Of a stretch of 64,000 nucleotides of DNA, positions 1 to 64,000 are shown in pieces. Positions within the stretch are counted from its first letter, which is position 1; each line of letters opens with the position of its first letter. Location of the stretch: sequence record MW822008.1. The stretch is one strand, 5' to 3'. Position numbers and translations under genes: made by a program. Below the pieces are notes generated by a model. That model was not told the origin of the DNA. It was given only the letters and a program-made list of their open reading frames with translations, and searched no databases. Source of the DNA: Escherichia phage BF17.

Positions 1-2199
1 TTGTTGTGTAAATGAACCACCTGCACCAAAATCATGAACAATTTTGTTTACACGATAAACAGTTTGGTTAAATGTAGTTGGGGTATTAATATCAAGAACA
101 CCAGTGTTATCATTTATAGAAACTACAGGTTGTAATTTCAATAAAAGATATGCTTCAGATGTAATGTAGTTTGCTACATGGTAATCTTCTGGATTAATTT
201 CCATATCTTCTCCATTAATTACCTGTTCAAGATATTGGATATATGAATAATCACTCCAACCTAACCAATATGGGTCACCAACTACACGCATATCCAATTT
301 ACACAAGAATGGACGATTGTAATAGTTGTCACGAATTTTACGGCGGTCCATTTCATATGTACTACTGTTATCGTTCAATGATGCAGATAATGTTGTTTCA
401 TTATTGGTTGCTTCAGTTGGCATTGTGAATACTTCACCATATCGATGACCAATTCCATCGGTTCCACCGTCATTTTCTTCATATGTGGTTACATAATCTT
501 CAATATACTGTGGTAGAACGTTTACTTGATAGTTATTATAACGATCCTGTTCTTCAGCATTACCAACCTGCATTTGTTCTCTTGCTAAAGTTTCTACTCG
601 ATTTAAAAGTTGCTCTTGTGCCTGTGTTAATATACCACCAAGATCACGTGTGACGCGTAAATCACTTGTTTTTGCCCACGCATCTGGTATACTGTTGTAC
701 TGAACACCTTGGATATTCAATTCTTGTGATGTGTGTGTACCAGCATGGTTCGCAACGTCCTGTATTGGACCAGGGTTACGAGTTGTAGCTACAAAGAATT
801 GCTGATCAAACTTCAAATCAAGGTCTAGAATCTCACTATTGAGTCCACTAAACTGATAATTGTAAGTTTTCATGTTAATCTTTGGTTTTTGGTCATTTGG
901 GTCTACATATTTCTCGGCATTTTCAAAGAAATACTCAAATGTAAAGTTTTCTGGCTGTAAATCGGATTCATGAACAATATCACCAATTTTAAAACGAACT
1001 ATATAGAAAACAACTTTATAAACTGACGTGTTTCGGTAATTATCAAATCCAACATACTGTTTAAGTGGGATTATATTAACAAATTGACGAACACTAGTAC
1101 TATCATCAGCCTGTACAGTACAGGTATCTATTACGTCATCGATAATTCGAGAAATTGGAGTACTTGGATTCCATGAAAAGTTTTTAGAACCCTGTGCACC
1201 ACTTTTTGTAGCTCCAGCTTCTGCCATCTGTTTAGAATCATAGTTTATAAACAAATCCTGTAAATCTGGTGCAACTTTAAATTCAAAGAACTTCCCTTCT
1301 GCTAACTCACCAAATTTATAACGCAAATAACCATATTGCTGGTCTGCCATTTGATTCAATTTATCTTCCAAATCAAAACAAAAATCACCAAAGTTTTCTG
1401 CTGTGCAGTTAAATGGTTCTTTAAGAGTCCATTCCACATTATCCACTAGAGCCGCACGGTTATGAACAAGACTCATAGAATACATCATAGTACTACCACT
1501 TTGTGATGCACTAGCGGTAACACTGTTAATCTTCACGGACCATCTACGAGTTGTTTCTGGTATAGTTTCAGGTACACCATTAGTATTGAATCCAATAAAT
1601 TTCAATTCTAATATCAAAGGTAAGTCCATGAACTTATGATACCTTAGTTTATTACTTAAAGAAATTAGTTCATCATATAAACTCATACTATTGTTTTCTG
1701 AAAGGTTCAGTACTGCTGTGTTGAAGCAATAGTTGGTTGTCATCCCTGGAGTTGAAGGACCAGCTTGCGTCATCTGAACACTTGTGATATTATACTTTCC
1801 AGTTACACCACTTTCAGAGATGACATGACGTTGAACTTCAGCATCTGGGTAAAGCCAGAAGTTTTTGAAATCATCCTTGTCTAATGCGAAAAGGGAAAAG
1901 TGCCAAGTTGGATTGTCATACTTTAACAATTTATTGTCATAAGGAATAACAAACTCACTTAGATCCAAGTCTTCATACACTTGGTCAACGCTTGCACTTT
2001 GCTTTGGTAAAGACTGTACGTTACTAACCTTAGCTTTAAAATTGTTTTTTACTTTTTCAAGATCATTTTGCAAAGTATTAGCAGTGGCTTTTAAGCTTTC
2101 AATAGTACTTGTTGCAGTTTCTTTTGCTGCCTTTGCAGAACTTGTGATGTTTGAAATATCATTTTTAAAATTATCAACAGAACTTTGTAAATCTGCCAT
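1..2199 (-). CDS. Large virion structural protein, possibly baseplate/tail; gene continues past the left window edge (3' end missing)
   Basis: ATG at 2199 with GGAG ~9 nt upstream; frame open for 733 codons to position 1. N-terminal coiled-coil-like segment (MADLQSSVDNFKNDISNITSSAKAAKE...). Absent from the ORF track because it has no in-window stop. Confidence 0.5.
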   Translation of the reverse strand, partial: MADLQSSVDNFKNDISNITSSAKAAKETATSTIESLKATANTLQNDLEKVKNNFKAKVSNVQSLPKQSASVDQVYEDLDLSEFVIPYDNKLLKYDNPTWHFSLFALDKDDFKNFWLYPDAEVQRHVISESGVTGKYNITSVQMTQAGPSTPGMTTNYCFNTAVLNLSENNSMSLYDELISLSNKLRYHKFMDLPLILELKFIGFNTNGVPETIPETTRRWSVKINSVTASASQSGSTMMYSMSLVHNRAALVDNVEWTLKEPFNCTAENFGDFCFDLEDKLNQMADQQYGYLRYKFGELAEGKFFEFKVAPDLQDLFINYDSKQMAEAGATKSGAQGSKNFSWNPSTPISRIIDDVIDTCTVQADDSTSVRQFVNIIPLKQYVGFDNYRNTSVYKVVFYIVRFKIGDIVHESDLQPENFTFEYFFENAEKYVDPNDQKPKINMKTYNYQFSGLNSEILDLDLKFDQQFFVATTRNPGPIQDVANHAGTHTSQELNIQGVQYNSIPDAWAKTSDLRVTRDLGGILTQAQEQLLNRVETLAREQMQVGNAEEQDRYNNYQVNVLPQYIEDYVTTYEENDGGTDGIGHRYGEVFTMPTEATNNETTLSASLNDNSSTYEMDRRKIRDNYYNRPFLCKLDMRVVGDPYWLGWSDYSYIQYLEQVINGEDMEINPEDYHVANYITSEAYLLLKLQPVVSINDNTGVLDINTPTTFNQTVYRVNKIVHDFGAGGSFTQQ

Positions 2200-2210
2200 A
2201 CTTTACTCCA

Positions 2211-2525
2211 TTAACCTATGTTACGAGTACCGTTCAAATAGTTTTGCACTCGTTGATTTGAGGGAACACGAATTGTGATACCACTATTAAAATTGTATAT
2301 TGGGTCTTCTCCTAATATATCAGGATTCAATAGGGCAAATACATAATACAGACGTTCATTACCATACATTTCGTATGCTAAACGCCAAGGTTGATGCTCA
2401 TACTTCAATGGAATTACATAGAAGTCGTCAGTATCAGCAGGAACCATATCACGTGGTAAATTGTAACCAAGATACCACGTTTGTTTAACCTTTGCATAAG
2501 GAGAGTATTGACTATAATTGGACAT
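2211..2525 (-). CDS. Hypothetical protein (104 aa), likely structural-module member
   Basis: ORF tightly stacked between neighbouring minus-strand genes (stop-start junctions); no recognisable motif. Confidence 0.45.
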   Translation of the reverse strand: MSNYSQYSPYAKVKQTWYLGYNLPRDMVPADTDDFYVIPLKYEHQPWRLAYEMYGNERLYYVFALLNPDILGEDPIYNFNSGITIRVPSNQRVQNYLNGTRNIG

Positions 2526-3256
2526 TAGATAAATCCTCCATTACGTAATAGTTCACCACGCTTAAATGCATTTAGGTTGAACTTTTTAGTCATGTAATCA
2601 GATGTTGGTTGTTCTTCAAGTTGAAGCATTACAGATATTTTCTGTGGAACCCATACCTCATCTTGTGGATTCATATATCCAGTACTTCTAAGCTGTTCGA
2701 AGAATTGACGACTATCCATATCAGATAAATTAAAAGTACTATCACTACTATTCAATGGAACCTGAATATAAGAAACATCATTTGGATATGTAAAATTATA
2801 TGCTTTCAAAATAACAGGAATATCATTATATGTATAACGACCATACCCACTTAATAGTAAAATTGGCGGTGGTGCACCTGCAATTGCTAGTTCGGGATTA
2901 TTAGCAGATGCTGCTTGACGACCAAAGTCCATTAAGGACACGGAACGAATAAAATGAACACAAGCCAATGCATACATTGCTTCAGCAGCAGTGTTTGCAT
3001 AAAACTCACCTTGGATAGTGAAAATTGTGTTTGTTGTATTCTTGTAGTTGTTGTAGTTACTGTTAGTATGTATAGGGGACTGTGTTTCATATTGAACCGA
3101 CCTTTGTTCAGTTACAGTTGGGGTTACAGTCCAAACCAAACCATTTGTTGGACGCAGAAACGATAGCAATGTTGGCTCTGAACTGTTGCCAAAATCACCA
3201 TACACATAGTTAGCACCTGCGGTTTTAGGTCTTAATCGGATTCTACGATCAATCAT
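2525..3256 (-). CDS. Hypothetical structural protein (about 243 aa)
   Basis: ATG at 3256 preceded by GGAGAATCAAAAAG; the longer track ORF (to 3346) would run into the divergent gp55 promoter region. Confidence 0.45.
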   Translation of the reverse strand: MIDRRIRLRPKTAGANYVYGDFGNSSEPTLLSFLRPTNGLVWTVTPTVTEQRSVQYETQSPIHTNSNYNNYKNTTNTIFTIQGEFYANTAAEAMYALACVHFIRSVSLMDFGRQAASANNPELAIAGAPPPILLLSGYGRYTYNDIPVILKAYNFTYPNDVSYIQVPLNSSDSTFNLSDMDSRQFFEQLRSTGYMNPQDEVWVPQKISVMLQLEEQPTSDYMTKKFNLNAFKRGELLRNGGFI

Positions 3257-3321
3257 CTTTTTGATTCTCCATAAGAAGGGAACATTTGATGTATTTATAC
3301 GTGGGACAAAGACGTTTTTGG

Positions 3322-3330
3322 TGCTATAAT
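3322..3330 (+). promoter_or_regulatory. Extended -10 promoter motif TGCTATAAT upstream of the gp55-like gene
   Basis: ggTGCTATAAT about 60 nt upstream of the ATG at 3388; same 9-mer recurs at 5 other intergenic sites. Confidence 0.4.
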
Positions 3331-3387
3331 AACATTGATGGTACAAGGAATGTACCTATTGGATTTAAAACATGGAGAGTTGAAATA

Positions 3388-4227
3388 ATGACAAATAGGC
3401 CGAAGCGTAAAAAGTATCTTAACAATGCTGATTTACTTCGTGAGATACAAAAAAGTAAAATCTCATATTGCTGGTTACTAGATAAGTGCTACAGTATGTA
3501 CGATTATATCGTTTTTGATGAATCCGAAATTACAGCAGAACTTTTAGATAAAGCTAAAGCAGCACGTATTAAACGTCTCAACAATGAAATGCTTGATGCA
3601 ATTCGTGAAAAAGAAGGTATGAGTGCGAAGAAAGCGAAGGAATACGCAGATGAGCACAATTTAGTACTAACTGATGTACCTATCGATGAGGTGGTTATTC
3701 GTGTAATTACCGATGAACATATCCCAGCAGATACAAGAGTAAATTTTGAACCATTCAAACATTACATTGTAGATGAAGAAGGTATTCTGTACGAAGTTGT
3801 TCGTTCTCACTGGAAAGGTGATCTTGAAGACGGAGAATTCAGTACTGTTCATGGTAAAATCACTAATGAACTAGGTAAAATGTTCATTAAACTGGCAGAG
3901 GAAATCTCACACAAATCCAACTATAGAAACTATACATATTTGGATGAAATGATGGGTGATGCCAGAATACAATTAGTTAAAAACGCACTTCTCTTTAAAG
4001 AGAGTATTCTTTACAAAAAAGATAAACCAGCAGTACAGTTGAATCCTTTCTCTTACTATACTTCGTTCGTTAACAATAGTTTCCGTTCGATTCTTAATAG
4101 TGAGAAAAATGTTCGTAACATCCGAGACGATTTACTTGAGATGCATGGTTTTACACCATCACACACTCGTCAAATCGAAATTGAAATGAACATGATTGAA
4201 AGGAAAAACGAAGATGGCTCTATTTGA
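3388..4227 (+). CDS. 55: Late-transcription sigma factor, T4 gp55 family (280 aa, with an internal insertion relative to T4)
   Basis: GGAG then ATG at 3388; N-terminal 'NNADLLREI' and C-terminal 'NYTYLDEMMGDARIQLVKNALLFK...NPFSYYTSFVNNSF' align with remembered T4 gp55 blocks; sits directly upstream of gp47/gp46 as in T4. Confidence 0.75.
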   Translation: MTNRPKRKKYLNNADLLREIQKSKISYCWLLDKCYSMYDYIVFDESEITAELLDKAKAARIKRLNNEMLDAIREKEGMSAKKAKEYADEHNLVLTDVPIDEVVIRVITDEHIPADTRVNFEPFKHYIVDEEGILYEVVRSHWKGDLEDGEFSTVHGKITNELGKMFIKLAEEISHKSNYRNYTYLDEMMGDARIQLVKNALLFKESILYKKDKPAVQLNPFSYYTSFVNNSFRSILNSEKNVRNIRDDLLEMHGFTPSHTRQIEIEMNMIERKNEDGSI

Positions 4228-5245
4228 TAAAGCAATTACATTTACTGATATTCATTTAGGATTAAAGAATAACAGCAAGCAGCACAACGAAGATTGTTTG
4301 AACTTCATCAAGTTTATGATTGAACTTGCTAAGAAAAATGGTATTACTGTATGCGTGTTTATGGGAGATTACTTCCATAACCGCAGTAATATTAACATTC
4401 AAACATTAAACTATGGTTTACAAATTCTACAATTACTAAATGACAACTTTGATAAGGTTTACTTCTTAGTTGGGAACCATGACATGTATCATAAAAATAA
4501 ACGTGACATTACTAGTATTAATATGGCACAAGTTTATGAGAACATCGAGTTCATTAATGAAATCACAACATTTGATGATTGTACTTTCATTCCATTTATG
4601 ATTGAAGATGAATACAAAGTTCTACCTCAACTTAAAAGTAAGTATGTTTTTGGTCACTTAGAGTTACCTGGATACTTGCTCAATAAAATGGTTGAGATGC
4701 CAGATCATGGTAAAGAGACTGAAGGTTCTTTTGGTGGTTGTGAGTATGTTTTTAGTGGACATTTCCATAAGAGACAAGCAAAAACAACATCAAAAGGAAC
4801 TCGTGTAATTTACACAGGTAACTGTTTCCCACATAACTTTTCTGATACTTGGGATGATGCAAGAGGTGTGATGATTTTAGAACATGGCAAAGAACCAACT
4901 TTCCATTCTTGGTCAGAAGCACCAAAATATAGAACATTTACACTTTCAGAACTATTAACAGATCCAAGTTATTATCTTCAAGACAATACTATTTCAAAGG
5001 TTCAAGTTGATATTGCTATCACTACTGATGAGATTAGTTTTATTCGTGATACTTTTACTAAACTTTATAACATTCGTGAGTTTAACGTTGTTACTAGCAA
5101 GCAAAGTATCAAAGAACTTATTGAAGATGGTGAAAGCTTTGAAAGTACTGAGTCAGTTGATGAGATTGTGTTACAACAAATCATGGAAATTGATTCACCT
5201 ATGTTCGATAAAAATCTTCTAATCCAAATTTACAGATCACTATAA
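4214..5245 (+). CDS. 47: Recombination endonuclease subunit, Mre11/SbcD-like (T4 gp47 family)
   Basis: Calcineurin-like phosphoesterase motifs: 'TDIHLG', 'GDYFH', 'GNHD', 'GHLE...', 'SGHFH'; followed by the Rad50-like partner. Confidence 0.85.
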   Translation: MALFDKAITFTDIHLGLKNNSKQHNEDCLNFIKFMIELAKKNGITVCVFMGDYFHNRSNINIQTLNYGLQILQLLNDNFDKVYFLVGNHDMYHKNKRDITSINMAQVYENIEFINEITTFDDCTFIPFMIEDEYKVLPQLKSKYVFGHLELPGYLLNKMVEMPDHGKETEGSFGGCEYVFSGHFHKRQAKTTSKGTRVIYTGNCFPHNFSDTWDDARGVMILEHGKEPTFHSWSEAPKYRTFTLSELLTDPSYYLQDNTISKVQVDIAITTDEISFIRDTFTKLYNIREFNVVTSKQSIKELIEDGESFESTESVDEIVLQQIMEIDSPMFDKNLLIQIYRSL

Positions 5246-5257
5246 GGGAAATTTATT

Positions 5258-7405
5258 GTGCTAAACATTACACGTATATCAATGAGGAACTTCTTTTCAT
5301 TTGGCAATGCACCACAAGTAATTGATTTGTCTGGTGCTGATATATCGTTAGTTCTTGGTCAAAACAATGATGCAGTTATTGAAGGTGGTGATAGTTCCGG
5401 TCGCCGTAATGGTGTTGGTAAAAGTGCCATAATTCAAGGTTTAGTTTTTGGTTTGTTTGGAAAAAGTATTGGTAACGATATCAAAATTCCAAACTTAGTT
5501 AATAAAACTAATGCTAAAAACTGTGAAGTATCTGTTGAGTTCGAGAAAGATGGTGTACAATATCTCGTCGAGCGTGGGAGAAGTCCCACGTATTTCAACT
5601 TTATTACATTAGGTAAAGATAATAAGGTCGAAGATGAGTCAAGAGGGGAGAAGAAAGATACACAAGAAGATCTAAACGAGATTCTTGGGATTTCTCAACT
5701 ACTATTTGAACATATTGTAGTACTTAATGCTAACGTAGAGCCGTTTCTTGCATTATCATCACAGAAACAACGTGATATGATTGAGGAACTTCTGGGTATC
5801 ACACAATTAACAGAGAAAGCTGAACTATTAAAGGATATGTATAAAGATTCTAAACGTTTAGCTGAACAAGAAAAGTTCAAAATTGAAACTGTGGCTGCAA
5901 GTAATGAACGTATTCAAAAAAGTATTGAATCATTACAAGAACAAGCTAACCAATTTGAGATTGATAAAAATAATAGAGTATCTAAGTTGACTGAAGAATT
6001 GAATATCTACAAAACTTTAGACTTCAACGATCTCTATGATTTGGCAGAAGTGAAAGAGAAAGCTCTTATTCATAATGCTGCTCGTGATCAAATAGAAAGA
6101 CGTGTACAAGAGTTAGCTTTGAAGTATGATGCATATGACCGTGAACTGGCAACAGCAAAATTAGCATTAAATGTAAGTATTGATAAGCTAAAAACTATTG
6201 ATATCAGTACTGAATTAGAAAATCACAATGAGTTGGAGATATGGAAACAGTTGGAGGGTATTCTAAAAGAGAATAATAACCAAAAACGTTTCAAAGAACA
6301 AAAACTTAACGCATTAAAGGTGGCGTTAAATGGACATGATAGTTCTTTACGTGCTGAGGTGGACAAATTAGCAACAGTGGAGAGTAGTAAATGTCCACTT
6401 TGTATGTCCGAATTAGAACATAATGAACATACTTCGTCTATTAAAGATAAAATTCAAAATACTATTAATGAACTTCAATCTAAAATTGATAGTTCCACTT
6501 CTGAAATTGAAACATTACTTCAGGAAATTGATAGTATTGAGATTTTTGATATGCCACCTAAGCCTGTGACATTCTATTCTACACTAACTGAAGCACAAAT
6601 GCATGAGCATAAGCTTCAAGAACTTATTAAAAAGAGTGAAGAAGAGCAAATTAACATCTATGCTAATGAACTTATGTCATCATATGAAGAACTGAACGCA
6701 CATGTTCTTCAAGAAGTACCAGATACATTGAATAAATCTGAAGTAAAAGAGTTAGAAATGACTGTAACTTCATTATCACAGCAATTAGATCGTGAATTGA
6801 AAACTACTAACACATTTATTGGACAAATTAATACACTTACGACCGATTCATTAGTACCAATCGACTATAGTGACTATAATAACCTTGATAAGATGGCAAA
6901 TCACCAAGATTTCTTGGTTAAATTGTTGTTAAACAAGGATTCTTATGTCCGTAAGCGTATTATTGAACAAAACATTTCGTATCTGAATACACGTCTTCAA
7001 TATTACATTGATATGTGTGGTTCTGAACATAATGTTGTGTTCTTGAATGATTTGAGTGTAGAAATTGAGAAAAGTGGTCAGTACTTTGACTATAAACAGC
7101 TTAGTCGTGGTGAGCGTACAAGGGTAAACATTGCTTTATCTTGTGCTTTCCGTGATACATATGAGTCATTGTATCAAAGTATCAATATTCTTATCATTGA
7201 TGAGATGATTGACCAAGGTCTTGATTCAAGTGGTGTTCTTCGCGTGTGGTCTATCTTCCAAGATATGGCTGCTGTGCGTGGTAAGAATGTATATGCCATT
7301 TCTCACAGAGAAGAATTGCTTTCTAAGACTGAGAAAATCCTAAAAGTAGTTAAAGAGGATGGTTTCAGTACTGTTGAGTATACAACTCTTGATGATGTAT
7401 TCTAA
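5258..7405 (+). CDS. 46: Recombination endonuclease ATPase subunit, Rad50/SbcC-like (T4 gp46 family)
   Basis: Probable GTG start after AAGGGA; Walker A 'GRRNGVGKSAI', long central coiled coil with CPLC zinc hook, C-terminal 'LSRGERTRVNIAL' signature and 'LIIDE' Walker B. Confidence 0.85.
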   Translation: MLNITRISMRNFFSFGNAPQVIDLSGADISLVLGQNNDAVIEGGDSSGRRNGVGKSAIIQGLVFGLFGKSIGNDIKIPNLVNKTNAKNCEVSVEFEKDGVQYLVERGRSPTYFNFITLGKDNKVEDESRGEKKDTQEDLNEILGISQLLFEHIVVLNANVEPFLALSSQKQRDMIEELLGITQLTEKAELLKDMYKDSKRLAEQEKFKIETVAASNERIQKSIESLQEQANQFEIDKNNRVSKLTEELNIYKTLDFNDLYDLAEVKEKALIHNAARDQIERRVQELALKYDAYDRELATAKLALNVSIDKLKTIDISTELENHNELEIWKQLEGILKENNNQKRFKEQKLNALKVALNGHDSSLRAEVDKLATVESSKCPLCMSELEHNEHTSSIKDKIQNTINELQSKIDSSTSEIETLLQEIDSIEIFDMPPKPVTFYSTLTEAQMHEHKLQELIKKSEEEQINIYANELMSSYEELNAHVLQEVPDTLNKSEVKELEMTVTSLSQQLDRELKTTNTFIGQINTLTTDSLVPIDYSDYNNLDKMANHQDFLVKLLLNKDSYVRKRIIEQNISYLNTRLQYYIDMCGSEHNVVFLNDLSVEIEKSGQYFDYKQLSRGERTRVNIALSCAFRDTYESLYQSINILIIDEMIDQGLDSSGVLRVWSIFQDMAAVRGKNVYAISHREELLSKTEKILKVVKEDGFSTVEYTTLDDVF

Positions 7406-7415
7406 TTAAAAGGAA

Positions 7416-7439
7416 AGGGAGCCTTAGCTCCCTTTTTTT
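7416..7439. terminator. Hairpin + T-run terminator between convergent genes (gp46 and the Endo VII-like gene)
   Basis: agGGAGCcttaGCTCCCttttttt; A-rich on the other side, so may work in both directions. Confidence 0.6.
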
Positions 7440-7915
7440 ATATCTACCATATTTAATTTGCCTTCCTTGATAAGCTTTCTGGCTTGCTTAACACGAGCAG
7501 CATTGTTTGCACCAGGGATAACACCTAACTCTTCCAGTATTGCATTCTGTTGTCCTGCTGGGAGCCTTTTAAACTTATTCGTATCGATTGTTAGTGCAGT
7601 GTGATGTATAACTTGCTCATCTTCAGGAATGCTGTTATTACGCTCCAGATAATCCGCAAGATTTCGTAGTACCTCGTATAAGGGTTTATCGGTTAAGTGC
7701 TTCATATAGCGATTAAAGCTGTTCTGTACTTTACCTTCCCATGCGTTCACTTCGTTCTGGAGAACTTCACGACAGTGTTGATTCTCGAAGTGATAGTGAT
7801 CAAGTACTGGCTTAGTTATTGGTTCCTTAATTATAGGATCAATTCCTTTTTGCTTCTTTAGTAATTCATTTCGATAGTTTGCAGCTTCTTTACTATCTTT
7901 TAATCTTTTCTTCAT
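7424..7915 (-). CDS. Endonuclease VII-like (T4 gp49 family) junction-resolvase homolog, apparently lacking the zinc-binding cysteines
   Basis: 'VLDHYHFEN' and 'NAWEGKVQNSFNR...YEVLRNLADYLE' resemble remembered T4 Endo VII blocks ('HLDHDHELN', 'NAAEGQMKHKFNR...YLEWLENLLTYL'); only one Cys present where T4 has two CxxC pairs. Confidence 0.4.
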   Translation of the reverse strand: MKKRLKDSKEAANYRNELLKKQKGIDPIIKEPITKPVLDHYHFENQHCREVLQNEVNAWEGKVQNSFNRYMKHLTDKPLYEVLRNLADYLERNNSIPEDEQVIHHTALTIDTNKFKRLPAGQQNAILEELGVIPGANNAARVKQARKLIKEGKLNMVDIKKGS

Positions 7916-8028
7916 AAATCCCCACTAAACTAATTCTTATCAAAATATTTATGCGTTACTTCAATGTTCAAGAATTATGTACTTTTTATAAATTTTTTAT
8001 CATAATAGTGAGACACTTTTGAATTTGG

Positions 8029-8037
8029 TGCTATAAT
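8029..8037 (+). promoter_or_regulatory. Extended -10 promoter motif TGCTATAAT at the start of an ORF-free island
   Basis: tttggTGCTATAATgtt; near-identical flank to the motif at 3322. Confidence 0.4.
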
Positions 8038-8039
8038 GT

Positions 8040-8498
8040 TAATTGTAGTGATGACAATCCTGTTGAATGCAGAAATGCATATAAATTAGAACCTGATCCT
8101 ATCGAAAATGTAGATGGCAGATGAGCAGTTCAACAGTGCGATGAGCAGAAGAAACCCGTTAGATGTGGGCATAGTTTGAACCCCTCACGGCGACACGGCT
8201 CAATAAAGAACTCCGATAAGCATACAGAGAGTTCCTCGATAGATGTATAAGGATCGCACCTTACCAGATTTGCTAAGGGAGTTTATTAAGTGATTTAATA
8301 AACAGCCTGAAGTTTGATTGTATAGACTTTCAGGTGAGTGTCAGGATGATTAAGACTGACGACCGTTGCACATGACTGCGATAGAGAGAAACAGAGCAAC
8401 CCGCTTTCGTTCTTAATGAATTTTAAGAAATTCGCAATACAATAAATGCTGAAACCATCAGCGTCAAGAATTAAGAGACTTAATTGTCTCTTTTTTAT
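8040..8498 (+). ncRNA. Candidate non-coding transcript (promoter-to-terminator unit with no credible ORF)
   Basis: Bounded by the TGCTATAAT motif (8029-8037) and the terminator (8473-8498); only short plus-strand ORFs (21 aa or less) without RBS; several GC-rich hairpins (e.g. CCCCTGCGGGGGG at 8509-8521, GTCAG...CTGAC). Confidence 0.2.
8473..8498 (+). terminator. Intrinsic terminator
   Basis: AAGAGACttaattGTCTCTTttttatt (7 bp stem, 6 nt loop, T-run). Confidence 0.55.
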
Positions 8499-8710
8499 TG
8501 TCTTCATTCCCCTGCGGGGGGATGAAAATGTCTTCAACAAATCCCGTCAAGTATTAAATCTTTTAAAGTTCTTTATAATTAATTATAAGAAATGAATATG
8601 AGTTACGTAGTAACGAATATTCTTCAGCTAACGAATGAAATGAGTTAGATGAGTTCACTATAAAATAATTAATTCCTTTCATAATTCAATTCAATCAATT
8701 CTGTAGTTTA

Positions 8711-8741
8711 AAACCAAAAAAAACCAGCAACAATGTGCTGG
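8711..8741 (-). terminator. Intrinsic terminator for the minus-strand pair 8753-9798
   Basis: On the minus strand: CCAGCAcattgtTGCTGG followed by a 9-10 nt T-run (plus-strand aaaccaaaaaaaaCCAGCAacaatgTGCTGG). Confidence 0.55.
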
Positions 8742-8752
8742 CTCCTTGTGAG

Positions 8753-8962
8753 TTAGTGCTTCTCGTTTTGTTTTTTAATTTTCTTATTAAAAGACTTAAC
8801 TAATAAGTCTCTATCAATTAGTGGCATATTAAGTAGTGTTCCGTAATCAACACTTTCCATATAAACAGAACACTCCATTAATGCAGTTTTAATATCTGAC
8901 TTATTCAACTCAAATTCCTTAAGTACTTCTTGTATTTCTTCAGGAGATGAGTGGAGAAGCAT
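8753..8962 (-). CDS. Hypothetical small protein (69 aa)
   Basis: ORF in the same unit as the upstream zinc-ribbon protein; no recognisable motif. Confidence 0.4.
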   Translation of the reverse strand: MLLHSSPEEIQEVLKEFELNKSDIKTALMECSVYMESVDYGTLLNMPLIDRDLLVKSFNKKIKKQNEKH

Positions 8963-9798
8963 TATGCGAAAAAATGACTTGGGTCATATTTCAGTCCATT
9001 AATTTCCCATTGATGATTACAGTCACTGCATTCAACTTCCATAGTATGGGAAACACCAATTTCAAGTACTTCATCCATTTTTTCACGAATTATTTTAAGT
9101 GTTCCTTTGGACTGCTGACCTAGCCATTCAGAAATGAATTCATTTTCAGTTACTTCATCACCTTCAGGTGTAATTACCTTAGCAATAACTCCTGCGATCA
9201 TATCAAAGTTGAGTTGTGCCATACTTTCAAATACTTCACCAAACACTTTAACTTTTTCTTCCTGCTCCATTTCGGCAGTTTCAAGGAATTTAGTTTTTTG
9301 TTGTTCTGTAAACATTCTTTCTGCGAAGTTAGAATATTCCTTCCAAGTAAGTGGTCTAAACTCTAAACTTAGTCCATTATCCAATTGTACAGTAGGAACT
9401 TCACTGAAAGTTTGTGCTGTTTCTAGTAGATATGATAAGCTACGCTCAAAACGACCTTCTTTGTTACATTCAGGGCATGTCACATTAATATCATATGATT
9501 CTTCTTTAGAAGCTACTTTAATAGCGATAAGTAGTTGCTCTACGTCATTTACATAAAGTTCATCTGCATCAAGTACGTTAGGTACGCAGTTTTCAATAAC
9601 ACGAGCAATTGCATCACCATTTAGAAGCATATCTGGTGTATTGAGTGTCATTTCATCACGTGCACTACGAGCACAAATGCCACATTTGATACCTTTAGAG
9701 CCAAGAACTCCTTCTTTATAAGGAATCACGCCATTTGTGACCAATTTTGTACCAAGTTCTTCAATTTTAGTATACTTAGCTAGTGGGTTCATTGCCAT
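8962..9798 (-). CDS. Hypothetical zinc-ribbon-containing protein (about 278 aa)
   Basis: GGAG then ATG at 9798 (MAMNPLAKY...); cysteine pairs 'CGIC', 'CPEC', 'CSDC'; acidic C-terminus. Confidence 0.5.
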   Translation of the reverse strand: MAMNPLAKYTKIEELGTKLVTNGVIPYKEGVLGSKGIKCGICARSARDEMTLNTPDMLLNGDAIARVIENCVPNVLDADELYVNDVEQLLIAIKVASKEESYDINVTCPECNKEGRFERSLSYLLETAQTFSEVPTVQLDNGLSLEFRPLTWKEYSNFAERMFTEQQKTKFLETAEMEQEEKVKVFGEVFESMAQLNFDMIAGVIAKVITPEGDEVTENEFISEWLGQQSKGTLKIIREKMDEVLEIGVSHTMEVECSDCNHQWEINGLKYDPSHFFA

Positions 9799-9943
9799 TT
9801 TATTAAATCTCCATGTAATAAATGTCTTTGTAGTATTTATTACCAAAAAATGGGACAAATTGGACAAATGTTATAGATGGGTCTTTTTTATTCGTTATAG
9901 ATTCATAAATATTTCTATAATACATCTATTAAAAGGGAATGTT

Positions 9944-12142
9944 ATGGCTGTCAATACAAGTGATTACCTACTACAGCAGTTGGTTAATCAAACTAAAGAT
10001 AACAATGATAGTTTGACTGCTATCCGTGAGTTATTAGCTGAAAATATAAAGAATGATAAGAAAAAATCAGGTTCAAATAGTAAAAAGAATGGTTCCAGTT
10101 CCAGTTCTTCCAGTAATCGTGGAAATCGTGGAAGTGCACAAGCCGATGACGGGAAAGCATTTGGTAAATTGTTCAAATCACTATCTTCTGAAGTTTCTAA
10201 TGTAAGCAAAACAATGATGAACTCCAGTACCAACGTAAGTACTGTAGTAAACTCATTAGGCGTTAGTGCATCATCATTTGCTGGTTCATTAGCAATGATG
10301 CCAGGTCCAATTGGTGCAGCGGCAGCAGCATTTAAACTCGTTACTGGTGCTGGTCTTGCTGTATATAACGCACTTAATGCACAATTGGAAGTATATACCA
10401 GAATTAACAGTGCTGGTGTTGCATTGGCTGAAGGTTATGGTTCAGTACTGAAAGGTGCAGGTGCATCTATGTTGAGTATGGATGCATTCAGTGAAGCTCT
10501 ACAAACACATAGTTCTGTGGTAGCTCAATTGGATGGGGCATATGGTGATGGTGTTGCTACCTTTGGTAAATTATTAGGAACTGTTCAACAAGCTCAAAAT
10601 GAACTTGGCCTTTATGGTATTTCTCAAAAAACATTAACTGATTTAACTGCAAGAAACATTAAGTTCCAAAAACAATATGGTGGTCGTGAAGCTCTTCGTA
10701 GTATGGACCAAGCTAAAAGTACTGAACAATTCATCATGAGCATGACTAAATTCAGTAAAAGCATGGGTGAGTCCGTTGATGCATTACTAAACAAAACACA
10801 AAACCTAGATAAATCACTCGATACGCGTTCTATGCAAATTGCATTGCAGAACTACTCTGGACTATCCAGTAAAGCTGCTGTAGCAACATCTAAGGCGTTC
10901 AACGAAGCTGCGGGTGCAATGGGTGATGCAGGTGCAGATTTCCTCCGTTTGATATCACACAGATTGTCTATTGGTGGCGTACCGGATGACCTACTCACTC
11001 CAGTACTGAACCAGTTCGCTGATTTAGGTGAAAATCTTGTGCGTAGTGGTGTAACTGATTCACAAGAAATTCGTCGCCAACAATTAGAATTCGTTAAAAA
11101 GAATAAAGAATTAATTAAGCAAGATTTGCTTAACCAGATTCAATTAGGAAACACAACTGCTGCAACCTTCTACCAACAACTATTGGATATGGAAGCAACC
11201 GTAAATGAACCTAAAAATAATCCCGCTGATAAATTAACTCAATTTACTAACCGCTTCAATATGTGGATTAGTAAAGAATTCACTGAACCATTTAATACAA
11301 TGTATGCTAATACACAAAATTCAATTGTGGATTATCTTTCAGACATTGCAGACAGAACTGATGGTGCATGGGAGTTTATTGGGGAATTGGCTCTTGATGG
11401 ATTTGGGTTAGTACCTATTGCTAAAGATGCAATTGCTTACCTTGATCGTATTGGTGCTGAATTTACAGCTTGGTTGGATGGATTGGGTGCAGATATATTC
11501 GGTTCAGGTTACTCTAAAGTGTCAGAAGCATTTGATACCTTTATGAATAACTTAATGGATTTACCTGGTAACCTATGGAATTCTGTTAAAAGTTGGTTCG
11601 GTGGTGGTTCTGATAATGATATAAAACTCAATAACAGTACTGAAACCCCAGCAGAAAGCGTAAACAACATCATTGACAACGGTGTAAATAGTGTTAGTGA
11701 TTATTTTGCAGGGATGTGGGATAAGTTCAACAAATGGAACACCGCACGTAACTACAAAGAACCAAAACCACTACCATCTGATTATGCTGACAGTTTATTC
11801 AACCGTCCAGGAGTAGAACGTATTCGTCCTGTTATTGAAAAAACCAATAACGTTGCTCCAGAAATAACTGTATCTCGTAAAGATTTTGATAAAACTGCAT
11901 GGGCACCAGGTGAACCACCAGTTCCACCAAAACCTGACGATACAGAGGCAATTAAGAAGATGATAAATAATGGTAGTGCAGTGACATCGAGAACTGGACC
12001 ACCAGCACCGATTTCTGATGAAATGAAAGAAATACTCAAAAAGCTTGCCGATGTTAATGAACAATCACTATCTGCTGTACAACAGACAAATAATTATCTA
12101 AGAACTATCTCTGAAAACACCCAAGGTGAGAGAAACAGTTAA
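9944..12142 (+). CDS. Tape-measure-like or injected structural protein (732 aa, low-complexity, Gly/Ala/Ser-rich)
   Basis: ATG at 9944 after AAAGGGA; Ser run 'NGSSSSSSSNRG', hydrophobic Gly/Ala segment 'MMPGPIGAAAAAFKLVTGAGLAVY'; directly upstream of the portal gene. The track's longer ORF from 9737 overlaps the divergent gene. Confidence 0.35.
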   Translation: MAVNTSDYLLQQLVNQTKDNNDSLTAIRELLAENIKNDKKKSGSNSKKNGSSSSSSSNRGNRGSAQADDGKAFGKLFKSLSSEVSNVSKTMMNSSTNVSTVVNSLGVSASSFAGSLAMMPGPIGAAAAAFKLVTGAGLAVYNALNAQLEVYTRINSAGVALAEGYGSVLKGAGASMLSMDAFSEALQTHSSVVAQLDGAYGDGVATFGKLLGTVQQAQNELGLYGISQKTLTDLTARNIKFQKQYGGREALRSMDQAKSTEQFIMSMTKFSKSMGESVDALLNKTQNLDKSLDTRSMQIALQNYSGLSSKAAVATSKAFNEAAGAMGDAGADFLRLISHRLSIGGVPDDLLTPVLNQFADLGENLVRSGVTDSQEIRRQQLEFVKKNKELIKQDLLNQIQLGNTTAATFYQQLLDMEATVNEPKNNPADKLTQFTNRFNMWISKEFTEPFNTMYANTQNSIVDYLSDIADRTDGAWEFIGELALDGFGLVPIAKDAIAYLDRIGAEFTAWLDGLGADIFGSGYSKVSEAFDTFMNNLMDLPGNLWNSVKSWFGGGSDNDIKLNNSTETPAESVNNIIDNGVNSVSDYFAGMWDKFNKWNTARNYKEPKPLPSDYADSLFNRPGVERIRPVIEKTNNVAPEITVSRKDFDKTAWAPGEPPVPPKPDDTEAIKKMINNGSAVTSRTGPPAPISDEMKEILKKLADVNEQSLSAVQQTNNYLRTISENTQGERNS

Positions 12143-12154
12143 GGACGAACAATA

Positions 12155-13891
12155 ATGAGTTGGAAACGACATATGACAATGGGGAGATCGAAGTTATCGG
12201 TTGTCCCTAATCAGTCCAGTAATAGCAACAAATCAACAGGAACGAAAACAAATTTCGCTTCCTATCTTCCAGTAGTATACAATGGTTTAGCTAACCGTAC
12301 TGAACGTTATAGTCAGTATGAACAGATGGACCAAGATCCTGAAATTAGAACAGCACTTAATATCATTGCTGACTTCTGTACACAAAGTACTGAAGATTTT
12401 GGTCTTCCATATAAAATCAAATATAAAGATGATATTGGTGATACAGAAGTAACTACTATTGAAGACCGCTTGGATGCATGGACTGAACAAAATGATTTTA
12501 AAACCAGAATGTATGAAATTGTACGTGGCCTATTAAAATACGGTGACCAATTCTTCATTCGTGACCCAGAAACATTTGACTGGTACTGGGTAAGCCCAAA
12601 AAACGTTGAACAAGTATTCGTTAACGAAGCAACCGGAAAAACCCCTGTAATTTATTATATCCGTGACGTATCTTTGAATCTTAAAGATAAAGTGTTTAGT
12701 AACTTGCAAGTTGGTTTTGACAAAACTGCATATCCTGGTGCAATCCCTACCACATTAGGTGGCGGTGGTTCAGTAGCAGCAGGTGGTGCATCTGGTTTTA
12801 CTAACCAAGGAAACTCTGCTGACCCATTCAGTACTAACGGTCGTCTTGATGTTATTCCAGTTGGTGCAGAACACGTAATTCATCTAACCCTAAATACAGG
12901 ACAAGATGGAGTTTGGCCTTTTGGTACTAGTATACTTGAAGATGTTTTCAAAGTCTATAAACAAAAAGAATTACTTGAAGATAGTATTATTATCTATCGT
13001 GTTCAACGTGCTCCAGAGCGTCGTGTATTTAAAATCGACGTTGGTGATATGCAAACTCACCAAGCAATGGCATACGTAGAACGATTCAAAAATGAAATTC
13101 ACCAAAGACGTATCCCTTCAAATAAAGGTGGCAGTACTTCTCTAATGGATGCAGCATATAATCCATTAAGTATTCTAGAAGATTACTTCTTCCCACAAAC
13201 TTCTGAAGGTCGTGGTTCAGATGTACAAACACTTCCTGGTGGTGATAACTTAGGTCAGATTGATGACTTGCGTTACTTCAACAATAAATTGATTCGTGGA
13301 TTGCAAATTCCAGCTTCATATCTACCGCAAGGTCCAGATGATGGTGGTGTATCACTATTTGGTGATGGTGCAACACAAGCAATGGCAAGTGAATTACGTT
13401 TTAATAACCAATGTATGCGTTATCAACGTTTGGTTGCAAAACTATTTGATGCAGAATTTAAACGTTTTATGGTTAAAAATGGATATAACATTAGTACTTC
13501 ATCTTTTGAAGTAATTATGAATCCACCTATTAACTTGGCTTCTTATCGTAAAGCGGAACTAGATGCTAAACTAATTAACACCTATCTCCCACTTAACGAT
13601 CTGCCATATATGGCAAAACAAACTATTCTTGAAAAAATGGGCTTCTCTAAAGCTGATATTGTTAAGAATGAGCAAATGTGGCTCCAAGAAAATCCACAAG
13701 ATGGTTCTGCTCCGTCAAGTGGTGAAGAAGATGCTGCTGGGTTGCAATCTGTTGGTATAGATGCTCCTAACGATCCTGGTATGGATTTGGGTGTTGATGG
13801 TGACGGTAACTTAGAAAGTGCCGATGCTGAATACCAAGAACAACAAGGAAGTGCAGGTTTTAACCCGAATAATTTAGGCGATTCTTTTTAA
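12155..13891 (+). CDS. 20: Portal protein (T4 gp20 family)
   Basis: 'IIYRVQRAPERRVFKIDVGDM' and 'EDYFFPQTSEGRGSDVQTLPGGDNLGQIDDLRYF' match remembered T4 gp20 blocks ('[21 protein letters not shown]', 'EDYWL...VDTLPGADNTGNMEDIRWF'). Confidence 0.85.
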   Translation: MSWKRHMTMGRSKLSVVPNQSSNSNKSTGTKTNFASYLPVVYNGLANRTERYSQYEQMDQDPEIRTALNIIADFCTQSTEDFGLPYKIKYKDDIGDTEVTTIEDRLDAWTEQNDFKTRMYEIVRGLLKYGDQFFIRDPETFDWYWVSPKNVEQVFVNEATGKTPVIYYIRDVSLNLKDKVFSNLQVGFDKTAYPGAIPTTLGGGGSVAAGGASGFTNQGNSADPFSTNGRLDVIPVGAEHVIHLTLNTGQDGVWPFGTSILEDVFKVYKQKELLEDSIIIYRVQRAPERRVFKIDVGDMQTHQAMAYVERFKNEIHQRRIPSNKGGSTSLMDAAYNPLSILEDYFFPQTSEGRGSDVQTLPGGDNLGQIDDLRYFNNKLIRGLQIPASYLPQGPDDGGVSLFGDGATQAMASELRFNNQCMRYQRLVAKLFDAEFKRFMVKNGYNISTSSFEVIMNPPINLASYRKAELDAKLINTYLPLNDLPYMAKQTILEKMGFSKADIVKNEQMWLQENPQDGSAPSSGEEDAAGLQSVGIDAPNDPGMDLGVDGDGNLESADAEYQEQQGSAGFNPNNLGDSF

Positions 13892-13964
13892 TCATAAATA
13901 ACAATGTATAAGAATGAGGGTACATTAGTTTCCCTCATTATAATGCATATTCAAAGGAGATGAA

Positions 13965-14192
13965 ATGTTAAAGGACATCTTTGAATCTAGCAGTGATTCT
14001 TTATACGACCCTGAAGATGATCAGAACGTATATAAAATTACTGATTCCAGAAAACCAAAACTAACATTACAAGTACTTAATAATTTAAGAAAGTACCGTG
14101 AATTTAAAGCTAATGAAGAACAACGACGCAAAAATGTTGTCGCTGTTGTTTATGCAGCAGCACCATCCGGTGATGGTTCAGGATTAATGTAA
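13965..14192 (+). CDS. Small protein at the gp67-like position (possible prohead core protein)
   Basis: 75 aa ORF between the portal and protease genes, acidic N-terminus; call is from synteny only. Confidence 0.3.
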   Translation: MLKDIFESSSDSLYDPEDDQNVYKITDSRKPKLTLQVLNNLRKYREFKANEEQRRKNVVAVVYAAAPSGDGSGLM

Positions 14193-14292
14193 ACAAAAAT
14201 CGCACTTTTTAAAGCTTTTAAAAATGGCGAAATTTTTCAGTACTAAATAATATCATACTTTATATGAATGTAATATATCTATGGAGGATATA

Positions 14293-15123
14293 ATGGCGAA
14301 TTTAAAACTACTACAAGAAGCAATTGAAGCGTTTGCAAACGGCGAACAAGATGTTGCTGATAAAAAAATGCGTAAGTACTTTGTTGAGCAAGCTCAAGAA
14401 ATCAATAAAGAACTAGAAGAAAGCATGGACGAAGAAGAATGTGAAGTTGAAGTCAAAGACGAAGAAAAACTTGACGAAGACTTTGATGTTCAACCAGACG
14501 CTGGTCTAAATGCTGAAATCGAATACACCCTAGGTGAAGAAGATGAAAGTGCAGAAGAAGAAGTTGAATTCTCTGCTGATGCTGATGGCGAAGAAGTTGA
14601 CGCTGAAGCAGAAGTTGGTGCAGAAGTTCCTTCCGAAGACCAATGGGAATCTATTCAAGATGCTTTCCGTGGCCTACAACAAATGTTTGACGAAATCGGC
14701 GGTGATGAAGTTGACCTAGGTTCTGAAGACGAAGTTGAAGTTGGTGCGGAAGAAGAATTCGGTGCTGATGGTGAAGAATCTGAAGACGAATTTGCTGATG
14801 TACAATTCGGTGATGAGAAAGTTGGTGAGTCTTTCAAACTTAAGCAAGTTGCTGCGGTTGATAAGAAAGAAAAAGCTGGCGTTAATACCAAGTCTCCAGT
14901 TGCTCCAGAAGCTAAATCTCCAGTTCAAGGTGTTGCTCCAGTGAAATTCGCAAAAGCTTCCGAAAAACAAGTAGATTATGATTTTGAAAACGAAGATGCT
15001 ATGTCTCACACTGATGAAGACCTAGGTAAAAATGCTCGTGGCGAAATGAAAGATGTTGCGAAGCCAAAAAATACCGCTTCTAAATCTCGTTCTCCACTAC
15101 CAAAATCACAACCAAAAATCTAA
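14293..15123 (+). CDS. Highly acidic prohead core/scaffold-like protein
   Basis: GGAGGATATA then ATG at 14293; long Glu/Asp runs; sits between portal and prohead protease as T4 gp68 does. Confidence 0.4.
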   Translation: MANLKLLQEAIEAFANGEQDVADKKMRKYFVEQAQEINKELEESMDEEECEVEVKDEEKLDEDFDVQPDAGLNAEIEYTLGEEDESAEEEVEFSADADGEEVDAEAEVGAEVPSEDQWESIQDAFRGLQQMFDEIGGDEVDLGSEDEVEVGAEEEFGADGEESEDEFADVQFGDEKVGESFKLKQVAAVDKKEKAGVNTKSPVAPEAKSPVQGVAPVKFAKASEKQVDYDFENEDAMSHTDEDLGKNARGEMKDVAKPKNTASKSRSPLPKSQPKI

Positions 15124-15154
15124 CACTAAATAAAGAAAAGGAAAGGAGATCATT

Positions 15155-15775
15155 ATGAGTATGATTCGTGAATGGTCTTCATTCAATGATTCTAAAGTTG
15201 TTTTGGAACATCGTGATAATGGACTTGGTGGGCGTGATTGCTATCTTCGTGGTATTGCTATTCAAGCCGATCAAAGAAATTTAAATGAGAGAATTTACCC
15301 TTTAGCCGAAATTACTAAAGCTGTTAATAATATGGCTCAACGTTTGGCTAAAGGTGAAAGTATTCTAGTTGAATGTGACCACCCTGAAACACTAACAATT
15401 AACCTTGACCGTGTAGCAGCAATGATTACTAAGGTCTGGATGGAAGGTGCTAACGGCATGGCAGAAATCAAACTACTTGATACTGCTCATGGTACTAATA
15501 TTCGTAAAATGCTAGAAGCTGGTGTGAAACTTGGTGTAAGTTCTCGTGGTTCCGGTAACGTGGATTACAATGGAATAGTTTCTGATTTTGAAATTATCAC
15601 AATTGATATTGTTGCTCAACCTAGTGCTCCAGAGGCATACCCTACTGCGGTTTTTGAATCTCTGATGAGTAAGTACGGATCACCTTGTAATAGTCCTAAA
15701 AAAATCACAGAATCTAAAACAGTAAATAATGTAGATTCTGAAATTTACGATTTTTTCAAGAAATTAAAAGGTTAA
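15155..15775 (+). CDS. 21: Prohead core protease (T4 gp21 family)
   Basis: AAGGAGAT RBS; 'NERIYPLAEITKAVNNMAQRLAKGESILVECDHPE' parallels T4 gp21 'NKRLYPKRILEKAVKDYINEQVLTKQALGELNHPP'; 'VSSRGSG' block. Confidence 0.8.
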   Translation: MSMIREWSSFNDSKVVLEHRDNGLGGRDCYLRGIAIQADQRNLNERIYPLAEITKAVNNMAQRLAKGESILVECDHPETLTINLDRVAAMITKVWMEGANGMAEIKLLDTAHGTNIRKMLEAGVKLGVSSRGSGNVDYNGIVSDFEIITIDIVAQPSAPEAYPTAVFESLMSKYGSPCNSPKKITESKTVNNVDSEIYDFFKKLKG

Positions 15776-15785
15776 CATTTTAAAA

Positions 15786-15793
15786 ATATAAAT
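15786..15793 (+). promoter_or_regulatory. T4-type late promoter motif TATAAATA upstream of the scaffold gene
   Basis: aaaaaTATAAATAtttg about 50 nt upstream of the ATG at 15842; a gp55-like sigma is encoded in the window. Confidence 0.4.
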
Positions 15794-15841
15794 ATTTGTA
15801 TGTTGAAGTACAGATATTTCAGTACTTAAAGGAGAGAACGA

Positions 15842-16957
15842 ATGTCTAAATTAGAAAAGCTTCTAAAAGAATCATCTCTTTCTGATGAGGCAAAACAGCT
15901 AATTCAGGAAGCATGGAATGAAGAAAAAAACACACTTGCCGCAGAAATGCGTGAAGAAATGAAAGGCCGCTACAAACAAGATTTGTCCGAGCTAACCGAA
16001 GGTCTAAATACTATGGTTACTCAAGTTATCGCTGAAGAAATGGGTGCAGTATATGAAGAGAAAAAACGTCTTGTAGAAGATCGTGTAACTCTCCGTAAAA
16101 CCCTAAGTAATTTCTCTGCGTTTTCTAACTCTGTTTTGGCTGAAGAAGTTAAACAAATGCGTAAAGAACGTAAGCATCTTCAAGAATGCATGGGTAAATT
16201 CGTTAATTTCTCTAACGGTATCCTAGCAGAAGAGCTAAAAGAATTCCACATCGAGAAACGTCAACTAGTTGAAACTCGCGTTAAACTACTAGCTGAAGGC
16301 TCCCGTCAAATTGCTGAAGCACGTAACAACTTCATCAAACGTACCTCTGAAAGTGCTGCTAAATACATTGCAGAAACTACTCAGAAAAACCTATACGCTT
16401 TGAAAGAAGATCTTGTTGAAGCAAAACAAAATATGTTTGGTCGTAAAATCTTTGAAGCGTTTGCTCAAGAGTTTAATGTCAAACAATTTAATGAGAATTC
16501 ACTACTACGTTCCCTAACTGAATCAATTAAGTCTAAAGAAGACGAAATTGCACAAGTTAAACAAGAACTAAATGAAACTGTAAGTGAAGTTAAAGCTGCT
16601 AAAACCAAACTACGTATTATGGAAGATTCACAAGCTCGTAATGCGATTATGTCTGAACTAGTTAAGCCACTAACTACACAACAGAAACAAATTATGGAAT
16701 CCCTTCTAGCTACTTCTCCTACAGAAAAGCTTAAAGACGATTTCAGTAAGTACCATAAGTCAGTACTTAACGGTACTAAAGTAAATGAATCTGCTACCAC
16801 TCGTCAAGCAGTTCAGTCTTCCGCTAAGAGAACTCTTGCAGAAGGTAAAGTAATCACTGGCAACCGTCAGGCTATTGTTGAAAGCGAAGAAATGACCGCT
16901 GACGATATGGCATTCCTAAAAGAACTCGATGTTCTTTCTGGTATCAATAAAAAATAA
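15842..16957 (+). CDS. 22: Prohead scaffold protein (T4 gp22-like), coiled-coil
   Basis: AAAGGAGAG RBS; Lys/Glu-rich helical sequence with repeated heptad-like segments; between protease and capsid genes. Confidence 0.55.
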   Translation: MSKLEKLLKESSLSDEAKQLIQEAWNEEKNTLAAEMREEMKGRYKQDLSELTEGLNTMVTQVIAEEMGAVYEEKKRLVEDRVTLRKTLSNFSAFSNSVLAEEVKQMRKERKHLQECMGKFVNFSNGILAEELKEFHIEKRQLVETRVKLLAEGSRQIAEARNNFIKRTSESAAKYIAETTQKNLYALKEDLVEAKQNMFGRKIFEAFAQEFNVKQFNENSLLRSLTESIKSKEDEIAQVKQELNETVSEVKAAKTKLRIMEDSQARNAIMSELVKPLTTQQKQIMESLLATSPTEKLKDDFSKYHKSVLNGTKVNESATTRQAVQSSAKRTLAEGKVITGNRQAIVESEEMTADDMAFLKELDVLSGINKK

Positions 16958-16995
16958 ACATTTTAAAGCATTTTAATAATCAAATTTTTCAGTTC

Positions 16996-17003
16996 TATAA
17001 ATA
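16996..17003 (+). promoter_or_regulatory. T4-type late promoter motif TATAAATA upstream of the major capsid gene
   Basis: tttttcagttcTATAAATAatatcatact; the surrounding ~28 bp block is also found at 14231-14259. Confidence 0.45.
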
Positions 17004-17047
17004 ATATCATACTGAAAAACGAATATAACATCTTTAAGGAGATAATA

Positions 17048-18223
17048 ATGTCACAACTACTAAATGAATCCAAATGGGTAGCAGTTAAAGAGAAACTAGT
17101 TGAAGGTCTACAAGGTACTCGTAAGTCCGTAATGGAAACCGTACTTGATAACCATCGTAAACTAATGCTAAACGAATCTGCTACTTCTGGTGCAACCACC
17201 GCTGGTAACATCGCTACTCTAAACAAAGTGATTCTACCAATTATGCGTCGTGTTATGCCAACCGTAATCGCTAACGAAATCATCGGTGTTCAGCCAATGA
17301 CTGGCCCAGTTGGTCAGATCCACACCCTACGTGTTCAATATGCTGACAACGCTCCTGGTGTTATCGCTGGTGAAGAAATGCTTTCTCCATACAAAATCGC
17401 TAAGTCTTATACTGGTGACCTAAACGCAGACAACAGCAACCCACAAGCTGCTCCTACTAGCCAACTAGAAGGTACTATGGGTCGTCGCGTTAACATCCGT
17501 ATTCTACGTGAAACTGTTGAAGCGAAATCTCGTCGTCTATCTGCACGTTGGACTGTTGAATCTGCACAAGATGCACAATCCCAACATGGTATCGACGTTG
17601 AAGCTGAACTAATGGCTGCAATCGCTCAAGAAGTTACCGTTGAAATCGACCAAGAGCTACTAAGCCGTCTACGTGCACTACCTGGTGCTGCTGCTGTAAC
17701 TTATGACCAATCTAAAGTTACTGGTGTTGCGACCTTCGTTGGTGACGAGCACGCTGCTCTAGCTACCCTAATCAACCGTCAAGCGAACGAAGTTGCTCGT
17801 CGTACCAAACGTGGTGCTGCGAACTGGGCTGTTGTTTCTCCAACCGCTCTAACCATTCTACAGTCTGCAACTACTTCTAGTTTTGCACGTACTACTGAAG
17901 GTACTTTCGAAGCTCCAACTAACGTTAAATTTGTTGGTACTCTAAACAGCACCATGCGTATCTTCGTTGATACCTATGCAAGTGATGTTGAAGATATCCT
18001 AATTGGTTACAAAGGTAACGCTGAAACTGATGCTGGTGTGTTCTATTGCCCATACATCCCACTAATGGCTTCCGGTACTGTAATGGACCCTAACACTGGA
18101 GAACTCGTTACAACTTTCTTAACCAGATACGGGTATGTTCAGTTGACCGATAGCACCAGTTCACTAGGTAACGCTGCTGACTACTACAGTAAAATCGCTA
18201 TCAAAAACGTTACTTTCATGTAA
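17048..18223 (+). CDS. 23: Major capsid protein (T4 gp23 family, HK97-like fold)
   Basis: TAAGGAGAT RBS; 'NEIIGVQPMTGPVGQIHTLRVQY' matches the conserved gp23 'VQPMTGP' block; strong codon bias; followed by a strong terminator. Confidence 0.85.
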   Translation: MSQLLNESKWVAVKEKLVEGLQGTRKSVMETVLDNHRKLMLNESATSGATTAGNIATLNKVILPIMRRVMPTVIANEIIGVQPMTGPVGQIHTLRVQYADNAPGVIAGEEMLSPYKIAKSYTGDLNADNSNPQAAPTSQLEGTMGRRVNIRILRETVEAKSRRLSARWTVESAQDAQSQHGIDVEAELMAAIAQEVTVEIDQELLSRLRALPGAAAVTYDQSKVTGVATFVGDEHAALATLINRQANEVARRTKRGAANWAVVSPTALTILQSATTSSFARTTEGTFEAPTNVKFVGTLNSTMRIFVDTYASDVEDILIGYKGNAETDAGVFYCPYIPLMASGTVMDPNTGELVTTFLTRYGYVQLTDSTSSLGNAADYYSKIAIKNVTFM

Positions 18224-18246
18224 TAATAAAGAATTTAAATATACTA

Positions 18247-18276
18247 GGGACTCTTCGGAGTCCCTTTTCTTTTTTC
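18247..18276 (+). terminator. Intrinsic terminator after the capsid gene
   Basis: GGGACTCttcgGAGTCCCttttctttttt. Confidence 0.7.
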
Positions 18277-18287
18277 AGAAAAAAAGC

Positions 18288-18316
18288 TTGACAAGTAGAT
18301 TTTAATTATATATAAT
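18288..18316 (+). promoter_or_regulatory. Consensus sigma70-type promoter (TTGACA-17 nt-TATAAT)
   Basis: TTGACAagtagattttaattataTATAAT, exact -35 and -10 hexamers with a 17 nt spacer, right after the capsid terminator. Confidence 0.6.
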
Positions 18317-18351
18317 TACCACATACCAAAAATCACAAAGAGACAAATAAA

Positions 18352-19458
18352 ATGCCAAAAGTAAGTATCGACAAAGAAAAATTCATTGAAGAGATGAACA
18401 ACAAGTATGGAGCATATGGTGAATTTGATTTCAGCACTTTAGTATTCAAAGCCAGTAAGACAACAGTTAAATGTAATAAATGCGGAAAAGAAAATACTAA
18501 ACCTGCACTACGTCACATTTCATGTACATGTTCTTCATGTTATTCAAACATGTCACAGCGTTCGAACAACGAAAAATTTATCAGCACGGTAGAAACTAAA
18601 TTTGGAAAAGATAAATTCAAATTTGATAAACTAAATTACATTAACGCTATAACAAAAGTAACCATACTCTGTACAGACGAAGAACATAACGATTACTTTG
18701 AAATTACACCAAACAAATTTCTTACTGGTAAGGGATGTCCTATATGTAATAAAAATGAAGCATACAGTACTGAAGAATTCGTAGAAAAAGTAAAAGAAAA
18801 TTATGGTGATTCATTAGATTTAACTAACACAGTATATGTAAATCAAAAAACTAAAGTAACTGTGTATTGTAAAGCGGGTAACCATGAATGGACAGTTGAT
18901 CCGAAAACTTTACTTGTTGGTAAAACTGGCTGCGGTACATGTTCTGGTAAAGGTGGAAGAAGCACTGAACGTTTCATTGAACTTGTGTCGCCTATCCATA
19001 ACCATAAGTATGATTATAGTTTGGTTGAATATACTATAAGCGAGAATTATGTTGATATTGTATGTCCAACTCATGGTGTTTTCTCCCAACAACCAAAAGC
19101 ACATATGGCTGGTAAAGGATGCCCATCATGTGGTGAATATGGATATCAGCCATCAAAACCTGGATATTTCTATGTTCAAAAACTAACTAATAAAGATAAG
19201 ACAGTGTACAAGTATGGAATCACTGGTGATATGAAACGCCGTGTAAATGAGCAAAGTCGTCATTCTGGTTTTGAACACACAGTACTGATAGAACGTTACT
19301 TTGAAGATGGAAATCAACCATTACTGTTGGAAAAGTTCATAAAGAAATACATTGAAAGTGGTGTTGTAAGTACTGAAGAGTTGCCATCAGGATTTACTGA
19401 AACTTTTGATGCTAAGTATCTTGAAAGTGTTTTAGAAATTGTAAATACTTTTAAGTAA
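18352..19458 (+). CDS. Zinc-ribbon-repeat protein with a C-terminal GIY-YIG/T5orf172-like nuclease domain (homing-endonuclease-like)
   Basis: Four CxxC pairs ('CNKCGKEN', 'GKGCPICN', 'GCGTCSGKGG', 'GKGCPSCGEY'); C-terminal 'GYFYVQK...YKYGITGDMKRRVNEQSRH' fits the GIY-(10-11 aa)-YIG-R pattern. Confidence 0.5.
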   Translation: MPKVSIDKEKFIEEMNNKYGAYGEFDFSTLVFKASKTTVKCNKCGKENTKPALRHISCTCSSCYSNMSQRSNNEKFISTVETKFGKDKFKFDKLNYINAITKVTILCTDEEHNDYFEITPNKFLTGKGCPICNKNEAYSTEEFVEKVKENYGDSLDLTNTVYVNQKTKVTVYCKAGNHEWTVDPKTLLVGKTGCGTCSGKGGRSTERFIELVSPIHNHKYDYSLVEYTISENYVDIVCPTHGVFSQQPKAHMAGKGCPSCGEYGYQPSKPGYFYVQKLTNKDKTVYKYGITGDMKRRVNEQSRHSGFEHTVLIERYFEDGNQPLLLEKFIKKYIESGVVSTEELPSGFTETFDAKYLESVLEIVNTFK

Positions 19459-19481
19459 ACAACCATAAGGAGTTGACACGG

Positions 19482-19832
19482 ATGTTAACTGTATACATTT
19501 TTAAGAAAGAAGAGTACTTAAAGAGTCAGTACTCAAAAATTGAGATTAACGTTCCATACGGGACTTTAGTTGGTTATGATGAAGCTAGTGAAACTTTGTA
19601 TTATAATGATGATAGACTGGACTATAGTATTGATTCATTTATTGAAGACATACTTAATAGTAACACTGAAGATATGTTGTATGAAGAATACTTAGATAAG
19701 TACAAAGAACGTATGTCAAAGTTACATGCTGATGCTCCAGTACTGAACATTTCAAAAACTCCTTCTGAATTCGAGCCACAAAACCCATTCCAACGCCTAA
19801 TTGATGCTGGGGTAAATTTCCGAATTACTTGA
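19482..19832 (+). CDS. Hypothetical protein
   Basis: AAGGAG then ATG at 19482; acidic; no recognisable motif. Confidence 0.4.
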   Translation: MLTVYIFKKEEYLKSQYSKIEINVPYGTLVGYDEASETLYYNDDRLDYSIDSFIEDILNSNTEDMLYEEYLDKYKERMSKLHADAPVLNISKTPSEFEPQNPFQRLIDAGVNFRIT

Positions 19833-19871
19833 TTAATAAATATCTTCATATTACTGATGGAGATATTTTCT

Positions 19872-20180
19872 ATGTCACAGATATGTTATGTTATAGTAAA
19901 TGATGCATGGCCTGATTATGTTAAGATAGGATTTACCAGTAAATCTGAAATGACAGAACGTTTAAGGACATATCAAACTGCTACACCTTTTAGAGATTTT
20001 GTGGTATACCATGAAGTACACTTTGAAGATGCACGTTTAGCAGAGAAAGAAATTCACAAAAGACTAAAACAAATGAACGCAGTAAGGCAACCTAACACCG
20101 AGTGGTTCAAGATGCCTAAGAAGATAGCAGCGAACATCGTTGATTCTGTTCTTGACGATATGGAAAACGACTTGCTATAG
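19872..20180 (+). CDS. T5orf172/GIY-YIG-like domain protein
   Basis: GGAG then ATG at 19872; 'YVIVNDAWPDYVKIGFT...RL...EWF' pattern typical of T5orf172-type GIY-YIG-like domains. Confidence 0.45.
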   Translation: MSQICYVIVNDAWPDYVKIGFTSKSEMTERLRTYQTATPFRDFVVYHEVHFEDARLAEKEIHKRLKQMNAVRQPNTEWFKMPKKIAANIVDSVLDDMENDLL

Positions 20181-20221
20181 TAATAAATATAGTATATATT
20201 AATCATTAAAGGGATTTATAC

Positions 20222-21847
20222 ATGAGCATAAGTTTTAATAACCCACTGGATACTATGACTAGTACTGGTGCTAATGGATCTTTAGAACTAATAGTGCTTG
20301 GTGGTACACCAACTAATCCAAGACCTATTCGTTTTAATTCATCTTCTGTCATTTTACCAGTACAGGCATTGCCAGCAGGTGAGCAAGGTGCTATGGTATT
20401 TGATAGAAATGAGTTGGTGTTAAAATACCACAACGGGACAAGTTGGATTGCAGTATACGATACTGATACAATTCTTGAACCAATCCGTATTTCACTCGAT
20501 GAAGTGAACCGTAAACTGAATTTAAAAGTTGAAACAGTAACATATAGTAGTAGTGCTGTTCCAAGTGCGAGCATTAGTGGTACGAATTTAAATATCGTAT
20601 TCCCTACTCCATCAAGTAGCGGTAGTGGCCCAACAGGTCTTTACACTTCAATGAAGCCTGGTGCAATTACCCAGTACTCATTGACTTCTGGACAAACTGT
20701 TGCTAGTATTCGTGAACAGATGTCTGGAGTAACTAATGGTCAAAGTGGTCGTAATGGTACACAAGGTTCTCCGTGGAAAACTTCTGATGGTTGGTGTTTT
20801 GCTGATGGAATGTGGTGGCAATGGGTTGGTGAAAATGGTACAATCACTAAACAAGTTCCAAATCTTAACCAAGAAGCATACTTGAAAGGCATTACCACAT
20901 CAGGCGTAACTAAAACTGATAGTGTGATTGCAAGTAGTGCATCAATTAGTGGTACTGCGATATCAATTGCTCAACTTCCACCGCACTCATTTAGTTTCAG
21001 TGGAACTACTGGTGCTGCTGGTCGTCATGGTCATAGCCAAGCACTAAAAGGTATGGACAGAAGTGGTCTTAATGCGTTAACATCCAGTAACGACAACGGA
21101 ATCCCAACTGTAATTAATAACATTAACGAAGCACCTGATCACGTGCATAGTTTCAGTGGTTCTACGAATACTGTTGGTAGTGGTCAAGCACACAGCCACG
21201 GAATTAGCAATATTGACGTACCACACTTTAATGTGGCATACTTATATAACATTGCTGAGTCTAACGTTGCATTGAGTGAAAAAGTTGCAAACACCCGTTA
21301 TGTACTGAAAACTGGTGATACAATGTCTGGTTCATTGACTATTGCTAACAGTGCAACAATTCGTTCGAATGATACTTCATTAGTACTTTACTTCCGTAAC
21401 GCTACTAATGGTGAACGTGCAGCAATTTATCATAATTCATCTAACAATACATTACGTTTGAGAAGTAATGGTGGTTCTGAAGTTACAATTAACTCTTCTG
21501 GTGTACTTTATGCTCCATCAGTAACTGGTGCATCATTGTCTATTTCTGGAAACACAGCAACTGTTGCAAGTAAAAACATCGTCAGATCTATTAACGGTAA
21601 CAACGCTGATGCAAACGGTAACGTAACTTTAACACTGGGTGCTGTACAAGATGTTCGTTTAAGTAAAAGAACATCTACGCGAAGTGTTCCTGATTCTTCT
21701 TGGATCTATGCACCAGAAGGTGCTACGCTTGATGGGTTGTTTATTTCCGTAAATGGGAGTTCTGGTACACACGTTGAAGGTTATAGTTGGAGATATACAC
21801 AAAAATTAGTCAATGGTGTATGGACTAACGTAGTAGTGGAGTCTTAA
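20222..21847 (+). CDS. Tail fibre protein with HxH metal-binding motifs
   Basis: Ser/Thr/Gly/Asn-rich beta-like sequence; HxH triplets ('HGH', 'HVH', 'HSH') as in T4 gp12/gp37 fibre domains. Confidence 0.55.
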   Translation: MSISFNNPLDTMTSTGANGSLELIVLGGTPTNPRPIRFNSSSVILPVQALPAGEQGAMVFDRNELVLKYHNGTSWIAVYDTDTILEPIRISLDEVNRKLNLKVETVTYSSSAVPSASISGTNLNIVFPTPSSSGSGPTGLYTSMKPGAITQYSLTSGQTVASIREQMSGVTNGQSGRNGTQGSPWKTSDGWCFADGMWWQWVGENGTITKQVPNLNQEAYLKGITTSGVTKTDSVIASSASISGTAISIAQLPPHSFSFSGTTGAAGRHGHSQALKGMDRSGLNALTSSNDNGIPTVINNINEAPDHVHSFSGSTNTVGSGQAHSHGISNIDVPHFNVAYLYNIAESNVALSEKVANTRYVLKTGDTMSGSLTIANSATIRSNDTSLVLYFRNATNGERAAIYHNSSNNTLRLRSNGGSEVTINSSGVLYAPSVTGASLSISGNTATVASKNIVRSINGNNADANGNVTLTLGAVQDVRLSKRTSTRSVPDSSWIYAPEGATLDGLFISVNGSSGTHVEGYSWRYTQKLVNGVWTNVVVES

Positions 21848-21848
21848 T

Positions 21849-22367
21849 ATGAAAACATATACACATTTCAAAAAATATATCCCAGTAGAAAAGAAACATG
21901 GAGATAATGTTCTTTATCTATTGTCAGATGAGGGTGCTGACTGGTATGATTGTCAAAACGAATTCAGACAAGATACTTTGAAAGTTCAGTACTCTGATGA
22001 TGGTTATATTGCACAAGCATCATATGATGTAACATTGTTAGTACCGTATGGATACAGTGTTTCTGAGTTGGAGCATGATGGTGATGAAGATGAAGTAGTT
22101 GGTAAAATCTATGATGGAAGTAAAATTTCTGATTATGTTGAATCTACTGATGAAAAGATCAAACGTCTATCATCTGAGCACCAAGAATTAAGAACCGTAG
22201 CAATTAATGAGTTGAATAACATTAAGATGGCGATAGATCTTGAGGTAGCAACTGATTATGAAATAGAACTGTTTCCTAAGTTGAAAGCATATGTTCTTGA
22301 GCTATCATCTCTAACAACATCTGAATTTAGTAAGAAGAAGTTTTCGTTCCCTGTTAAACCTGTTTAA
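21849..22367 (+). CDS. Hypothetical protein, possibly tail-fibre assembly/chaperone
   Basis: 172 aa ORF starting 1 nt after the fibre stop; call is positional only. Confidence 0.3.
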   Translation: MKTYTHFKKYIPVEKKHGDNVLYLLSDEGADWYDCQNEFRQDTLKVQYSDDGYIAQASYDVTLLVPYGYSVSELEHDGDEDEVVGKIYDGSKISDYVESTDEKIKRLSSEHQELRTVAINELNNIKMAIDLEVATDYEIELFPKLKAYVLELSSLTTSEFSKKKFSFPVKPV

Positions 22368-22408
22368 AAGTTTTTTTGGAACAAAATCGTAAGTAGTGAT
22401 ACAATGTA

Positions 22409-22443
22409 GTCATCTTACAGAGGTTGTGAGATGACATTTTTTT
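22409..22443 (+). terminator. Intrinsic terminator after the tail-fibre unit
   Basis: GTCATCTtacagaggttgtgAGATGACattttttt. Confidence 0.5.
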
Positions 22444-22467
22444 CAAAACACATGGAGAAGCAAACAA

Positions 22468-22773
22468 ATGGCAAAAGCTAAAAAAGAAGTTAAAGTTGAA
22501 ATTCGTGACCTAAATGATGAACAACGTAAACGTCTAGGTGATGCACTAAACAACGCAGTAGTACAACTTACTTTTATTGACGACACCAAAGCATCCTATG
22601 CAGATTTCATTAGTTCCATCTCTGATGAACTAGGTATTGATGCATCCGATATCAAACAAGCCGCTCAACGTATCTACAAAGGCGATTACTTTGATAAACA
22701 AAACAAACTCGATAATATCGAAACTATCCTAAGTGTTACTAACAATTTGCCACAAGCAGATGACGATTACTAA
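22468..22773 (+). CDS. Small acidic protein, monocistronic; possibly DsbA-like dsDNA-binding late-transcription factor
   Basis: Framed by terminators on both sides; 'ELGIDASDIKQAAQRIYKGDY' loosely resembles my recollection of T4 DsbA; similarity is weak. Confidence 0.3.
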   Translation: MAKAKKEVKVEIRDLNDEQRKRLGDALNNAVVQLTFIDDTKASYADFISSISDELGIDASDIKQAAQRIYKGDYFDKQNKLDNIETILSVTNNLPQADDDY

Positions 22774-22797
22774 TAAGTACTAAAAACTAAACTTTAT

Positions 22798-22828
22798 AGC
22801 CTCCAATGAATGGGGGCTTTATTTTTAA
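22798..22828 (+). terminator. Intrinsic terminator
   Basis: AGCCTCCaatgaatGGGGGCTttatttttaa (one G-U wobble pair in the stem). Confidence 0.55.
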
Positions 22829-22855
22829 CTTAATAAACGTAAAGGAATACAAACG

Positions 22856-25800
22856 ATGTATATCGATGCTTATATGGAACGTAAACGTACTGGTGATATT
22901 TTGCACGTAGCAGAACGTAAAAACGGTAAACGTATTCTACGTCAGTTGGACCCAGTATATGAATATTATGTTGAATCTCCTACTGGTGAACACAAAACAA
23001 TTTATGGAACCAACGCAAAGCATTTGGAGTTTGAAACTCAATCACAGATGAATAAAAGCGTTGAGCAACATAAAAATGAAGGTCTACGTATTTTTGAAAG
23101 TGATTGCAACATTACCTTCAAAACGTTGGCTAGAGAATACATGGGTAAAGGTTCGCCGGATTTGAACGTGGCATTTTTCGATATCGAAACCGACTTCCAT
23201 AAGAAGTTTGGTTATGCTCCACCATCAGATCCATTCAACCGTGTAACTGCAATTTCTCTATATCAATCATGGACTGGTAAGGATTATGTACTGACTTTGC
23301 CACCAACTGATATGGAAATGTACGAAGCACAAGATATTGTTCGTCAGTTAAACGAAGAAACTAACGACCCTAACAGTACTGTCATCCTTTATACGGATGA
23401 GAAAGAAATGTTTATGGAGTTCTTTAGTCTAATCGATGACTCTGATGTAATTTCAGGTTGGAACAGTGAATTCTTTGATATTCCATATATGGTCAACCGT
23501 ACCAAGAAAATCTTCAACGAAGCAACTACTGCTCGTTGGTGCTTGTGGAATAAAAAACCAAATGCTCGTGAAGCTGATAACTTTGGTAAAACTGTAGTAA
23601 CGTATGATCTTATTGGTCGCGTACACTTAGACTATCTTGCTCTTTATAAGAAACATGCTGGTCAAGTTGAACAGTCGTACAAACTAGATTATATTGCTGA
23701 AAAAGTAACTAAAGAAAACAAAGTATCCTATGAAGGTTCATTGGATAAACTATACCGTGAAGATTATATTACATTCTTGCGTTATTCTAAGCAGGATAGT
23801 ATTCTTCTAAAGAAAATTGATGCTAAATGTGACTTTATCAACCTGCATAACCGTCTTGCTCATAAAGAATGTGTACTAATTAGTACTACAATGGGTTCGG
23901 TTGCACTAATCGACACTGCTATCATCAACCTTGCTCACAGTCGCGGTGAAGTTGTTTTTAACAAAGCACCGAAAGATGATATTGAGTTAGATCCAGAGAT
24001 GGAGTACTATGGTGAAGAAGGTGATGAAGAAGATGAGAAAATCAGTGCAAAAGCTGCTGGTGCATGGGTTCAAGATCCAGTTCTTGGCCTTGTTAGCGAT
24101 TTGGGATGTACAGACTTTAACTCATTGTATCCAACTGTACTACGTACACTTGGCATGAGTACTGAATGTATTCTTGGACAACTTCGTCAAGACTACACTG
24201 ATGCATATCTTGCTGCTAAAGTACAAGAGCAAAAAGCTAAATCCAAATCTAAAGCGTTTGAACCTGATTGGACCGCTGCATGGCATGGTTTATTTGCTGC
24301 TGTAGAATTTACAATGGTTCATGAAAAATCTGACAAAACTTTGATTGTTGATTTAGAAGATGGTAGTTCGTTCAATGCAACTGGTAAAGAATTGTATGAT
24401 ATTATCTTTGCTGAAGACAGTACTATTGTACTAAGTGCTAACGGAACACTTTTTGATAAGTCTAAGTATGGTGTAATTCCAGATATTCTTACTCAATGGT
24501 ATTCTGAGCGTAAAGCACAACAAAAAATGGTAATCGACTACAAACACATGTACAGTGATGGGTGGGAATTCAATGGTTCTGAGAAGGTTGAACCTTTGCT
24601 ATCTAACTACACAAGTGGTACAATGTTCCGTACAAACTTACATGACAATGATCCTGTTTACCTATTACGTATTGCTATTGGTAAAGGTCAATGGGAAGAA
24701 GTTGCAAAACTCATTGTGGAAAATGGTTTAGTACTGAAAGATGGTCGTATTTTCTGTGCAACGGAAGATAAGAATTACTTCAAACAGCAAAGTGCATTCT
24801 GGAAACAGAACCAGCAAATTCGTAAGATTCTTCTAAACAGTCTATATGGTGCACTATTGAACAAAGGTTCACGTTTCTTTGATAAACGTTTAGGTCAGTC
24901 CGTTACCTTAACTGGTCGTTCTATGACTAAACATATGGCAAGCCGTATCAATGAAATCACTACTGGCGTTTATAATCACCAAGGTGGCTCTGTGATTTAC
25001 GGTGATACTGACTCCGTTTACTTCAGTGTAACTCATTACCTGAAAGAACAAGGTATTCCATATAATCTTTCGAAAGAAGAAATCGTTGACATGTATATCA
25101 AAATTGGTGATGAAGTTGGTGAATCATTCCCTTCATTCATGAACGAAATGTTCAATACTGGTATTGAGAAAGGTAAGATTGTTGGTGCAGACCTAGAGAT
25201 GGTCGGTTCCCGTGGTCTATTCCTGAAGAAAAAGCGTTATGCAATTCTCAAGTACTGGGAAGATGGTTTCCGTAAAGATGTTGATGGAAAGCCTGGTGAA
25301 ATTAAAGCGATGGGTCTTGAAATTAAACGTTCAGATACGCCAAAATACATCCAGAACTTCCTAGAAGAGACTCTAATTGCATTGCTGGTGGGTGAGTCTG
25401 AAGCTCAACTTAAACAGCGTGTACGTGACTTTAAAGAGGTATTTAAAGACATGCCTGTACACGAAAAGGGTTCACCGAAAACTGTTAAGAACTATACCAA
25501 CTTAGAAGCAGAATATGAAGTTTCTGGTAAATGTAAAGTTGGTCACGTATTAGCAGGTATTCAATGGAACCGTCTACGTGAAGTATATGATGACAAAACT
25601 GTACCTGAAGTAACTGACGGTACAAAAGTAATTGTATGTAACTTAAAAGATAACCCGATGGGTATCAAAGCAGTAGGTTACCCAATTGACTGTGTGGAAT
25701 ATCTACCTGAATGGTTCTTAGAACTACCATTTGATACAGAGAAAATGGAAGAAATAGTTCTAACTAAAAAATTAGAAAACATTTTTGGTATTCTGGATAT

Positions 25801-25861
25801 GGATATTGGTATTCATGAGAAAAGCACAGCAGCCGTTAATAACGGATTCTTCACCTGGTAA
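22856..25861 (+). CDS. 43: Family B DNA polymerase (T4 gp43 family)
   Basis: Exo I 'FFDIETD', polymerase motif C 'IYGDTDSVYF', 'SLYG' motif A region; 1001 aa. Confidence 0.9.
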   Translation: MYIDAYMERKRTGDILHVAERKNGKRILRQLDPVYEYYVESPTGEHKTIYGTNAKHLEFETQSQMNKSVEQHKNEGLRIFESDCNITFKTLAREYMGKGSPDLNVAFFDIETDFHKKFGYAPPSDPFNRVTAISLYQSWTGKDYVLTLPPTDMEMYEAQDIVRQLNEETNDPNSTVILYTDEKEMFMEFFSLIDDSDVISGWNSEFFDIPYMVNRTKKIFNEATTARWCLWNKKPNAREADNFGKTVVTYDLIGRVHLDYLALYKKHAGQVEQSYKLDYIAEKVTKENKVSYEGSLDKLYREDYITFLRYSKQDSILLKKIDAKCDFINLHNRLAHKECVLISTTMGSVALIDTAIINLAHSRGEVVFNKAPKDDIELDPEMEYYGEEGDEEDEKISAKAAGAWVQDPVLGLVSDLGCTDFNSLYPTVLRTLGMSTECILGQLRQDYTDAYLAAKVQEQKAKSKSKAFEPDWTAAWHGLFAAVEFTMVHEKSDKTLIVDLEDGSSFNATGKELYDIIFAEDSTIVLSANGTLFDKSKYGVIPDILTQWYSERKAQQKMVIDYKHMYSDGWEFNGSEKVEPLLSNYTSGTMFRTNLHDNDPVYLLRIAIGKGQWEEVAKLIVENGLVLKDGRIFCATEDKNYFKQQSAFWKQNQQIRKILLNSLYGALLNKGSRFFDKRLGQSVTLTGRSMTKHMASRINEITTGVYNHQGGSVIYGDTDSVYFSVTHYLKEQGIPYNLSKEEIVDMYIKIGDEVGESFPSFMNEMFNTGIEKGKIVGADLEMVGSRGLFLKKKRYAILKYWEDGFRKDVDGKPGEIKAMGLEIKRSDTPKYIQNFLEETLIALLVGESEAQLKQRVRDFKEVFKDMPVHEKGSPKTVKNYTNLEAEYEVSGKCKVGHVLAGIQWNRLREVYDDKTVPEVTDGTKVIVCNLKDNPMGIKAVGYPIDCVEYLPEWFLELPFDTEKMEEIVLTKKLENIFGILDMDIGIHEKSTAAVNNGFFTW

Positions 25862-25871
25862 GGAAAATATT

Positions 25872-26012
25872 ATGATTATTGCAGACGAAACTAAACTAAA
25901 ATATGACGAAGTAAATGACGTATTCTCTGATGAATCACTAGCACTGTCTGAGGACAGTGTTAACGAGGCGTGGGAACAGTACGTTTTATGGAGTGCATCC
26001 CAAGGAGAGTAA
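25872..26012 (+). CDS. Small acidic ORF (46 aa), uncertain
   Basis: AAGGAAAATATT then ATG at 25872 immediately after the polymerase stop. Confidence 0.25.
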   Translation: MIIADETKLKYDEVNDVFSDESLALSEDSVNEAWEQYVLWSASQGE

Positions 26013-26013
26013 T

Positions 26014-26316
26014 ATGGAAAATATCTATAAGCGTGTTGGTGCAGTACTGGAAGATAGTACTATCGTAAATTCAGTACTTGCATACAATAATGATGATGAA
26101 GTTGTTCTAATGTCTGCTGGTTTCACCAGATCTGGCTCTGTTGAAATTGACGGTGAGATTGTTGACGTCTATTCTATTGAAAAGAAACGCAAAGTTGTCA
26201 TTGTTGAAGATGTTAACACGTTAAAAGACTTAGAACATCTACGTTACAAATTCAACATTGGTGCAGGTGCAAACGCTGATAAGCCGTACCTTAAACGTTG
26301 GAACACAAAATACTGA
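26014..26316 (+). CDS. Hypothetical protein (100 aa)
   Basis: GGAGAGTAAT then ATG at 26014; no recognisable motif. Confidence 0.4.
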   Translation: MENIYKRVGAVLEDSTIVNSVLAYNNDDEVVLMSAGFTRSGSVEIDGEIVDVYSIEKKRKVVIVEDVNTLKDLEHLRYKFNIGAGANADKPYLKRWNTKY

Positions 26317-26323
26317 TAAAAAA

Positions 26324-26353
26324 TTGAGACAAGCATCATTCACGAGATATAAT
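26324..26353 (+). promoter_or_regulatory. Sigma70-like promoter (TTGAGA-18 nt-TATAAT)
   Basis: TTGAGAcaagcatcattcacgagaTATAAT upstream of the clamp-like gene. Confidence 0.35.
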
Positions 26354-26420
26354 GGTGCTTGTAGTAATCTGAAGCATACAAAAACATTTTTGATTAACAA
26401 ATAAAACGGAGAATTATATA

Positions 26421-27152
26421 ATGGATCTACGCAACGTACTACGTGACCTAGTTAACACTACCAACGGCATCGACTTTTCTTGTATCGCAGTTAGCAGTGA
26501 AGACCGTGGTGATGGACAGCGTGTTTACATGGAAGCATACACCGATGACCGCACCCTAGTTATGCGTGCTCACACTAAAGAAGACGTACCAGAAGTTCAA
26601 GGTCGTTTTGGTCTTGGTAACCTAGGTCTTCTACAGGGTCTAATGTCTCTAAAAACTTATAGTACTGAAGGAACTACTATCACTTCTAACTTGAAAGATG
26701 GTGCAGTTAAGAGCCTAGCATTCAAAGCAGAAGATGCAAGTACTACTTTCATGGTTCAACCAGAAAAACTAATTCCAGCCCAGCCTCGTTTCCACGAACA
26801 ACCATATGACGTACAGGTTACACCTAGTGCAGCTAAAGTTCAGGAACTAAAAAGCTTCTCTGGTGTGTTTAAATCTTTCAGTTCTCTAGTAACTCCATAC
26901 ACTGAAGGTGATACTCTTTACTTCCACGTTGGTGAGAAGAACAAAAGTAACCACGTTGGTGCACTAGCATTCTCTAAAACTGAAGGTGAACTAGGTCTTG
27001 GTTTTGGTTATAACATTGATCGTGTTCTACAAGCTCTATCCCGCGTTTCTAACGCAGAATCTGTTACCCTTGGTATTACAAAAACTGGTATGCTAAACGT
27101 AACTCTAGACACTGGTATTGCGGTATACAAGATTTACGTAACTGGTTGCTAA
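26421..27152 (+). CDS. Putative sliding clamp (T4 gp45-like)
   Basis: Size close to gp45; strongly codon-biased; 'GLGNLGLLQGLMSL' and 'KAEDASTTFMVQPEKLIPAQP' resemble remembered gp45 stretches. Needs profile confirmation. Confidence 0.4.
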   Translation: MDLRNVLRDLVNTTNGIDFSCIAVSSEDRGDGQRVYMEAYTDDRTLVMRAHTKEDVPEVQGRFGLGNLGLLQGLMSLKTYSTEGTTITSNLKDGAVKSLAFKAEDASTTFMVQPEKLIPAQPRFHEQPYDVQVTPSAAKVQELKSFSGVFKSFSSLVTPYTEGDTLYFHVGEKNKSNHVGALAFSKTEGELGLGFGYNIDRVLQALSRVSNAESVTLGITKTGMLNVTLDTGIAVYKIYVTGC

Positions 27153-27160
27153 TATAAATA
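27153..27160 (+). promoter_or_regulatory. Late promoter motif TATAAATA
   Basis: gctaaTATAAATAatgg just after the clamp stop; followed by hairpin GGGGAACatggaGTTCCCC. Confidence 0.3.
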
Positions 27161-27218
27161 ATGGGGAACATGGAGTTCCCCAAATTTTTGATTTAAAAAT
27201 AAGTAAAGGAAGACAAAA

Positions 27219-27425
27219 ATGCCATTATATACATATCGTTGTGAAAAAGAAGAATGTAAACACAGTTTAGAAAAGATTGTAAAAATTGCCAATCGTGAAG
27301 AACCTCATGATTGTCCTCAATGTAATGGTGAAAAGACTATGAAGTTGGAAGTTTTTACCCCTGGTGATAAAGGTGCTAATCTTTATTTCCGTGGTAAATG
27401 GTTTGCAAACACTGGAGGTTACTGA
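27219..27425 (+). CDS. FmdB-like zinc-ribbon protein
   Basis: 'MPLYTYRCEKEECKH...HDCPQCNGEK' matches the FmdB-type 'MPxYxYxC...C...CPxC' layout. Confidence 0.5.
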   Translation: MPLYTYRCEKEECKHSLEKIVKIANREEPHDCPQCNGEKTMKLEVFTPGDKGANLYFRGKWFANTGGY

Positions 27426-27426
27426 T

Positions 27427-27729
27427 ATGAAAATTAAAATGATTAACGATTATGTACTGGTTCGTCAAATTGAAGCACAGAATAAAAGTACTGGTGGTAT
27501 TATCCTAGGAAACGTGGAACCACCATGTGTTGGTATGGTGATTTCAGTTGGTGAAGGTAAAGTACTACCTAATGGGCAAATTGCAGAACATAATATTTGT
27601 GTTGGTGATATGGTTGTATTCGGTCGTTCATCACTAAACACTCCTATCACTGAAGATCTTGGTGGTGGTGAAGACACATATTATGTGATGAAAATTGAAG
27701 AAATTTTTGGTAAGAAATCAAATGGCTAA
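27427..27729 (+). CDS. GroES-like co-chaperonin (functional analogue of T4 gp31)
   Basis: GGAGG RBS; 'INDYVLVRQIEAQNKSTGGIIL...GMVISVGEGKVLPNGQ...VGDMVVFG' follows the GroES pattern. Confidence 0.7.
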   Translation: MKIKMINDYVLVRQIEAQNKSTGGIILGNVEPPCVGMVISVGEGKVLPNGQIAEHNICVGDMVVFGRSSLNTPITEDLGGGEDTYYVMKIEEIFGKKSNG

Positions 27730-28447
27730 AAAAAGGTTTATTCCTTTCTGGATGGTCCCCGCTCATTGGGGACTTTCTGGTAAAGCGAAAGAGATTGCGA
27801 AAGCATACTACTATAACGATGATTATGAAGCTGATATGTTAGTTGCAGAACTTACATATCTAACACCATATGAAGTTGATGTAGCACAGTTGGATATCAA
27901 AAAGAAATACAATGTATTAGAAACTCTTGATTATCTAATAGCACAGGCAGATGTACAATTGAAGTATTCCAAGATTACCCGTGATGAGTATAATGTAAAA
28001 TTACTTGATGCTAAATTAAGTACTGGTGCAATTACTCAAAAAGAGTATGATATGGAAGTAATCGAACTAATGCCTGATGGTGATGACAAACGTCTTAAAG
28101 CTATCGAGTTTGCATATCGTTATGAAGAGATTACACAACAAGAGTATTCAAAGGAAATCTTTACTTTACGTAAAGAACCTTGGATTGATTTGGATGTAGT
28201 ACTTAATCCAGAAACAAATGAAGTTGAATTTGTTTTTGATTATAATGAATACTTTTGGAAAAAGTTAAAAGCGGAAGGTCATCCAGGTAATGACGAAGAA
28301 GAAATTATTGACAACTTCGTTAGAGACATGGGGCGTAAACTAGCTACGGATGATTTCAGTGATGATTATGACGTAAAGCTAGTGAATGCGAACGAAGGGT
28401 TAGAGAATCTACCTGGTTTACCTGAAGGGTTCCGTTCATACAAATAA
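27722..28447 (+). CDS. Hypothetical protein
   Basis: ATG at 27722 overlapping the GroES-like stop; acidic; no recognisable motif. Confidence 0.45.
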   Translation: MAKKRFIPFWMVPAHWGLSGKAKEIAKAYYYNDDYEADMLVAELTYLTPYEVDVAQLDIKKKYNVLETLDYLIAQADVQLKYSKITRDEYNVKLLDAKLSTGAITQKEYDMEVIELMPDGDDKRLKAIEFAYRYEEITQQEYSKEIFTLRKEPWIDLDVVLNPETNEVEFVFDYNEYFWKKLKAEGHPGNDEEEIIDNFVRDMGRKLATDDFSDDYDVKLVNANEGLENLPGLPEGFRSYK

Positions 28448-28480
28448 AAAAAGGAGAGCAAAAGCTCTCCTTTTCTTTTA
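28445..28480. terminator. Bidirectional hairpin terminator between convergent genes
   Basis: aaaaaaaGGAGAGCaaaaGCTCTCCttttctttt (A-run upstream, T-run downstream). Confidence 0.65.
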
Positions 28481-28491
28481 TCTTTAATTTA

Positions 28492-29181
28492 TTAAACCAT
28501 CGCTGGGATGAATTTGAATAGTTTGATACCGAAGTCACCAGCAGCATCAGCAGCTTGGGAACGTAGAACAACTTCAGTAACACCATCTTTAGCGAGTAGT
28601 GGAACTGCGGTTAGGTCATCAATTAGTAGACGGCCTTCTTCGATCTCAGTACTTGGAACGCCTTGGAAAGATTGAATATCTTTATCAAATACGTTAGCAC
28701 GTTCAACGAGGAAAGTAACTACTGAAGCACTAGCGATATCAACAGACCCAACACTTAGGATACCGTCAGCAGCGTTGGTAAAACCAGTAACTGCAAATGG
28801 CTCAACGTCGTTGCCAGCGATTTCGGAAGTAGCGATGATAACTGCACGTTGTTGAACAACATCAACGATACGTTTAACGTTAGTTTGTGCAGCGTAAGCA
28901 GCGTTATAATCAGCTTCTAGAGTTGCTGCTTCAAATGGAGTACCATCGATACGGATGATACCTTTTTCGTTTAGATATGCAACGATTTCATCAGCTACGT
29001 CAGTGTTTAGGAAACGTTGTAGACCAGCGAAAGAACCAACTGCACCAGTAACACGCACGTTAACATTACCAATTTTACTAATTGCGATAGATGCTAGGGC
29101 GTTTTTGCCACAGAAGTAACCTAGAATTTTATCAAAGGAATAACCATTGATACGTTCAAAAGAAGTATTAGTATTAGACAT
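28492..29181 (-). CDS. Paralog A of a codon-biased, likely highly expressed protein pair (possible virion protein)
   Basis: 229 aa; shares 'QQRAVIIATSE' and 'FLVERANVFDKD' with the neighbour ('QQRAVLVTTS', 'FICERQDVFDKQ'); Ala/Val/Thr/Gly-rich. Confidence 0.55.
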   Translation of the reverse strand: MSNTNTSFERINGYSFDKILGYFCGKNALASIAISKIGNVNVRVTGAVGSFAGLQRFLNTDVADEIVAYLNEKGIIRIDGTPFEAATLEADYNAAYAAQTNVKRIVDVVQQRAVIIATSEIAGNDVEPFAVTGFTNAADGILSVGSVDIASASVVTFLVERANVFDKDIQSFQGVPSTEIEEGRLLIDDLTAVPLLAKDGVTEVVLRSQAADAAGDFGIKLFKFIPAMV

Positions 29182-29196
29182 ATTGTAGTCCCCCTA

Positions 29197-29796
29197 TTAT
29201 AGTTGTACTGGTAGAGCAGCACGAACTTTAATTGCAACAGCGTCAGCGGCAGCAGCATCACCAACACCATCAGTACCTAGAGCAACATAAGATTTGGTAC
29301 GGAAGAATTTAGCTTGTGCAATAGCTTTAGCTAGTTCAACAGTTGGATCAACTGGAACAGAGTAAGCAGCACCTGGGCGAACTTCTTGTTTGTCAAATAC
29401 GTCTTGACGTTCACAGATGAAGGTTAGAGCAACAGAACCAGCACCACCTGTAACATCAGCACCACTAGTACCAAACGCGATTACGTTACCACCAACGGTT
29501 TTAAAGTCAGCAGGGATAACAACAGCGGTGTCTAGAGCTAGTACGGAAGTAGTAACTAGTACTGCACGTTGTTGTAGTAGTTGGGTAATCATGAATTGGT
29601 TGTATTGAGCATTGCTGATTGCAGTTTGTAGTGCTTCATCTTGAATTTCGGAACCGTCAGAAGTAACAGCGGTAGTACCAACTTCAACATCTGCTGGTAG
29701 ATCAACAACGATGGTTACGAAACCATTGTTACCACCCCAGTATTCACGAGCAGTAGCAGACATACCATAGTTACGGTTAAAAGAATTAAGACTCAT
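29197..29796 (-). CDS. Paralog B of the same pair
   Basis: 199 aa; see paralog A; preceded by GGAG RBS on the minus strand. Confidence 0.55.
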   Translation of the reverse strand: MSLNSFNRNYGMSATAREYWGGNNGFVTIVVDLPADVEVGTTAVTSDGSEIQDEALQTAISNAQYNQFMITQLLQQRAVLVTTSVLALDTAVVIPADFKTVGGNVIAFGTSGADVTGGAGSVALTFICERQDVFDKQEVRPGAAYSVPVDPTVELAKAIAQAKFFRTKSYVALGTDGVGDAAAADAVAIKVRAALPVQL

Positions 29797-29929
29797 AAAA
29801 ATCTCCTTGTCAAATTTTGTGCAGGAACACCCTGCTTAATATTATTTATCAAAAAATATAAACCACATTTAAATTTAAGGCAATATTCCCTGATCTCTAT
29901 GATATTATTTATCAAATCTGGGAAAGTGA

Positions 29930-35164
<5,235 letters not shown>

Positions 35165-35165
35165 G

Positions 35166-35250
35166 TGATATAATGATGTTTGTCAGGGCAATGAGCCTTG
35201 ACAAACAGAGTAAAAAAACCTTGGGACGGTTAAAAATCCCATGATATAAT
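35166..35250 (+). promoter_or_regulatory. gp32 upstream control region: two TGATATAAT -10 motifs flanking a 9 bp hairpin
   Basis: TGATATAAT at 35166-35174 and 35242-35250; hairpin TGTTTGTCA-(12 nt)-TGACAAACA at 35178-35207. Confidence 0.4.
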
Positions 35251-35336
35251 GTAAATTGTTGATGAGTCAATGAAGACAAATCAACGTTAATAGCCCGTTA
35301 AACTTAACAAACAAACTAATGACAAGGAAGCCCAAT

Positions 35337-36386
35337 ATGCAAACTCTAGCTGAAATTCGTGCAAAACTAAAAGCTGAACAAGAAAAAGCAGAAGCACAGA
35401 AGAATGGTACATTTACAGGTGAACGTAAAGCCGATTCTTTCCTAGCTTTCTGGAATGTCCCTTACAATGAACCACTAAACCTACGTTTTCTACCAGATGC
35501 TGATGAGTCTAACCCATTCTTCTGGCGTGAACGTGATATGATCAACCTAACGTTCCAAGGTATTGTTGGTATGCACACCGATAAAGTTACCGTTCAAGTA
35601 CCATGTAACGAAATGTGGGTTCCTAAATCATGTCCAATTCTTAAAGAAGTACGTCAATGGTTCCAAAGTGCGAATGAAACTGGAAATGAAGAACTGAAAG
35701 CAATGGCTGGTCGTTACTGGAAAAAGAAAACCTATCTAATGCAATGTTTCGTTGCTCCTGATAGCGTAGCAGTAAAAGACGATATTGCTCCAGAAAACCC
35801 AATCCGTCGTATCCTAGCTAACAAAGATATCTTTGATAAAGTTAAATCTATCCTGCTAAACCCAGGCATCAAAGAACTACCAACTCACTACATTCACGGT
35901 CGTGACTTTGGTATTGTTAAAACTAAGAATGGTGGTGGTTACAATAGCTATGACATGTCTCAATTCTCCATGTCCGAGCGTCCACTCAATGAAGAAGAAC
36001 TGGCAGCGATTGAAAAGTTTGGTCTATATAATCTAAATGATTTTATGCCAAAACAACCAACTCCAGAAGAACTAAAAGCTATCGAAGAAATGTTCGAAGC
36101 ATCTGTTGATGGTAAACCTTATGACCCTGCACGTTGGGCTTTCGCTTACCGTCCAGCAGGTGTACAAAAACCAACAACTGGTACTATTAGTGAAAACAAA
36201 CCTGCTCCACAAGCTCCAGTACAACAACCTGCTCCTGCACAAACTCCTGCACCGCAAGCACCAGTAGCTACTCCTACTCCTGCTGCTGAACCAGTAGCTG
36301 CTGCACCAGCACCAGTAGCTGAAGCTCCAAAAGAACAACTTTCTGCATCTGCACTAGTTGCTCGTTTGAAACAACAAGGTAAGTAA
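35337..36386 (+). CDS. 32: Single-stranded DNA-binding protein (T4 gp32 family)
   Basis: AAGGAAG then ATG at 35337; 'LNLRFLPDADESNPFF', Cys/His zinc site 'VPCNEMWVPKSCP', 'QCFVAPDSVAVKDDIAPENP' (T4 'VVKDPAAPENEG'); Pro/Ala/Gln-rich C-terminal tail. Confidence 0.85.
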   Translation: MQTLAEIRAKLKAEQEKAEAQKNGTFTGERKADSFLAFWNVPYNEPLNLRFLPDADESNPFFWRERDMINLTFQGIVGMHTDKVTVQVPCNEMWVPKSCPILKEVRQWFQSANETGNEELKAMAGRYWKKKTYLMQCFVAPDSVAVKDDIAPENPIRRILANKDIFDKVKSILLNPGIKELPTHYIHGRDFGIVKTKNGGGYNSYDMSQFSMSERPLNEEELAAIEKFGLYNLNDFMPKQPTPEELKAIEEMFEASVDGKPYDPARWAFAYRPAGVQKPTTGTISENKPAPQAPVQQPAPAQTPAPQAPVATPTPAAEPVAAAPAPVAEAPKEQLSASALVARLKQQGK

Positions 36387-36404
36387 TAGTATTTGAAAAG
36401 TTAA

Positions 36405-36434
36405 GGGGCAACGGAGTTTGCCCCGTTTTATTTC
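36405..36434 (+). terminator. Intrinsic terminator after gp32
   Basis: GGGGCAAcggagtTTGCCCCgttttatttc. Confidence 0.6.
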
Positions 36435-36455
36435 ATAAAATTCAAGGAGCGAATT

Positions 36456-37574
36456 ATGAAAATGACAAGTGGTTTTGCAAACATTCTAAAAAATAGTACT
36501 GGTAGCGTTAAAAAGAATACTGGTGTTAGCGTAGGCTTTCATGATCCTGATACATGGATTAGTACTGGTAACTTTGCTTTGAACTATCGTATTAGTGGTT
36601 ATTTTGACCGTGGTATTCCACTGGGTAAAGTAACAATGTTTGCTGGTGAATCTGGTTCTGGTAAATCATTTATCGTTTCTGGAAACATCGCCCGTGAAGC
36701 ACAACAACAAGGTATCTTTGTTGTTATGATTGATTCCGAGAACGCATTGGATTCAGATTGGCTACAAGCACTAGGTGTAGACACTTCAGAAGAAAAACTA
36801 CTAAAAGTAAACATGGGTATGATTGGTGATGTTGCTAAATTTACCTATGAGTTCATCGAAGGGTATCGTAAAGAATACGAAAATACTCCTAAAGAAGAAC
36901 GTCAAAAAGTATTATTCATTATCGACTCAATTGGTATGTTGAATACTGAAGTTGCTAATGACCAGATGAAAGCTGGTAACTTGAAAGGTGATATGGGTCA
37001 CAAACCTAAACAGCTTAAAGCTTACATCACCAACTGCGTAAACTCGATTGGTTCACTTAACATTGGTATGGTTTGTGTAAACCATAGTTATGAATCCCAA
37101 GATATGTTCAACCCTGATCCAAAAGTATCTGGTGGTAGTGGTTTGATTTATGCATCTTCTATGGTTATCGCAATGGGTAAACTAAAACTTAAAGAAGATG
37201 AAGAAGGCAACAAGACTTCAGATGTAAGTGGTATTCGTTCTAAATGTAAAGTCATGAAGACTCGTTACAACAAACCATTTGAAGATGTTGAGATTAAAAT
37301 TCCTTGGGATAAAGGTATGGACCCACGCAGTGGTCTACTAGATATGTTCGAGAAATATGAACTTATCGTTAAATCTGGTAACCGTCTAATGTACGTTGAT
37401 ATTGACACTGGTGAACAGATTCTAAAATATCGTAAAGAATGGATGCGTAATGAAGATTCTTGCCTTGATTTAGTTATGAATCAATTCAAACGTCACCCTT
37501 TGATTGAAGAAGTCAAAGAAGAAGAAAAAGGTGATGAATCATTTGGTACTGATATTGGAAGTAGTGAGGAATAA
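36456..37574 (+). CDS. uvsX: UvsX recombinase (RecA-like)
   Basis: Walker A 'GESGSGKS'; 'IDSIG' Walker B region; 'KIPWDKGMDPRSGLLDMFEKYELI' parallels T4 UvsX 'KFDGGIDPYSGLLDMALELGFV'. Confidence 0.85.
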   Translation: MKMTSGFANILKNSTGSVKKNTGVSVGFHDPDTWISTGNFALNYRISGYFDRGIPLGKVTMFAGESGSGKSFIVSGNIAREAQQQGIFVVMIDSENALDSDWLQALGVDTSEEKLLKVNMGMIGDVAKFTYEFIEGYRKEYENTPKEERQKVLFIIDSIGMLNTEVANDQMKAGNLKGDMGHKPKQLKAYITNCVNSIGSLNIGMVCVNHSYESQDMFNPDPKVSGGSGLIYASSMVIAMGKLKLKEDEEGNKTSDVSGIRSKCKVMKTRYNKPFEDVEIKIPWDKGMDPRSGLLDMFEKYELIVKSGNRLMYVDIDTGEQILKYRKEWMRNEDSCLDLVMNQFKRHPLIEEVKEEEKGDESFGTDIGSSEE

Positions 37575-38035
37575 TGAAACCTTGGCATTGGATCATCAAA
37601 GATGATAAATCTAAAATAATCGACATGATTGAACACTTCGAAAAAGAAACTGAAGAAGCTCGTCGTGAAGTTAAAAAGATTGGCATCATTGAAAAGATTG
37701 CTCAGGAGATTCCAGGCTGGCATGAGACTCGTCTCAGTCAGCTTCAAGAACTAGAAGCGGTACTTGAAATGCTAGAAATTGAAATGCGTCAACTACAAGC
37801 TGAAAAGTTTAAATATTTCCTTGAAGCATATCGTCGAGCACTATCATCTTCTGACTGTAAAAAGTATGTTGAAGGTGATAAAGAAGTTTGTGAATTATCC
37901 GAACTAATAAATGAAGTATCATATATCCGTAATACGTTTTCCAGTATTGTTAAATCCTTAGAGATGAAAGCTTTTCAGTTAAACAATATTGTGAGACTAC
38001 GTGCTGCTGGTATTGAAGATGCACGTTTAGAATAA
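37574..38035 (+). CDS. Hypothetical coiled-coil protein (153 aa)
   Basis: Start overlaps the uvsX stop; Glu/Lys-rich helical sequence. Occupies the position where a UvsY-like mediator could sit, but no motif was recognised. Confidence 0.4.
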   Translation: MKPWHWIIKDDKSKIIDMIEHFEKETEEARREVKKIGIIEKIAQEIPGWHETRLSQLQELEAVLEMLEIEMRQLQAEKFKYFLEAYRRALSSSDCKKYVEGDKEVCELSELINEVSYIRNTFSSIVKSLEMKAFQLNNIVRLRAAGIEDARLE

Positions 38036-38044
38036 CTATCCATA

Positions 38045-38069
38045 AGGACGCATTACGCGTCCTTTTTCT
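38045..38069 (+). terminator. Intrinsic terminator
   Basis: AGGACGCattacGCGTCCTttttct. Confidence 0.6.
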
Positions 38070-38082
38070 ATGCGAGAATAAA

Positions 38083-38901
38083 ATGACAAAATTAGATGAG
38101 TTCCTATCAAACGTATCAGTACTAGACACCGAAACAACTGGTGTCGAAAGTGAAGATGATATTATTGAATTTAGTATTTCATATCCTCACGATGCACATG
38201 AGAATATTGATACTATTGATAACTACACTTTGCGTTATAAACCACTAAAAGATATACCACCAGAAGCAAGTGCTGTGCATTTTATCAGTACTGAAGATGT
38301 AGCAAACTGCATTGGTTATAAAGATGACTTAGAAAACATTGACGCACTAATGGGGTGTCGTAATTATTTTATTGGACACAACGTTCAATTTGACCGCCGA
38401 ATGATGGTAGATAACGAATATAAATATCGTAACTCAGTTTCGCAGTACTTGCTCGATGAAGATAAATGGATTTGTACCCTTCGTTTAGCTAAGAAGATGT
38501 TTGCAGAAGACACTGAATTCAAAAACTTAACTCTAAGTTATTTGTGGTATAAATTTGGTTGCTATCGTGATGTACATCGTGCAGTCAATGCTCACGCAGC
38601 AAAAGATGACGTGTTTATGTGTTATCAAGTTCTAATCAAATTGTTTGAAGTTGCGATTGAACGTGGACATATTGACCCTAATGGTGACATTGGTGAACAA
38701 ATCGTAACATTCTGTAATACACCAATGCGTTATAAATTCATGCCATTTGGTAAACACAAAGGTGAACCAATGGAAACTGTTCCATTGAACTATATTGAAT
38801 GGATGATTACTAACAGTGATATCCTTGATGCAAGTAACCCAAACTGTGATAAAGATTTAGTATATACATTTGAGTACGAATATAATACTCGAACTAATTA
38901 A
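38083..38901 (+). CDS. DEDDh 3'-5' exonuclease (DnaQ-like; DexA-like) with a C-terminal extension
   Basis: Exo I 'VLDTETTG', Exo II 'GHNVQFDRRMM', Exo III 'HRAVNAHAAKDD'; extra C-terminal segment 'FGKHKGEPMETVPLNYIEWM'. Confidence 0.7.
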   Translation: MTKLDEFLSNVSVLDTETTGVESEDDIIEFSISYPHDAHENIDTIDNYTLRYKPLKDIPPEASAVHFISTEDVANCIGYKDDLENIDALMGCRNYFIGHNVQFDRRMMVDNEYKYRNSVSQYLLDEDKWICTLRLAKKMFAEDTEFKNLTLSYLWYKFGCYRDVHRAVNAHAAKDDVFMCYQVLIKLFEVAIERGHIDPNGDIGEQIVTFCNTPMRYKFMPFGKHKGEPMETVPLNYIEWMITNSDILDASNPNCDKDLVYTFEYEYNTRTN

Positions 38902-38916
38902 TAAAGGTATTCATGG

Positions 38917-40401
38917 ATGAAAACTTGTAAGCTAACCTTACTGGACGAGGTTAATTGTAAATTTGAGGGACTAGATCCCTCAATTCGTCAGAAGATGATT
39001 CGTGCAACAGAATATGTACTTCCATACGCTAAGTTCACCCCTGCTGGTCGTATTGGTCGTTGGGATGGTAAGGTACAGTTTATGAACTTAGGTGGCAGTA
39101 CTTACTACCACATGTTGGATAAGTTGTTGCCAATCTTAGATGAAGCAAAAATTGATATTGAACTTGAAGATCATCGTGTCAATTATGGATTCAAATTTGA
39201 ACCAATTGATGAAGATATTTTTAGTGATGTTGTGTTTGGTGCTGGACACCACATGGAAGGTAAGTCAATCAAGCTCAGAGAGCATCAGGTGAACGCAGTT
39301 AATGCTTGCCTTGCAAACCCACATGGTTTATTATTAGCAGCTACAGGGGCTGGTAAAACGCTCATCACAGCGGCATTATCCAAGAAGGTACAAGAGTATG
39401 GACGTTCTGTGATTATCGTACCTAGTACTGATTTGGTGCAGCAAACATATGATGACTATGTTATGTGTGGTCTTGACACTGGAGTGTTCTATGGTGCACA
39501 GAAAGACTTTGGTCACCAACACACAATAACTACCTGGCAGTCATTCAACTCTTTGTGGAAGAAAACAAAGAAAGGTGAAATTGAACTGACTGAACAAGAC
39601 GTTCATGACTTTATTGATGGTGTGGTTTGTGTGATTGTCGATGAGTGTCAAGGTGCTGGTGGTGATGCATTAGTTCAAGTACTCTCTAAAGTTATGAATA
39701 ACGTCCCACTTCGCTGGGGATTAACTGGTACAATCCCTAAAGACCAAGTTGTCGCTGCGAAGATTAAATGTAACGTTGGTGATGTGATATTTAAAATCAC
39801 AGCTAAAGAATTACAAGATAAAAAAATACTAAGCACATGTAATGTGAACTGTATTAAACTTAAAAGTAATTTAAAGTTCGCGTCATATGCAGAAGAATTG
39901 AAGTACTTAGTTACTGACCGTGATAGAATGGCATATGTAGCATCACTGATAGGTGCGTTGGCAGAATCTGGAAACACTTTAGTACTGGTTGATAGACTTG
40001 AAGCTGGTGAATTGCTTTGTGAATTTTTGGGTATTCCTAAGTCAGAATTTGTTCGTGGGGAAACCAAAAAGAAAGACCGTGAATCTTCATATGGTGAAAT
40101 TCGCTGGGCTGATAACAAAATACTCATTGCAACCTATGGGGTAGCAAGTACTGGTATCAGTATTTCTCGTTTGTATAATGTCGTTCTAATCGAACCAGGA
40201 AAAAGCTTCGTTCGTACAATACAGTCCATTGGTCGTGGGTTGCGTCGTGCAGAAGACAAAGACCACGTGGAAATCTTTGATATCAGTGGTACAAACAAAT
40301 ATAGTGCAAAACACTTACGTGAACGTTTACAATACTATAAGGAAGCACAATATCCTCATAGTATCATAGATGTTAAGGATTGGGAAAATACAGCGGGATA
40401 A
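38917..40401 (+). CDS. uvsW: SF2 DNA helicase, UvsW-like
   Basis: Walker A 'ATGAGKT', 'VIVDECQ' DEAD-like box, 'TGT' motif III, C-terminal 'QSIGRGLRR'; N-terminal 'RWDGKVQFMN' resembles T4 UvsW 'NWDGRIRLL'. Confidence 0.75.
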   Translation: MKTCKLTLLDEVNCKFEGLDPSIRQKMIRATEYVLPYAKFTPAGRIGRWDGKVQFMNLGGSTYYHMLDKLLPILDEAKIDIELEDHRVNYGFKFEPIDEDIFSDVVFGAGHHMEGKSIKLREHQVNAVNACLANPHGLLLAATGAGKTLITAALSKKVQEYGRSVIIVPSTDLVQQTYDDYVMCGLDTGVFYGAQKDFGHQHTITTWQSFNSLWKKTKKGEIELTEQDVHDFIDGVVCVIVDECQGAGGDALVQVLSKVMNNVPLRWGLTGTIPKDQVVAAKIKCNVGDVIFKITAKELQDKKILSTCNVNCIKLKSNLKFASYAEELKYLVTDRDRMAYVASLIGALAESGNTLVLVDRLEAGELLCEFLGIPKSEFVRGETKKKDRESSYGEIRWADNKILIATYGVASTGISISRLYNVVLIEPGKSFVRTIQSIGRGLRRAEDKDHVEIFDISGTNKYSAKHLRERLQYYKEAQYPHSIIDVKDWENTAG

Positions 40402-40457
40402 TCCCGCTGTACATGATATAATGTGTCGTATGACAACAACAAGGAAGTAAAATAAAA

Positions 40458-40886
40458 ATGGAATTAAGATCTAGTATTGCTTTTATCTGTGACCAAGAAA
40501 CGTTAGATGTAATTGATGTATTGTTGAATGATGATGGTATTATGGATGACATGGTATCTTCACTTGACTATATACCTGAACTAGAAACTGACGATACTAA
40601 TGTTTGGAGATGTAATATTGACACTAATTCATGGATTAATATCTATGAATTGCAAACCAGAATTGACTCGAAAGTTGAATCATTAAAATATGATATCATC
40701 TATGCAAGTACTGATACTACAACGTTTATTGATGTTGTTAGTCTTAGTGGTAATTTTGATTCTTACTTAGATACCGATGTTGATAAGATTCAAGAAATGT
40801 GTGAAACGTATGGTCTTGAATTCTATGGTACATCCGATGAAGATGAAGAAGATTACTACGATGAAGATGAAGATTCCCAGTACTAA
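40458..40886 (+). CDS. Hypothetical acidic protein
   Basis: 142 aa, Asp/Glu-rich C-terminus (DEDEEDYYDEDEDSQY). Confidence 0.4.
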   Translation: MELRSSIAFICDQETLDVIDVLLNDDGIMDDMVSSLDYIPELETDDTNVWRCNIDTNSWINIYELQTRIDSKVESLKYDIIYASTDTTTFIDVVSLSGNFDSYLDTDVDKIQEMCETYGLEFYGTSDEDEEDYYDEDEDSQY

Positions 40887-40895
40887 GGAGATGAG

Positions 40896-41393
40896 ATGAA
40901 CGTATTAACCCCAGAAAATAATTCATTTGATATGGATTTAGTAACTGAACACATTCCATCAGAAATGTATTGTGTTTTAGATTTGAGTCCAAACGGTGAC
41001 TCTGACTTTTATTTTCGCCACATTTTGAACACTGTATCATTTAATAGTATCAGTGCTGATTTGCAGATTGGTGAAAAGATTATCCAAGTGCCATTGGGTT
41101 GGCAAATCATGTTGGGTGATGAAGAGACAGGTATGGTTGAGATGTGTACCATTGAAAACATTCTTAATATGAAAGAACCTAAAGCTTTTGTTTACAATCC
41201 AATCCGTTCGATGTATCCTAAGTTCGAACCTGTAAAAGTACTGCGTGTATTCGCACTCACTACTAAGTGGCAGATCCCTATGCTGCCTAAGAAGAACTTA
41301 CTATGTGTTCCTCTGCACAGTGGTGATAATCCACCTTGTGTTTACTTTGCAGATGAGAACGAGAAAATTCAAGATTTGTATCTAGGAGTGTAA
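40896..41393 (+). CDS. Hypothetical protein
   Basis: 165 aa ORF with GGAG RBS; no recognisable motif. Confidence 0.4.
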   Translation: MNVLTPENNSFDMDLVTEHIPSEMYCVLDLSPNGDSDFYFRHILNTVSFNSISADLQIGEKIIQVPLGWQIMLGDEETGMVEMCTIENILNMKEPKAFVYNPIRSMYPKFEPVKVLRVFALTTKWQIPMLPKKNLLCVPLHSGDNPPCVYFADENEKIQDLYLGV

Positions 41394-41395
41394 TA

Positions 41396-42241
41396 GTGTT
41401 AGATTTCAGTAATATTAAAGCTAAGTCAGTAGACGAAAACGATAAACCAACCCAGCATACATTTTCTATTGCTGAATTTCTAAAACATATTGACCGTGCA
41501 GATTACAAATACTATAATGACATGACCGAAGATGAGCGTAAGGAATTTACGCCTTATACAGTACTTCGTTGGGTAAGTTCACTTGATGACTCACTTCAAG
41601 TAACTTTCCCTAGTAGTAAAGTGGAAAACGTATTTGGTAAGTGGAAAGCTGGTGGCAAAGAAGCACTCACTGAACTTGTCAAAGAACTCAATAGTACTGG
41701 TGTTAATGTAACATCAGTTACTAAGTACTGTCACAGTGACTATGATTGGCGTATCAAGTTTGCCGTACAAAGCAATGATGATGCTAACAAGTTGATTGCA
41801 GCAATGACTGAATTTAGTATTGCTGGTGGACAGATCATCTCATTGGTTGACAGTGACGTTGTACGTTATCAGTTGATTATGTTGAATGATATGGTTAATG
41901 ATGGGTTCTGGGATATGAAAGAACACCCTGAACTTGTATATCAACTACTATGTTCTGTTCATGATATGTTGGGTGGTAAGGAATTGCCACGAAACTGGTT
42001 AAACTTTTCCAAGAGTTTTAAGCGTGCTAATAATGAATTATTTGAACTCATTAAAAGTACACAGCCAGATTCAATCGCAACTCAAATGAACGAAGATGAA
42101 TATAAAATTGTTTTGTTGCAATATAACAAAAAAACATTCGAGTCTTTCCTTGAAGACATAGGTTTACAAGAGAAAGAAATGAAATCAATGATGAAATTAT
42201 TTAAAGAAGAATGTAAGAAATATGGCAAAGAAATCAAGTAG
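41396..42241 (+). CDS. Hypothetical protein
   Basis: Probable GTG start after GGAG; 281 aa; no recognisable motif. Confidence 0.4.
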   Translation: MLDFSNIKAKSVDENDKPTQHTFSIAEFLKHIDRADYKYYNDMTEDERKEFTPYTVLRWVSSLDDSLQVTFPSSKVENVFGKWKAGGKEALTELVKELNSTGVNVTSVTKYCHSDYDWRIKFAVQSNDDANKLIAAMTEFSIAGGQIISLVDSDVVRYQLIMLNDMVNDGFWDMKEHPELVYQLLCSVHDMLGGKELPRNWLNFSKSFKRANNELFELIKSTQPDSIATQMNEDEYKIVLLQYNKKTFESFLEDIGLQEKEMKSMMKLFKEECKKYGKEIK

Positions 42242-42932
42242 TCCCGTATACAAATGTAAGTTCTGTGATAAAGAATTTAAACGCGAAGACACAGTTAACA
42301 CACATAAGTGTGTTAAACGTGACCGCTACGAAGATCGTGATAGCCGCCCCATGAGGGAGGCTTTTCGCATTTATATGCAATTCATGGAGTTAAACCATTT
42401 CCCTTTCAAGAAGGGTGTTGAACCATTAATGGCTTTTATAAAATCAAAGTACTTTAGTGATTTTTATGATTTTGCAATTTATTATTTGAACAACCGTGAT
42501 ATTTTAGATATTGATGGTTTTGTGAAAAGTCTAATTGTAAGAAACCGTCCTATTATGGAATGGAGTACTTATAAAGCAAAGGATGAATGGATATTAGATT
42601 GTATTCGTTCTGAATCTCCCAATGCTGCGGTTTCCCGTAGTGTTGTTGCGATGGTGGAATGGGGTCAGAATCTGAACTTGGAGTGGAATAAGTTTTTTTC
42701 CAATGTGAGTTCTGCCCGTGCAATTGCATGGATTGAGAGTGGTAAGATTTCACCTTGGATTATCTGGTTAGCACCAAAAGAAAGTACTAATAAGTTTTTC
42801 AAGAATCTCTCTAACTCTGAAATCGAGTATATACTTAAATACATTGATCCTAGTTACTTTGAGGTTAAAACTATAAAGTACAAAAAGGAATGTGATGAAA
42901 TAAAAAGTATGCTACGTGAGGCTGGATTATGA
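42222..42932 (+). CDS. Hypothetical protein with an N-terminal C2HC-type zinc-finger-like motif
   Basis: 'YKCKFCDKEFKREDTVNTHKC'; Trp-rich C-terminal half. Confidence 0.4.
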   Translation: MAKKSSSPVYKCKFCDKEFKREDTVNTHKCVKRDRYEDRDSRPMREAFRIYMQFMELNHFPFKKGVEPLMAFIKSKYFSDFYDFAIYYLNNRDILDIDGFVKSLIVRNRPIMEWSTYKAKDEWILDCIRSESPNAAVSRSVVAMVEWGQNLNLEWNKFFSNVSSARAIAWIESGKISPWIIWLAPKESTNKFFKNLSNSEIEYILKYIDPSYFEVKTIKYKKECDEIKSMLREAGL

Positions 42933-43258
42933 ATGGAAAAAGTATATATAATAAAATACCAGAAGGGTATGTACCTGTGCCTAAAGCAGATAAATCTAAA
43001 TCTTTATCATTGCTTAGACAGGGTTCTATAACTGAAATTACACTTGATGGTAAAACCTTTCAGGTGCACGATCCTGTTCGTGTAGAAAAAATTATCAGTA
43101 TGGTTGAAAGACATGAGGAAAGATTCTTTGGTCTAAGTCAAGAGTTGTCAAAGACCAAACAAAAGTGTACAATGTTAGAAAATCAGGTAACCAAATTATC
43201 TAACACTGTAAACAAATTGCAGGAGCAAATCAAAAATGCAGGATTCGACAAATTCTAA
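42929..43258 (+). CDS. Hypothetical protein
   Basis: 109 aa; helical C-terminus; overlapping start/stop with neighbours. Confidence 0.4.
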   Translation: MNGKSIYNKIPEGYVPVPKADKSKSLSLLRQGSITEITLDGKTFQVHDPVRVEKIISMVERHEERFFGLSQELSKTKQKCTMLENQVTKLSNTVNKLQEQIKNAGFDKF

Positions 43259-43874
43259 TTCGTACCGTAAAGCACGAACAGATATCGACATTGACTTCAA
43301 AGATAGTAAGTCAGTGATTGCACAGCTTCCTTGTGTGCGAAGTACAGAAAAAATTACGGAGGATGGTTTAATCCCCCATAACAGTGGTGTTCATTTTGAT
43401 AATATACCAATTGACCCTATCACTGGTTTAGCCAGCATACAATATAAAGAAGCCGAACGCTTGGGATATCAAAAGGTAGATATCCTGTCACAATCGGCTT
43501 ACCAGTATGTTCGTGATAGAGCACATTTAAAAGAACTAATGAATCAGGAACCTAATTGGGATCTTCTGTTAGAACCAGAAATAGTTGAACATCTTTCACA
43601 GATTAAAAAACACGTTACATTATTAAATGTGTGGAAACCTAAATCCATTGATGAACTTGCAATGTTTATTGCAATGATTCGTCCTGGAAAAAGGCAGTGC
43701 CAAAGTATGAATACATGGAGTGAAGTTGAATCCACTATATGGGATTACAGTACTATTGGCACAGACCAAGCAGGAAATAAGTTACGATATTTCAAAAAGC
43801 CACATGCTTATGCATACAGCTTAATGATTGTAGTTCAACTTAACGCTTTAGTTGAACATCTTACTTCTTCTTAA
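43236..43874 (+). CDS. Hypothetical protein
   Basis: 212 aa ORF; no recognisable motif. Confidence 0.4.
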   Translation: MQDSTNSNSYRKARTDIDIDFKDSKSVIAQLPCVRSTEKITEDGLIPHNSGVHFDNIPIDPITGLASIQYKEAERLGYQKVDILSQSAYQYVRDRAHLKELMNQEPNWDLLLEPEIVEHLSQIKKHVTLLNVWKPKSIDELAMFIAMIRPGKRQCQSMNTWSEVESTIWDYSTIGTDQAGNKLRYFKKPHAYAYSLMIVVQLNALVEHLTSS

Positions 43875-44214
43875 GAGCCACATTACGACGCTTTATGCGT
43901 TTTTGTGGCAAATCACTTAAAGAAACTACTGGACCACAAACGAAATTCACCGCAGGGGTATCGAATCTCTGTGTGTAAGGTTCAAATTTCTCCATCTCTT
44001 CTTGGAAGAATAGACAGACTGGAATTGACCTGTTGCTTTGCCACCACCAATCATGTGCTATACCCAACAATTCATCTTGCATTGGTTCATCCATATCATC
44101 AAAGCAGTAAAGAGTAGTATACTGTTTACTTTTTATCTTGATAATACCAATGAAAGTTTTACCATCACACTGAACTACCGTGATAAATGGTGGAATAGTA
44201 TTATATTGATTCAT
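43861..44214 (-). CDS. Hypothetical protein, lone minus-strand gene inside a plus-strand block
   Basis: 117 aa; Trp triplet 'HDWWWQ'; basic C-terminus 'KRIKRRNVALKKK'; convergent with and overlapping the 3' end of the upstream plus gene. Confidence 0.4.
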   Translation of the reverse strand: MNQYNTIPPFITVVQCDGKTFIGIIKIKSKQYTTLYCFDDMDEPMQDELLGIAHDWWWQSNRSIPVCLFFQEEMEKFEPYTQRFDTPAVNFVCGPVVSLSDLPQKRIKRRNVALKKK

Positions 44215-44271
44215 ATGAGTTCCATAAATATTAGTATAAATTTATACCTATTATTTATGGAAGGAAAAACT

Positions 44272-45249
44272 ATGGCTCATCACGGCGTGTTTATGTACCC
44301 TTATAACCAAGAAGTATCATTGGGCAATTTTAATATGCCATATAGCAATGAGAAACTTACAATATACAGAGGTGCAAATAACAATTTATCATTCACAGTG
44401 CATAACGCTGATGGAAAATATACATTACTAAAAGATAACGAATATCTAACATTCATGATTTTTGATGCTAGAAACAATACTAAATTATTCGATGTAGTTT
44501 TGGATAAACAAAAACCATCATGGCTATCAGAAAGTGGACAAGCAAGACAAACATTAGGTAATAGTAAAAAAGTATATTATGGATGTATTGTTCCTGCTGG
44601 TGTAATTCAGGATACTAGTCCTGGTTCAAAATATAGATGGAGTATTACTAAAGTAACAATGGATGGTTCCTTGATTGAACCTACACAGTACTTATACACT
44701 GGTCTTGATTATGAAGCCTCTGCTGAATTGATCATTTCCGACCAAGCTGCTCCTGTGTTTGTGCCAAGTATTGAAGTATCTGTTAATAAAAACCCAGCAT
44801 GGACTACCATCAAACGCTTGTATCATGAACCAATCGCTCGTGGCGTTATTGGTGAATTTGATATAATGGCAACATCTCCCCTTCCTGCACAAATGCAGTA
44901 CGGATTAGTTGATGGTCTTAGTACTATTGCAATGTACTTTGATAAATTCATTGGTAGAATTCAATTACAAGGATGTTTGTGTAATAACGTACCAACTGAT
45001 AACGAAAACTATAAATGGTTTATTGTTAAATTGGATGGTAAAGAATATATCGAAAATGATATTGATGAAAATGGATTCCCTAAAGCGTTAGATGGGATTC
45101 AAGCATTTAATTTTAAAGGTAATTACATGTGGTTGCGATTGGTTGTTTGTATTCATCCTAAGATCGTTCCAGTTCCTTATGACTATGCGGCAGTAAGAAA
45201 AGTCTATGACCCACTACTGTCAGTTCCTAAAATTTTGATTCGCAGGTGA
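44272..45249 (+). CDS. Hypothetical protein, possibly structural
   Basis: GGAAGGAAAAACT then ATG at 44272 (the track ORF extends upstream without RBS); 325 aa. Confidence 0.4.
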   Translation: MAHHGVFMYPYNQEVSLGNFNMPYSNEKLTIYRGANNNLSFTVHNADGKYTLLKDNEYLTFMIFDARNNTKLFDVVLDKQKPSWLSESGQARQTLGNSKKVYYGCIVPAGVIQDTSPGSKYRWSITKVTMDGSLIEPTQYLYTGLDYEASAELIISDQAAPVFVPSIEVSVNKNPAWTTIKRLYHEPIARGVIGEFDIMATSPLPAQMQYGLVDGLSTIAMYFDKFIGRIQLQGCLCNNVPTDNENYKWFIVKLDGKEYIENDIDENGFPKALDGIQAFNFKGNYMWLRLVVCIHPKIVPVPYDYAAVRKVYDPLLSVPKILIRR

Positions 45250-45266
45250 GACAAAACAAGTGTTTG

Positions 45267-45275
45267 TGCTATAAT
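45267..45275 (+). promoter_or_regulatory. Extended -10 promoter motif TGCTATAAT
   Basis: gtttgTGCTATAATcat about 30 nt upstream of the primase start. Confidence 0.4.
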
Positions 45276-45304
45276 CATTTGTGAGAAATAACAAGGATTA
45301 AATT

Positions 45305-46360
45305 ATGAACGCTGTACAAAACATCATGGCACAAATCATGAATGACCCAGTACCAGGAATTGGTATGTGGACACATCACAATTGTCCTGCTTGTGTGTTC
45401 CGTGGTCATTCACGCCCCGATACTAAAAATCGCGGCAATCATATGTTTAACGCAGATGGTTCTGTTTCTTATAACTGTTTTAACTGTAGTCTAAAAACTG
45501 GGTGGCAACCTGGAAAATATATGAGCAAAGATATGGAGTCTTTGCTCATTTCTTTTGGTGCACAGGATAAGGAAATAGAACTAGCTAAATTTTACATTAA
45601 AGAAATGGTTGATAGTGGAGACTTTGCCGAACAAGAAACTACTGCATCTAAACTATATCAACGTGTAACTGTTCGTGAATTACCACCGAACTCAAAAACA
45701 TTCTGGGAATGGGCATCGTTACCAGAAGAGCAAATACCACAAGAATTTATTAGTGTTCTGAATCATGTGAATGAGCGAAATCCATATCTATTAGATTTAG
45801 AATTGTATTGGAGTCCAGCTAAAGAACATAAAATGTATGACCGATTTATCATACCATACGTTATGAACGGTAAAATTATCGGATATACTGCTAGACACAA
45901 ACTTAAAGACCCAGGAAGTACCTATCGTTTTATTAATCAGGTCAGTACTAATATTCTATATAATTATGATCTGTTACAAGATGAACGAATTAAAACTATA
46001 TTAGTTTGTGAAGGTCCAATGGATGCAGCACTAATGGGTGGTGTTTCTGCAAATAACTTTAAATTGTCAGCAGTACAAATAGATGTACTTAAAGCTGCAC
46101 AAGAAAAAGGTAAAAAGATTGTTATCGTACCAGACCGTGATAAGGATGGGTTACAAACAATCGAACAAGCACTAGAATATGGATTTAGTGTTTCTTTCCC
46201 AGATTTTGGGGCAGTACGTGTTGGAAGTACTATACGTCACATTAAAGATTTTGACGAAGCATGTGCTAGATTTGGAAGATTATTTTGTTTACAACTGATA
46301 CATGATAGTATAGTTGACGAGCCTTTCTATATTAAAGCACAAACGGATAAGTGGATGTAA
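45305..46360 (+). CDS. 61: DNA primase (T4 gp61 family)
   Basis: N-terminal zinc ribbon 'CPAC...CFNC'; TOPRIM-like 'LVCEGPMDAAL' and 'IVPDRDKDG'. Confidence 0.8.
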   Translation: MNAVQNIMAQIMNDPVPGIGMWTHHNCPACVFRGHSRPDTKNRGNHMFNADGSVSYNCFNCSLKTGWQPGKYMSKDMESLLISFGAQDKEIELAKFYIKEMVDSGDFAEQETTASKLYQRVTVRELPPNSKTFWEWASLPEEQIPQEFISVLNHVNERNPYLLDLELYWSPAKEHKMYDRFIIPYVMNGKIIGYTARHKLKDPGSTYRFINQVSTNILYNYDLLQDERIKTILVCEGPMDAALMGGVSANNFKLSAVQIDVLKAAQEKGKKIVIVPDRDKDGLQTIEQALEYGFSVSFPDFGAVRVGSTIRHIKDFDEACARFGRLFCLQLIHDSIVDEPFYIKAQTDKWM

Positions 46361-46386
46361 CACAGGATATAAATGAGGGAACATAA

Positions 46387-47907
46387 ATGATTCAAAGCAC
46401 AGTGGACGTCAAACAGTATGGGATTAATGCACAACAATACTTACTATCCCAAGTTTTCAGTAATCCAGATTTATTTGTACGTTGTAAAAATATTCTAAAG
46501 CCAGAATATTTTGATAAAACATTTCATGAAAGTATTCAGTACGTTCATGATTATGCAGCAAAATATAGTTCATCCCCTACACTGAAAGATATCGAAGTGA
46601 AAGGTGGTTATCAGTATGATCATTATGAAGTACAAGAACTTCATAAACAGGCAGTACTGGATACCTGTAGTGAGTTTTGCCGTCACAAAGCTCTAGCTCT
46701 AGCAGTAGAGAAAGGTATGGAATTAGTACATCAGAAAAAATATGGTGGCATCGAAGAACTCATTCGTGAAGCTATGTTAGTATCTGTACAGAATGAGTTG
46801 GGTCTTGATATCTTTGAAAATCCAGAAGATACCATTCGTTCATTGAGCACTATGCAAGGTTCATTCAAGAGTGGATGGGAAACCCTTGACTATAAACTAT
46901 TCGGTGGTTTTGGTCGCCGTGAACTTGAAATCTTTGCAGCAGCGTCTGGTGGTGGTAAATCAGTAGTACTACAGAACTTAGCAGTTAACTTTGCTAAGGC
47001 TGGTATGAATGGTGCATACATTTCACTAGAACTAGCAGAAGAGTTGGTAGCCGTTCGTATCTATGGTATGATGACTGAATCTAAGCTAAGTAACGTTAAG
47101 AACGAAGCTGAAAAGATTGGTCTACGAGTTCAAATGGAAGGCAAGGATAGTGGTATATTGCGTATTAAACGTTTACCAGAATCCGTAACAACCACTGATG
47201 ATATTGAAAGTTATCTTCGTGAATTGCAAATTAAAATGGAAGTCAAATTAGATTATGTTTGTGTGGACTACCTTGACCTATTAACATCAAATCGTCTTGG
47301 TCCTAATGATAAATCTAATACATTTACAAAAGATAAATTTGTATCTGAAGAATTGCGTGCACTAGCAACCAAAATGGATTTGACAGTCTTCACTGCGTCA
47401 CAGTTTAACCGTAGTGGTATGGATGAAGATAAGAAAAGTCAAAGTCAGATTGCTGGTGGTATTTCTAAAATCTATACTGCGGATAACGTTATCTACATTG
47501 AAGCACGTAAAGAAACTGGCGAACTTTGGTTTGACTTCCAGAAAACACGTAACAGTAGTGCAGTTGGTTCACGTTTGCGTATGTCATATGATATCGATTC
47601 ACTTCGTGTACTAGACCACGCAACCACAATCCAACAATTCGAAACTGATGGGTCAGGATTCCGTCACAGTGGCATCTCTAAGGTCGGCGGTGGTAACATG
47701 GCAATGCCACCAAGTACAATGCAAACACTGCGTCATACGCTTTCTGGTGCTCCTAAACCAAGCACTACACCGAGTGTTGAAAGCGTAACACTAAATACAG
47801 ATAGTGATCCAATCACTTCTACACAAACTGAATCCCAGCCTCAACAGCCTCACATTGGTACTGATCGTGTAAATGCAATGAAGCAATGGTTAAATCAAAG
47901 GAAATAA
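46387..47907 (+). CDS. 41: Replicative DNA helicase (DnaB-like, T4 gp41 family)
   Basis: Walker A 'AAASGGGKS', 'DYLDLL' Walker B region, 'SQFNRSG' motif typical of DnaB-family helicases. Confidence 0.85.
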   Translation: MIQSTVDVKQYGINAQQYLLSQVFSNPDLFVRCKNILKPEYFDKTFHESIQYVHDYAAKYSSSPTLKDIEVKGGYQYDHYEVQELHKQAVLDTCSEFCRHKALALAVEKGMELVHQKKYGGIEELIREAMLVSVQNELGLDIFENPEDTIRSLSTMQGSFKSGWETLDYKLFGGFGRRELEIFAAASGGGKSVVLQNLAVNFAKAGMNGAYISLELAEELVAVRIYGMMTESKLSNVKNEAEKIGLRVQMEGKDSGILRIKRLPESVTTTDDIESYLRELQIKMEVKLDYVCVDYLDLLTSNRLGPNDKSNTFTKDKFVSEELRALATKMDLTVFTASQFNRSGMDEDKKSQSQIAGGISKIYTADNVIYIEARKETGELWFDFQKTRNSSAVGSRLRMSYDIDSLRVLDHATTIQQFETDGSGFRHSGISKVGGGNMAMPPSTMQTLRHTLSGAPKPSTTPSVESVTLNTDSDPITSTQTESQPQQPHIGTDRVNAMKQWLNQRK

Positions 47908-47910
47908 TGA

Positions 47911-48183
47911 ATGTCTAGTAAATCCAATAAAAAGAATCTACTTGATAGTATAGTTGACTATACACCAGAGAAAGATACATTACAGAGTTTTGGTAATCGT
48001 GCAGATCATGCAATCAACTCTGTTATTCATTTATTGGAGAGTATCGAAGATGAATTTAACCAAACTGATGCTGAAGATTTGAAGAAACGTTTATTTCTTA
48101 GTATTAAGAACCGAGATTATAAAAAGTTTCAGAAGGGCTTGGAGAACATAGCACTTGATGAAAAACGTAATAAAGGGAATTGA
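47911..48183 (+). CDS. Hypothetical protein
   Basis: 90 aa ORF immediately after the helicase gene. Confidence 0.4.
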   Translation: MSSKSNKKNLLDSIVDYTPEKDTLQSFGNRADHAINSVIHLLESIEDEFNQTDAEDLKKRLFLSIKNRDYKKFQKGLENIALDEKRNKGN

Positions 48184-48184
48184 T

Positions 48185-48352
48185 ATGAAGAAGAAAACTA
48201 AACTAAAAGAAAATGCTTCTGCTGGTGCAACATCAGCAGGTGCAGTAGCATCAGTCAGTACTGGATTAAATTACCCATTACTTCGAAGAATGCCTCCTAC
48301 AAATTTCTTTGGATATAAAGTTGTTGAGACTAAAAATAAGGATAATGAATGA
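48185..48352 (+). CDS. Hypothetical small protein
   Basis: AAAGGGAATTGAT then ATG at 48185; 55 aa. Confidence 0.3.
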   Translation: MKKKTKLKENASAGATSAGAVASVSTGLNYPLLRRMPPTNFFGYKVVETKNKDNE

Positions 48353-48741
48353 AACCATATACTTTCTACACAATTAATACTGTTGTAGATATAGGTGATG
48401 GTACAACTCCAACAATCATCGATTCTAAGTTCACAGGTGCTATGAATTTGTCGAGATTGTTGGAGGCTATTATGGTACATGATTATCCCATGATGGTAAG
48501 TGTAGTAAAAACTGAAATAGATCTATATAAAGATAACAATGCATCTTTCTATAATCTTCCAGTTTCATGGGGTAAATGTACTCTTAGTACTTTCAAATTC
48601 GCAATACCAATGGATGTTGATTTGCGTTTGAATGGAATACCATTAGTTTTACCGACAGAATTAAATGGTAAAAGAATTACAAAATTTATCACAACAGGTA
48701 ATGATACAAATATTAGCATCAGCAAACAGACCTTTTCTTAA
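48349..48741 (+). CDS. Hypothetical protein
   Basis: 130 aa; start overlaps the upstream stop. Confidence 0.4.
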   Translation: MKPYTFYTINTVVDIGDGTTPTIIDSKFTGAMNLSRLLEAIMVHDYPMMVSVVKTEIDLYKDNNASFYNLPVSWGKCTLSTFKFAIPMDVDLRLNGIPLVLPTELNGKRITKFITTGNDTNISISKQTFS

Positions 48742-48798
48742 TTGTGATAAATATCATAAAGCAAGACAGAGGTCTTTTTTATTTTATATGGAGTAATT

Positions 48799-49761
48799 AT
48801 GGATATAAACCAAACAGCAGCGGAGCTACAGAAGTTTGCTGACGCACATAATTTGAATGTTGATGTTTCTGTTGTACTGGATAATATGGATGCAGGTGAT
48901 TTCATCACTTTAAATACAGCAATGGATAATTCAGATAATCGTGAAATTTTTCAAATTCTACAAAAGTACAAAGCACAAATGAGTGAAAGTTTCTCATACT
49001 TCAGTACTGACAATGTAACTAAACATATTGTTGAAAGTTCTGATTGGCATAAGACAGTTGATTCTATGACAATGAAAGACTTAGTTGAAGCATACAAAAG
49101 TAACTTCACATACTCTGATGTTTCTAAGTTGAGTATTCAAGAATTAAAAACTATTGTGTTTGAAGATTTATCCTCTAACTTGGAAAATCCTGAAAACCAA
49201 TTGAAATCTACACAGATTGCTAAGATGAATGTGTCCCAGCAACAACAGCAAGTTAATCCACAAACCCAAGCAAAACTTAAACAAGCAGAACTACAACGTA
49301 ATGCTAATAACATTAAAGTTAGCGTCCCTGGGAATCAAAGCGGTACTGATTCAATTGAACCTGTTGTTGGTATTGATGCTGGACAAAACCCACAGCAATC
49401 TTTGGTAGTAACTAAAAGTGGCACTAAGCCAAACGAATTGAATGTTTTTCCTTTGGATGATGTAACTCCAGTTGACAATCAAAATCAAAGTACTACAATT
49501 CGTGAAGAGAAATCACCACAAGAAATTAATAGTGAAGTGATGGGTGAGCCTGGTATGGAACCAGACGGTAATCCAAATTCACCATCTCCACTAACACAAC
49601 ACGCACCAGGTATGGGTGAAATGATTCATGCAATCGCTGATATCGAAAAAGAAGATGATATCTATGGTGATGAAAGTGTAATGGCAAACTCTGCACAACA
49701 AGAGAATGATGAGATGGTAGATCAAATCATTGATTTCTGTCACCGTATGCGAGGCCGATAA
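48799..49761 (+). CDS. Hypothetical protein, Gln/Asn-rich
   Basis: 320 aa; low-complexity 'QQQQQVNPQTQAKLKQAELQ' and Pro-rich segments. Confidence 0.4.
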   Translation: MDINQTAAELQKFADAHNLNVDVSVVLDNMDAGDFITLNTAMDNSDNREIFQILQKYKAQMSESFSYFSTDNVTKHIVESSDWHKTVDSMTMKDLVEAYKSNFTYSDVSKLSIQELKTIVFEDLSSNLENPENQLKSTQIAKMNVSQQQQQVNPQTQAKLKQAELQRNANNIKVSVPGNQSGTDSIEPVVGIDAGQNPQQSLVVTKSGTKPNELNVFPLDDVTPVDNQNQSTTIREEKSPQEINSEVMGEPGMEPDGNPNSPSPLTQHAPGMGEMIHAIADIEKEDDIYGDESVMANSAQQENDEMVDQIIDFCHRMRGR

Positions 49762-49979
49762 TGAGAACTGTACCTAATGTTCATGGTCACAACACTATGG
49801 TTTCCAACGAAGAATACAGACTATTACAGAAAATAAAGGCACGAGGTTCCGTGCCAGTTGAAAAAGTAAACGAATACTATCAGGAACTAGCGGATAAAAT
49901 GGTATCTCGTGGAGTCCTAAATATTGTTGAGAAAGATGACGGTACTGAAGAGTATTCAACTGTTAGGAGTAATAAATGA
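49761..49979 (+). CDS. Hypothetical small protein
   Basis: 72 aa; overlapping stop/start with neighbours. Confidence 0.35.
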   Translation: MRTVPNVHGHNTMVSNEEYRLLQKIKARGSVPVEKVNEYYQELADKMVSRGVLNIVEKDDGTEEYSTVRSNK

Positions 49980-50653
49980 ATTACGAGTACGATCAACAAT
50001 CAGTTAATCAGATGGCTGATTTGTTAAGCGGTTTGAATGACATTGAAGCTGGTGCAACCCATAATGCGTCTGGTGTTCCTTACAAGTCAGGTGGTGATAT
50101 CGGTGCAATGACCGACATTTTGACATCATTAAATGAAGCTGGTATGAATTATGGTGTTGATCCAGAACAGACACATCCACATGTTGTTCCATTCCACGCC
50201 CCATACAATGAACACATGCTTGGTCACCAACCAGCACAACCTGTTGTACAACGTGCACCTGCTAAACCTAAAACTAACTGGAGTTTAGTAGAAGAAAAAA
50301 TTCAAGGTACTAAATCAACAAAAGTATACAGTGTTAAATGTAATCATAGTTCTCAAGTTATCATGAATAATATTATGATGTATGAAGCTGCACTAACACT
50401 AGTAAACCTTCTCAACGAAGGAAGAATGTTGACAGATGCAAAAGTTCTTGGTATCATCAGTTCCGGTTTACAATACACCAATGTAATTACCGAAGCATTG
50501 AAGGCTGCACAGAAACGTCAACGTGTTCTGAATGAGTCGAAGTACGATGAAGCAAAAGATTTAGATATCATCATCGCTGAAAAGAAAGCTGAAGCATACA
50601 AACTCAAAGAGCGTGTACTGAACTTTCTAAAGAGTGAAGGTTATATAAAGTAA
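49976..50653 (+). CDS. Hypothetical protein
   Basis: 225 aa; His/Pro-rich middle segment. Confidence 0.4.
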   Translation: MNYEYDQQSVNQMADLLSGLNDIEAGATHNASGVPYKSGGDIGAMTDILTSLNEAGMNYGVDPEQTHPHVVPFHAPYNEHMLGHQPAQPVVQRAPAKPKTNWSLVEEKIQGTKSTKVYSVKCNHSSQVIMNNIMMYEAALTLVNLLNEGRMLTDAKVLGIISSGLQYTNVITEALKAAQKRQRVLNESKYDEAKDLDIIIAEKKAEAYKLKERVLNFLKSEGYIK

Positions 50654-50686
50654 ATAAATTTAGTGATATTTTATAAGGAAATTCAA

Positions 50687-51319
50687 ATGTCTAACTACAA
50701 AAAACTAATGGAATCTGCTTCACGTGTTGAAGCAATGAAGTTCATCAAATTGAACGAATCTAATATTGAGAAAGCTGAAATCGTTCTCTCTGTTAAAGGT
50801 GAAATCGTTGACAAACTACAACGTCAGTCTGAAGTAATCAATAACATGGGCGTTGACGTTCTAGGTCCACTACTTGACCGTATCAAAGCGGAACAAGGTC
50901 TTGATGCTGCACAGAACTTTAGTGATAGCGTTCGCCACCTACTTCAACATGCAGTTACTACTCTAATGGATGTTAAAGACAAAATCAGTACTGAAACTTT
51001 AAAACTAACTGGTGATATCACTGATGGTCCAGCAGTTTCTGATATTGGTAGTGAAGATGTTGATATCGACATTGCTGCTGACACCCCAACGTTCGACATG
51101 GGTGCTGATGCTGATTTCGAAGAAGATATTATTTCTGAGCCAGTACCAACTGAGCGTGAAATGAAAGAATCTGTAAAACCAACTCAAATTGGTATTAAGA
51201 TGGAAAGTGTTCGCGGTACTGTAGGTACTAAATTCTTCAAAAACAAAGAAGAAATGAAAACTTGGCTATCTGAGAACGAGAAGAAAGTTAAACGTGTACT
51301 AGGATACGTTAAAAAATAA
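50687..51319 (+). CDS. Hypothetical acidic protein
   Basis: TAAGGAAATTCAA then ATG at 50687; 210 aa. Confidence 0.4.
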   Translation: MSNYKKLMESASRVEAMKFIKLNESNIEKAEIVLSVKGEIVDKLQRQSEVINNMGVDVLGPLLDRIKAEQGLDAAQNFSDSVRHLLQHAVTTLMDVKDKISTETLKLTGDITDGPAVSDIGSEDVDIDIAADTPTFDMGADADFEEDIISEPVPTEREMKESVKPTQIGIKMESVRGTVGTKFFKNKEEMKTWLSENEKKVKRVLGYVKK

Positions 51320-51335
51320 TTAAGGATGAATCTAA

Positions 51336-51665
51336 ATGAGATTTCAAGATCTTACAGAAGAGGCTCCTGGTAAAGACATACGCAATATGATTACTACTAT
51401 TGCGTTGTCTTTAGTATCATCGGGTCGCGAAGAAGTGAACCTACAATCTTTAATCGCTGAAATCAAAAAGCGAACCAACATTGATGTTCCTTATAATGTT
51501 ATGATGGATATTCTAAACTCTTTGCCATTTGTGCAAGATGCGAATTCGGATGTTGTAACATTTACTGGTAATGATTCAGAAAGTACTGGTGAAGTTGAAC
51601 AGAACTCTGAAGACCAAGTTGAAGATTGGGCAACAAAAGCTGCTGTTGCAGCAAATAAGCAATAA
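51336..51665 (+). CDS. Hypothetical protein
   Basis: 109 aa; acidic C-terminus. Confidence 0.4.
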   Translation: MRFQDLTEEAPGKDIRNMITTIALSLVSSGREEVNLQSLIAEIKKRTNIDVPYNVMMDILNSLPFVQDANSDVVTFTGNDSESTGEVEQNSEDQVEDWATKAAVAANKQ

Positions 51666-51689
51666 AAACTGAGACAAACAAAAATACGA

Positions 51690-51698
51690 TGCTATAAT
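51690..51698 (+). promoter_or_regulatory. Extended -10 promoter motif TGCTATAAT
   Basis: cgaTGCTATAATtagg 14 nt upstream of the ATG at 51712. Confidence 0.4.
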
Positions 51699-51711
51699 TA
51701 GGAGTACACGG

Positions 51712-52431
51712 ATGTACACACCACCAATTGTTAGCAGATATACATACGTTGATTACAAAAGAATTGAAGGCGGCCCCGAAGGTCGCCTTTATTCAACTCC
51801 AACAGGGAATCTGCCGTCAGTAACAACAATTCTTAGTGCCACCTCTGACAATGAGGGGTTGAAAAAATGGAGAGAATTTGTTGGTGAAGAGAAAGCTAAT
51901 GAGATTACATTAGAAGCATGTACTGTTGGTACTTTTATGCACGAGAACTTAGAATATCGTCTGGATGGAAAGCCAGACCACCAAGGTGGTATGCCGATAC
52001 GAGTTCTGGCCCGTAGAATGGCTGACAAAATTCAAGAAGAAGCATGGCCTAGAATCAATGAAGTGTGGGGTCAGGAAGTTCCATTATTCTATGAAGGATT
52101 ATGGGCTGGAACAACTGACTTAGTTGGAGTTCATGATGGTATTCCTTCTATCATGGACTATAAGAATTCCCGTAAATTAAAGACATGGGAACATATCGAA
52201 AATTACCGTATGCAAATCGCTGCATATGCACTATCGCATAATCAAATGTTTGGAACAAATATTGAGCGTGGTGTAATTTTCATCTGTGTAAGAAAAGATC
52301 CTAACAATTTACAATATCAAGAATTCGTTATTGAAGGAAAAGACTTCAAAGATGCGGTTGATATGTGGATTGGTAGAGTTGAACAATACTATATTTTACG
52401 TGGAGAAATTGAATCAAATGGAACAGCATAA
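51712..52431 (+). CDS. PD-(D/E)xK family nuclease (RecB/Cas4-like exonuclease fold)
   Basis: 'GTTDLVGVHDGIPSIMDYKNS' then 'QIAAYAL' fits the D...D/E-x-K core with the downstream QxxxY motif. Confidence 0.5.
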   Translation: MYTPPIVSRYTYVDYKRIEGGPEGRLYSTPTGNLPSVTTILSATSDNEGLKKWREFVGEEKANEITLEACTVGTFMHENLEYRLDGKPDHQGGMPIRVLARRMADKIQEEAWPRINEVWGQEVPLFYEGLWAGTTDLVGVHDGIPSIMDYKNSRKLKTWEHIENYRMQIAAYALSHNQMFGTNIERGVIFICVRKDPNNLQYQEFVIEGKDFKDAVDMWIGRVEQYYILRGEIESNGTA

Positions 52432-52975
52432 ACAAATGAAACAAGACCTATATACAATTCGTGCACTAGAAAGTAAAGGTTACGCCTTAGATGAAGTAAT
52501 CAAACTAAGTGATGAAGAAATTGACAAACTACAACTTTCAAATAAACTTTTAGTTAATATTAAAGATTATAAATCTCGCGGTGCAAAACCAGTAGAAGTA
52601 ATCAAAGAGAAAATTGCTGAAGATATTAGTGTTGACGAAGTATCTCGTAATGTTGCACCAGAAGTAATCGAATCATATGTAGTAGATACTGAAGAACAAA
52701 TTAAAGTATCTGAAGAAGTACAAGTAATCGCTGAAGAACTAGCACCTGTTGTTGAAGAAGAAGACGTTGTTGTTATTGAACGTGTTGAAGCTTCAAAAGA
52801 AGATTTGGATATTATCAAAGAAGCACTAAAAACCAAAGAACTAAAAAGTGTTGCAAACTATGTAAAACACTTGAAATCCCTAGTTCCTGAATCAATTCTT
52901 TCTTCCGTTGATAGCTCTGTTGTATCTCAACTAATCAATGAGCGTATTGCTGAAGTTAAAGAAAACGCTAAATAA
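52418..52975 (+). CDS. Hypothetical acidic protein
   Basis: Start uncertain (ATG at 52418 or 52436); Glu/Val-rich repeats 'EEVQVIAEELAPVVEEEDVVVIERVE'. Confidence 0.35.
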   Translation: MEQHKQMKQDLYTIRALESKGYALDEVIKLSDEEIDKLQLSNKLLVNIKDYKSRGAKPVEVIKEKIAEDISVDEVSRNVAPEVIESYVVDTEEQIKVSEEVQVIAEELAPVVEEEDVVVIERVEASKEDLDIIKEALKTKELKSVANYVKHLKSLVPESILSSVDSSVVSQLINERIAEVKENAK

Positions 52976-53003
52976 TCCTATAATACTATAGGAGATAGTT
53001 TTT

Positions 53004-53585
53004 ATGGCACAACAACAAATTGCGTTACAGCAAGTAAGAACTGGTAAGCAACGTGACTTACCAGACGCGTTGGAAAAAGGCCAGATAGGATTCAGTACTG
53101 ATGTGGGTCGTGTATTCATCGGCCTACCTTCCTCATCAGACCCAGCAAGCTTAGTTGCTGGGCGTACATGGGAAACTGATCCAAACTCTGGTAAAGAGAA
53201 CGTGGAAATAATTACCGAATTCTCACCGTGGAGAACGGTATCCAAAATCATCAACCGTCCATTTGAAGTAGACATTCCACAAAACCAAGAGAGTGTTGAA
53301 GTTATTATTGAAAGTGAAAGTCGTGTATTCATCGACTACATCGCGTATAATAGCAATGAGACTATTTTAGAATCAGGCACAGTGCAAATTGTTGCTGCTG
53401 GTTCTTCAACTATGATTGCACAGTCAAATAACACAAGCCGTACTGATGCAATTTTATCTATTCTGTTTAGTAATCCAGTTTATGATTCAAGTACTGGAAA
53501 TATGCAATTTGACATAGTTAATGCGGATTATTTAAATTCAGGATACCACATAGAATTTGTATATCGTGGGTGGGACAAACCTTAA
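53004..53585 (+). CDS. Hypothetical protein
   Basis: 193 aa with GGAG RBS; no recognisable motif. Confidence 0.4.
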   Translation: MAQQQIALQQVRTGKQRDLPDALEKGQIGFSTDVGRVFIGLPSSSDPASLVAGRTWETDPNSGKENVEIITEFSPWRTVSKIINRPFEVDIPQNQESVEVIIESESRVFIDYIAYNSNETILESGTVQIVAAGSSTMIAQSNNTSRTDAILSILFSNPVYDSSTGNMQFDIVNADYLNSGYHIEFVYRGWDKP

Positions 53586-53606
53586 AAGGCGTCCCGCCTT
53601 TTTCTT
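53585..53606 (+). terminator. Intrinsic terminator
   Basis: aAGGCGtccCGCCTttttctt. Confidence 0.55.
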
Positions 53607-53651
53607 CCACAAAATTTAAGAACTGTATAAACAATATAACAAGGATGACAC

Positions 53652-55970
53652 ATGATTAACGTAACCAAGCGTAATGGAAAAAAAGAACCGTTATCTTTGG
53701 ATAAGATCCATCAAATTTTATTTTTTGCTGCCGAAGGGCTGAGTGGTGTATCTGTTTCCGAAATTGAAATTCGTGCACAACTTCAATTCTTTGAAGGTAT
53801 TGAAACAAATACTATTCATGATATTCTGATTAAATCAGCAGCAGAACTTATTTCTGAAGATACACCAAACTACCAATACGTTGCTGGTCGCTTACTAAAT
53901 TATAGTATCCGTAAGCAAGTGTATGGTGACTATGACCCTATCAAGTACACTGCACATCTACAAGAAATGGTAGATACAAAAATCTATGATCCAGAAATTC
54001 TTGAGAAATACACACTTCAAGAAATTGAAGAGCTTGGACGTTACATCAAACATAAACGTGATGATAAATTCACTTATGTTGCTATGCGTCAGTGGGAAGG
54101 AAAGTATCTATATAAGAATCGCGTAACTAAGAAAATCTACGAAACTCCACAAATGGCATATATGACCATTGCAGCAATCATCTTTATGGAGTATGATCGC
54201 TCTGTACGTATGTCTTATGTTAAGAAGTTTTATGATGCTGTTAGTAACTTTGATATCAGTCTCCCGACTCCTATCATGGCTGGTCTACGTACCAATACAC
54301 GTCAGTTTAGTTCTTGTGTAGTACTAAACGTTGGGGATAGTCTAGATAGTATTGGTTCTTCTAACCACGCTATCCTACGTTATATTTCCCGTAAAGCTGG
54401 ACTTGGTATCAATATGGGCCGCATTCGTGCTCTGGACTCCGAGATTCGTTCAGGTGATGCAGTACACACTGGTTTGATTCCTTTCATTGCATCAACTGCT
54501 AAGACCGTTAAAAGTTGCTCTCAAGGTGGTGTGCGTGGTGGTGCAGCAACAGTCCACTTCCCATTGTGGCATTTGGAATTTGACAATCTTGTAGTACTGA
54601 AAAATAACAAAGGTACTGAGTTCAACCGTGTTCGACAACTTGACTATTGTTTCCAAGTGAACAAAACACTATATCAACGTTTAGTGGATGGCAAGAATAT
54701 TACATTCTTTAGTCCTAATGAAGTTCCTGGGCTATATGAAGCATTCTGTTCTAACCAAAAAGAATTTGAAAAGCTGTACAAGAAGTATGAAGCTGATCCA
54801 AGCATTCGTAAAAAATCTGTATCTGCTGTTGAAGTATTCAGTACTCTAATGACTGAGCGTGCAGAAACTGGTCGTATCTATATTCAAAACATTGACCATG
54901 CAAACACACACTCAACCTTTATTGAATCAATTGCACCAATTGAACAATCCAACTTGTGTCAAGAAATCGCACTACCATCTGTGCCATTTGATGATATTAA
55001 TACTGGCGAAGGTTTGATTAGTCTATGTACTTTGAGTGCAATCAACTGGGGTAACTTTGACCGCCCAGAAGATATGGAAACTGCTTGTGATCTTTCTGTA
55101 CGTGCTCTTGATTCTCTATTGGATTATCAAGACTACCCAGTAGTTCATGCTGACCGTGCAACTAAAATGTATCGCCCATTAGGTGTTGGTATCATTAACT
55201 TTGCATACTTCCTTGCTAAACGTGGTTTACGTTATAATGAAGCAGCATTAGAAACAGTTAACGAGTGGGCTGAAGCATGGTCTTACTATCTAATTAAATC
55301 TTCTGTACAGCTTGCTAAAGAGAAAGGTAAGTGTGAAGGTTTTGACACACTAAAATATGCTAAAGGTATTCTACCAATTGATACCTATAAAGAAGATATT
55401 GATGCGTTGGTATCTCCTGAACTAAAACAAGATTGGGAAACATTGCGTCAGGATATCAAACAATATGGTATTCGTAACGCAACAACTATGGCACTGATGC
55501 CAGCAGAAACTAGTGCACAAATCAGTAACAGTACTAATGGTATTGAGAAACCTCGTTCACTTGTAACCAAGAAACTATCTAAAGATGGTATTCTTAAACA
55601 AGTCGTTCCTGAAATCAATAAGTTGAAAAACAAATATGATTTACTATGGGATCAGAAAGATAACATCGGTTATCTACAAATCTGTGGTGTTCTTCAGAAA
55701 TACATTGACCAAAGTATCAGTGTGAATACCAGTTACAATCCAGCACACTTCCCTGATGGTAAGTTGCCAATGTCAACACTACTAACTGAATTAATGTATG
55801 CATACAAAGTTGGTTTGAAAAATCTGTACTATCATAATACTAATGATGGTTCTGATGAAGTTGATGTTGAGAAAGTACTAAAAGAAGCTGCAAAACCAGA
55901 ATCAGGACAGTTTGTGTTACCTACACTACCTGACTTAGATGAAGGTGATTGTGATAGTTGTAAGATCTAA
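53652..55970 (+). CDS. nrdA: Ribonucleotide reductase class I large subunit
   Basis: N-terminal ATP-cone ('VTKRNGKKEPLSLDKI'); 772 aa; C-terminal redox tail ending '...DEGDCDSCKI'. Confidence 0.9.
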   Translation: MINVTKRNGKKEPLSLDKIHQILFFAAEGLSGVSVSEIEIRAQLQFFEGIETNTIHDILIKSAAELISEDTPNYQYVAGRLLNYSIRKQVYGDYDPIKYTAHLQEMVDTKIYDPEILEKYTLQEIEELGRYIKHKRDDKFTYVAMRQWEGKYLYKNRVTKKIYETPQMAYMTIAAIIFMEYDRSVRMSYVKKFYDAVSNFDISLPTPIMAGLRTNTRQFSSCVVLNVGDSLDSIGSSNHAILRYISRKAGLGINMGRIRALDSEIRSGDAVHTGLIPFIASTAKTVKSCSQGGVRGGAATVHFPLWHLEFDNLVVLKNNKGTEFNRVRQLDYCFQVNKTLYQRLVDGKNITFFSPNEVPGLYEAFCSNQKEFEKLYKKYEADPSIRKKSVSAVEVFSTLMTERAETGRIYIQNIDHANTHSTFIESIAPIEQSNLCQEIALPSVPFDDINTGEGLISLCTLSAINWGNFDRPEDMETACDLSVRALDSLLDYQDYPVVHADRATKMYRPLGVGIINFAYFLAKRGLRYNEAALETVNEWAEAWSYYLIKSSVQLAKEKGKCEGFDTLKYAKGILPIDTYKEDIDALVSPELKQDWETLRQDIKQYGIRNATTMALMPAETSAQISNSTNGIEKPRSLVTKKLSKDGILKQVVPEINKLKNKYDLLWDQKDNIGYLQICGVLQKYIDQSISVNTSYNPAHFPDGKLPMSTLLTELMYAYKVGLKNLYYHNTNDGSDEVDVEKVLKEAAKPESGQFVLPTLPDLDEGDCDSCKI

Positions 55971-55977
55971 TTAAAGA

Positions 55978-56002
55978 TCCCGCTTCGGCGGGATTTATTT
56001 CA
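55978..56002 (+). terminator. Intrinsic terminator after nrdA
   Basis: ATCCCGCttcgGCGGGATttatttc. Confidence 0.65.
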
Positions 56003-56015
56003 TAGGAGTGATATA

Positions 56016-56789
56016 ATGAAAGTTGACTATCGTAGTCCAATAGATATTGGATTCATAGAAGAATTTTGGGATGATCTTGATATGGATATGATTGTTCGCT
56101 ATCAAAAACTCCCACAAGACTTTATAAAAAAACATTTTGATAAAATGAACCCTAATATGTTAGCTCGATATCAAACAATGACAACTGATTTTCTTAAAGA
56201 AAAGTGGGAGTGGTTTGATAAAAATGTTATTGCACAATATGTAGTCATGCCAATGGAATTGATTATGGAAAAATGGAATGACTTCAAAGATAACTTTCTG
56301 GATACTGTTGCTAAGTATCAAAAACTAACACAAGATTTTATTCAAGACAAATGGAATGACCTTGTTGAATTTAGAGATGGTGTAATGTCGGAAATTTCCA
56401 GATACCAAAAACTAACACTTGATTTCATTAAAGATAAATGGGATTATATTGATAAGAACTATATTTCATATTATCAAACTTTAACGGTTGATTTTATCAA
56501 AGATAATATTACTGCATTAAATGTTGCAGCAGTATCCGCATTTCAAATACTATCGGATGATATACGCTCATTGATGGGGTTAGAAGCACCAGCAAAAACT
56601 ATTACGGGTAATCAAATACTCGCGTTGGACCCATGTGCCGATGGTATGGCTCGATACAATGCTCATACACCTGACAATAATACAGTTTTGACATGGAATG
56701 AACTACTTACACTACACTTGGGTTCACAAGAAGGAATTAGTGATATCCATTGGCTATCATATAAATTGGGTCATAAAATTAATACATAA
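56016..56789 (+). CDS. Tandem-repeat protein of unknown function between nrdA and nrdB
   Basis: About seven ~23 aa units of the form F-[IL]-K-x-K-W-x(3-5)-D-x(5-8)-Y-Q-x-[LM]-T-x-D (e.g. 'YQKLTQDFIQDKW', 'YQKLTLDFIKDKW', 'YQTLTVDFIKDN'). Confidence 0.5.
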   Translation: MKVDYRSPIDIGFIEEFWDDLDMDMIVRYQKLPQDFIKKHFDKMNPNMLARYQTMTTDFLKEKWEWFDKNVIAQYVVMPMELIMEKWNDFKDNFLDTVAKYQKLTQDFIQDKWNDLVEFRDGVMSEISRYQKLTLDFIKDKWDYIDKNYISYYQTLTVDFIKDNITALNVAAVSAFQILSDDIRSLMGLEAPAKTITGNQILALDPCADGMARYNAHTPDNNTVLTWNELLTLHLGSQEGISDIHWLSYKLGHKINT

Positions 56790-56801
56790 AGGAATATATA
56801 T

Positions 56802-57926
56802 ATGTCAGTTTTCAAAATTAATGAGAAGTCTCACCTAGAAAAGAATATGTTTTTTGATGAAAGTGTTGATATTCAACGATTTGAAAGTAACAAATACTCT
56901 ACACTTGAAAAACTAACTGAACAACAGAAAAGTTTCTTCTGGACACCAGGTGAAGTTGACGTATCTAAAGATAAAATTGATTTTGCTAACCTCAATGATT
57001 CTGAGAAGCATATCTTTACATCAAACTTAAAACGTCAAATCCTTCTTGATTCAGTTCAAGGTCGTGGTCCTAATCTAATGCTACTGCCATATGCATCTCT
57101 ACCTGAACTTGAAAACTTTATTGAAACATGGGCGTTCTTTGAAGGTGCTATTCATAGTAAATCATATACACATATTATTCGTAACATTTATCCTAATCCA
57201 TCTGAAGTTTTTGATACTATGTTGGACATTCCAGAAATCACTGATTGTGCTGCTGATGTTTCAAAATACTATGATGACCTTGATGAACTAGGAACATTGT
57301 ATCGTGCATTAGGTGAAGGTACTCATACTGTTAATGGTAAAACTATTGAAATTAATATGTATGATCTAAAGAAAAAACTATGGTTATGTTTGAATAGTAT
57401 TAACATTCTTGAAGGTGTTCGTTTCTATGCTAGTTTTGCTTGTTCATGGGCATTTGCAGAGAACAACCTCATGGAAGGTAATGCAAAGATTATTCGTCTA
57501 ATTTGTCGTGATGAAAACCTTCATCTCGCAGCAACACAAATGATTTTACGTCTTCTAAAGAAAGAAGATCCAGATATGGTAAAAATTGCCGAAGAGTGCT
57601 ATGATGAAGTGCTGGAAATGTTTATGTCTGCTATTCGCCAAGAAGAAGCATGGGCAGATTTCCTCTTTAAAGATGGTTCTATTATTGGATTGAACTCTGA
57701 AATTCTTAAACAGTATGTTCGCTGGATTGGTTCTAAGCGTATGACTGCACTTGGTATCAAATGTCCATATACTGTATCCAAGAGTAACCCACTACCGTGG
57801 ACTGAACACTGGGTAAGTGGTAGTTCTGTACAGGTAGCACCACAAGAAACTGAAATCAGTTCTTATATCATTGGTGGTATTGTGAATGATATCCAAGGAG
57901 ATACATTCTCGCCATTTAAACTATAA
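56802..57926 (+). CDS. nrdB: Ribonucleotide reductase class I small subunit
   Basis: Ferritin-like di-iron signature around 'EGVRFYASFACSWAFAE...RDENLHLAATQ'. Confidence 0.9.
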   Translation: MSVFKINEKSHLEKNMFFDESVDIQRFESNKYSTLEKLTEQQKSFFWTPGEVDVSKDKIDFANLNDSEKHIFTSNLKRQILLDSVQGRGPNLMLLPYASLPELENFIETWAFFEGAIHSKSYTHIIRNIYPNPSEVFDTMLDIPEITDCAADVSKYYDDLDELGTLYRALGEGTHTVNGKTIEINMYDLKKKLWLCLNSINILEGVRFYASFACSWAFAENNLMEGNAKIIRLICRDENLHLAATQMILRLLKKEDPDMVKIAEECYDEVLEMFMSAIRQEEAWADFLFKDGSIIGLNSEILKQYVRWIGSKRMTALGIKCPYTVSKSNPLPWTEHWVSGSSVQVAPQETEISSYIIGGIVNDIQGDTFSPFKL

Positions 57927-57939
57927 AATAAAACTAACA

Positions 57940-57962
57940 GGGATTCTATGAATCCCTTTTCT
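57940..57962 (+). terminator. Intrinsic terminator after nrdB
   Basis: GGGATTCtatGAATCCCttttct; the track ORF's ATG at 57948 lies inside this hairpin. Confidence 0.6.
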
Positions 57963-57974
57963 TATGGAATTTAT

Positions 57975-58142
57975 ATGAGTGATATTTTTACAATTGAGCG
58001 TAATGTTATCTATGACTTCTACCTAACTGGTGGATTTAAGGTAACTGGTGCAGTATCTGATGTTTGTCCCAATGGTCTTGTACTGGTAGATGGTACTAGA
58101 GTCGTTCAGGCACACATTGTCATGTTTGTACCAACCGAATAA
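57975..58142 (+). CDS. Small protein (55 aa) with an Sm/Hfq-like sequence pattern
   Basis: 'GFKVTGAVSDVCPNGLVLVDGTRVVQAHIVMFVP' parallels Hfq '[36 protein letters not shown]'; weak RBS. Confidence 0.3.
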   Translation: MSDIFTIERNVIYDFYLTGGFKVTGAVSDVCPNGLVLVDGTRVVQAHIVMFVPTE

Positions 58143-58166
58143 AATTTAGGACAAACACCAGAACTG

Positions 58167-58175
58167 TGCTATAAT
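58167..58175 (+). promoter_or_regulatory. Extended -10 promoter motif TGCTATAAT
   Basis: gaacTGTGCTATAATgag about 30 nt upstream of the ATG at 58205. Confidence 0.4.
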
Positions 58176-58177
58176 GA

Positions 58178-59582
<1,405 letters not shown>

Positions 59583-59585
59583 TTA

Positions 59586-61039
<1,454 letters not shown>

Positions 61040-61116
61040 AATCTTATTGTTATTTTTATAAAGTATTTACCCAAATTTACGTTTTTTTGATAGTTTATAT
61101 GGAGTTAAAGTAATAA

Positions 61117-62425
<1,309 letters not shown>

Positions 62426-62447
62426 AGTGTAATAATCAGTCGAGGGA

Positions 62448-63791
62448 ATGATGAGTAAAATCAAGCTTACGGATAAGCAACAAGAAATTTTTGATAATTT
62501 TGTAGATCGTGTTTATAATTATGCAGGTAAAACTATATCTGTACTGTCAGCACCAGCGGGTACAGGTAAAACTTTCACTACTGCTGAGATTGTTAAAGCA
62601 CTATGTAAAAATTACAATATTGCAGTAACATCGCCAACACACAAGGCAAACTCTGTTATTCGCAATATGCTAATCAATAATGCTGGGTTAACTAAAGAAG
62701 ATGCACAGGTTAGCACTATTCACTCATTTCTAGGTTTAAAACTAGTATATGAAAAGAATCGTCAAGTACTGAAGCATGACCCACAAAGTAAAGTTAGTAA
62801 TACTAATGTTGATATTCTAATTGTCGATGAATGTAGTATGATTTCAGAAGAACTGTTTCAACACATTCAGGATCAATTGTGGCGTGTTCGCCGAGCGGTT
62901 TTATTCATCGGTGATCGCTGTCAGTTGCCTCCAGTTGAATCAGAAGGAACAATAGGAGAAACTAAGCTTTCCCCTACTTTTGATGTTCCAGTACAATATG
63001 AATTAACAGAAGTTTTACGTCAAGCGTTGGATAACCCTATACTTGCAATTGCAACTGCAATTCGTGAGTGCATAGGTACATCCAAGAACCCGTTTGATAT
63101 TATGCACCAGACACATGGTTTGAGTACTATTACACCAATTGAAGATGAAGATCTTTTCTTGGAAGTTTACCGTGAATTTATTATGGAGAACAAAGGTTCA
63201 GCTAAGAAGATATTTGATTTTGTTAATGAAAATAAAATTTTGGCATACACTAACTACCGTGTGAACTTGGCTAACATCTACATTCGTAGCCAATTGTTTG
63301 AAGTACCAGAGGAATTCACAAAAGGTGAACCGATTGTATTTGAAAGTATCACTGAGAACAGTCCATATGTGGTCCAGCAAATCATCCAATGTCCTGATGT
63401 GAAAACCGAAAGTTTCATGGGGATTGACTGTTGGCAATTCCGTTTACCAAATGGTAGCTACATCTTAGGTGTAGGGCCAGAAACGAGAATTGCAATGGAA
63501 ACTAAACTTGATGAACTAGTTAAAAACATTGAGAAAAAAGAAATCAACCCATTGACAAAGAAACCATATATGTGGCAAGATTACTATGTGATTAAAAACA
63601 AATTACATATTATCAACTATCCTTATGCAACAACTGTTCACAAATCACAAGGAAGTACATTCGATAACATCTGGTTTGATACTGATTTTATTGAGCGTAT
63701 TGGCACTAATGATACAAAATGTAGAATCCTATATACTGCAATGACACGACCGCGTTATAATGTTATGTTGCGTCAAAATGCACGATTCTAA
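62448..63791 (+). CDS. dda: SF1 DNA helicase, Dda/RecD-like
   Basis: Walker A 'APAGTGKTFT', 'LIVDECSM' Walker B, C-terminal 'TVHKSQGSTFD' motif. Confidence 0.75.
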   Translation: MMSKIKLTDKQQEIFDNFVDRVYNYAGKTISVLSAPAGTGKTFTTAEIVKALCKNYNIAVTSPTHKANSVIRNMLINNAGLTKEDAQVSTIHSFLGLKLVYEKNRQVLKHDPQSKVSNTNVDILIVDECSMISEELFQHIQDQLWRVRRAVLFIGDRCQLPPVESEGTIGETKLSPTFDVPVQYELTEVLRQALDNPILAIATAIRECIGTSKNPFDIMHQTHGLSTITPIEDEDLFLEVYREFIMENKGSAKKIFDFVNENKILAYTNYRVNLANIYIRSQLFEVPEEFTKGEPIVFESITENSPYVVQQIIQCPDVKTESFMGIDCWQFRLPNGSYILGVGPETRIAMETKLDELVKNIEKKEINPLTKKPYMWQDYYVIKNKLHIINYPYATTVHKSQGSTFDNIWFDTDFIERIGTNDTKCRILYTAMTRPRYNVMLRQNARF

Positions 63792-63874
63792 TAGACTAAA
63801 TGATATACACAAATAATTTTGATTCTTAACAATAAATAATCAAAAGTGTTTTGTATTATGGAGAAGAATATACA

Positions 63875-64000
63875 ATGAACAATTTACTACAAGTATTCAA
63901 AATTGAAGTTGCAGGGACAAATCTAGATAATATTCCTTATTATATGTATGAAGATTATGATTCATCTTCCCCAACAACTGCACCAACCGACCAACAAACA
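63875..64000 (+). CDS. Hypothetical protein, 5' portion only (continues past the right window edge)
   Basis: GGAG then ATG at 63875; open frame to the window end (42 codons). Confidence 0.35.
   Translation, partial: MNNLLQVFKIEVAGTNLDNIPYYMYEDYDSSSPTTAPTDQQT

Follow-up and report, generated by a model that had tools for sequence, protein, structure and literature searches.

A T4 endonuclease VII homologue of Escherichia phage BF17 in which all four zinc-binding cysteines are replaced

An open reading frame of Escherichia phage BF17 (sequence record MW822008.1; the window analysed is a stretch of 64,000 nucleotides) encodes a genuine full-length homologue of T4 endonuclease VII, as established by sequence profile, fold and gene context, in which none of the four zinc-binding cysteines of the T4 enzyme is retained. 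According to the list of open reading frames, it occupies positions 7424-7915 of the minus strand, with its ATG at 7913-7915 and its TAA at 7424-7426, and specifies 163 amino acids. The protein is best explained as an active resolvase of the endonuclease VII type that cuts Holliday junctions and branched DNA independently of zinc, a reading to which a probability of about 0.78 is assigned; the zinc independence would follow from the absence of the ligands. Across the sequences compared, loss of the cysteines is the rule for a large clade that includes the RaK2-like jumbo phages, the rV5-like Vequintavirinae and some Autographiviridae. Among junction-resolving enzymes, T4 endonuclease VII is the textbook example; its zinc site is considered essential, and the enzyme is used for mismatch detection. 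The features discussed below are collected in Table 1.

Table 1. Sequence features at and around the endonuclease VII gene, in window coordinates
Feature	Coordinates	Strand	Basis
gp47/SbcD-like recombination nuclease gene	4196-5245	+	ORF list, annotation of relatives
gp46/SbcC-like recombination nuclease gene	5258-7405	+	ORF list, annotation of relatives
Bidirectional intrinsic-terminator hairpin, AAAGGGAGC-CTTA-GCTCCCTTT	7414..7439	both	terminator scan (minus-strand match 7435..7414)
N57-A-W-E60-G61, start of active-site helix (T4 N62, E65, G66)	7733..7747	-	alignments
Q53-N54-E55-V56, replacing second zinc pair (T4 C58-N-L-C61)	7748..7759	-	HMMER alignment to 1E7D, MAFFT
C48, sole cysteine; aligns with T4 V53 and adjoins invariant R49 (T4 R54)	7772..7774	-	alignment
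L38-D39-H40-Y41-H42, first beta-beta-alpha-metal strand (T4 L39 D40 H41 D42 H43)	7790..7804	-	alignments
D26-P27-I28-I29, replacing first zinc knuckle (T4 C23-L-I-C26)	7829..7840	-	MAFFT
T4-type late-promoter-like motif CATAAATA, 7/8 match to TATAAATA	7946..7953	-	read from sequence
Sigma-70-like promoter, extended -10	8008-8037	+	sequence scan
Structured RNA candidate	~8045-8546	+	conservation, covariation
Intrinsic terminator within the RNA candidate	8473-8498	+	terminator scan
Conserved hairpin CTTCATTCCCC-TGC-GGGGGGATGAA, followed by CAACAAATCyCGTCA	8503-8546	+	kept in 18/18 copies examined

Sequence and structural homology to endonuclease VII

Similarity to endonuclease VII has been detected at the level of profiles, of single sequences and of predicted structure. 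The protein matches PHROG 423 'endonuclease VII' with an E value of 2.8e-34, its residues 1-148 covering profile positions 1-153 of 159, and the T4 gp49 reference sequence, which is identical to that of PDB 1E7D/1EN7, matches the same PHROG over its full length (E 5.4e-61). When a profile built from 66 family sequences was compared with the PDB, the T4 endonuclease VII chains 1E7D, 1E7L and 2QNF were the only significant sequences (E 1.2e-6 to 2.4e-5). A pairwise BLASTP comparison with the T4 enzyme gave 29% identity over 82 residues (E 7e-5), while a single-sequence phmmer search of the PDB returned no match, so that a profile was needed at this step. The Pfam model PF02945 (Endonuclease_7) scored the protein at 16.4 bits, under its cut-off of 23.6, and a precomputed PF02945 match was present in only 7 of the 120 relatives among the closest listed. 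A weak Pfam match to GAAD (E 0.014, residues 114-139) has been treated as noise.

An AlphaFold2 model computed from the alignment of 66 relatives has a mean pLDDT of 92.8 and contains helices at residues 8-21, 54-70, 79-94, 105-116, 120-129 and 138-150 and strands at 36-41 and 47-53; it reproduces the overall fold, comprising an N-terminal helix, the knuckle, a beta-hairpin, a long helix and a C-terminal helical domain. In a Foldseek search of the PDB, the T4 endonuclease VII entries 1E7L, 1EN7 and 2QNF were the only matches below an E value of 0.001 (TM 0.55-0.69, 161 columns), and 1E7L was found with an E value of 7.9e-7 and TM scores of 0.67/0.69 over 161 columns, an alignment length which means that the C-terminal helical domain is included. 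The predicted monomer is extended (pTM 0.66), a shape that would be compatible with a domain-swapped, S-shaped homodimer.

These results bear out the resemblance to endonuclease VII that had been proposed from the letters of the sequence alone (hereafter the sequence-only reading): PHROG 423, the family profile against 1E7D and Foldseek agree, and the LDH[DY]H, NA[AW]EG, FNR and YL[E] blocks on which it had relied can all be read directly in the protein. Of the checks proposed with that reading, structure prediction has recovered the T4 fold with high confidence, and comparison with Endonuclease_7 profiles has given a divided answer, significant for PHROG 423 and the family profile and below threshold for Pfam PF02945.

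Replacement of the zinc ligands

Two MAFFT alignments and the HMMER alignment to 1E7D agree that the four T4 zinc ligands are replaced, C23 by D26, C26 by I29, C58 by Q53 and C61 by V56. The sequence-only reading had described non-cysteine residues at both CxxC pairs and a single cysteine in total, and had called for alignment with verified endonuclease VII sequences; that alignment leads to the same description, the single cysteine being C48. The structural-zinc pattern CxxC...CxxC, which corresponds to T4 C23, C26, C58 and C61, is thus absent, and since all four ligand positions are non-cysteine the protein is a homologue of endonuclease VII, yet not a canonical zinc-containing one.

The replaced region is confidently predicted, as indicated by a pLDDT of 97-98 for residues 21-40 and 51-60, and the model has a beta-bridge between residues 25 and 32. 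Both D26 and P27 are invariant in the 66 relatives. The possibility that C48, or cysteines at shifted positions, rebuild a zinc site was considered and rejected: C48 occupies the place of T4 V53, and although this position is cysteine in 120 of 121 close relatives, it is V (64), C (41) or I (22) in the wider cysteine-poor set and is therefore not a conserved ligand.

Conservation of the active site

Every catalytic residue is kept in this protein, T4 D40, H41, H43, R54, N62, E65 and E86 corresponding to D39, H40, H42, R49, N57, E60 and E81, while the FNR and DYLE blocks lie at residues 67-69 and 88-91. The last of these T4 residues, E86, is important for the T4 enzyme. Among the 66 close relatives, in which mean column identity is 64%, D39, H40, H42, R49, N57 and E60 are invariant, and the equivalents of T4 G66, R74, Y94 and H105 are invariant or nearly so. 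In 135 cysteine-poor cluster representatives (see below), the equivalents of T4 D40, H41, H43, R54, N62 and G66 are likewise invariant, with one D-to-E exchange, and those of R74, L88, Y94 and H105 are nearly so; the E60 position is E, L or I in this wider clade, although it does not vary among close relatives. Such invariance across the clade is the pattern expected from selection for catalysis. In T4, D40 and N62 have been described as metal ligands and roles have also been given to H41 and H43 (PMC6083498).

A four-residue insert, IPED (residues 96-99; nucleotides 7619-7630, minus strand), lies between the DYLE helix and a conserved IHH motif. Many closer relatives have it, among them representatives with ~70-78% identity, whereas it is absent from T4 and from more distant relatives.

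Distribution of the cysteine loss

The extent of the loss has been assessed in two samples. The first (n = 121) comprises the query plus the 120 proteins listed as its closest in a search of 5.8 billion proteins, all of which come from RaK2-like phages of Escherichia, Salmonella, Klebsiella, Erwinia, Xanthomonas and Vibrio or from metagenomes. In the MAFFT alignment of this set, no protein has the four cysteines (0/121); position 23 in T4 numbering is always D, position 26 is I, T, L or V, position 58 is Q, D or E with rare exceptions, and at position 61 V is found in 95 proteins and C in 19. The second was obtained by searching 1.84 billion cluster representatives with a profile, which yielded 608 matches at E <= 0.001. 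Among the best 150 of these 608, none of the zinc cysteines is present in 78, one in 60, two in 3, three (CCHC) in 3 and all four in 7, so that 138 of the 150 have at most one, proportions which are biased towards cysteine-less proteins because the search was seeded with a cysteine-less profile. The 135 cysteine-poor representatives have D (80) or C (53) at position 23, P at position 24 in 86, T/L (or I) at position 26, H (38), D (36), S (30) or Q (13) at position 58, and V, A, S or T at position 61, and the first knuckle across the clade reads G-[IL]-D-P-[IL]-[TIL].

Related genes were found by tblastn in 365 records. The zinc site is also missing from the rV5-like proteins of phages FV3 and Hena1 and from a Ralstonia podophage protein, and the SP6 gp22-like protein of phage ACG-C91 retains CPIC...CRGC. 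The FV3 homologue (locus positions 514-1089) lacks canonical CxxC pairs and has four shifted cysteines, in the contexts ILCEP, PCLDH, RCRG and SQCTN; since Hena1 keeps only two of these four, a relocated zinc site is unlikely. In a rough neighbour-joining tree computed without the four ligand columns, CCCC and CCHC proteins fall in two small groups amid cysteine-poor ones, the tree being midpoint-rooted, without support values and based on short sequences. With the loss seen in 121 of 121 close relatives, in 138 of 150 representatives and in rV5-like phages, its earlier treatment as a peculiarity of one gene does not hold.

Comparison with known nucleases

The closest characterised system is T4 endonuclease VII itself (gp49; PDB 1EN7, 1E7D, 1E7L, 2QNC and 2QNF), with which the present protein shares its PHROG, a similar length (163 vs 157 aa), the same fold, identical active-site residues, the C-terminal helical domain and an association with gp46/gp47-type recombination genes. 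It differs from the T4 enzyme in having only ~20-29% identity, in the substitutions C23D, C26I, C58Q and C61V, in falling under the PF02945 cut-off, in an inter-strand active-site loop that is 4 residues shorter and in the insert IPED at residues 96-99. The rV5-like proteins annotated as 'EndoVII packaging and recombination endonuclease' (Vequintavirinae; FV3 AEZ65227, Hena1 QGZ16236) are 37-48% identical to it in the N-terminal domain and have the same knuckle replacement, G-[IL]-D-P-I-L, without CxxC...CxxC; unlike it, they are longer (167-191 aa) and have another C-terminal tail, and the four shifted cysteines of FV3 are not conserved. The SP6 gp22-like endonuclease VII of Autographiviridae (ACG-C91 YP_006987788) resembles it in the catalytic domain (36% identity over residues 1-104), whereas that protein has the canonical CPIC...CRGC and a short basic C-terminus with no helical domain.

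A zinc knuckle is lacking in many His-Me finger nucleases (PMC5714182), and with such His-Me finger/HNH enzymes the present protein has in common a beta-beta-alpha-metal core without a treble-clef zinc site; those enzymes, unlike it, belong to different families and carry other stabilising decorations (PMC5714182). The endonuclease VII family itself is treated as zinc-knuckle-containing in PMC5714182 and in the F-CphI paper (PMC6083498).

Genomic setting

Bases 5000-10000 of the window are 99.7% identical to Escherichia phages WPEC3 and vB_Ec-M-J and ~87% identical to phage 121Q; all three, like the source phage, belong to Asteriusvirus, RaK2/121Q-like jumbo coliphages (myophages) with genomes of 350-380 kb, and the source genome is ~380 kb. 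In vB_Ec-M-J, the annotated order is late sigma factor, SbcD-like, SbcC-like, endonuclease VII (opposite strand), hypothetical protein, baseplate hub, tape measure and portal, the homologous gene being already annotated there as 'endonuclease VII'. The gene thus stands among late and structural genes, at an equal position in 121Q, vB_Ec-M-J and RaK2, and, as a single-copy gene, it keeps its syntenic place throughout Asteriusvirus, Alcyoneusvirus and Mimasvirus. In the RaK2 locus (positions 2992-4023), an extra gene, ORF085w (RB49ORF239c-like), separates the endonuclease VII gene from the gp46 homologue. A second resolvase was sought in the first 50 kb of the vB_Ec-M-J genome, where only hypothetical proteins were found.

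The gp47 and gp46 (SbcD and SbcC) homologues are convergent with the endonuclease VII gene. The hairpin at 7414-7435 terminates both the SbcC-like and the endonuclease VII genes and is accompanied by T runs on both strands, that of the plus strand being read from the sequence at 7433-7439; the endonuclease VII stop codon lies inside the hairpin loop and the last four codons form one hairpin arm. The convergent arrangement and common terminator recognised in the sequence-only reading are thus confirmed by the coordinates of the frames and by this hairpin. The late-promoter-like CATAAATA is located ~30 nt upstream of the endonuclease VII ATG, in the same place where 121Q has a perfect TATAAATA, and a gp55-like late sigma factor is annotated directly upstream of the SbcD gene in vB_Ec-M-J. 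As a motif match, CATAAATA is a putative late promoter, which would fit late expression and a debranching role before packaging.

A probable resolvase without structural zinc

An active resolvase is the best explanation in view of an active site that is intact and invariant, an architecture like that of gp49, the fixed place beside the gp46/gp47 homologues and the literature. With respect to the literature, it has been reported that RaK2-like phages carry T4-type recombination genes including endonuclease VII (PMC5259590), and that in jumbo phages the distribution of an endonuclease VII-like resolvase is nearly complementary to that of RuvC (PMC7824862). The protein would be a small His-Me finger (beta-beta-alpha-metal) nuclease, most likely dimeric like T4 gp49, that cuts Holliday junctions and other forms of branched DNA and so readies replicated, recombining phage DNA for packaging. 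For catalysis, one Mg2+ would be held by D39 and N57 and H40 would act as general base, with H42, R49, E60 and E81 assisting.

Activity without the zinc site cannot be taken for granted, since that site matters in T4 mutants: C23S and C61S each abolish both activity and DNA binding, and C26S and C58S can be tolerated one at a time, while the double mutant C26S/C58S is inactive (Giraud-Panis 1995, as summarised in PMC6083498). The treble-clef CxxC...CxxC of T4 clamps the N-terminal knuckle onto the beginning of the active-site helix, and what appears to replace it here is an Asp-Pro turn (G-I-D26-P-I-I29) together with Q53 and V56, so that packing and hydrogen bonds may do the job of the metal. 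The Asp-Pro turn could hold the tight turn of the Cys-zinc knuckle via side-chain-to-backbone hydrogen bonds, position 58 (H/D/S/Q) would be able to hydrogen-bond to D23, and the aliphatic or small residues at positions 26 and 61 are consistent with packing at the former place of the metal.

The main rival to this explanation is a remodelled, non-cysteine metal site, in which Mg2+/Ca2+ or a water-liganded zinc would be bound by carboxylate, amide or imidazole groups of the residues that have taken the place of the cysteines (D26 and Q53 here; D+D, D+H or C+H in relatives). The non-random composition of positions 23 (D 80/C 53) and 58 (H 38, D 36, S 30, Q 13) among the 135 representatives speaks for such a site, as does the existence of CCHC intermediates, and adjacent carboxylates such as those of DTDV, DTDT and DTDS would ordinarily require a proton or a cation in between; the frequent D+D at positions 23 and 58 in relatives therefore leaves room for a hard-metal site. 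Two ligands at most would be available, however, because positions 26 (I/T/L) and 61 (V/A/S/T) are aliphatic or small, and the D+Q pair of the present protein can simply hydrogen-bond, so that a remodelled site is considered improbable.

A site- or sequence-specific HNH nuclease, homing or host-DNA-degrading in the manner of F-CphI, has also been considered in place of a junction resolvase, given that the endonuclease VII catalytic motif has been recruited by the homing endonuclease F-CphI (PMC6083498) and by the restriction enzyme Hpy99I (PMC2699513 and PMC5714182). The motif of F-CphI, though, is at its C-terminus in a different architecture, whereas the length and domain order of the present protein equal those of T4 gp49, C-terminal helical domain included. 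Its single-copy gene keeps a fixed place in a recombination/structural module across genera, unlike sporadic homing genes; neither a motif in another architecture nor a sporadic or mobile distribution was found. This architecture and stable synteny make a homing or restriction-type nuclease highly improbable.

A catalytically dead derivative, repurposed for binding branched DNA or for regulation, is hardly credible, for although T4 point mutants that lose the zinc site are inactive and fail to bind DNA (PMC6083498) and the Pfam score is sub-threshold, a dead enzyme would be expected to lose its catalytic residues, and here all are invariant across a deep clade, with the equivalents of T4 D40, H41, H43, R54 and N62 unchanged in the 135 representatives and the 66 relatives. 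The 'repurposed DNA-binding protein' offered by the sequence-only reading is thereby set aside, while its other two suggestions, a 'structurally altered' and a 'zinc-independent' resolvase, are both supported by a protein that is a genuine endonuclease VII homologue over its full length and whose tetra-cysteine site is gone.

A candidate structured RNA beside the gene

An 840-bp gene-free stretch separates the endonuclease VII gene from the next gene. It is ~96% identical overall to 121Q and almost mismatch-free across ~8008-8655, as compared with ~87% for the flanking coding DNA, and it looks like a candidate for a structured RNA family, so far undescribed, that measures ~450-500 nt and belongs to the RaK2-like jumbo phages. 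The RNA core (~8074-8558) has 68-75% identity to sequences in other genera, namely those of Salmonella Munch, Erwinia, Serratia BF, Cronobacter GAP32, Pectobacterium CBB and Yersinia phages, and a partial match in RaK2 lies at a locus other than that of endonuclease VII. Diverged copies of the element occur at 4-5 places in most RaK2-like genomes and at 1-2 in RaK2-group Klebsiella phages, mostly unannotated; a 26-nt conserved core is present at three separate loci of the 121Q genome, and nhmmer finds one copy in the window (8045-8606). In RaK2, where the extra gene ORF085w is present and the upstream gap is only ~365 bp, the copy adjacent to endonuclease VII therefore seems to be absent.

Strong covariation supports a structure for this candidate. 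RNAalifold applied to seven copies predicted 88 pairs, with 96.4% of cells paired as against 38-47% with slid partners and 26 of the 88 pairs changed on both sides as against 1-7, and none of 500 shuffles reached the observed values; with 18 copies, compensatory pair types are present in 44 of the 88 pairs. Scans of the window and related loci with Rfam 15 and for tRNAs returned no match for the candidate. As the conserved hairpin at 8503-8546 lies beyond the internal terminator, either that terminator is read through or the hairpin is a separate conserved signal.

Significance

A literature search for a cysteine-less endonuclease VII that had been described or assayed found none, only genome papers naming the gene. 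Many GenBank records already name the gene endonuclease VII, so that the novelty is modest and the consequence for annotation small; what is new is the zinc-site loss in a large phage endonuclease VII group that has been annotated yet not described. That most of these proteins escape the Pfam Endonuclease_7 model is explained by this loss of cysteines. The multi-copy structured RNA candidate next to the gene may well prove the more valuable lead of the locus.

A bolder proposal, which at present seems unlikely, is that the zinc-free protein is a major and perhaps the dominant natural form of phage endonuclease VII, held together by an Asp(or Cys)-Pro...His/Asp/Gln clamp that is hydrogen-bonded or binds a hard metal. 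If so, the clamp could tie folding or activity to Mg2+/Ca2+ instead of Zn2+, and the family would offer a natural series, CCCC to CCHC to C..H to D..D/Q, for studying the evolutionary removal of a structural zinc in an enzyme for which single Cys-to-Ser exchanges are lethal.

That a deep natural clade keeps the active site and the fold without the cysteine ligands is an indication that, given a suitable sequence context, the enzyme can do without the zinc clamp. The cysteine-less clade may also offer ready starting sequences for junction and mismatch nucleases engineered to be metal-independent and insensitive to oxidation.

Follow-up and report, generated by a model that had tools for sequence, protein, structure and literature searches.

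A family of large structured RNAs, apparently undescribed, in Rak2-like jumbo phages and in chromosomal islands of Enterobacteriaceae

An intergenic island of Escherichia phage BF17 very probably holds the gene for a structured RNA of a new family. The island (positions 7916–8752) lies in the window analyzed here, a stretch of 64,000 nucleotides (record MW822008.1), and we are highly confident that ~8008–8625 on the plus strand is a real gene of an apparently undescribed class; no earlier description of the element in Rak2-like phages was found in the literature. As modeled, the product is a pseudoknotted, non-coding RNA of roughly 450–510 nt from a free-standing gene, whose transcription, ends and stability we infer from sequence. 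A sequence-only reading of the island had offered a non-coding RNA or a replication origin as its role, and the first of these is backed by a conserved promoter, a covarying terminator and abundant covariation specific to the plus strand. The features that this reading named in the island were all located, none more than one base from where it had placed them; its "T4-type" label for the phage is only loosely right, the source being an Asteriusvirus (a 121Q/Rak2-like jumbo phage of the 121Q/PBECO4 group) and not T4 proper.

The island is kept in related genomes, as its core (8074–8558) has 67%–74% DNA identity to copies in other genera, the flanks of which do not align; such conservation is, on these alignments, well beyond chance. 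We aligned 34 nonredundant family members and found no conserved ORF. The sequence-only reading had seen no credible ORF on either strand; mechanical ORFs are in fact present, one of 81 aa on the minus strand (8295–8540) and one of 49 aa on the plus strand (8446–8595), and the claim holds in the sense that none is conserved across the 34 relatives. Those ORFs of 49–81 aa, and the one to five hypothetical proteins annotated on the element in many records (e.g., RaK2 ORF245), are what could suggest one or more small conserved coding sequences, entered as "hypothetical protein" in several GenBank records. We find a coding function barely credible: the longest stop-free stretch shifts in strand, frame and position across the relatives, even among 97%-identical members (an 83-codon stretch is gone in 121Q despite 96.8% identity over the core at 8030–8560), 1-nt indels fall within the best-conserved blocks, and substitutions are paired across helices and do not follow a three-base period. 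Frame-breaking indels likewise rule out a mini-ORF following GGGGGG-AUG, and ARAGORN reports no tRNA or tmRNA genes across the whole 64-kb window. The many GenBank records in which the element carries "hypothetical proteins" can be corrected on this point.

Upstream of the element lies a promoter (8008–8037, plus strand), consisting of a −35-like GTGAGACA (8008–8015) and an extended −10 TGCTATAAT (8029–8037), the latter scoring 10/12, with TG extension, in a promoter scan; transcription is expected to start at ~8043–8045. TGnTATAAT or TATACT occupies the aligned site in 30 of the 34 family members and a −10 only is seen in three more, giving 33 members with their own conserved sigma-70-type promoter. 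The motif had been described as recurring, and TGnTATAAT is indeed found 13 times on the plus strand of the window and not once on the minus strand, with a GGGACA/GAGACA-like sequence ~14 nt upstream at about nine of the 13 sites. The window promoter fits a divergent RpoD-like class with a "TGAAACG −35" that has been reported in phage CBB (PMC5259590). To judge by its motifs, this promoter class is conserved and used elsewhere in the same phage. A candidate late promoter after CGUCA was rejected, the TATAAATA-type motif being present in few members only.

About 19 helices are backed by the 34-member alignment. RNAalifold predicts 74 pairs, 48 of them with compensatory change, and in a 100-pair model 94.1% of alignment cells are paired, compared with 40%–44% when the partners are slid. 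Compensated pairs in this model number 57 (21–29 in the slid controls), the covariation score is 0.417 (0.06–0.09 for slid partners), and in none of 500 shuffles were the observed values reached. Covariation in related phages, which had been proposed as a check on the island, thus points to a conserved fold, with one pseudoknot among its features. Individual sequences are less telling; their folding energy departs only modestly from expectation and fails to tell one strand from the other (z-scores of −2.55 and −2.44).

The 5′ leader (8042–8092, plus strand) is variable. In the family alignments it contains a hairpin, ATTGT/ACAAT (8042–8058), a GAAA-tetraloop hairpin, TGCA-GAAA-TGCA (8068–8079), and a semi-conserved ACAAYYCUGNUUGA motif, the UUGA of which (8063–8066) may pair with UCAA at 8547–8550 as a closing helix (helix 1), a tentative assignment, as its changes are one-sided only. 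The conserved structured core follows (8093–8468, plus strand), with its main covarying helices at 8093–8103/8113–8120, 8125–8129/8135–8139, 8142–8146/8198–8202, 8156–8159/8187–8190, 8208–8213/8229–8234, 8281–8284/8299–8302, 8304–8316/8323–8335, 8338–8343/8357–8363, 8377–8381/8432–8436, 8384–8388/8404–8408 and 8410–8414/8425–8429. Both GC-rich hairpin sequences picked out from the letters were found (GTCAGgatgattaagaCTGAC at 8340–8360; CCCCTGCGGGGGG at 8509–8521), as was the GATGAGCAG repeat (8120–8128 and 8140–8148); this duplication is not kept as a repeat in relatives and is a by-product of two helices. Against covariance model R1 the window copy scores 124.4 bits (E = 1.8e-30). Junctions and loops hold many invariant unpaired nucleotides, a trait usual in RNAs that fold in three dimensions or bind partners, and the invariant single-stranded strings of the core include GACCGUUGC, GAGCAACCCGCUU, GAUAGA, CUAAGGGAG and CGUCA.

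The pseudoknot joins AUUGUA (8317–8322), in the loop of the 13-bp stem, to UACAAU (8438–8443), both on the plus strand. All six of its long-range base pairs are compensated, and 99% of cells are paired compared with 25%–44% for slid partners. G-U cells outnumber A-C cells by 258 to 61, an asymmetry somewhat inflated by derivation of the fold on the plus strand; taken with the conserved promoter and the terminator, it indicates that the fold is on that strand. These results bear on the idea that the element works only as double-stranded DNA, as a protein-binding array, a packaging signal or a recombination site. Several copies per genome would fit such a role, and proteins could bind at the conserved palindromic C-run/G-run and at the repeated CGTCAAG. 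However, some 57 compensated pairs and a pseudoknot spanning 120 nt would be meaningless in duplex DNA, the G-U excess is strand-specific, and the terminal repeats mapped in fEgEco12 have no copy close by, all of which makes a purely DNA-level function highly improbable.

A terminator scan agrees with the sequence-only reading in placing an intrinsic terminator just past the core (8473–8496, plus strand), with a hairpin at 8473–8492 (stem AAGAGAC/GTCTCTT, 8473–8479/8486–8492) and a T-run to 8496. The stem covaries (helix 18 of the alignment); the hairpin is found in 26 of 34 members, each with a T-run after it, and is missing in the other eight. The surrounding 2.6 kb holds six terminator-like sites where 1.1 are expected. 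This terminator is probably the 3′ end of the main RNA, so that the plus-strand product of ~450 nt that had been predicted (~8044 to 8496) would be the most likely main transcript. The element itself does not end there as had been claimed: its conserved part continues to ~8551, and a further hairpin lies at 8595–8624. The conserved 3′ extension (8503–8551, plus strand), present in all paralogues and genera, begins with a G-rich hairpin, UUCAUUCCCC-UGC-GGGGGGAUGAA (8503–8526; helix 19), which is 93% paired, mostly via one-sided U/C changes opposite G, and continues with CAAAUCCCGUCAAG (to 8551), where the CGUCAAG seen at 8462–8468 recurs. Beyond it come an AT-rich spacer of variable sequence (8552–8594) and a 3′ hairpin module, GAAUAUGAGUUAC-GUA-GUAACGAAUAUUC (8595–8624), identified from individual folds of 30 members; the window has the short form, and most relatives have a long imperfect hairpin with the loop GAACGnAGUGA. 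A simple model of a terminated stable RNA explains neither the conserved downstream segment nor the eight terminator-less members.

This 3′ arrangement could suggest a cis-acting transcription element, either a giant processive-antitermination RNA similar to HK022 put or EAR or a leader/attenuator, in which the nascent RNA would act on its own polymerase and decide read-through of 8473–8496 into downstream genes. The terminator directly follows the structured domain, conserved sequence lies beyond it, the CGUCAAG motif stands on both sides, and the eight members without a terminator must read through. Copies C and D of 121Q lie directly upstream of co-directional genes, their 3′ hairpin running up to, or into, the annotated start of the gene that follows. 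On the other side, opposite-strand genes follow the window copy and the copies syntenic with it, in three chromosomal islands (L195, L095 and L235) the RNA is convergent with a CI-like repressor gene and faces its 3′ end, the genes downstream of paralogues differ with no common functional theme, and the element is several times above the size of any known antitermination RNA. We therefore regard a cis-acting role as very unlikely.

The family is a large one, with ~290 copies across 71 phage records. Every Rak2/121Q-type giant phage examined has 4–5 diverged copies per genome. In the near-identical genome TH47, four paralogues with 72%–80% mutual identity are dispersed at 49.5, 146.2, 262.1 and 345.7 kb in the same orientation, and copy positions are alike across collinear genera (about 30–40, 175–182 and 258–263 kb). 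Retention of 4–5 diverged copies at conserved genome positions would suit a cis-acting element no less well than a trans-acting RNA. No further paralogues were found within the 64-kb window. The window copy and its 121Q counterpart lie between convergent and divergent genes, and copies C and D within co-directional gene arrays; the module retains its own promoter and terminator regardless of neighbors, as expected of a stand-alone gene. A search of metagenomes and genomes with the pattern GACCGTTGC-N24–30-GCAACCCGC returned at least 240 loci, mostly chance matches in GC-rich genomes, and nhmmer filtering left at least 57 true family matches, the pattern itself being too loose.

Intact copies also occur outside phages: E. 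coli, Buttiauxella and other Enterobacteriaceae carry them in islands with an integrase, where the module sits between the integrase and a convergent CI-like repressor. Island copies keep 92%–94% of the consensus pairs, a level equal to that in the phages. In the E. coli island, iteron-like ATTATCGATCGTT repeats (only 2–3 units) lie 0.45 kb downstream of the RNA; they were not seen in other islands. In the E. coli island a core of ~545 bp alone matches the phages (80.6%). Other parts of this island are common to 91 E. coli genomes and the RNA is present in only two, which suggests that it is portable cargo. E. coli islands with a version of the RNA also hold candidate defense genes.

Dispersed copies, all co-oriented in TH47 and similarly placed in collinear genera, might also mark replication origins, the other role offered by the sequence-only reading. 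The folded transcript would then be a pre-primer, as known from ColE1 RNA II and from ori(uvsY) and ori(34) of T4, and its structure would hold it off the template until the G-rich/AT-rich segment at 8503–8594, where it would form a persistent R-loop for the phage replisome to extend; the 4–5 copies would serve a genome of 350 kb as origins, and islands would have taken over the module for amplification on jumbo-phage infection. ColE1 RNA II sets a precedent for a structured transcript of ~500 nt, a conserved G-run hairpin and an AT-rich spacer lie past the terminator, and the bare module has been captured by chromosomal islands. The promoter is of the "TGAAACG" type, found in CBB mostly upstream of DNA-synthesis genes (PMC5259590), and islands combining integrase and defense genes are known to be moved by jumbo phages (PMC12595487). 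Several observations run counter to an origin. An intrinsic terminator with a U-run lies just 5′ of the proposed hybrid region in 26 of 34 members, and ~19 helices, a pseudoknot and invariant loop bases represent deeper conservation than is seen in known primer RNAs. In TH47, cumulative GC skew passes copies B, C and D without an inflection; of the four, only the window copy (A) is at a skew change, which falls where gene orientation switches, and as an origin test GC skew tracks gene orientation only. A search of PLSDB plasmids gave no match to the module, and most islands related to the one in E. coli lack it, so it is not the backbone origin of that island. On balance we consider an RNA-primed origin rather unlikely. 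If true, jumbo myoviruses would have here their first origin family defined by sequence, and the way in which islands can ride on these phages would be explained.

The reading we favor is a folded RNA that acts in trans in phage–host conflict, a proposal with about as much chance of being right as of being wrong. The host RNA polymerase would transcribe the gene from its extended −10 promoter, and the RNA would act through its fold, as a scaffold for proteins, a decoy or a catalytic RNA, and neither by simple antisense pairing nor as a cis signal to neighboring genes. A role linked to phage–host or phage–island conflict would account for defense and mobile islands having copies of their own. 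More tentatively, and with clearly less than an even chance of being correct, this may be a new class of large functional RNA, a ribozyme or RNP core, on 4–5 specialized paralogues of which Rak2-like phages would depend, and which bacterial defense and mobile islands would repeatedly have stolen, as a decoy poisoning the phage machine or as a handle for exploiting an infecting jumbo phage. A trans-acting RNA would be a new player in phage–host conflict. Large, complex pseudoknotted RNAs are rare besides the ribosome, RNase P, introns and a few "ornate" orphans, and new classes of large RNA have each tended to uncover new biochemistry. This family is present in cultivable E. coli phages (121Q, PBECO4, phAPEC6, fEgEco12 and relatives), and structure work has to hand dozens of diverged sequences, natural paralogues with and without peripheral modules, and an independent chromosomal version in E. 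coli islands.

Comparison with the 4,227 models of Rfam 15 gave chance-level matches only, for a 2-kb region, for the 521-nt RNA alone and for eight other members; the best, Arrc14 (36.6 against a threshold of 99), is sited on the neighboring minus-strand terminator. Group I and II introns are rejected, as there is no Rfam match and the element is intergenic, 33 of the 34 members having a promoter of their own. Bacterial RNase P RNA is similar in size and in having long-range pairing, and the strings ACGACCAGUGCAAC..AGAGAGCAAACCGCC, which we take to be those of M1 RNA, resemble ACGACCGUUGCAC..ACAGAGCAACCCGCU of the element. However, the 521-nt RNA has no match to an RNase P model even at E ≤ 10, no P4-type conserved regions were found in the element, and unlike RNase P RNA it occurs in several paralogues. 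PA5oct, a jumbo phage distantly related to the Rak2 group, has four ncRNAs (ncRNA001–004) defined by RNA-seq, which are intergenic, ORF-free and 236–619 nt long, two of them very abundant (PMC7318152). Two of the four, ncRNA002 and ncRNA004, were tried as family members against the covariance model and rejected (best 7.4 bits, E = 0.36).

HK022 put and the EAR RNAs are nascent RNAs folded near the promoter and ahead of a terminator, in several copies oriented with transcription. The element likewise places a folded RNA between promoter and terminator, in several copies per genome, but it is about five to seven times larger, several of its copies have no co-directional downstream genes, and it has no Rfam match. 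ColE1 RNA II is a promoter-driven structured transcript of ~500 nt in which folding matters, and T4 has several origins per genome, with middle-mode promoters at origins and R-loop origins at ori(uvsY) and ori(34). The element shares with these a predicted promoter-driven transcript of ~500 nt and a G-rich element and AT-rich stretch near the 3′ end; it differs in lacking sequence similarity to them and any PLSDB plasmid with the module, in having its terminator ahead of the G-rich part, and in a fold that is far more conserved and complex.

GOLLD, ROOL and OLE are large "ornate" ncRNAs of bacteria and phages, of unknown function (see also PMC12286853). Like them, the element runs to several hundred nucleotides, with many covarying helices, pseudoknotting and conserved unpaired bases, has its own promoter, and is associated with phages, prophages or mobile DNA in contexts that do not reveal function. 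Unlike them, it is matched by none of their Rfam models, in sequence or in structure, resides in different hosts (Rak2-like phages of Enterobacteriaceae), and combines 4–5 diverged paralogues per genome with a conserved extension past its terminator.

The element lies on the plus strand in a gap (7916–8752) bordered on one side by a minus-strand endonuclease VII-like gene (7424–7915) and on the other by a 69-codon minus-strand ORF (8753–8962). Annotated syntenic regions of UE-S1 and 121Q give the gene order as a sigma factor, a gp47/gp46-type recombination nuclease, endonuclease VII (minus strand) and the gap, followed by the small ORF and a baseplate hub (minus strand), a structural protein and the portal. 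The sequence-only reading had described an ORF-free island with a promoter motif, a terminator, GC-rich hairpins and a direct repeat, and all of these are found in the window: TGCTATAAT at 8029–8037 (plus strand), which GTGAGACA precedes by 14 nt; a hairpin of terminator type at 8473–8492 (plus strand), followed by T residues up to 8496; GTCAG...CTGAC at 8340–8360; CCCCTGCGGGGGG at 8509–8521; and two copies of GATGAGCAG, at 8120 and 8140. There is no conserved ORF: the longest stop-free stretches switch strand, frame and position even among near-identical family members, and one-base indels fall inside the most conserved blocks. These observations effectively exclude a protein-coding reading; a duplex-DNA-only reading is likewise effectively excluded. 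Many GenBank records place one to five "hypothetical protein" CDSs on the element (e.g., RaK2 F403_gp290/ORF245, at 1510–1716 of locus L030), calls that are very probably spurious, and in UE-S1 part of it is labelled "repeat_region". Outside the element, a bidirectional terminator-like hairpin at 8718–8759, the 3' end of the 69-codon ORF, accounts for the region's only sub-threshold Rfam match (Arrc14).

The element region is 99%–100% identical to Asteriusvirus EC.P1, vB_Ec-M-J, WPEC3 and fEgEco12, and 93%–97% identical to 121Q and PBECO4. Its core (8074–8558) keeps 67%–74% DNA identity in Munch, fENko-Kae01, Serratia BF, Erwinia SNUABM phages, GAP32, CBB, Yersinia fHe-Yen9 and XbC2, and aligns in part in RaK2 and K64-1; the flanks of the core do not align in these other genera. 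There are ~290 matching places in 71 phage records, four to five per genome and two to three in the RaK2 group. TH47, a whole unannotated genome whose core is identical to the window's, has copies at about 49.5, 146.2, 262.1 (the window copy) and 345.7 kb, all on one strand and with 72%–80% mutual identity; a covariance model detects these four and no others there, and a single copy in the window. IMG/VR, metagenomes and GTDB genomes were scanned by pattern and the results filtered with nhmmer; this left at least 57 true matches, which were reduced to 34 full-length members at <97% identity.

In the alignment, hairpin tips carry insertions of varying length and paired substitutions are visible by eye. 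For the 34 members RNAalifold gives 74 pairs, with double-sided change in 48. A model of 100 pairs in 19 helices was compared with controls in which partners were slid by 1–3 columns: 94.1% of cells hold a standard pair (40%–44% slid), 57 pairs (21–29 slid) and 489 cells (50–81 slid) show compensatory change, the covariation score is 0.417 (0.06–0.09 slid), and none of 500 column shuffles attains any observed measure. An all-against-all column scan added a long-range pairing absent from the nested model, a pseudoknot between 8317–8322 (AUUGUA, in the loop of a 13-bp stem) and 8438–8443 (UACAAU); all six of its pairs are compensated (e.g., AUUGUA/UACAAU versus GUCGAA/UUCGAC), and 99% of its cells are paired versus 25%–44% in slid controls. 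Judged from sequence, the folding strand is the plus strand: there are 258 G-U cells versus 61 A-C cells, in a model itself derived on that strand, and the conserved promoter and terminator agree. Single-sequence folding energy is only slightly out of the ordinary and does not tell one strand from the other (z of −2.55 and −2.44), so the evidence rests on comparison between sequences. That comparison, the covariation in related phages proposed earlier as a check, supports the fold and demonstrates, at the level of sequence, a structured RNA gene. The noncoding RNA half of the sequence-only reading is borne out by the fold conserved in 34 members, the plus-strand promoter and terminator, and the lack of conserved coding. 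One insertion module (consensus roughly ..UACAAUAUAGAUCCGUCCAAAAUU..) recurs at two helix tips (columns ~395–535 and ~657–695 of alignment A1, at window ~8285–8298 and ~8415–8424) in some paralogues and not others, the window copy having no insert; it has the appearance of a peripheral or protein-binding module.

From its 5' end, the module consists of a promoter (8008–8037, plus strand, with a start near 8044), a variable leader with two small hairpins, and a conserved core (8093–8468) of about 15 helices with multi-helix junctions and the pseudoknot, in which the long unpaired strings GACCGUUGC, GAGCAACCCGCUU, GAUAGA, CUAAGGGAG and CGUCA are invariant. Next come an intrinsic terminator (8473–8496) with a covarying stem, its hairpin missing in 8 of the 34 members and a U-run always following, and, 3' of this, a strongly conserved G-rich hairpin (8503–8526). 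The string CAAAUCCCGUCAAG, which runs to 8551, contains a second copy of the CGUCAAG found 5' of the terminator; an AT-rich spacer separates it from a conserved long hairpin, short in its window version (8595–8624). The main product, as predicted, probably spans about 8044–8496, a length of ~450 nt. The CGUCAAG copies on either side of the terminator (8462–8468 and 8545–8551) change together in relatives, where both read CGUCAAG or both read CGUCAG, suggesting that they have a partner in common or pair in alternative ways.

The promoter motif TGnTATAAT occurs 13 times on the plus strand of the 64-kb window (3322, 8029, 29939, 31977, 35166, 35242, 40414, 44859, 45267, 51690, 56009, 58167 and 62101) and never on the minus strand, with GGGACA/GAGACA ~14 nt upstream at about nine of the 13 sites; it is a genuine phage promoter class. 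It corresponds to the TGAAACG class of phage CBB, in which "divergent RpoD-like" promoters with a TGAAACG −35 lie mainly upstream of DNA-synthesis genes (PMC5259590). Across the family, 30 of 34 members have an extended −10 and three more a −10 only. TH47 copy B, the second paralogue (L004 45948–46612; genome ~146.0–146.6 kb), has no recognisable −10/−35 promoter; outside TH47, its flanks find a match in one record only, and the closest relative of its core (86%) is the copy that UE-S1 has at the locus of the window. It may therefore have arisen by recent recombination or be transcribed by read-through. In 121Q copy D (L288 3536–3572), a strong hairpin and U-run stand immediately 3' of the promoter (e.g., GGUGACA...UGUCACC-UUUUUUU); the same arrangement is seen in L002, L024, L038 and L047, all terminator-less "D-type" paralogues, and looks like a terminator at the extreme 5' end of the RNA.

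The family is common to Rak2-like jumbo phages, with four to five paralogues each, and enterobacterial chromosomal islands. By blastn, two chromosomes among 5,426 complete E. coli genomes carry the RNA. In strain LR-29-1 it sits at 12001–12539 in a ~10.6-kb island between ffs and ybaA (L292 7958–18302; NZ_AP027515.1 3466976–3491514, reverse complement), with an IS3-split tyrosine integrase, a serine recombinase and the candidate defence genes DuOB, DUF488 and mSLOG/DUF4326 (PADLOC PDC-M45); strain EEC_W5 has the same island. Phage similarity is limited to the ~545-bp RNA core, whose best phage match (80.6%) is an Eneladusvirus copy near 174.5 kb. About 0.45 kb downstream of this RNA, at L292 12969–13022, a 0.7-kb unannotated stretch contains iteron-like repeats: two tandem units of ATTATCGATCGTT and a partial copy in inverted orientation. 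Further chromosomal or island copies adjoin tyrosine or large serine recombinases, and three converge on a CI-like S24 repressor gene. They include a Buttiauxella MAG (L195 2852–3416; integrase, RNA, convergent CI-like S24 repressor, resolvase), an Enterobacteriaceae MAG (L235 6382–7119; thiM/thiD, RNA, CI-like repressor), and metagenome contigs with large serine recombinases (L095 8120–8769; L129 7834–8607) or with tilS and two ParB/RepB-like genes (L050 7085–7752). These recombinase-adjoining copies could represent satellites, or defence islands, with a link to Rak2-like phages. Island copies keep the promoter and 92%–94% of consensus pairs, the same as phage copies; their nearest phage relative, L032, shares the window's synteny (gp47, gp46, endonuclease VII, RNA, baseplate protein).

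We infer that the product acts in trans as a folded RNA, a reading to which we give about an even chance. It is favoured by a self-contained module, with promoter, fold and terminator kept in every genomic context, including sites without co-directional downstream genes; by the module's behaviour as portable cargo in islands; and by the many invariant junction and loop bases, a typical trait of RNAs that form tertiary folds or bind partners. That defence and mobile islands carry the RNA suggests that it takes part in conflict between phage and host or between phage and island, where it would serve as scaffold, decoy or catalyst. An RNA-primed replication origin, the other half of the sequence-only reading, seems less likely. 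It would give an island a reason to want the module, and it fits the scatter of co-oriented copies over conserved genome positions, the promoter of DNA-synthesis type, and the features found 3' of the terminator, a conserved G-run hairpin and an AT-rich stretch; however, that terminator precedes the site where an R-loop is proposed, the structure is conserved more deeply than a primer would lead one to expect, copies B, C and D show no skew signal, and the module is missing from plasmids (no match in PLSDB) and from most relatives of the E. coli island (other stretches of that island occur in 91 E. coli genomes, the RNA in two only). That the element works in cis, as an antitermination or leader element, is very unlikely: 121Q copies C and D do abut downstream genes, but the window copy and the island copies face convergent ones.

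The covariance-model scan suggested earlier, run against Rfam 15, matched no known family, with nothing above chance, and ARAGORN reported no tRNA or tmRNA. Short strings in the element are reminiscent of RNase P RNA, a likeness that no model backs. The RNA-seq-defined ncRNA002 and ncRNA004 of PA5oct, a distantly related jumbo phage, are unrelated to the family, and in the literature on Rak2-like phages, the 2026 paper on the fEgEco12 genome among it, we found no such RNA described. The element belongs to a large family of complex structured RNAs that is apparently undescribed. A 2025 paper on Pseudomonas reports that jumbo phages can move integrase-plus-defence islands adjoining a small-RNA gene (PMC12595487), which is a precedent for relations between islands and jumbo phages rather than evidence on the present RNA.

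Follow-up and report, generated by a model that had tools for sequence, protein, structure and literature searches.

A gene between a baseplate hub gene and the portal gene

The window analysed here, a 64,000-nt stretch of DNA from Escherichia phage BF17 (MW822008.1), is 99% identical in DNA to Ecwhy_1, vB_Ec-M-J and fEgEco12 and, judging from its sequence, belongs to a RaK2-like jumbo coliphage, a myovirus. We focused on a probable tail tape measure gene of the phrog_14121 family (9944-12142, plus strand), defined by its open reading frame and a full-length profile match, whose product has 732 aa, a computed mass of 79.1 kDa and a computed pI of 5.2. The T4-type portal gene starts 12 nt downstream (12155-13891, plus strand; PF07230, E = 2.8e-112), directly after the 732-aa gene as the earlier note had described, and the two genes are probably co-transcribed. 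Furthermore, the 732-aa gene has the same orientation as the head operon and is collinear with the genes for protease, scaffold and capsid. Its divergent neighbour on the other side is a gp26-like baseplate hub gene (8962-9798, minus strand; PF12322 T4_baseplate, E = 1.1e-23; phrog_150), which is followed directly at its 3' side by a small conserved ORF of 69 aa (8753-8962, minus strand) with equivalents of 58-71 aa at four distant loci (L019-L022) and in Vibrio phage 2.275.O. A gp27/VgrG-like baseplate hub gene, recognized by AF2 and Foldseek, occupies the beginning of the window (1-2199, minus strand), whose start cuts off the end of the gene and leaves 733 of its 751 aa.

The mechanically derived ORF begins at GTG 9737 and would yield 801 aa up to the stop at 12142, whereas ATG 9944 yields 732 aa. 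The methionine at 9944 is invariant in the family alignment, corresponds to the annotated start in fEgEco12, RaK2, pEa_SNUABM_50 and CBB, and has an AAGGGA ribosome-binding site 5' of it, while the extension from GTG 9737 runs over the N-terminus of the divergent gp26-like gene. We conclude that this 5' extension is spurious and that the 732-aa frame, as first noted, is correct. Its conservation and the homologues found in virions (see below) show that the gene is real. The divergent intergenic region (9799-9943) carries, besides AAGGGA, the element CATAAATA at 9904-9911, which has one mismatch to the T4 late-promoter consensus TATAAATA and may represent a putative late promoter.

Protein architecture and predicted structure

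The AF2 model of the 732-aa protein contains 23 helices and no strands at a low pLDDT of 45; low AF2 confidence is usual for extended rulers. The N-terminus forms a conserved helix (aa 1-40; 9944-10063, plus strand), seen in the alignment and as helix 3-40 in the model, in which M1, D7, Y8, Q11, Q12, D22, L24, R28 and L31 are invariant. It leads into a K/S/G/N/R linker (aa 38-70; 10055-10153, plus strand), identified as low-complexity by entropy, composition, alignment and AF2, which is non-helical in the model and differs in length and sequence between relatives. This linker holds the serine run reported previously, seven Ser at residues 51-57. The protein as a whole had been described as of low complexity and rich in Gly, Ala and Ser. 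The first description fits residues ~38-70 and overstates the case for the rest, and the second applies only to residues 51-200 and 301-350, where the G+A+S fraction reaches 0.42-0.46 compared to 27% overall.

A conserved core (aa ~95-300; 10226-10843, plus strand) emerged from the profile search and the core alignment. Within it lies a small-residue-rich, moderately hydrophobic segment (aa 116-141; 10289-10366, plus strand), apparent from Kyte-Doolittle analysis and the alignment, in which A129, F130, V140 and Y141 are invariant. The peptide quoted in the earlier note, MMPGPIGAAAAAFKLVTGAGLAVY, is found here at residues 117-140. It had been interpreted as a hydrophobic glycine zipper; the small-residue segment is indeed present, but it lacks a GxxxGxxxG register, contains one Lys and reaches a Kyte-Doolittle maximum of 1.52 (19-residue window), below the usual membrane-helix threshold of 1.6. 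Some relatives score 1.6-1.9, and the Vibrio homologue is without the segment (0.89). Towards the C-terminus, a Pro-rich, poorly conserved and non-helical region (aa 603-690; 11750-12013, plus strand; AF2, alignment) precedes a C-terminal helix that is strongly conserved in the alignment (aa 692-732; 12017-12139, plus strand), with Q714, L719, R720, I722, N725, T726, R730 and N731 invariant and the sequence end ...QQTNNYLRTISENTQGERNS (...NNYLRTISENTQGERNS). The protein is without a hydrolase domain.

Family members and distant relatives

The protein matches phrog_14121 ("virion structural protein") over its whole length (E = 6.9e-297; residues 1-732 against profile positions 1-745 of 745). 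The proteins of vB_Ec-M-J, Ecwhy_1, WPEC3 and EC.P1 are 99.9% identical to it, those of 121Q, PBECO4 and phAPEC6 ~79%, and the family is present in at least 72 phage records at identities from 100% down to ~25%, with one copy per genome in RaK2-like jumbo phages. Its length stays at 681-749 aa as identity drops to ~33%. Orthologues in RaK2 (ORF088), 121Q (gp597), phAPEC6 (gp231c), CBB (CBB_251), GAP32 (GAP32_244), fEgEco12 (g344) and vB_Ec-M-J are full-length, 33-99.9% identical and placed in the same way between a gp26-like gene and the portal gene, without material difference. A search of public genomes and metagenomes with the family profile retrieved 349 distant cluster representatives, with coverage peaking at profile positions 100-300. 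When distant representatives were compared to isolate phages by tblastn, matches were confined to RaK2-like phages and Vibrio phage 2.275.O; a search for loci related to two of the distant relatives (P0083, P0105) found none.

For near-identical copies, a tape measure role is already assigned in several public genome records. The vB_Ec-M-J protein is labelled 'tail length tape measure protein' and those of pEa_SNUABM_47 and 50 'putative tape measure protein', fEgEco12 g344 is named 'pore-forming tail tip protein pb2', and the RaK2 ORF088 record notes similarity to the phiFL4A tape measure. In the literature, we found no experiment that identifies the tape measure of the RaK2-like lineage.

Several distant relatives carry enzymatic domains, i.e., a C-terminal phage lysozyme (P0148), a peptidase or endolysin domain (P0142) and a tail-associated lysin domain (P0163). 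In addition, 3 of the 38 distant relatives checked one by one (P0174, P0137 and P0187) matched the tape-measure PHROGs 58, 1272, 167, 28, 1535, 4200, 991 and 4070 at E = 1e-14 to 1e-6, in regions overlapping their phrog_14121 matches. The 732-aa protein itself matches none of these classical families, so that the link is transitive; the bridging alignments are long and of low density and could partly reflect shared helical composition.

At relaxed thresholds, Pfam and NCBIfam yielded noise hits only, with no match to PF25671 or another tape-measure family. PDB sequences searched with the single protein and with profiles of the family, the distant relatives and the trimmed core returned coiled-coil and designed-helix noise together with weak tape-measure chains (E = 1.4e-4 to 0.07), none of them convincing; at best, the family profiles reached solved tape measures at E = 1.4e-4 to 0.025. 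Given the lack of a Pfam or NCBIfam match and the low-complexity stretch, one might consider a protein without a structural role, or an ORF that arose by chance from biased composition. The gene is conserved in at least 72 phage records as well as in 349 clusters, and its product was detected by mass spectrometry in virions of three relatives, which already refutes this reading; we regard its probability as negligible. Homology to a non-structural family or absence from virions had been named as grounds for abandoning a structural role; we found no such homology, and the protein is present in virions of relatives.

The gp26-like hub gene is the constant neighbour

The synteny comparison proposed in the earlier note placed the gp26-like hub gene next to the family gene in all 11 contexts examined. 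The two genes are divergent in fEgEco12, RaK2, pEa_SNUABM_50, CBB and six distant metagenomic contigs, and represent an invariant divergent pair even in very distant relatives. In Vibrio phage 2.275.O, the family gene follows the gp27-like gene and precedes the gp26-like gene on the same strand, and the portal gene diverges from all three. The role of gp26 in T4 hub assembly is poorly understood; the pairing hints that gp26 works directly with the tape measure.

The arrangement had been described as unlike that of T4. This holds insofar as the portal gene comes next, and not genes 48 and 54 as after T4 gene 29. Moreover, genes 51, 27 and 28 do not intervene between the 732-aa gene and gene 26, and the gp27-like gene adjoins a gp5-like gene elsewhere. 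However, the divergence from a gene-26-like hub gene is that of the T4 51-27-28-29 operon: T4 has 26(-) followed by 51, 27, 28 and 29(+), and the window has gp26-like(-) followed by the 732-aa gene(+).

The position beside the portal gene raises the alternative of an internal head or ejection protein on the portal axis that would be expelled with the DNA to help it cross the envelope, perhaps as a component of the 91 x 18 nm inner-body rod of phAPEC6 and 121Q. Besides the 12-nt distance to the portal gene and the alignment with the protease, scaffold and capsid genes, an inner body does run along the portal axis in these two phages. However, it is the gp26-like hub gene and not the portal gene that invariably adjoins the family gene: genes of 178 aa and 1286 aa separate the family gene from the portal gene at two distant loci (L021, L022), and in Vibrio phage 2.275.O the family gene runs with the hub genes, away from the portal gene. 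We also looked for a prohead-protease site of the pattern L/I-x-E after an N-terminal capsid-targeting sequence. An L-A-E motif at residues 31-33 resembles the T4 cleavage site, but Glu33 is replaced by Asp in several orthologues. Likewise, lysozyme domains as seen in some relatives are known from podovirus ejection proteins, and P0148 matched phrog_2083 ('internal virion lysozyme motif'), but this match is confined to the lysozyme domain. Beyond adjacency to the portal gene, in an orientation that Vibrio phage 2.275.O does not keep, nothing specific speaks for the internal or head-associated options. Finally, a phage with a long tail must have a ruler, and we saw no other candidate when inspecting hub and baseplate clusters. 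Together with the virion data described below, these observations make an internal protein improbable.

Virion proteomics and tail length

Published mass spectrometry, which the earlier note had called for, places homologues in virions of phAPEC6, CBB and GAP32. In phAPEC6, gp231c (79.72 kDa), encoded beside the portal gp230c, was represented by 1 peptide; its mass agrees with the 79.75 kDa that we computed for the 734-aa orthologue. CBB_251 yielded 29 peptides and 50% coverage in CBB virions, and the GAP32 homologue is marked as detected in the CBB supplement, while the homologue was not detected by mass spectrometry of RaK2. We considered whether the CBB_251 row might be a mislabelled portal entry and rejected this, as the supplement gives each gene its own entry and the CBB portal was not detected. 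The high peptide count in CBB would suit an internal protein, but the single phAPEC6 peptide does not fit a bulk component of the inner body.

The reported tails measure 128 nm in RaK2, 123 nm in CBB and ~120 nm in JP4, and the phAPEC6 tail has 25 sheath rings. With proteins of 720-734 aa, RaK2, CBB and JP4 come to 1.63-1.78 Å per residue compared to ~1.7 for T4 gp29 and a tape-measure criterion of ~1.5 Å per residue, which, for three phages with similar tails, is a sign of consistency and not a correlation. The homologue of Vibrio phage 2.275.O has 619 aa, from which a tail of ~100-110 nm would be predicted.

Two other proteins were evaluated as rulers. The sole other large virion gene nearby without an assigned role encodes the 751-aa neighbour (fEgEco12 g333), which we rejected because it folds as a gp27-like hub: its AF2 model has an alpha/beta fold (pTM 0.63), and Foldseek matched it to T4 gp27, the phi812 hub, Mu gp44 and VgrG with probability 1.0. 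The giant RaK2 ORF070 was rejected on length, since its 3326 aa would by far exceed what a tail of 128 nm requires. Inspection of hub and baseplate clusters revealed no further long helical virion protein.

Comparison with T4 gp29 and T5 pb2

T4 gp29 (PF25671, phrog_1283) is a baseplate hub subunit and the tail-length determinator. Like T4, the phage of the window is contractile-tailed, with gp5-, gp6-, gp25-, gp26-, gp27-, gp48- and gp53-like baseplate genes, and the 732-aa protein shares with gp29 a gene divergent from the gene-26 homologue, a long and helical chain and a similar ratio of residues to tail length. A hydrophobic segment of gp29 (residues 237-255; Kyte-Doolittle 2.2) is analogous to aa 116-141. 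The two proteins differ in length (732 aa vs 590), and a search for homology gave no significant BLASTP match and, against an alignment of the gp29 family, an hhalign probability of 0.1% with the whole phrog_14121 family and 0.6% with its core.

T5 pb2 is a pore-forming, fusogenic and muralytic tape measure, after which the depositors of fEgEco12 named their protein. It combines a helical ruler with a hydrophobic segment, as the 732-aa protein probably does; its C-terminal cell-wall hydrolase is paralleled in some distant relatives of the family and absent from the 732-aa protein, and T5, unlike the phage studied here, is a siphovirus. PF23789 (Pre_tape_measure), presumably the Pfam family of T5 pb2, did not match the 732-aa protein; among 12 family members, a single one hit it, short of the Pfam cut-off (E = 0.011).

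The missing gp29 homology would be compatible with a baseplate-hub or tail-lumen accessory, such as a plug, a hub assembly factor or a membrane-penetration protein, with another protein measuring the tail. The gene is linked to hub genes, and assembly of the T4 hub requires several poorly conserved proteins, e.g. gp28 and gp51, for which we identified no counterparts here. On the other hand, the size, the all-helical prediction and 1.6-1.8 Å per residue suit a ruler, the length is kept while the sequence diverges, and the hub and baseplate clusters inspected offer no second long helical virion protein; the giant ORF070 would be too long. We therefore consider an accessory role unlikely.

A candidate tail tape measure

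Among the three roles proposed in the earlier note, i.e., a tape measure, an ejected internal protein or a head-associated protein, the first is supported by the hub-gene synteny, the all-helical prediction, the match between length and tail, the presence in virions, and relatives that are fused to lysins or match tape-measure PHROGs. On these grounds, the product of the 732-aa gene is most likely the tape measure in the tail of this RaK2-like jumbo myovirus and corresponds in function to T4 gp29.

The analogy with T4 gp29, lambda gpH and T5 pb2 is the basis for inferring a ruler that resides in the tube lumen, its copy number, its ejection and a possible membrane role, and for the mechanism that follows. 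Three or six copies of the extended, almost wholly α-helical protein would start on a baseplate hub that includes the gp26-like and gp27-like proteins together with the gp5-like spike. The protein would probably be anchored in the gp27-like hub by its C-terminal helix, with the N-terminal helix probably at the end of the tail nearest the head. The tail tube would then polymerise round these copies, with the protein length setting a tube of ~120 nm (~25 sheath rings). Upon sheath contraction, the copies would be expelled ahead of the DNA, and the hydrophobic segment of aa 116-141 may help to form or line a route through the cell envelope.

As the probable ruler gene is fixed between hub gene 26 and the portal gene throughout this jumbo-phage lineage and probably transcribed with the head operon, we also considered that its product might sit on the portal axis as well, in the inner-body rod or an ejection complex, or might link the assembly of the head to the control of tail length. 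It would then represent a novel type of protein with roles in both head and tail instead of a plain gp29 analogue, a prospect that we judge to be quite remote.

As a gene assignment, the tape measure reading is an ordinary finding that carries little weight beyond annotation. It suggests renaming phrog_14121, now listed in the head and packaging category as 'virion structural protein', as probable tail tape measure, and the neighbouring phrog_11190 as gp27-like baseplate hub. With both renamed, the set of T4-like hub proteins in RaK2-like jumbo phages would be complete.

A probable tail tape measure is encoded upstream of the portal

The gene at 9944-12142 (+) encodes a protein of 732 aa, which the earlier note had read as a tape measure, an ejected internal protein or a head-associated protein. 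The first of these is the best-supported reading: the protein probably serves as tail tape measure, in the role of T4 gp29, with which it shares no detectable homology. The open reading frame, which ends at 12142, extends mechanically to a GTG at 9737 (801 aa); this extension is spurious and runs into the start of the divergent neighbour. Starting from the ATG at 9944 instead gives the 732 residues of the earlier note. The corresponding Met is invariant across the family alignment, the ATG is the annotated start in four relatives, and an AAGGGA ribosome-binding site lies 5' of it.

The hydrophobic peptide quoted in the earlier note maps to residues 117-140, and its serine run comprises seven Ser at residues 51-57. 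Low complexity holds for a K/S/G/N/R linker (~residues 38-70) but not elsewhere. Likewise, Gly, Ala and Ser make up 27% of the whole protein, with values above 40% confined to residues 51-200 and 301-350. The supposed glycine zipper is better described as a moderately hydrophobic stretch of small residues (Kyte-Doolittle maximum 1.52) that contains Lys.

AlphaFold2 with the family alignment predicted a protein that is helical from end to end, free of strands, except for the linker and a Pro-rich region (residues 603-690). Low model confidence such as this (pLDDT 45) is common for extended rulers and not for globular proteins. Both termini are the best-conserved parts in the family alignment (N-terminal MAVNTSDYLLQQL..., C-terminal ...NNYLRTISENTQGERNS).

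The family extends to distant relatives, some with C-terminal hydrolases

The single-copy gene is 99.2-99.6% identical in DNA to its counterparts in the Escherichia phages EC.P1, Ecwhy_1, vB_Ec-M-J, WPEC3 and fEgEco12, all jumbo myoviruses of 354-384 kb. Protein identity is 79% to the 121Q, PBECO4 and phAPEC6 group and 33-38% to the more distant RaK2, K64-1, CBB, GAP32 and Serratia phage BF. Within the close RaK2-like group, identity drops to roughly one third, yet the length stays within 681-749 aa. A match to phrog_14121 ('virion structural protein') spans the full protein (E = 6.9e-297); a search of Pfam and NCBIfam gave no match, even at E = 10.

Searching 1.84 billion cluster representatives with the family profile yielded 349 hits, which share a core of approximately residues 100-300; of the distant representatives, 60 were sampled, and every one of them matches phrog_14121. 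Some distant relatives carry C-terminal cell-wall hydrolases, namely a phage lysozyme (P0148, which retains the gp26-like neighbour), a peptidase or endolysin domain (P0142) and a tail-associated lysin domain (P0163). Three others (P0174, P0137 and P0187) also match classical tape-measure PHROGs (E = 1e-14 to 1e-6) in regions overlapping the shared core; these links depend on long, sparse alignments, and composition may account for part of them. Solved tape measures gave no match to any family profile above helical noise.

The gene is paired with a gp26-like baseplate hub gene

Upstream and divergent lies a gp26-like baseplate hub gene (8962-9798, -; PF12322, E = 1.1e-23). T4 shows this geometry too: its hub operon 51-27-28-29, in which gene 29 encodes the tape measure, runs divergently from gene 26. 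The divergent pair was also found in fEgEco12, RaK2, pEa_SNUABM_50 and CBB; six distant metagenomic contigs have it as well, with proteins that can hardly be aligned to that of BF17. The pairing is invariant across very distant relatives, a hint of direct cooperation between gp26 and the tape measure. The gp26-like protein contains paired CxxC motifs, with weak zinc-ribbon Pfam matches. Directly 3' of its gene, with overlapping stop and start, is a 69-aa ORF (8753-8962, -); equivalents of 58-71 aa occur in all relatives inspected (L019-L022, contigs carrying distant homologues, and Vibrio NVP2275O_435), and its product may be a hub assembly partner.

A 751-aa 'virion structural protein' is encoded at 1-2199 (-, cut at the window start; phrog_11190, no Pfam match), and public records give it no specific assignment. 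Its predicted alpha/beta model (AlphaFold2, pTM 0.63) retrieved T4 gp27, the phi812 hub, Mu gp44 and VgrG in Foldseek with probability 1.0 (E = 2e-7 to 1e-5 for the phi812 hub and T4 gp27). Judged by this model, it is a gp27/VgrG/Mu gp44-like baseplate hub, differing from these in an extra N-terminal helix of ~50 aa and in insertions. As the sole other large unassigned virion gene nearby, it was considered as the ruler and rejected owing to its gp27-like fold.

In Vibrio phage 2.275.O, the 619-aa homologue of the candidate tape measure has a 707-aa gene on one side and a gp26-like gene on the other, all three on one strand. Since the 707-aa gene is homologous to the modelled 751-aa hub (33% identity), the order is gp27-like, tape-measure family, gp26-like, as in a T4-style hub cluster.

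As the earlier note had stated, the portal follows directly; it is T4-type and begins 12 nt downstream (12155-13891, +; PF07230, E = 2.8e-112). Adjacency to the portal is the sole basis for reading the protein as an internal or ejected head protein; its orientation is not conserved, the Vibrio homologue lying on the strand opposite to the portal, and we regard this reading as improbable. The portal is usually the next gene in the distant contigs as well, and an extra gene precedes it in two: one of 178 aa (L021, 5044-5580) and one of 1286 aa without a Pfam match (L022, 12343-16203). In L020 (8689-11550), the portal gene encodes 953 aa, and its Portal_T4 domain is interrupted by an intein (PF14890), for which a faint HNH match was also seen.

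Virion presence and tail length

Virion proteomics, which had been proposed as a check, is available from published data, and the counts are inconsistent across phages. In phAPEC6, gp231c, a hypothetical protein of 79.72 kDa adjoining portal gp230c, was detected by one peptide; for the 734-aa orthologue the calculated mass is 79.75 kDa. The CBB orthologue, CBB_251, yielded 29 peptides (50% coverage), and the GAP32 orthologue is also marked as detected in the CBB supplement (PMC5259590). In CBB virions the portal, CBB_252, went undetected (Table 4 and supplement; PMC5259590), and 29 peptides is a surprising yield for CBB_251 if, as expected, 3-6 copies are present. Proteomics of RaK2 virions did not detect gp088, which the RaK2 authors had assigned to the tail genes because it weakly resembles the tape measure of an Enterococcus phage.

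Tails measure 128 nm in RaK2, 123 nm in CBB and ~120 nm in JP4, corresponding to 1.63-1.78 Å per residue for proteins of 720-734 aa; the ratio for T4 gp29 is likewise ~1.7 Å. By analogy with other tape measures, a few copies would be anchored at the hub of gp27-like, gp5-like and gp26-like proteins and span the lumen of the tube, would set the tube length at ~120 nm and would be expelled ahead of the DNA. That the protein is instead a hub accessory without a ruler function seems to us a slim prospect.

As a prediction, the tape measure is not new, and the finding is an ordinary one. GenBank already gives near-identical proteins the names 'tail length tape measure protein' in vB_Ec-M-J and, in fEgEco12, 'pore-forming tail tip protein, pb2'; Eneladusvirus homologues are called 'putative tape measure protein'. 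Added here are the gp27-like identity proposed for the neighbouring 751-aa protein and the pairing of gp26-like and tape-measure-like genes across the whole lineage.

Late-promoter-like motifs and a head-operon neighbour

Exact copies of TATAAATA, the T4 late-promoter consensus, lie at 15787-15794 and 16996-17003 (+), just 5' of the genes for the scaffold-like and major capsid proteins; the tape-measure-like gene has CATAAATA at 9904-9911. Across the whole window, TATAAATA occurs five times against 7.3 expected, which is not above chance. Between the portal and prohead protease genes, 14281-15123 (+) encodes a very acidic, D/E-rich protein of 280 aa (phrog_15696, 'virion structural protein') in the position of T4 gp67 and gp68, which may be a prohead core protein.

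Follow-up and report, generated by a model that had tools for sequence, protein, structure and literature searches.

Two head genes of Escherichia phage BF17, one for an acidic head protein and one for the major capsid protein, are preceded by nearly the same short block of sequence, and the question this raises is whether the repetition marks a late promoter and leader, some further element carried by the flanks, or a copying event that left little function behind. An earlier note on this DNA had proposed a shared extended late promoter or leader, or else a recombination-prone repeat. We evaluated these readings in the window, by which we mean the whole 64,000-nt stretch analysed (record MW822008.1, one strand), and in a 376-kb composite genome that joins the window to pieces of fEgEco12, its nearest relative. 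The source is a RaK2-like (Asteriusvirus) jumbo myovirus infecting E. coli.

The repeated block and its place in the head-gene cluster

The copies of the block and the features around them are as follows.

13965..14192, plus strand: conserved small gene of 75 aa, lying after the portal gene and before copy 1
14200..14230, plus strand: terminator-like hairpin of the 75-aa gene, then a T-tract (14233-14237) that is the first part of copy 1
14231-14259, plus strand: block copy 1, aatttttcagtactaaataatatcatact, made up of T-tract, CAGT, core CTAAATA (14243-14249), spacer ATATC and predicted start A 14255 in CATACT
14255..14292, plus strand: predicted leader of the acidic-protein mRNA, 38 nt, with GGAGG at 14283-14287
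14293..15123, plus strand: gene for the acidic virion protein, head-core-like; matches phrog_15696 (virion structural protein) at E 6.7e-110
15155..15775, plus strand: prohead protease gene, gp21-like
15787..15794, plus strand: TATAAATA, a late promoter preceding the scaffold gene (15842-16957)
16983-17013, plus strand: block copy 2, aatttttcagttctataaataatatcatact, made up of T-tract, CAGT, core TATAAATA (16996-17003), spacer ATATC and predicted start A 17009 in CATACT
17009..17047, plus strand: predicted leader of the capsid mRNA, 39 nt, with AAGGAG at 17036-17041
17048..18223, plus strand: major capsid protein gene, gp23-like
18246..18275, plus strand: strong intrinsic terminator closing the head operon, an 8-bp GC-rich stem and then TTTCTTTTTT
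29913-29895, minus strand: partial third copy, GATAAATAATATCATAgag / GATAAATAATATCATAGAG, upstream of a virion-protein gene

The two blocks lie where the earlier note had placed them and are near-identical as it claimed, differing at a single substituted position (A/T) and by an indel of 2 nt (TA). Its gene assignments were also right, in that the first gene encodes an acidic virion protein (pI 4.05; Asp and Glu make up 84 of its 280 residues) and the second the major capsid protein. Two of its details need correcting. The core TATAAATA, described for both copies, is present in copy 2 but not in copy 1, whose core ACTAAATA agrees with it at 6 of 8 positions, and the similarity is not confined to some 28 bp, since the two intergenic regions align end to end over approximately 100 nt, between the stop codon before them and the start codon that follows, with 83% mean column identity. 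The open reading frame of the acidic protein is open from 14281, and the ATG at 14293, which follows the conserved GGAGGATATA, is the start annotated in fEgEco12.

Evaluating copy number, we found two full copies in the composite genome, both within the window, and the 15-mer AAATAATATCATACT that they have in common matches exactly at these two sites alone. A degenerate copy 2 pattern with up to 3 mismatches, which cannot register copy 1 owing to the indel, matched only copy 2 in the window, with 0.00 matches expected from 100 dinucleotide shuffles. No copies appeared at random positions or within coding sequence in either the window or the composite genome, as the proposed association with late genes would have it. 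The partial third copy, which is kept in 121Q, leads a tandem pair of late promoters on the minus strand (the second ATAAATA begins at 29849) that precede two paralogous virion-protein genes (29796..29197 and 29181..28492), and ATAAATAATATCATA occurs three times, each time with a virion-protein gene downstream. Among the other genes of the cluster, the 75-aa gene has its own ATAAATA at 13894-13900, and the intergenic region before the scaffold gene is 98.5% identical to its 121Q counterpart.

Copy 1 adjoins a conserved, probable terminator, which is a new feature. In the window the hairpin at 14200-14230 is modest (-7.9 kcal/mol, z -2.3, with an internal loop in the stem and then AAATTTTT) and was not called by a simple terminator scan, whereas EJP2, Munch, GAP32, RaK2 and XaC1 have strong hairpins followed by a T-run at the same place, with different stem sequences (-12 to -18.6 kcal/mol, z -4 to -6.7 in the other genera). 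The Munch record annotates a terminator at this junction.

The late-promoter core and its predicted reader

Late promoters of phage T4 carry TATAAATA, which is read by gp55 together with gp33 and the gp45 clamp. Here, ATAAATA occurs 49 times in the composite genome compared with 137-251 times for 7-mers of the same composition, an approximately 4-fold depletion, and the copies that are present are concentrated where promoters would lie, with 57% being intergenic (21% in pooled controls) and 47% standing 15-120 nt upstream of a same-strand start (8% in pooled controls). CTAAATA, the core of copy 1, has 34 copies, of which 38% are intergenic against 13% in controls, with depletion and upstream placement like those of ATAAATA, and the distribution of GTAAATA is also promoter-like, such that the first core position is relaxed in this phage, unlike in T4. 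Because the core is enriched upstream of virion genes and purged elsewhere, these statistics offer a better late-promoter criterion in the clade than a MEME consensus.

A logo of 46 candidate late promoters holds almost no information outside NTAAATA, the exceptions being a T-tract upstream, itself weak, and a purine where transcription is predicted to begin, within a general composition that is T-rich upstream and A-rich downstream. There is no -35-like signal (at most 0.32 bit at positions -35 to -1), and a purine occupies core+12 at 39 of the 46 sites (85%), which is the T4 spacing. The start of the acidic-protein leader was predicted from this T4-like spacing and purine peak, and that of the capsid leader from spacing. 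Both leaders are unstructured when folded, over 14255-14283 for the former and at -1.8 kcal/mol (z -0.4) for the capsid leader alone.

The candidate reader of this core is encoded at 3388..4227 on the plus strand, a late sigma factor gene of the gp55 family that was identified through PHROGs, tblastn and the 121Q annotation. Its open reading frame begins at 3289, and the ATG at 3388 has a GGAG Shine-Dalgarno sequence and gives the length annotated in 121Q. The protein matches phrog_12791 at E 1.4e-152 ('sigma factor for late transcription') and also, at E 1.5e-16, phrog_234 ('late sigma transcription factor'), and by tblastn it finds gp55-annotated genes of T4-like cyanophages (E 1e-5 to 6e-8), weak matches of 25-34% identity to its C-terminal part; searches of Pfam, NCBIfam and PDB sequences gave no match. 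The 'sliding clamp' annotated in fEgEco12 corresponds to 26421-27152 of the window, a putative clamp that had no match in Pfam, NCBIfam or PDB and falls in a PHROG family of unknown function.

Taking these observations together, both blocks are very probably late promoters of the T4 type, each with the start of its leader, for the acidic head protein and the major capsid protein. The shared late promoter or leader of the earlier note agrees with this reading, as each block has a late-promoter core suitably spaced from a late virion gene, with its final 5 nt falling within the predicted leader. In the mechanism that we infer, start sites, sigma dependence and promoter strength included, the blocks would supply the promoters and first leader bases for the two head-gene messages in greatest demand. 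The host RNA polymerase, with the gp55-family sigma factor bound, would read a -10-like element, (T)ATAAATA or ACTAAATA, with no -35 box, and transcription would begin past the 5-nt AT-rich spacer ATATC at CA(+1)TACT, giving similar short leaders (38 and 39 nt) that end in a strong Shine-Dalgarno sequence. The T-tract may have a second role at each site, as the terminator tail of the preceding gene in copy 1 and as an inverted-repeat arm in copy 2.

Resemblance to T4 extends over the exact 8-bp element of copy 2, the lack of a -35 signal, a predicted purine start 6 nt past the element, a phage-encoded gp55-family sigma factor and the order of the head cluster, in which protease, scaffold and capsid genes are followed by a terminator as in T4 genes 21-22-23. 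Two differences concern the capsid promoter, which here is bracketed by a conserved inverted repeat and occupies its own 90-nt intergenic region, whereas in T4 only 18 nt separate genes 22 and 23, so that a comparison with T4 P23 is uninformative.

Much of this is ordinary, in that a late promoter of the ATAAATA kind is already predicted for the RaK2-like group. For CBB and GAP32, Buttimer et al. 2017 (PMC5259590) predicted an ATAAATA late motif and a gp55-like sigma factor, and the passages concerned describe, in members of the same clade, this core upstream of structural genes and followed by an AT-rich stretch, as well as a gp55-like sigma gene adjoining SbcCD genes as here. Those passages give a MEME consensus only and mention neither the near-identical pair nor the genome-wide depletion of the motif, the CTAAATA variant, the terminator-promoter junction or the inverted repeat at the capsid promoter. 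The passages found of an RNA-seq paper on PA5oct list the promoter motifs TATAATA and TTGAC, with TATAAATA absent from them, and we found no transcript map of RaK2-like phages in the literature. Our placement of two late promoters with their likely starts and leaders applies to 350-kb phages that are under development for therapy.

More than a late promoter is constrained in the flanks. Because the 46-site logo is nearly empty outside the core, the extra identity of the blocks is not explained by a generic late promoter, and their extension is specific to the two head-gene promoters; an extended late promoter, as had been proposed, is thus real at these two sites but is no general promoter element. 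The two head-gene promoters follow one architecture in every genus, T-tract, core and AAT..CATAC, or more fully T-tract - N - ATAAATAA(T) - NN(N) - CATAC (ATATT in RaK2). Between the window and 121Q, lineages with approximately 85-90% nucleotide identity in the head-gene region, the copy 1 intergenic region is 94.3% and the copy 2 region 100% identical, compared with 68-84% at third codon positions of the flanking genes and 71-80% in other intergenic regions. Regions that are unchanged or 94% identical beside such synonymous sites point to selection over their full length and not to drift. The 90-nt region upstream of the capsid gene is at least 99% identical in 37 phage records; a metagenome scan returned few close relatives (L099-L107), with L104, L105 and L106 as diverged cases.

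An inverted repeat around the capsid promoter

A 9-bp inverted repeat, kept across the clade with compensatory changes, has the predicted capsid promoter in its loop, which is a new feature and a notable one among the flank constraints.

16985..16993, plus strand: 5' arm, TTTTTCAGT, 9 bp
17011..17019, plus strand: 3' arm, ACTGAAAAA, at +3 to +11 of the predicted capsid transcript

It is possible, although we hold it to be doubtful, that the capsid promoter was deliberately set in a stem-loop, with the outer block being kept for pairing and not for polymerase contacts. The pairing could act in read-through RNA of the head genes, for processing, stability or insulation, or in DNA, where a cruciform or single-strand hairpin would present the TAAATA element. 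The repeat is the second longest among the 46 candidate promoters, and arms of at least 9 bp arise approximately 0.08 times per 46-site replicate of flank shuffles. Its sequence changes while the repeat persists in every RaK2-like genus (CAGT/ACTG, CTGT/ACAG, TTGT/ACAA, with a G.T pair in RaK2), although it is weak, at 4-5 bp, in the XaC1/L012/L102 lineage. In the diverged relative L106 (74% capsid identity) unrelated 7-bp arms, TCTTAAA/TTTAAGA, flank ATAAATA. The distance between arms varies from 15-18 nt in RaK2-like genera to 12 in L106, which favours nucleic-acid pairing over a dimeric protein operator. Folded as RNA, the capsid promoter region reaches -7.0 kcal/mol (z -3.8), with 1 of 200 shuffles as good, and the corresponding folds are -7.0 in GAP32, -9.4 in RaK2 and -4.7 kcal/mol in L106.

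Covariation points the same way with some reservations. Pairs were counted in an arms-only, gap-free alignment in place of MAFFT/RNAalifold, and 84% of cells pair against 49-59% with a slid partner, a count biased towards structure since the register was chosen by eye for best pairing. Two pairs change on both sides, and the covariation score of 0.284 (0.143 in shuffles) was reached by none of 500 shuffles; the independent compensatory events nevertheless number only about two. When the capsid upstream regions were aligned with MAFFT, which by eye leaves the 5' arms out of register, RNAalifold gave no consensus structure, and an Rfam search of 13800-18400 on both strands gave no match at E up to 1. 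The outer 5 bp, a T-run facing an A-run, could also reflect base composition, as late promoters are generally rich in T upstream and in A downstream. Late promoters taken together show no more than a mild excess of flanking repeats, with arms of at least 6 bp at 9 sites against 4.3 expected and a maximum of 10 sites in 200 flank shuffles, and we rejected such repeats as a general late-promoter property. At copy 1 the repeat is only 4 bp and not comparable, so the presence of the block there cannot be put down to pairing.

A precedent for promoters inside hairpins exists in T4, where the late promoters of genes e, soc, 49 and I-TevI lie within an RNA hairpin by which longer early transcripts conceal their ribosome-binding site. 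As in those genes, the capsid promoter lies between two stem-loop arms, such that its own transcript lacks the 5' arm while read-through RNA can form the hairpin. Unlike in those genes, the 3' arm at +3 to +11 ends approximately 17 nt upstream of the Shine-Dalgarno sequence (17036-17041), and the stem-loop leaves the ribosome-binding site uncovered, so that their defining feature is absent here. The window alone hinted at occlusion through an outer helix pairing UUUUAAAG with CUUUAAGG, an effect that does not hold up in six other genomes. Predicted accessibility of AAGGAG is alike in read-through and promoter-initiated RNA in 6 of 7 genomes (unpaired probability 0.36-0.54 when the whole intergenic RNA is folded and 0.45-0.70 when the RNA begins at the predicted start), with no difference conserved across genera, and the lysozyme model of occlusion in read-through RNA was rejected.

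A fuller version of the stem-loop reading, to which we give somewhat less credence still, is that either promoter use, through a pre-melted or extruded -10 region offered to the gp55-type sigma factor, or the fate of read-through head-operon RNA would depend on the conserved covarying structure, the block being its footprint and having been partly copied onto the core-protein promoter in Asteriusvirus. If this were true, it would be an undescribed, structure-embedded variant of the T4 late promoter. The repeat bears on whether structure plays a part in T4-type late transcription or in head-operon RNA processing.

Other sources of the identity, and the AGTACT excess

The extra identity of the two T4-type promoters reflects a shared promoter and leader architecture, homogenisation in Asteriusvirus and strong purifying selection. 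As the architecture is common to both cassettes in every genus, they are either old paralogues or held to one optimum. Alignment of copy 1 with copy 2 within each genome was scored locally, since a fixed-register measure of concerted evolution is uninformative owing to the 2-nt indel; scores are 47-50 in Asteriusvirus compared with 16-26 in five other lineages, with shuffled sequences at 12-16 (sd 2.1-2.6), and the near-identity, presumably a homogenisation, is specific to Asteriusvirus. A gene-conversion-like exchange would be its simplest source, with strong purifying selection now maintaining the cassettes.

That history is the whole explanation, with duplication or gene conversion having copied one region, the repeat serving as a recombination substrate and function being limited to the core, is unlikely. 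High similarity limited to Asteriusvirus is what lineage-specific conversion would give, and the window's copy 1 is nearer to copy 2 (AAATTTTTCAGT) than is copy 1 of 121Q (TTTTATTCAGT), but the copy 2 region has not changed since the window and 121Q split and the copy 1 region changed little. The recombination-prone repeat of the earlier note finds no counterpart in the approximately 30 close relatives listed, which are all collinear here with no deletion or rearrangement between the copies; among those with at least 88% nucleotide identity, the 4.4-kb region is one collinear piece covering 98-99% of the query. A deletion between copies would remove the core-protein, protease and scaffold genes, which, by analogy with T4 genes 21 and 22, are presumably essential for head assembly.

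We regard as very improbable that the repeat and block bind a dimeric phage or host regulator that represses or times the capsid promoter. Palindromic half-sites do bracket the -10 region, and symmetric changes in both arms are also expected from co-evolution with a dimeric protein. The half-site distance, however, varies by 1-3 bp among close relatives and falls to 12 nt in L106, which a rigid dimer on B-DNA would not tolerate; the G.T combination of RaK2 pairs in RNA only, copy 1 has no second half-site, and no candidate regulator was found. Chance resemblance between two AT-rich stretches, for which the 36% G+C of the genome and its more AT-rich intergenic regions might speak, can be dismissed as next to impossible given the null expectation from shuffles, a within-genome alignment score of 50 against 15.2 +/- 2.6 in shuffled sequence, and the conservation of both regions across dozens of genomes.

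The block's CAGTACT contains the palindrome AGTACT, and a tie between the two was rejected, as only 8 AGTACT sites lie within 60 nt of the 46 promoters, which is below the genome average, and GAP32-type arms read CTGT/ACAG and not CAGT/ACTG; its occurrence within copy 1 seems to be incidental. In its own right, AGTACT is 6-9-fold over-represented across the RaK2-like clade, an excess that marks the whole clade, shapes codon and dipeptide usage, points to a putative genome-wide DNA-recognition system, and is likely of more interest than the block itself.

Probable late promoters upstream of two head genes

The two blocks that the earlier note had described upstream of late head genes were both found in the window, copy 1 (14231-14259) before the acidic virion protein gene and copy 2 (16983-17013) before the major capsid protein gene, and they differ by a single substitution and a 2-nt indel. 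Two details needed correction: copy 1 carries ACTAAATA rather than the TATAAATA core it had been assigned, and the similarity does not end at ~28 bp, as the entire intergenic regions are alike over ~100 nt (83% mean column identity). A degenerate pattern derived from copy 2 had 0.00 expected occurrences in shuffles, the 15-mer common to both blocks matched exactly at the two block sites only, and the genome-wide search that had been proposed returned only 2 full copies in a composite genome of 376 kb put together from fEgEco12 pieces and the window. On the minus strand, a partial third copy, GATAAATAATATCATAgag (29913-29895), precedes two paralogous virion-protein genes and is also kept in phage 121Q.

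Head-gene neighbourhood of the two blocks (window positions)
12155-13891, portal gene
13965-14192, gene for a 75-aa protein
14231-14259, copy 1 of the block
14255, A within CATACT, predicted start of copy 1, placed by spacing
14293-15123, acidic virion protein gene (pI 4.05)
15155-15775, prohead protease gene
15842-16957, scaffold gene
16983-17013, copy 2 of the block
17009, A within CATACT, predicted start of copy 2, placed by spacing
17048-18223, major capsid protein gene
18246-18275, strong terminator

The 4.4 kb around the blocks are 99% identical in the Escherichia phages EC.P1, WPEC5 and fEgEco12, ~90% identical in 121Q and PBECO4 (genus Asteriusvirus), and recognisable in GAP32, CBB, BF, RaK2, K64-1, Munch and others, which are RaK2-like jumbo myoviruses of ~350 kb. 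For the acidic virion protein, the most likely start is not the first in-frame ATG (14281) but 14293, which follows a conserved GGAGGATATA and agrees with the annotation of relatives.

Word statistics for the block cores revealed 19 copies of ATAAATA in the window, mostly 20-70 nt 5' of gene starts and on the correct strand. Across the composite genome this word occurs 49 times, versus 137-251 times for each of the 20 other 7-mers of five A and two T, and its copies are intergenic in 57% of cases (21% for pooled controls) and precede a same-strand start by 15-120 nt in 47% (8% for pooled controls). Because ATAAATA is depleted genome-wide yet retained before genes, we regard it as a genuine promoter element. 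The core of copy 1, CTAAATA, behaves likewise: it occurs 34 times versus ~140 for same-composition words and is 38% intergenic versus 13% for controls. The logo of 46 candidate late promoters lacked a -35-like signal and contained a weak T-tract 8-12 nt 5' of the core, with a purine exactly 6 nt after the core in 39 of the 46 sites. T4 late transcription starts 6 nt after the core, and the purine in the candidate sites matches this T4 spacing.

The gene at 3388-4227 matched phrog_12791 ('sigma factor for late transcription', E 1.4e-152) and phrog_234 (E 1.5e-16), its tblastn matches included genes annotated as gp55 in T4-like cyanophages, and the annotation of 121Q also calls its counterpart a late sigma factor. 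Its start is most likely 3388, after GGAG, rather than the first in-frame ATG (3289), and 3388 agrees with the annotation of relatives. Within the promoter reading as a whole, the core is very probably a T4-type late promoter whose matching sigma factor is encoded at 3388-4227. The earlier suggestion of a shared late promoter or leader element is supported, and we hold with good confidence that the blocks are largely explained as two strong late promoters of the T4 type plus leader starts, with a common architecture, homogenisation in one genus and tight conservation. A literature search found no experimental transcript map for any member of the RaK2-like clade; a published account of CBB and GAP32 includes predictions of the same core motif and of a gp55-like sigma (PMC5259590).

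A separate promoter-like repeat, GTG(A/G)GACA followed after ~13 nt by T(G)GTGCTATAAT with an extended -10, was observed at 3301-3330, 8008-8037, 45246-45275 and 58165-58175 (+), with one copy of this type 58 nt upstream of the likely late sigma start. It is probably the 'divergent RpoD-like' middle promoter that features in the account of CBB and GAP32 (PMC5259590).

Evaluating the capsid promoter across relatives, we found that distant ones (loci L016-L081 and L108-L178; capsid identity ~70% or less) have a short scaffold-capsid spacer without [A/C]TAAATA, whereas the intermediates L105, L106 and L015 (capsid identity 72-78%) retain it upstream of the capsid gene. Given this absence from the distant relatives examined and its retention in intermediates, a dedicated capsid promoter in a ~90-nt spacer appears, from these comparisons, to be a trait that the RaK2-like clade shares with its nearest relatives.

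Other observations nearby include a small hairpin, AAGTAC..GTACTT, in the scaffold leader (15815-15836, +), directly 5' of the scaffold Shine-Dalgarno sequence, in an intergenic region (15776-15841) whose 98.5% identity to 121Q is far above synonymous-site identity. Right after the capsid terminator lies a 368-aa ORF (18288-19458, +) with weak, below-cutoff, endonuclease-like Pfam matches (zinc-finger, DUF723 and T5orf172 domains) and, 5' of it, a promoter that fits the sigma-70 consensus perfectly (TTGACA, 17 nt, TATAAT; 18288-18316). The ORF is missing from this position in fEgEco12 and SD-1_S14, and a gene is present there in 121Q and RaK2 (annotated endonuclease) and in EJP2; its endonuclease-like matches and patchy presence suggest a mobile homing-endonuclease insertion.

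Anatomy and likeness of the two copies

With starts predicted 6 nt past the core, each block covers about -24 to +5, and the predicted leaders of 38 nt (copy 1) and 39 nt (copy 2) are unstructured by prediction and end in GGAGG and AAGGAG, respectively. The T-tract of copy 1 (14233-14237) forms the tail of a hairpin (14200-14230) that trails the 75-aa gene. In all other genera this position holds a strong hairpin (-12 to -18.6 kcal/mol, z -4 to -6.7) that differs in stem sequence and precedes a T-run, and the Munch annotation calls it a terminator; the hairpin in the window is weaker (-7.9 kcal/mol, z -2.3) and was not called by a simple terminator scan. Salmonella phage SD-1_S14 (locus L089, about 1294-1430) lacks 27 nt (GATTTTATTCAGTACTAAATAATATCA) that hold the whole copy 1 promoter, along with further small deletions within the gene downstream of copy 1 and many others in the same region. 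Because of these many small deletions, and because the record falls ~40 kb short of its relatives, we distrust this loss, which may stem from assembly rather than from biology.

The likeness of the copies resolves into three layers: an old shared architecture, a homogenisation specific to Asteriusvirus, and strong purifying selection thereafter. A generic late promoter does not account for the identity of the blocks, as its flanks hold near zero information across the 46 sites, and the recombination-prone repeat offered by the earlier note found no backing in a deletion check, with neither a deletion nor a junction at the blocks among the close relatives listed. The old architecture is present at both promoters in every genus as a T-tract, a few nt, ATAAATAA(T), 2 or 3 nt, and CATAC (ATATT in both copies of RaK2), with both leaders ending in ATCT..GGAG..ATAATG. 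Local alignment of the two regions within each genome scored 16-26 in non-Asteriusvirus lineages (shuffles 12-16, sd 2.1-2.6) and 47-50 in Asteriusvirus, and the 5' half of copy 2 (CATTTTAAAGCATTTTAATAATC) resembles a copy 1-type terminator hairpin minus its GC clamp. From the rise in score in Asteriusvirus only and this terminator-like half, we infer that a gene-conversion-like event would have homogenised the copies in that genus. Between the window and 121Q, intergenic identity is 100% for the copy 2 region and 94.3% for the copy 1 region, versus 68-84% at third codon positions of neighbouring genes and 71-80% in other intergenic regions, and the capsid upstream region is at least 99% identical in 37 records. 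Both regions are, as judged from sequence comparison, under strong purifying selection since homogenisation.

An inverted repeat around the probable capsid promoter

The sole unusual aspect of the finding is the conserved placement of the capsid promoter inside a hairpin. The T-tract plus CAGT of copy 2 (16985-16993) is the exact reverse complement of ACTGAAAAA (17011-17019), which places the capsid promoter in a 17-nt loop. Copy 1 has no such inverted repeat, and late promoters generally show only mild enrichment of flanking repeats. The repeat is kept, in altered sequence, in all RaK2-like genera, and the diverged relative L106 has 7-bp arms of unrelated sequence around its ATAAATA.

Arms of the inverted repeat (upstream/downstream of the capsid promoter)
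TTTTTCAGT/ACTGAAAAA, Asteriusvirus
TTTTTCAG/CTGAAAAA, Munch
TTTTCAGT/ACTGAAAA, EJP2 and Hallingskeid
TTTTCTGT(A)/(T)ACAGAAAA, GAP32, CBB and BF
TTTTTCTG/CAGAAAAA, relative L104
CTTTTTCAGT/ATTGAAAAAG, with one G.T pair, RaK2 and K64-1
TTGT/ACAA, a weaker version, XaC1 and relatives L012 and L102

In an arms-only alignment of 10 distinct versions, with the register chosen by us, 84% of cells paired versus 49-59% with slid partners, and the covariation score was 0.284 versus 0.143 in shuffles, with 0 of 500 shuffles reaching 0.284. Two positions had changed on both sides (A-U to U-A; C-G to U-A), which amounts to only ~2 independent compensatory events. The RNA fold of the element (-7.0 kcal/mol, z -3.8) is similar in GAP32, RaK2 and L106. 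The outer T/A pairs of the arms could reflect promoter-flank composition, and overall we consider a real structural role for the repeat, read from these patterns, to be unlikely; were it real, candidate roles would be processing or stability of read-through RNA, or an aid to promoter opening. A dimeric operator is disfavoured because the spacer between arms varies (15-18 nt, and 12 in L106). A hairpin of the T4 lysozyme type, which conceals the ribosome-binding site in longer transcripts, did not fit the capsid promoter and was rejected.

AGTACT and other genome-wide words

Copy 1 includes an AGTACT palindrome (14239-14244), and this is the most over-represented word in the genome, with 120 sites in the window versus 20 +/- 4.5 in shuffles (e.g., 14239-14244, 15821-15826 and 26043-26078) and 1117 in the composite genome versus 128 expected (8.7-fold). 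It often lies within TTCAGTACTGAA, and CAGTACTG occurs 263 times in the composite genome versus 4 expected (64-fold). Most of the excess falls in coding sequence, where it occupies every reading frame and skews the use of codons and dipeptides: Ser-Thr is encoded AGT-ACT in 431 of 802 cases (124 expected) and Val-Leu as GTA-CTN in 415 of 794 (163 expected), with both dipeptides, and not their reverses, in excess. Between the window and 121Q, 67-74% of AGTACT sites are conserved versus 42% for same-composition 6-mers. The excess is 3.3-7.8-fold in every RaK2-like genus sampled and absent from more distant capsid relatives and T4. AGTACT had no association with late promoters and is dense in the terminal early regions; the sigma-70-like promoters there read AGTACTTGCA..TTCAGTACTGTATAAT. 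We found no paper on the excess in the literature searched; its candidate functions are to serve as a site for modification, nicking or binding, or as a self-marking sequence.

Among other words in the composite genome, one-step neighbours of AGTACT were not depleted, GGTACC and CGTACG have 0 copies versus ~40 expected each, TGTACA is 1.8-fold over expectation, and GATC is below it (691 versus 1240). Chi of E. coli (GCTGGTGG) is enriched ~26-fold on the plus strand (34 copies) and 11-fold on the minus strand (14 copies), with 1.3 expected per strand, and the Chi-related words CTGGTG and TGGTG are among the top over-represented k-mers.

Follow-up and report, generated by a model that had tools for sequence, protein, structure and literature searches.

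The interval between the capsid gene and the tail fibre gene in Escherichia phage BF17 (record MW822008.1) raises the question whether its two nuclease-like genes, here gene 1 and gene 2, are both selfish elements, as an earlier note on this DNA had proposed, or whether only one of them is mobile. The window, i.e. the whole stretch of 64,000 nucleotides that was analysed, belongs to a 121Q/PBECO4-like (Asteriusvirus) jumbo coliphage, and a hypothetical protein of Escherichia phage BF17 matches the product of gene 1 with 100% identity. Our comparisons make it highly probable that gene 1 and the promoter in front of it form a free-standing T5orf172-class homing endonuclease gene, and that gene 2 is a fixed, non-mobile gene. 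The features of the interval are given in Table 1.

Table 1. Features of the interval from the capsid gene to the tail fibre gene (positions of the window).
Feature	Position	Strand	Basis
Major capsid protein gene (T4 gp23-like), left flank of cassette	17048..18223	+	Pfam Gp23 E 9.5e-90; PHROG 138 major head protein
Putatively co-converted tract, last ~125 nt of capsid gene and 3' UTR	18100..18244	+	Mismatch counts vs fEgEco12, WPEC5, A4
Intrinsic terminator of capsid gene with T-run	18246..18275	+	AGGGACTC-TTCG-GAGTCCCT
Putative mobile cassette, promoter and homing-endonuclease-like gene	18276..19481	+	BLASTN boundaries, junction alignments, slot sizes
Consensus sigma-70-type promoter TTGACA-17-TATAAT, part of cassette	18288..18316	+	Motif score 12/12
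Gene 1, 368-aa T5orf172-class free-standing homing-endonuclease-like gene	18352..19458	+	PHROG 681 'endonuclease' E 1.6e-77
Four tandem ~65-aa zinc-finger modules, CapR/DUF723/DUF4379 type	18364..19143	+	Repeat alignment, Pfam, AF2 model
C-terminal T5orf172 / GIY-YIG-fold nuclease domain (predicted), residues 268-368	19153..19455	+	
116-aa gene (121Q gp605-like), conserved, right flank of cassette	19482..19832	+	PHROG 15724 E 3e-53
Gene 2, stand-alone 102-aa T5orf172 protein	19872..20180	+	Pfam T5orf172 50.6 bits
Tail fibre gene, closes the interval	20222..21847	+	PHROG 13229 tail fiber protein E 1e-249

The strong capsid terminator and the exact promoter that the earlier note had described upstream of the 368-aa reading frame are both present. 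The terminator hairpin (18246-18265) consists of a TTCG loop on an 8-bp stem, in which five pairs are G-C, and TTTTCTTTTTT comes next; the same hairpin occurs at the loci of Asteriusvirus, where EJP2, Kae01, Turkey5 and ph0011 have variant loops. The promoter is the sole perfect match to TTGACA-17-TATAAT within the 64-kb window, in which five matches with at most one mismatch were observed against 1.38 expected, a number reached in none of 100 shuffles. Among 14 occupied slots examined after the capsid gene, 11 likewise have a promoter that scores 11-12 out of 12; weaker ones stand in ph0011 (10/12), EC.P1 and SHEFM2K (both 9/12). The empty Asteriusvirus slots score 8/12.

The repeats and motifs previously noticed in the 368-aa protein, namely four CxxC-bearing repeats and a C-terminal GIY-YIG-like block, were recovered. 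Five CxxC motifs are spread over four modules of about 65 aa (residues 5-68, 70-136, 137-201 and 202-264), of which the first reads CxxC...CxCxxC and the other three C...H...CxxC. Similarity was found in five of the six repeat pairs (E-values 1e-3 to 3e-9), and the comparison of the first with the fourth repeat gave no hit. As a single sequence the protein stays just under the cut-offs of Pfam DUF4379 and DUF723; among 46 members of its family, 33 match DUF4379, 18 match DUF723 and five match CapR at E<=0.001. A helix-hairpin-helix unit recurs in the zinc-finger modules of the AF2 model (pLDDT 87.8), and the pTM of 0.41 for the full-length model describes a loosely connected chain of domains. 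The four modules presumably form a DNA-recognition array.

T5orf172 domains constitute a branch of the GIY-YIG nuclease superfamily, whose members cleave DNA in a metal-dependent manner and employ a glutamate as metal-binding residue. The corresponding motifs of gene 1 are GYFYVQK (residues 271-277), YKYGIT (286-291) and RR (296-297). The Pfam GIY-YIG profile had no hit in the gene 1 protein, and the T5orf172 profile (PF10544) scored 17.8 bits (E 0.0049), which covers only the first 46 profile positions and lies under the 20-bit gathering threshold. At the level of the family, T5orf172 is matched by seven and MUG113 by 13 of the 46 members (E<=0.001), and an hhalign comparison of gene 1 with the small T5orf172 protein encoded by gene 2 yielded an E-value of 6e-5. 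Residues Y274, K287, G289, R297, E327 and E350 are invariant across the 46 homologues, and the K, G and R as well as both E residues are also present in the gene 2 protein. These alignments identify gene 1 as a predicted divergent T5orf172 member at family level, not by the single-sequence Pfam rule. Its C-terminal domain, which was modelled and fold-searched apart from the full-length protein, adopts in the model a compact alpha/beta fold with a three-stranded antiparallel sheet flanked by helices, and displays the characteristic GIY-YIG residues, i.e. a Tyr on the first strand, (Y/K)-x-G on the second, an Arg on the first helix, and a Glu. We infer that E350 is the equivalent of I-TevI E75 and Odn E180.

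Membership of gene 1 in a phage endonuclease family is borne out by PHROG 681, and it shows direct homology to putative homing endonuclease genes of ICP1, as in the comparison with ORF130/tcgB (32% identity over residues 215-367, E 2e-8). Other searches were uninformative: Foldseek against the PDB with the full 368-aa model returned meaningless hits only, the search of PDB-chain sequences nothing relevant, NCBIfam no hits for all three proteins searched, and the PADLOC defence-system models no meaningful match to the gene 1 protein. Paralogues of gene 1 or gene 2 were not found elsewhere in the 64-kb window. A dN/dS of 0.09-0.15 indicates that the function of gene 1 is maintained.

As had been pointed out, the order of the domains is the opposite of that in I-TevI and the Seg proteins, in which the nuclease occupies the N-terminus, in contrast to its C-terminal position in gene 1. 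Gene 1 further differs from them in its DNA-binding part (a zinc-finger array instead of linker, NUMOD or helix-turn-helix) and in its second motif (K-Y-G instead of Y-I-G), and it lies outside the classical Seg/I-TevI-type definition of an N-terminal Pfam GIY-YIG domain, a linker and a C-terminal DNA-binding domain. The idea that its architecture might be a new variant cannot be upheld, as N-terminal, often repeated CapR/DUF723/DUF4379 zinc fingers combined with a C-terminal T5orf172 domain have already been published for T5orf172 homing genes (Netter et al. 2021, PMC8096241; Barth et al. 2021, PMC8263062; Barth et al. 2023, PMC10448857). With its N-terminal repeats and C-terminal nuclease domain, gene 1 has the zinc-finger terminus and the T5orf172 terminus that Barth et al. 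(2023) require. A preference for positions next to capsid genes has likewise been reported, and 31% of the T5orf172 homing-gene neighbourhoods surveyed include one (PMC8096241; PMC10448857).

Gene 1 is an ordinary member of this described class. It shares with the putative T5orf172 homing genes of ICP1 and other phages the architecture, the variable presence in close relatives, the essential-gene neighbour and the shuffled DNA-binding modules. Differences lie in the host lineage, since the main text of the survey does not mention Asteriusvirus jumbo coliphages by name, and in the repeats, which are four of the C...H...CxxC type as opposed to the CapR-type CxxC...CxC. Within the literature searched, Odn (ICP1 Gp88, origin-directed) is the only T5orf172 nuclease whose activity has been demonstrated by experiment, and this activity needs the conserved Glu (Barth et al. 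2021, PMC8263062). Odn and gene 1 both combine an N-terminal specificity domain with a C-terminal T5orf172 domain bearing the conserved Arg and Glu; however, the specificity domain of Odn is a satellite-derived RepA_N and the protein an anti-satellite weapon, whereas gene 1 has an array of repeated zinc fingers and the behaviour of a mobile gene. Barth et al. 2023 (PMC10448857) note that experimental proof of homing is lacking for the T5orf172 genes of ICP1; compared with them, the gene 1 locus offers genomes that resemble donor and recipient, and a conversion tract that is directly legible.

Comparison of the capsid-to-fibre interval across relatives, which the earlier note had recommended, revealed the expected presence/absence polymorphism: gene 1 is absent in near-identical phages. 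The cassette is a discrete unit of ~1.2 kb that is missing in PBECO4 and fEgEco12 precisely between the capsid terminator and the next ATG, and the slot is likewise empty in CMSTMSU and four Salmonella SD phages as judged from slot sizes. Its right boundary can be placed only to within about 20-45 nt, since empty sites also have the ribosome binding site and a TAAATAC motif. At least five types of occupants were found in the slot, i.e. four-finger genes, three-finger genes, two further T5orf172 types (one of 332 aa and a CapR type of 406 aa) and an unrelated 532-aa DUF7487/REase-like gene, and GAP32 retains 77 aa of a nuclease C-terminus as a remnant (E 1e-12). Even a single backbone occurs with several slot states: fEgEco12 is empty, WPEC5 and Ecwhy_1 carry the three-finger gene, and vB_Ec-M-J and the window carry two different four-finger alleles. 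Gene 1 consequently displays the genomic signatures of homing genes, namely variable presence, a decay product and an essential gene as neighbour, and its patchy and mosaic distribution agrees with the earlier view that a position directly after a gp23-like capsid gene fits a homing element. No description of this slot was found in the literature on Asteriusvirus endonucleases or on T5orf172 from 2024 on.

The mosaic structure of the window provides insight into how the cassette was acquired. The flanks are ~100% identical to fEgEco12, WPEC5 and vB_Ec-M-J. The cassette, by comparison, is only about 87% identical to that of the backbone twin vB_Ec-M-J and 96-100% identical to that of phage A4, whose flanks reach only 75-95%. 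The window shows no mismatch with fEgEco12 and WPEC5 throughout 17400-18099 and 25 mismatches with them across 18100-18244; with A4, only two were counted over 18083-18275. The A4-like tract in the fEgEco12-like backbone extends from about 18083 to 19226, is sharply bounded with ends placed within about 20 nt, and takes in the terminal ~125 nt of the capsid gene. All changes in the coding part of the co-converted tract (to 18223) are synonymous, and the C-terminal 52-66 capsid residues compared are identical save in EJP2 and Kae01. We interpret an A4-like cassette and tract on a divergent backbone as the signature of homing and co-conversion, and the horizontal acquisition of gene 1 that had been suspected finds its support in this A4-type cassette on an fEgEco12/WPEC5-type backbone. 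The right-hand junction of the tract sits within the conserved nuclease-coding 3' part of gene 1, which suggests that in the window a resident allele was replaced and not that an empty site was invaded.

Of the 12 records that carry the four-finger gene, 10 also have the A4-type allele of the capsid 3' end, the exceptions being phAPEC6 by inspection and SP27 by identity score only. A synonymous patch at 18148-18166 initially looked like the probable target of the four-finger enzyme or the determinant of immunity to it, with the 12 carriers ranking exactly as the top 12 by identity. This candidate was dropped since phAPEC6 carries the gene with the other allele, as does SP27 by its score, and the patch is therefore downgraded to a marker of co-conversion. 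The target of gene 1 could equally span the junction between the terminator and the gp605-like gene, which is split by the insertion itself.

If gene 1 is a homing endonuclease gene, its spread may be envisaged as follows. Host RNA polymerase would recognise the consensus sigma-70 promoter and express gene 1 early in infection. The four N-terminal zinc fingers would then, by analogy with the CapR and ICP1 homologues, grip a long specific site in co-infecting relatives without the allele, and the C-terminal T5orf172 domain would cut nearby, for which the fold and the catalytic-type residues derive from modelling and alignment and the activity from the precedent of ICP1 Odn. Repair off the carrier genome would finally copy the ~1.2-kb cassette and a variable length of flank into the recipient, an outcome that is visible as the mosaic. 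Of homing by gene 1, only the footprint can be seen, i.e. the bounded A4-like tract and the co-converted synonymous sites in the capsid gene, and mosaicism in the window could also come from ordinary homologous recombination without a targeted break. It is conceivable, albeit unlikely, that the slot is a long-lived landing pad in which several T5orf172 lineages and one unrelated nuclease lineage displace each other through recombination in their shared nuclease-coding 3' ends, with the universally conserved gene 2 as the domesticated catalytic remnant of an ancient invasion there that now has a core function.

We have to consider that gene 1 could alternatively be a domesticated derivative of a homing endonuclease, either a CapR-like regulator of capsid or tail fibre transcription or an Odn-like nuclease directed against satellites or competing phages. 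Its location exactly between the capsid gene and the late tail genes, its strong promoter without a terminator ahead of the downstream genes and its zinc fingers of the type of CapR, which represses a capsid operon (PMC8096241), would suit such a role, and Odn provides the example of a T5orf172 nuclease redirected to anti-satellite defence (PMC8263062). The strong purifying selection on gene 1 would be expected as well, but such selection also acts on active homing endonucleases. We regard domestication as improbable because near-identical phages dispense with the gene, and because slot occupants swap between backbones and have decayed in GAP32, which is the behaviour of a selfish gene and not of a fixed regulator.

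A still smaller probability attaches to the view that the polymorphism arose at a permissive hot spot between genes, by illegitimate or homologous recombination of the ordinary kind, and that gene 1 encodes a zinc-finger DNA-binding protein with a non-catalytic T5orf172 domain. T5orf172 was indeed first predicted as a DNA-binding domain, as recounted in PMC8096241, and gene 1 remains below the Pfam threshold; yet the model shows a GIY-YIG fold, and there is no variation in the Arg and Glu, which have a catalytic role in characterised relatives. Furthermore, the slot has been refilled repeatedly by nuclease-type genes including the unrelated REase-like one, and the converted tract is sharply bounded and adjoins gene 1.

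Gene 2 presents a different picture. The minimal T5orf172-type gene that had been noticed about 400 nt past the 368-aa reading frame was confirmed by the Pfam profile search: the small ORF at 19857-20180 (107 aa) matches T5orf172 with 50.6 bits (E 3e-13, cut-off 20) over profile positions 2-99 of 101. Translation more likely starts at the ATG at 19872 (102 aa) than at 19857, because a GGAG lies 8 nt upstream of the former and most orthologues are annotated at 102 aa. In each of the 62 related records found, among them members of Asteriusvirus, Mimasvirus and Eneladusvirus, gene 2 is conserved at the DNA level and syntenic. Its position is unchanged in GAP32, BF and XbC2, and protein identity across those genera is 67-69%. 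With a dN/dS of about 0.05 and saturated dS, it is under strong purifying selection, and its identity profile tracks the flanking backbone genes, unlike that of the cassette. The claim that gene 2 is a selfish element accordingly fails on the ground that the earlier note had itself laid down, i.e. universal conservation at the locus, and comparative evidence shows gene 2 to be a fixed, non-mobile phage gene. That it is a decaying remnant of a homing gene is ruled out by its dN/dS and its conservation across the three named genera.

Least probable of all is that both genes are selfish and gene 2 is a minimal free-standing homing endonuclease: it has a bona fide T5orf172 domain with conserved K-x-G, R and E residues, and outside the clade it is closest to small T5orf172 ORFs that stand alone in T5-like phages, but it has no DNA-binding module, keeps its place whatever the neighbouring slot holds, and showed neither presence/absence variation nor phylogenetic discordance among the related phages. 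We consider the fixed gene 2 most likely to be a domesticated trans-acting nuclease. Several of the stand-alone ORFs of T5-like phages overlap an annotated tRNA-Lys; gene 2 differs from them in being embedded in a late structural region. Its match to the PADLOC candidate system PDC-S57 (E 1e-15) involves the T5orf172 domain only, about 90 of 212 profile positions, and degradation of host DNA by T4 endonuclease II (DenA) provides no more than an analogy.

As the kind of element is already described, the main value of the gene 1 locus is practical. Carrier and empty-site phages are ~100% identical over the ~7 kb of flanks compared (window or vB_Ec-M-J vs fEgEco12), so that a direct test of T5orf172 homing is possible, and backbone-matched coliphages constitute a clean natural experiment for mapping homing, target and co-conversion. 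With regard to annotation, gene 1 and its homologues, mostly 'hypothetical protein', can become T5orf172-class homing endonuclease-like, and gene 2 should not be termed a homing endonuclease as it is in one GenBank record. For phylogenetics, it matters that in these phages the capsid marker gene is recombinant over its final ~125 nt. The 116-aa gene between the two nuclease-like genes had been left out by the earlier note; a gene is annotated at its place in every locus examined.

By megablast, the region belongs to the 121Q/PBECO4 group (genus Asteriusvirus) of E. coli jumbo phages of about 350-380 kb, and a hypothetical protein of Escherichia phage BF17 is 100% identical to the 368-aa product of gene 1. 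All relatives examined share the order protease, scaffold, capsid, slot (the interval between the capsid-gene terminator and the gp605-like gene), gp605-like gene, small T5orf172 gene (gene 2) and tail fibre; 3' of the latter, most have a fibre assembly gene, a small ORF and a DNA polymerase gene.

Features of the window and occupants of the slot in related phages
Feature	Position	Details
Major capsid gene	17048-18223	Pfam Gp23, E 9.5e-90
Capsid-gene intrinsic terminator, strong	18246-18275	8-bp stem, TTCG loop, T-run
Promoter TTGACA-17-TATAAT	18288-18316	starts twelve bases past the terminator, precedes gene 1
Gene 1, 368-aa ORF (+)	18352-19458	follows the promoter
gp605-like gene, 116 aa, conserved	19482-19832	PHROG 15724; between genes 1 and 2, not mentioned in the earlier note
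Gene 2	19857/19872-20180	Pfam T5orf172, 50.6 bits, well over threshold
(C/T)TAAATA(A) motif copies	14240-14260, 15125-15140, 17005-17020, 19836-19848, 20182-20192	
Four-finger occupant, 364-369 aa		121Q, A4, vB_Ec-M-J, WPEC3, Turkey3, CRJP21, BAU.Micro_ELP-22, UB, JP4, phAPEC6, SP27, divergent EJP2
Three-finger occupant, 300-306 aa		Ecwhy_1, WPEC5, E9.1, EC.P1, Klebsiella fENko-Kae01; other N-terminus, C-terminal half similar
T5orf172-type occupant, 332 aa		SHEFM2K, TH47, JNE01
CapR + DUF723 occupant, 406 aa		Turkey5
Unrelated DUF7487/REase-like occupant, 532 aa	L005:2868-4466 (ph0011 locus)	ph0011; UE-S1 judging by slot size

Gene 1 appears to be a free-standing homing endonuclease gene of the T5orf172 class, which has already been described. 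Its protein carries the CxxC repeats and the C-terminal block with GYFYVQK, YKYGIT and RR as the earlier note described them; the four tandem repeats span about 65 aa each, a CxxC closes every one, and five of the six pairwise comparisons give E 1e-3 to 3e-9. PHROG 681 ("endonuclease") covers residues 24-367 (E 1.6e-77), and the match to PHROG 559 ("HNH endonuclease") is confined to the zinc-finger part. The array is probably a portable DNA-recognition module, because other proteins of a large protein database combine the same DUF723/DUF4379 arrays with HNH or Vsr-like domains. Taken alone, gene 1 scores slightly under the Pfam cut-offs (DUF4379 23.9 vs 24.5, DUF723 19.1 vs 20.9) and reaches 17.8 for T5orf172 (cut-off 20). 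Among 46 homologues, matches at E<=0.001 were found to DUF4379 in 33, DUF723 in 18, MUG113 in 13, T5orf172 in seven and CapR in five. Y274, K287, G289, R297, E327 and E350 are invariant among the homologues. Relatives occur in 930 phage records (tBLASTN), including ICP1 genes annotated as putative homing endonucleases. A dN/dS of 0.09-0.15 shows gene 1 to be maintained and not decaying.

The domain order is reversed relative to I-TevI and Seg, as the earlier note observed. Its suggestion of a possible new variant does not hold, since the same order is the norm in the T5orf172 class: in the putative ICP1 homing endonucleases, CapR-like zinc fingers occupy the N-terminus and a conserved T5orf172 domain the C-terminus (Netter et al. 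2021, PMC8096241), and a survey counted 468 such genes in 204 phages, with CapR/DUF723/DUF4379 fingers, often repeated, in 87% of the 229 genes analysed for DNA-binding domains, and a capsid gene within 31% of the neighbourhoods (Barth et al. 2023, PMC10448857). Nuclease activity of the T5orf172 protein Odn requires a conserved Glu (Barth et al. 2021, PMC8263062).

The comparative evidence for mobility of gene 1 seems unusually clear. Comparison of the gp23-to-fibre interval, proposed in the earlier note, revealed that gene 1 is polymorphic in presence: the stretch ~18276-19481 (promoter and ORF) is absent from PBECO4 and fEgEco12 (BLASTN, junction alignments), in which the gp605-like ATG follows the capsid terminator after just ~40 nt. 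Slot sizes indicate that CMSTMSU and the four Salmonella SD phages are likewise empty. In Serratia BF and Xanthomonas XbC2, from more distant genera, the slot is empty too. In ph0011 the 532-aa gene includes DUF7487 sequence (E 1e-13) plus a weak REase_MTES_1575/Vsr-like segment with IDIFIPELKLGIEFNGEYWH, and looks like another nuclease family competing for the same slot. In Cronobacter GAP32 the slot holds a 77-aa ORF, GAP32_251 (GAP32 locus, L017:1753-1986), 40% identical to gene 1 residues 316-367 (E 1e-12); it is what remains, in truncated form, of a T5orf172 homing-endonuclease C-terminus, here in another genus. We interpret this pattern as invasion, decay and loss, as expected of a homing endonuclease gene.

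The sliding identity profile is mosaic. The window is ~100% identical to fEgEco12, WPEC5, Ecwhy_1, vB_Ec-M-J and WPEC3 through 18099 and again from ~19384, and the middle stretch matches phage A4 (four mismatches in 18083-18923, none in 18991-19226), the flanks of which are just 75-95% identical to the window. vB_Ec-M-J has the same backbone, but its cassette (promoter plus gene 1) is only ~87% identical, with a dS of 0.45 in the cassette and 0 in the flanking genes. The right junction falls within the conserved nuclease-coding part of gene 1, which suggests that a resident slot allele was replaced by an A4-type one; such a junction also fits the module shuffling described for the T5orf172 class (PMC10448857).

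On the left, the A4-like tract reaches ~125 nt into the capsid gene, with no differences from fEgEco12 in 17400-18099 and 25 in 18100-18244; the compared C-terminal capsid residues are identical except in EJP2 and Kae01. A 140-nt search ranked the 12 records that carry a full four-finger gene as precisely the top 12 for similarity in the capsid 3' allele. phAPEC6 (locus L020), however, combines a full four-finger gene with a patch of non-carrier type at the equivalent of 18148-18166, and SP27 likewise, as inferred from its identical score (89.3%); their left junction therefore lies nearer to the gene than that of the ten remaining carriers. For this reason we read the patch as a putative co-conversion tract of variable length. 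It does not amount to an established target or immunity site, as linkage fails in phAPEC6 and apparently SP27; both would be useful for narrowing the target site.

The exact promoter that the earlier note placed between the capsid terminator and gene 1 is present, and is the sole 12/12 match within the 64-kb window; with one mismatch allowed there are five matches against 1.38 expected, a number reached in none of 100 shuffles. Sigma-70 promoters of 11-12/12 lie between terminator and gene in 11 of the 14 occupied slots examined, weaker ones in ph0011 (10/12), EC.P1 and SHEFM2K (both 9/12), and the best score in empty Asteriusvirus slots is 8/12. The promoter thus appears to be part of the cassette, and from the near-consensus promoters of occupied slots we infer early expression of gene 1 by host RNA polymerase. 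In the loci of EJP2 (L016:2849-2946), fENko-Kae01 (L007:2726-2839) and Turkey5 (L015:2726-2839), the cassette promoter has its -35 hexamer TTGACG within the terminator-hairpin loop (gggactc-TTGACG-agtccc), with TATAAT 17 nt after it, so that terminator and promoter physically overlap; the window and phages close to it have a TTCG loop and a separate promoter.

Gene 2, which the earlier note also took for a selfish element, is instead a conserved stand-alone T5orf172 gene that is not mobile. Together with the gp605-like gene it has DNA-level matches in 62 records, among them phages of Escherichia, Salmonella, Klebsiella, Erwinia, Serratia, Yersinia, Cronobacter, Pectobacterium and Xanthomonas; GAP32, BF and XbC2 keep the order capsid, gp605-like, T5orf172, fibre, and across these genera the protein is 67-69% identical and retains the K-I-G, R and E motifs. 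Its dN/dS is ~0.05 (dS saturated), and its identity profile tracks the flanking backbone genes. The protein has no DNA-binding module, and its closest relatives beyond the clade are small stand-alone T5orf172 ORFs in T5-like phages; the match to the PADLOC candidate defence family PDC-S57 (E 1e-15) reflects the shared nuclease domain only. Tentatively, it may be a domesticated trans-acting nuclease. The GenBank record of vB_Ec-M-J labels the orthologue "homing endonuclease", a label disfavoured by its universal conservation. The mechanical ORF start is ATG 19857 (107 aa); ATG 19872 has a GGAG 8 nt upstream, orthologues are mostly annotated at 102-103 aa, and 19872 is probably the true start.

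The slot is not described in the main text of PMC8096241, PMC8263062 or PMC10448857, nor in searchable Asteriusvirus genome papers. Homing by the putative ICP1 genes has not been verified experimentally according to Barth et al. 2023 (PMC10448857), and the present locus offers a coliphage system amenable to tests of T5orf172 homing; a second value of the finding lies in annotation.

The structural genes examined in the window are preceded by a (C/T)TAAATA(A) motif similar to the T4 late promoter TATAAATA, e.g., ttcagtaCTAAATAAtatcatac ahead of 14281 and ttcagttctaTAAATAAtatcatac ahead of the capsid gene. One copy, GTAAATAC, falls in the final codons of gene 1 (EIVNTFK*, 19436-19443), ~40 nt 5' of the gp605-like ATG, and empty sites have TCTAAATACA at the equivalent place; the true right insertion edge may therefore be upstream of the motif. 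Over 21400-22400, the fibre-assembly gene and the 3' portion of the tail-fibre gene are just 60-69% identical to 121Q and PBECO4 and still 94-100% to fEgEco12; this stretch is a second mosaic module, probably host-range related, adjoining the cassette locus. The fibre gene is longer in WPEC5, Turkey5 and EJP2, and a separate assembly gene is not annotated in WPEC5 or Turkey5.
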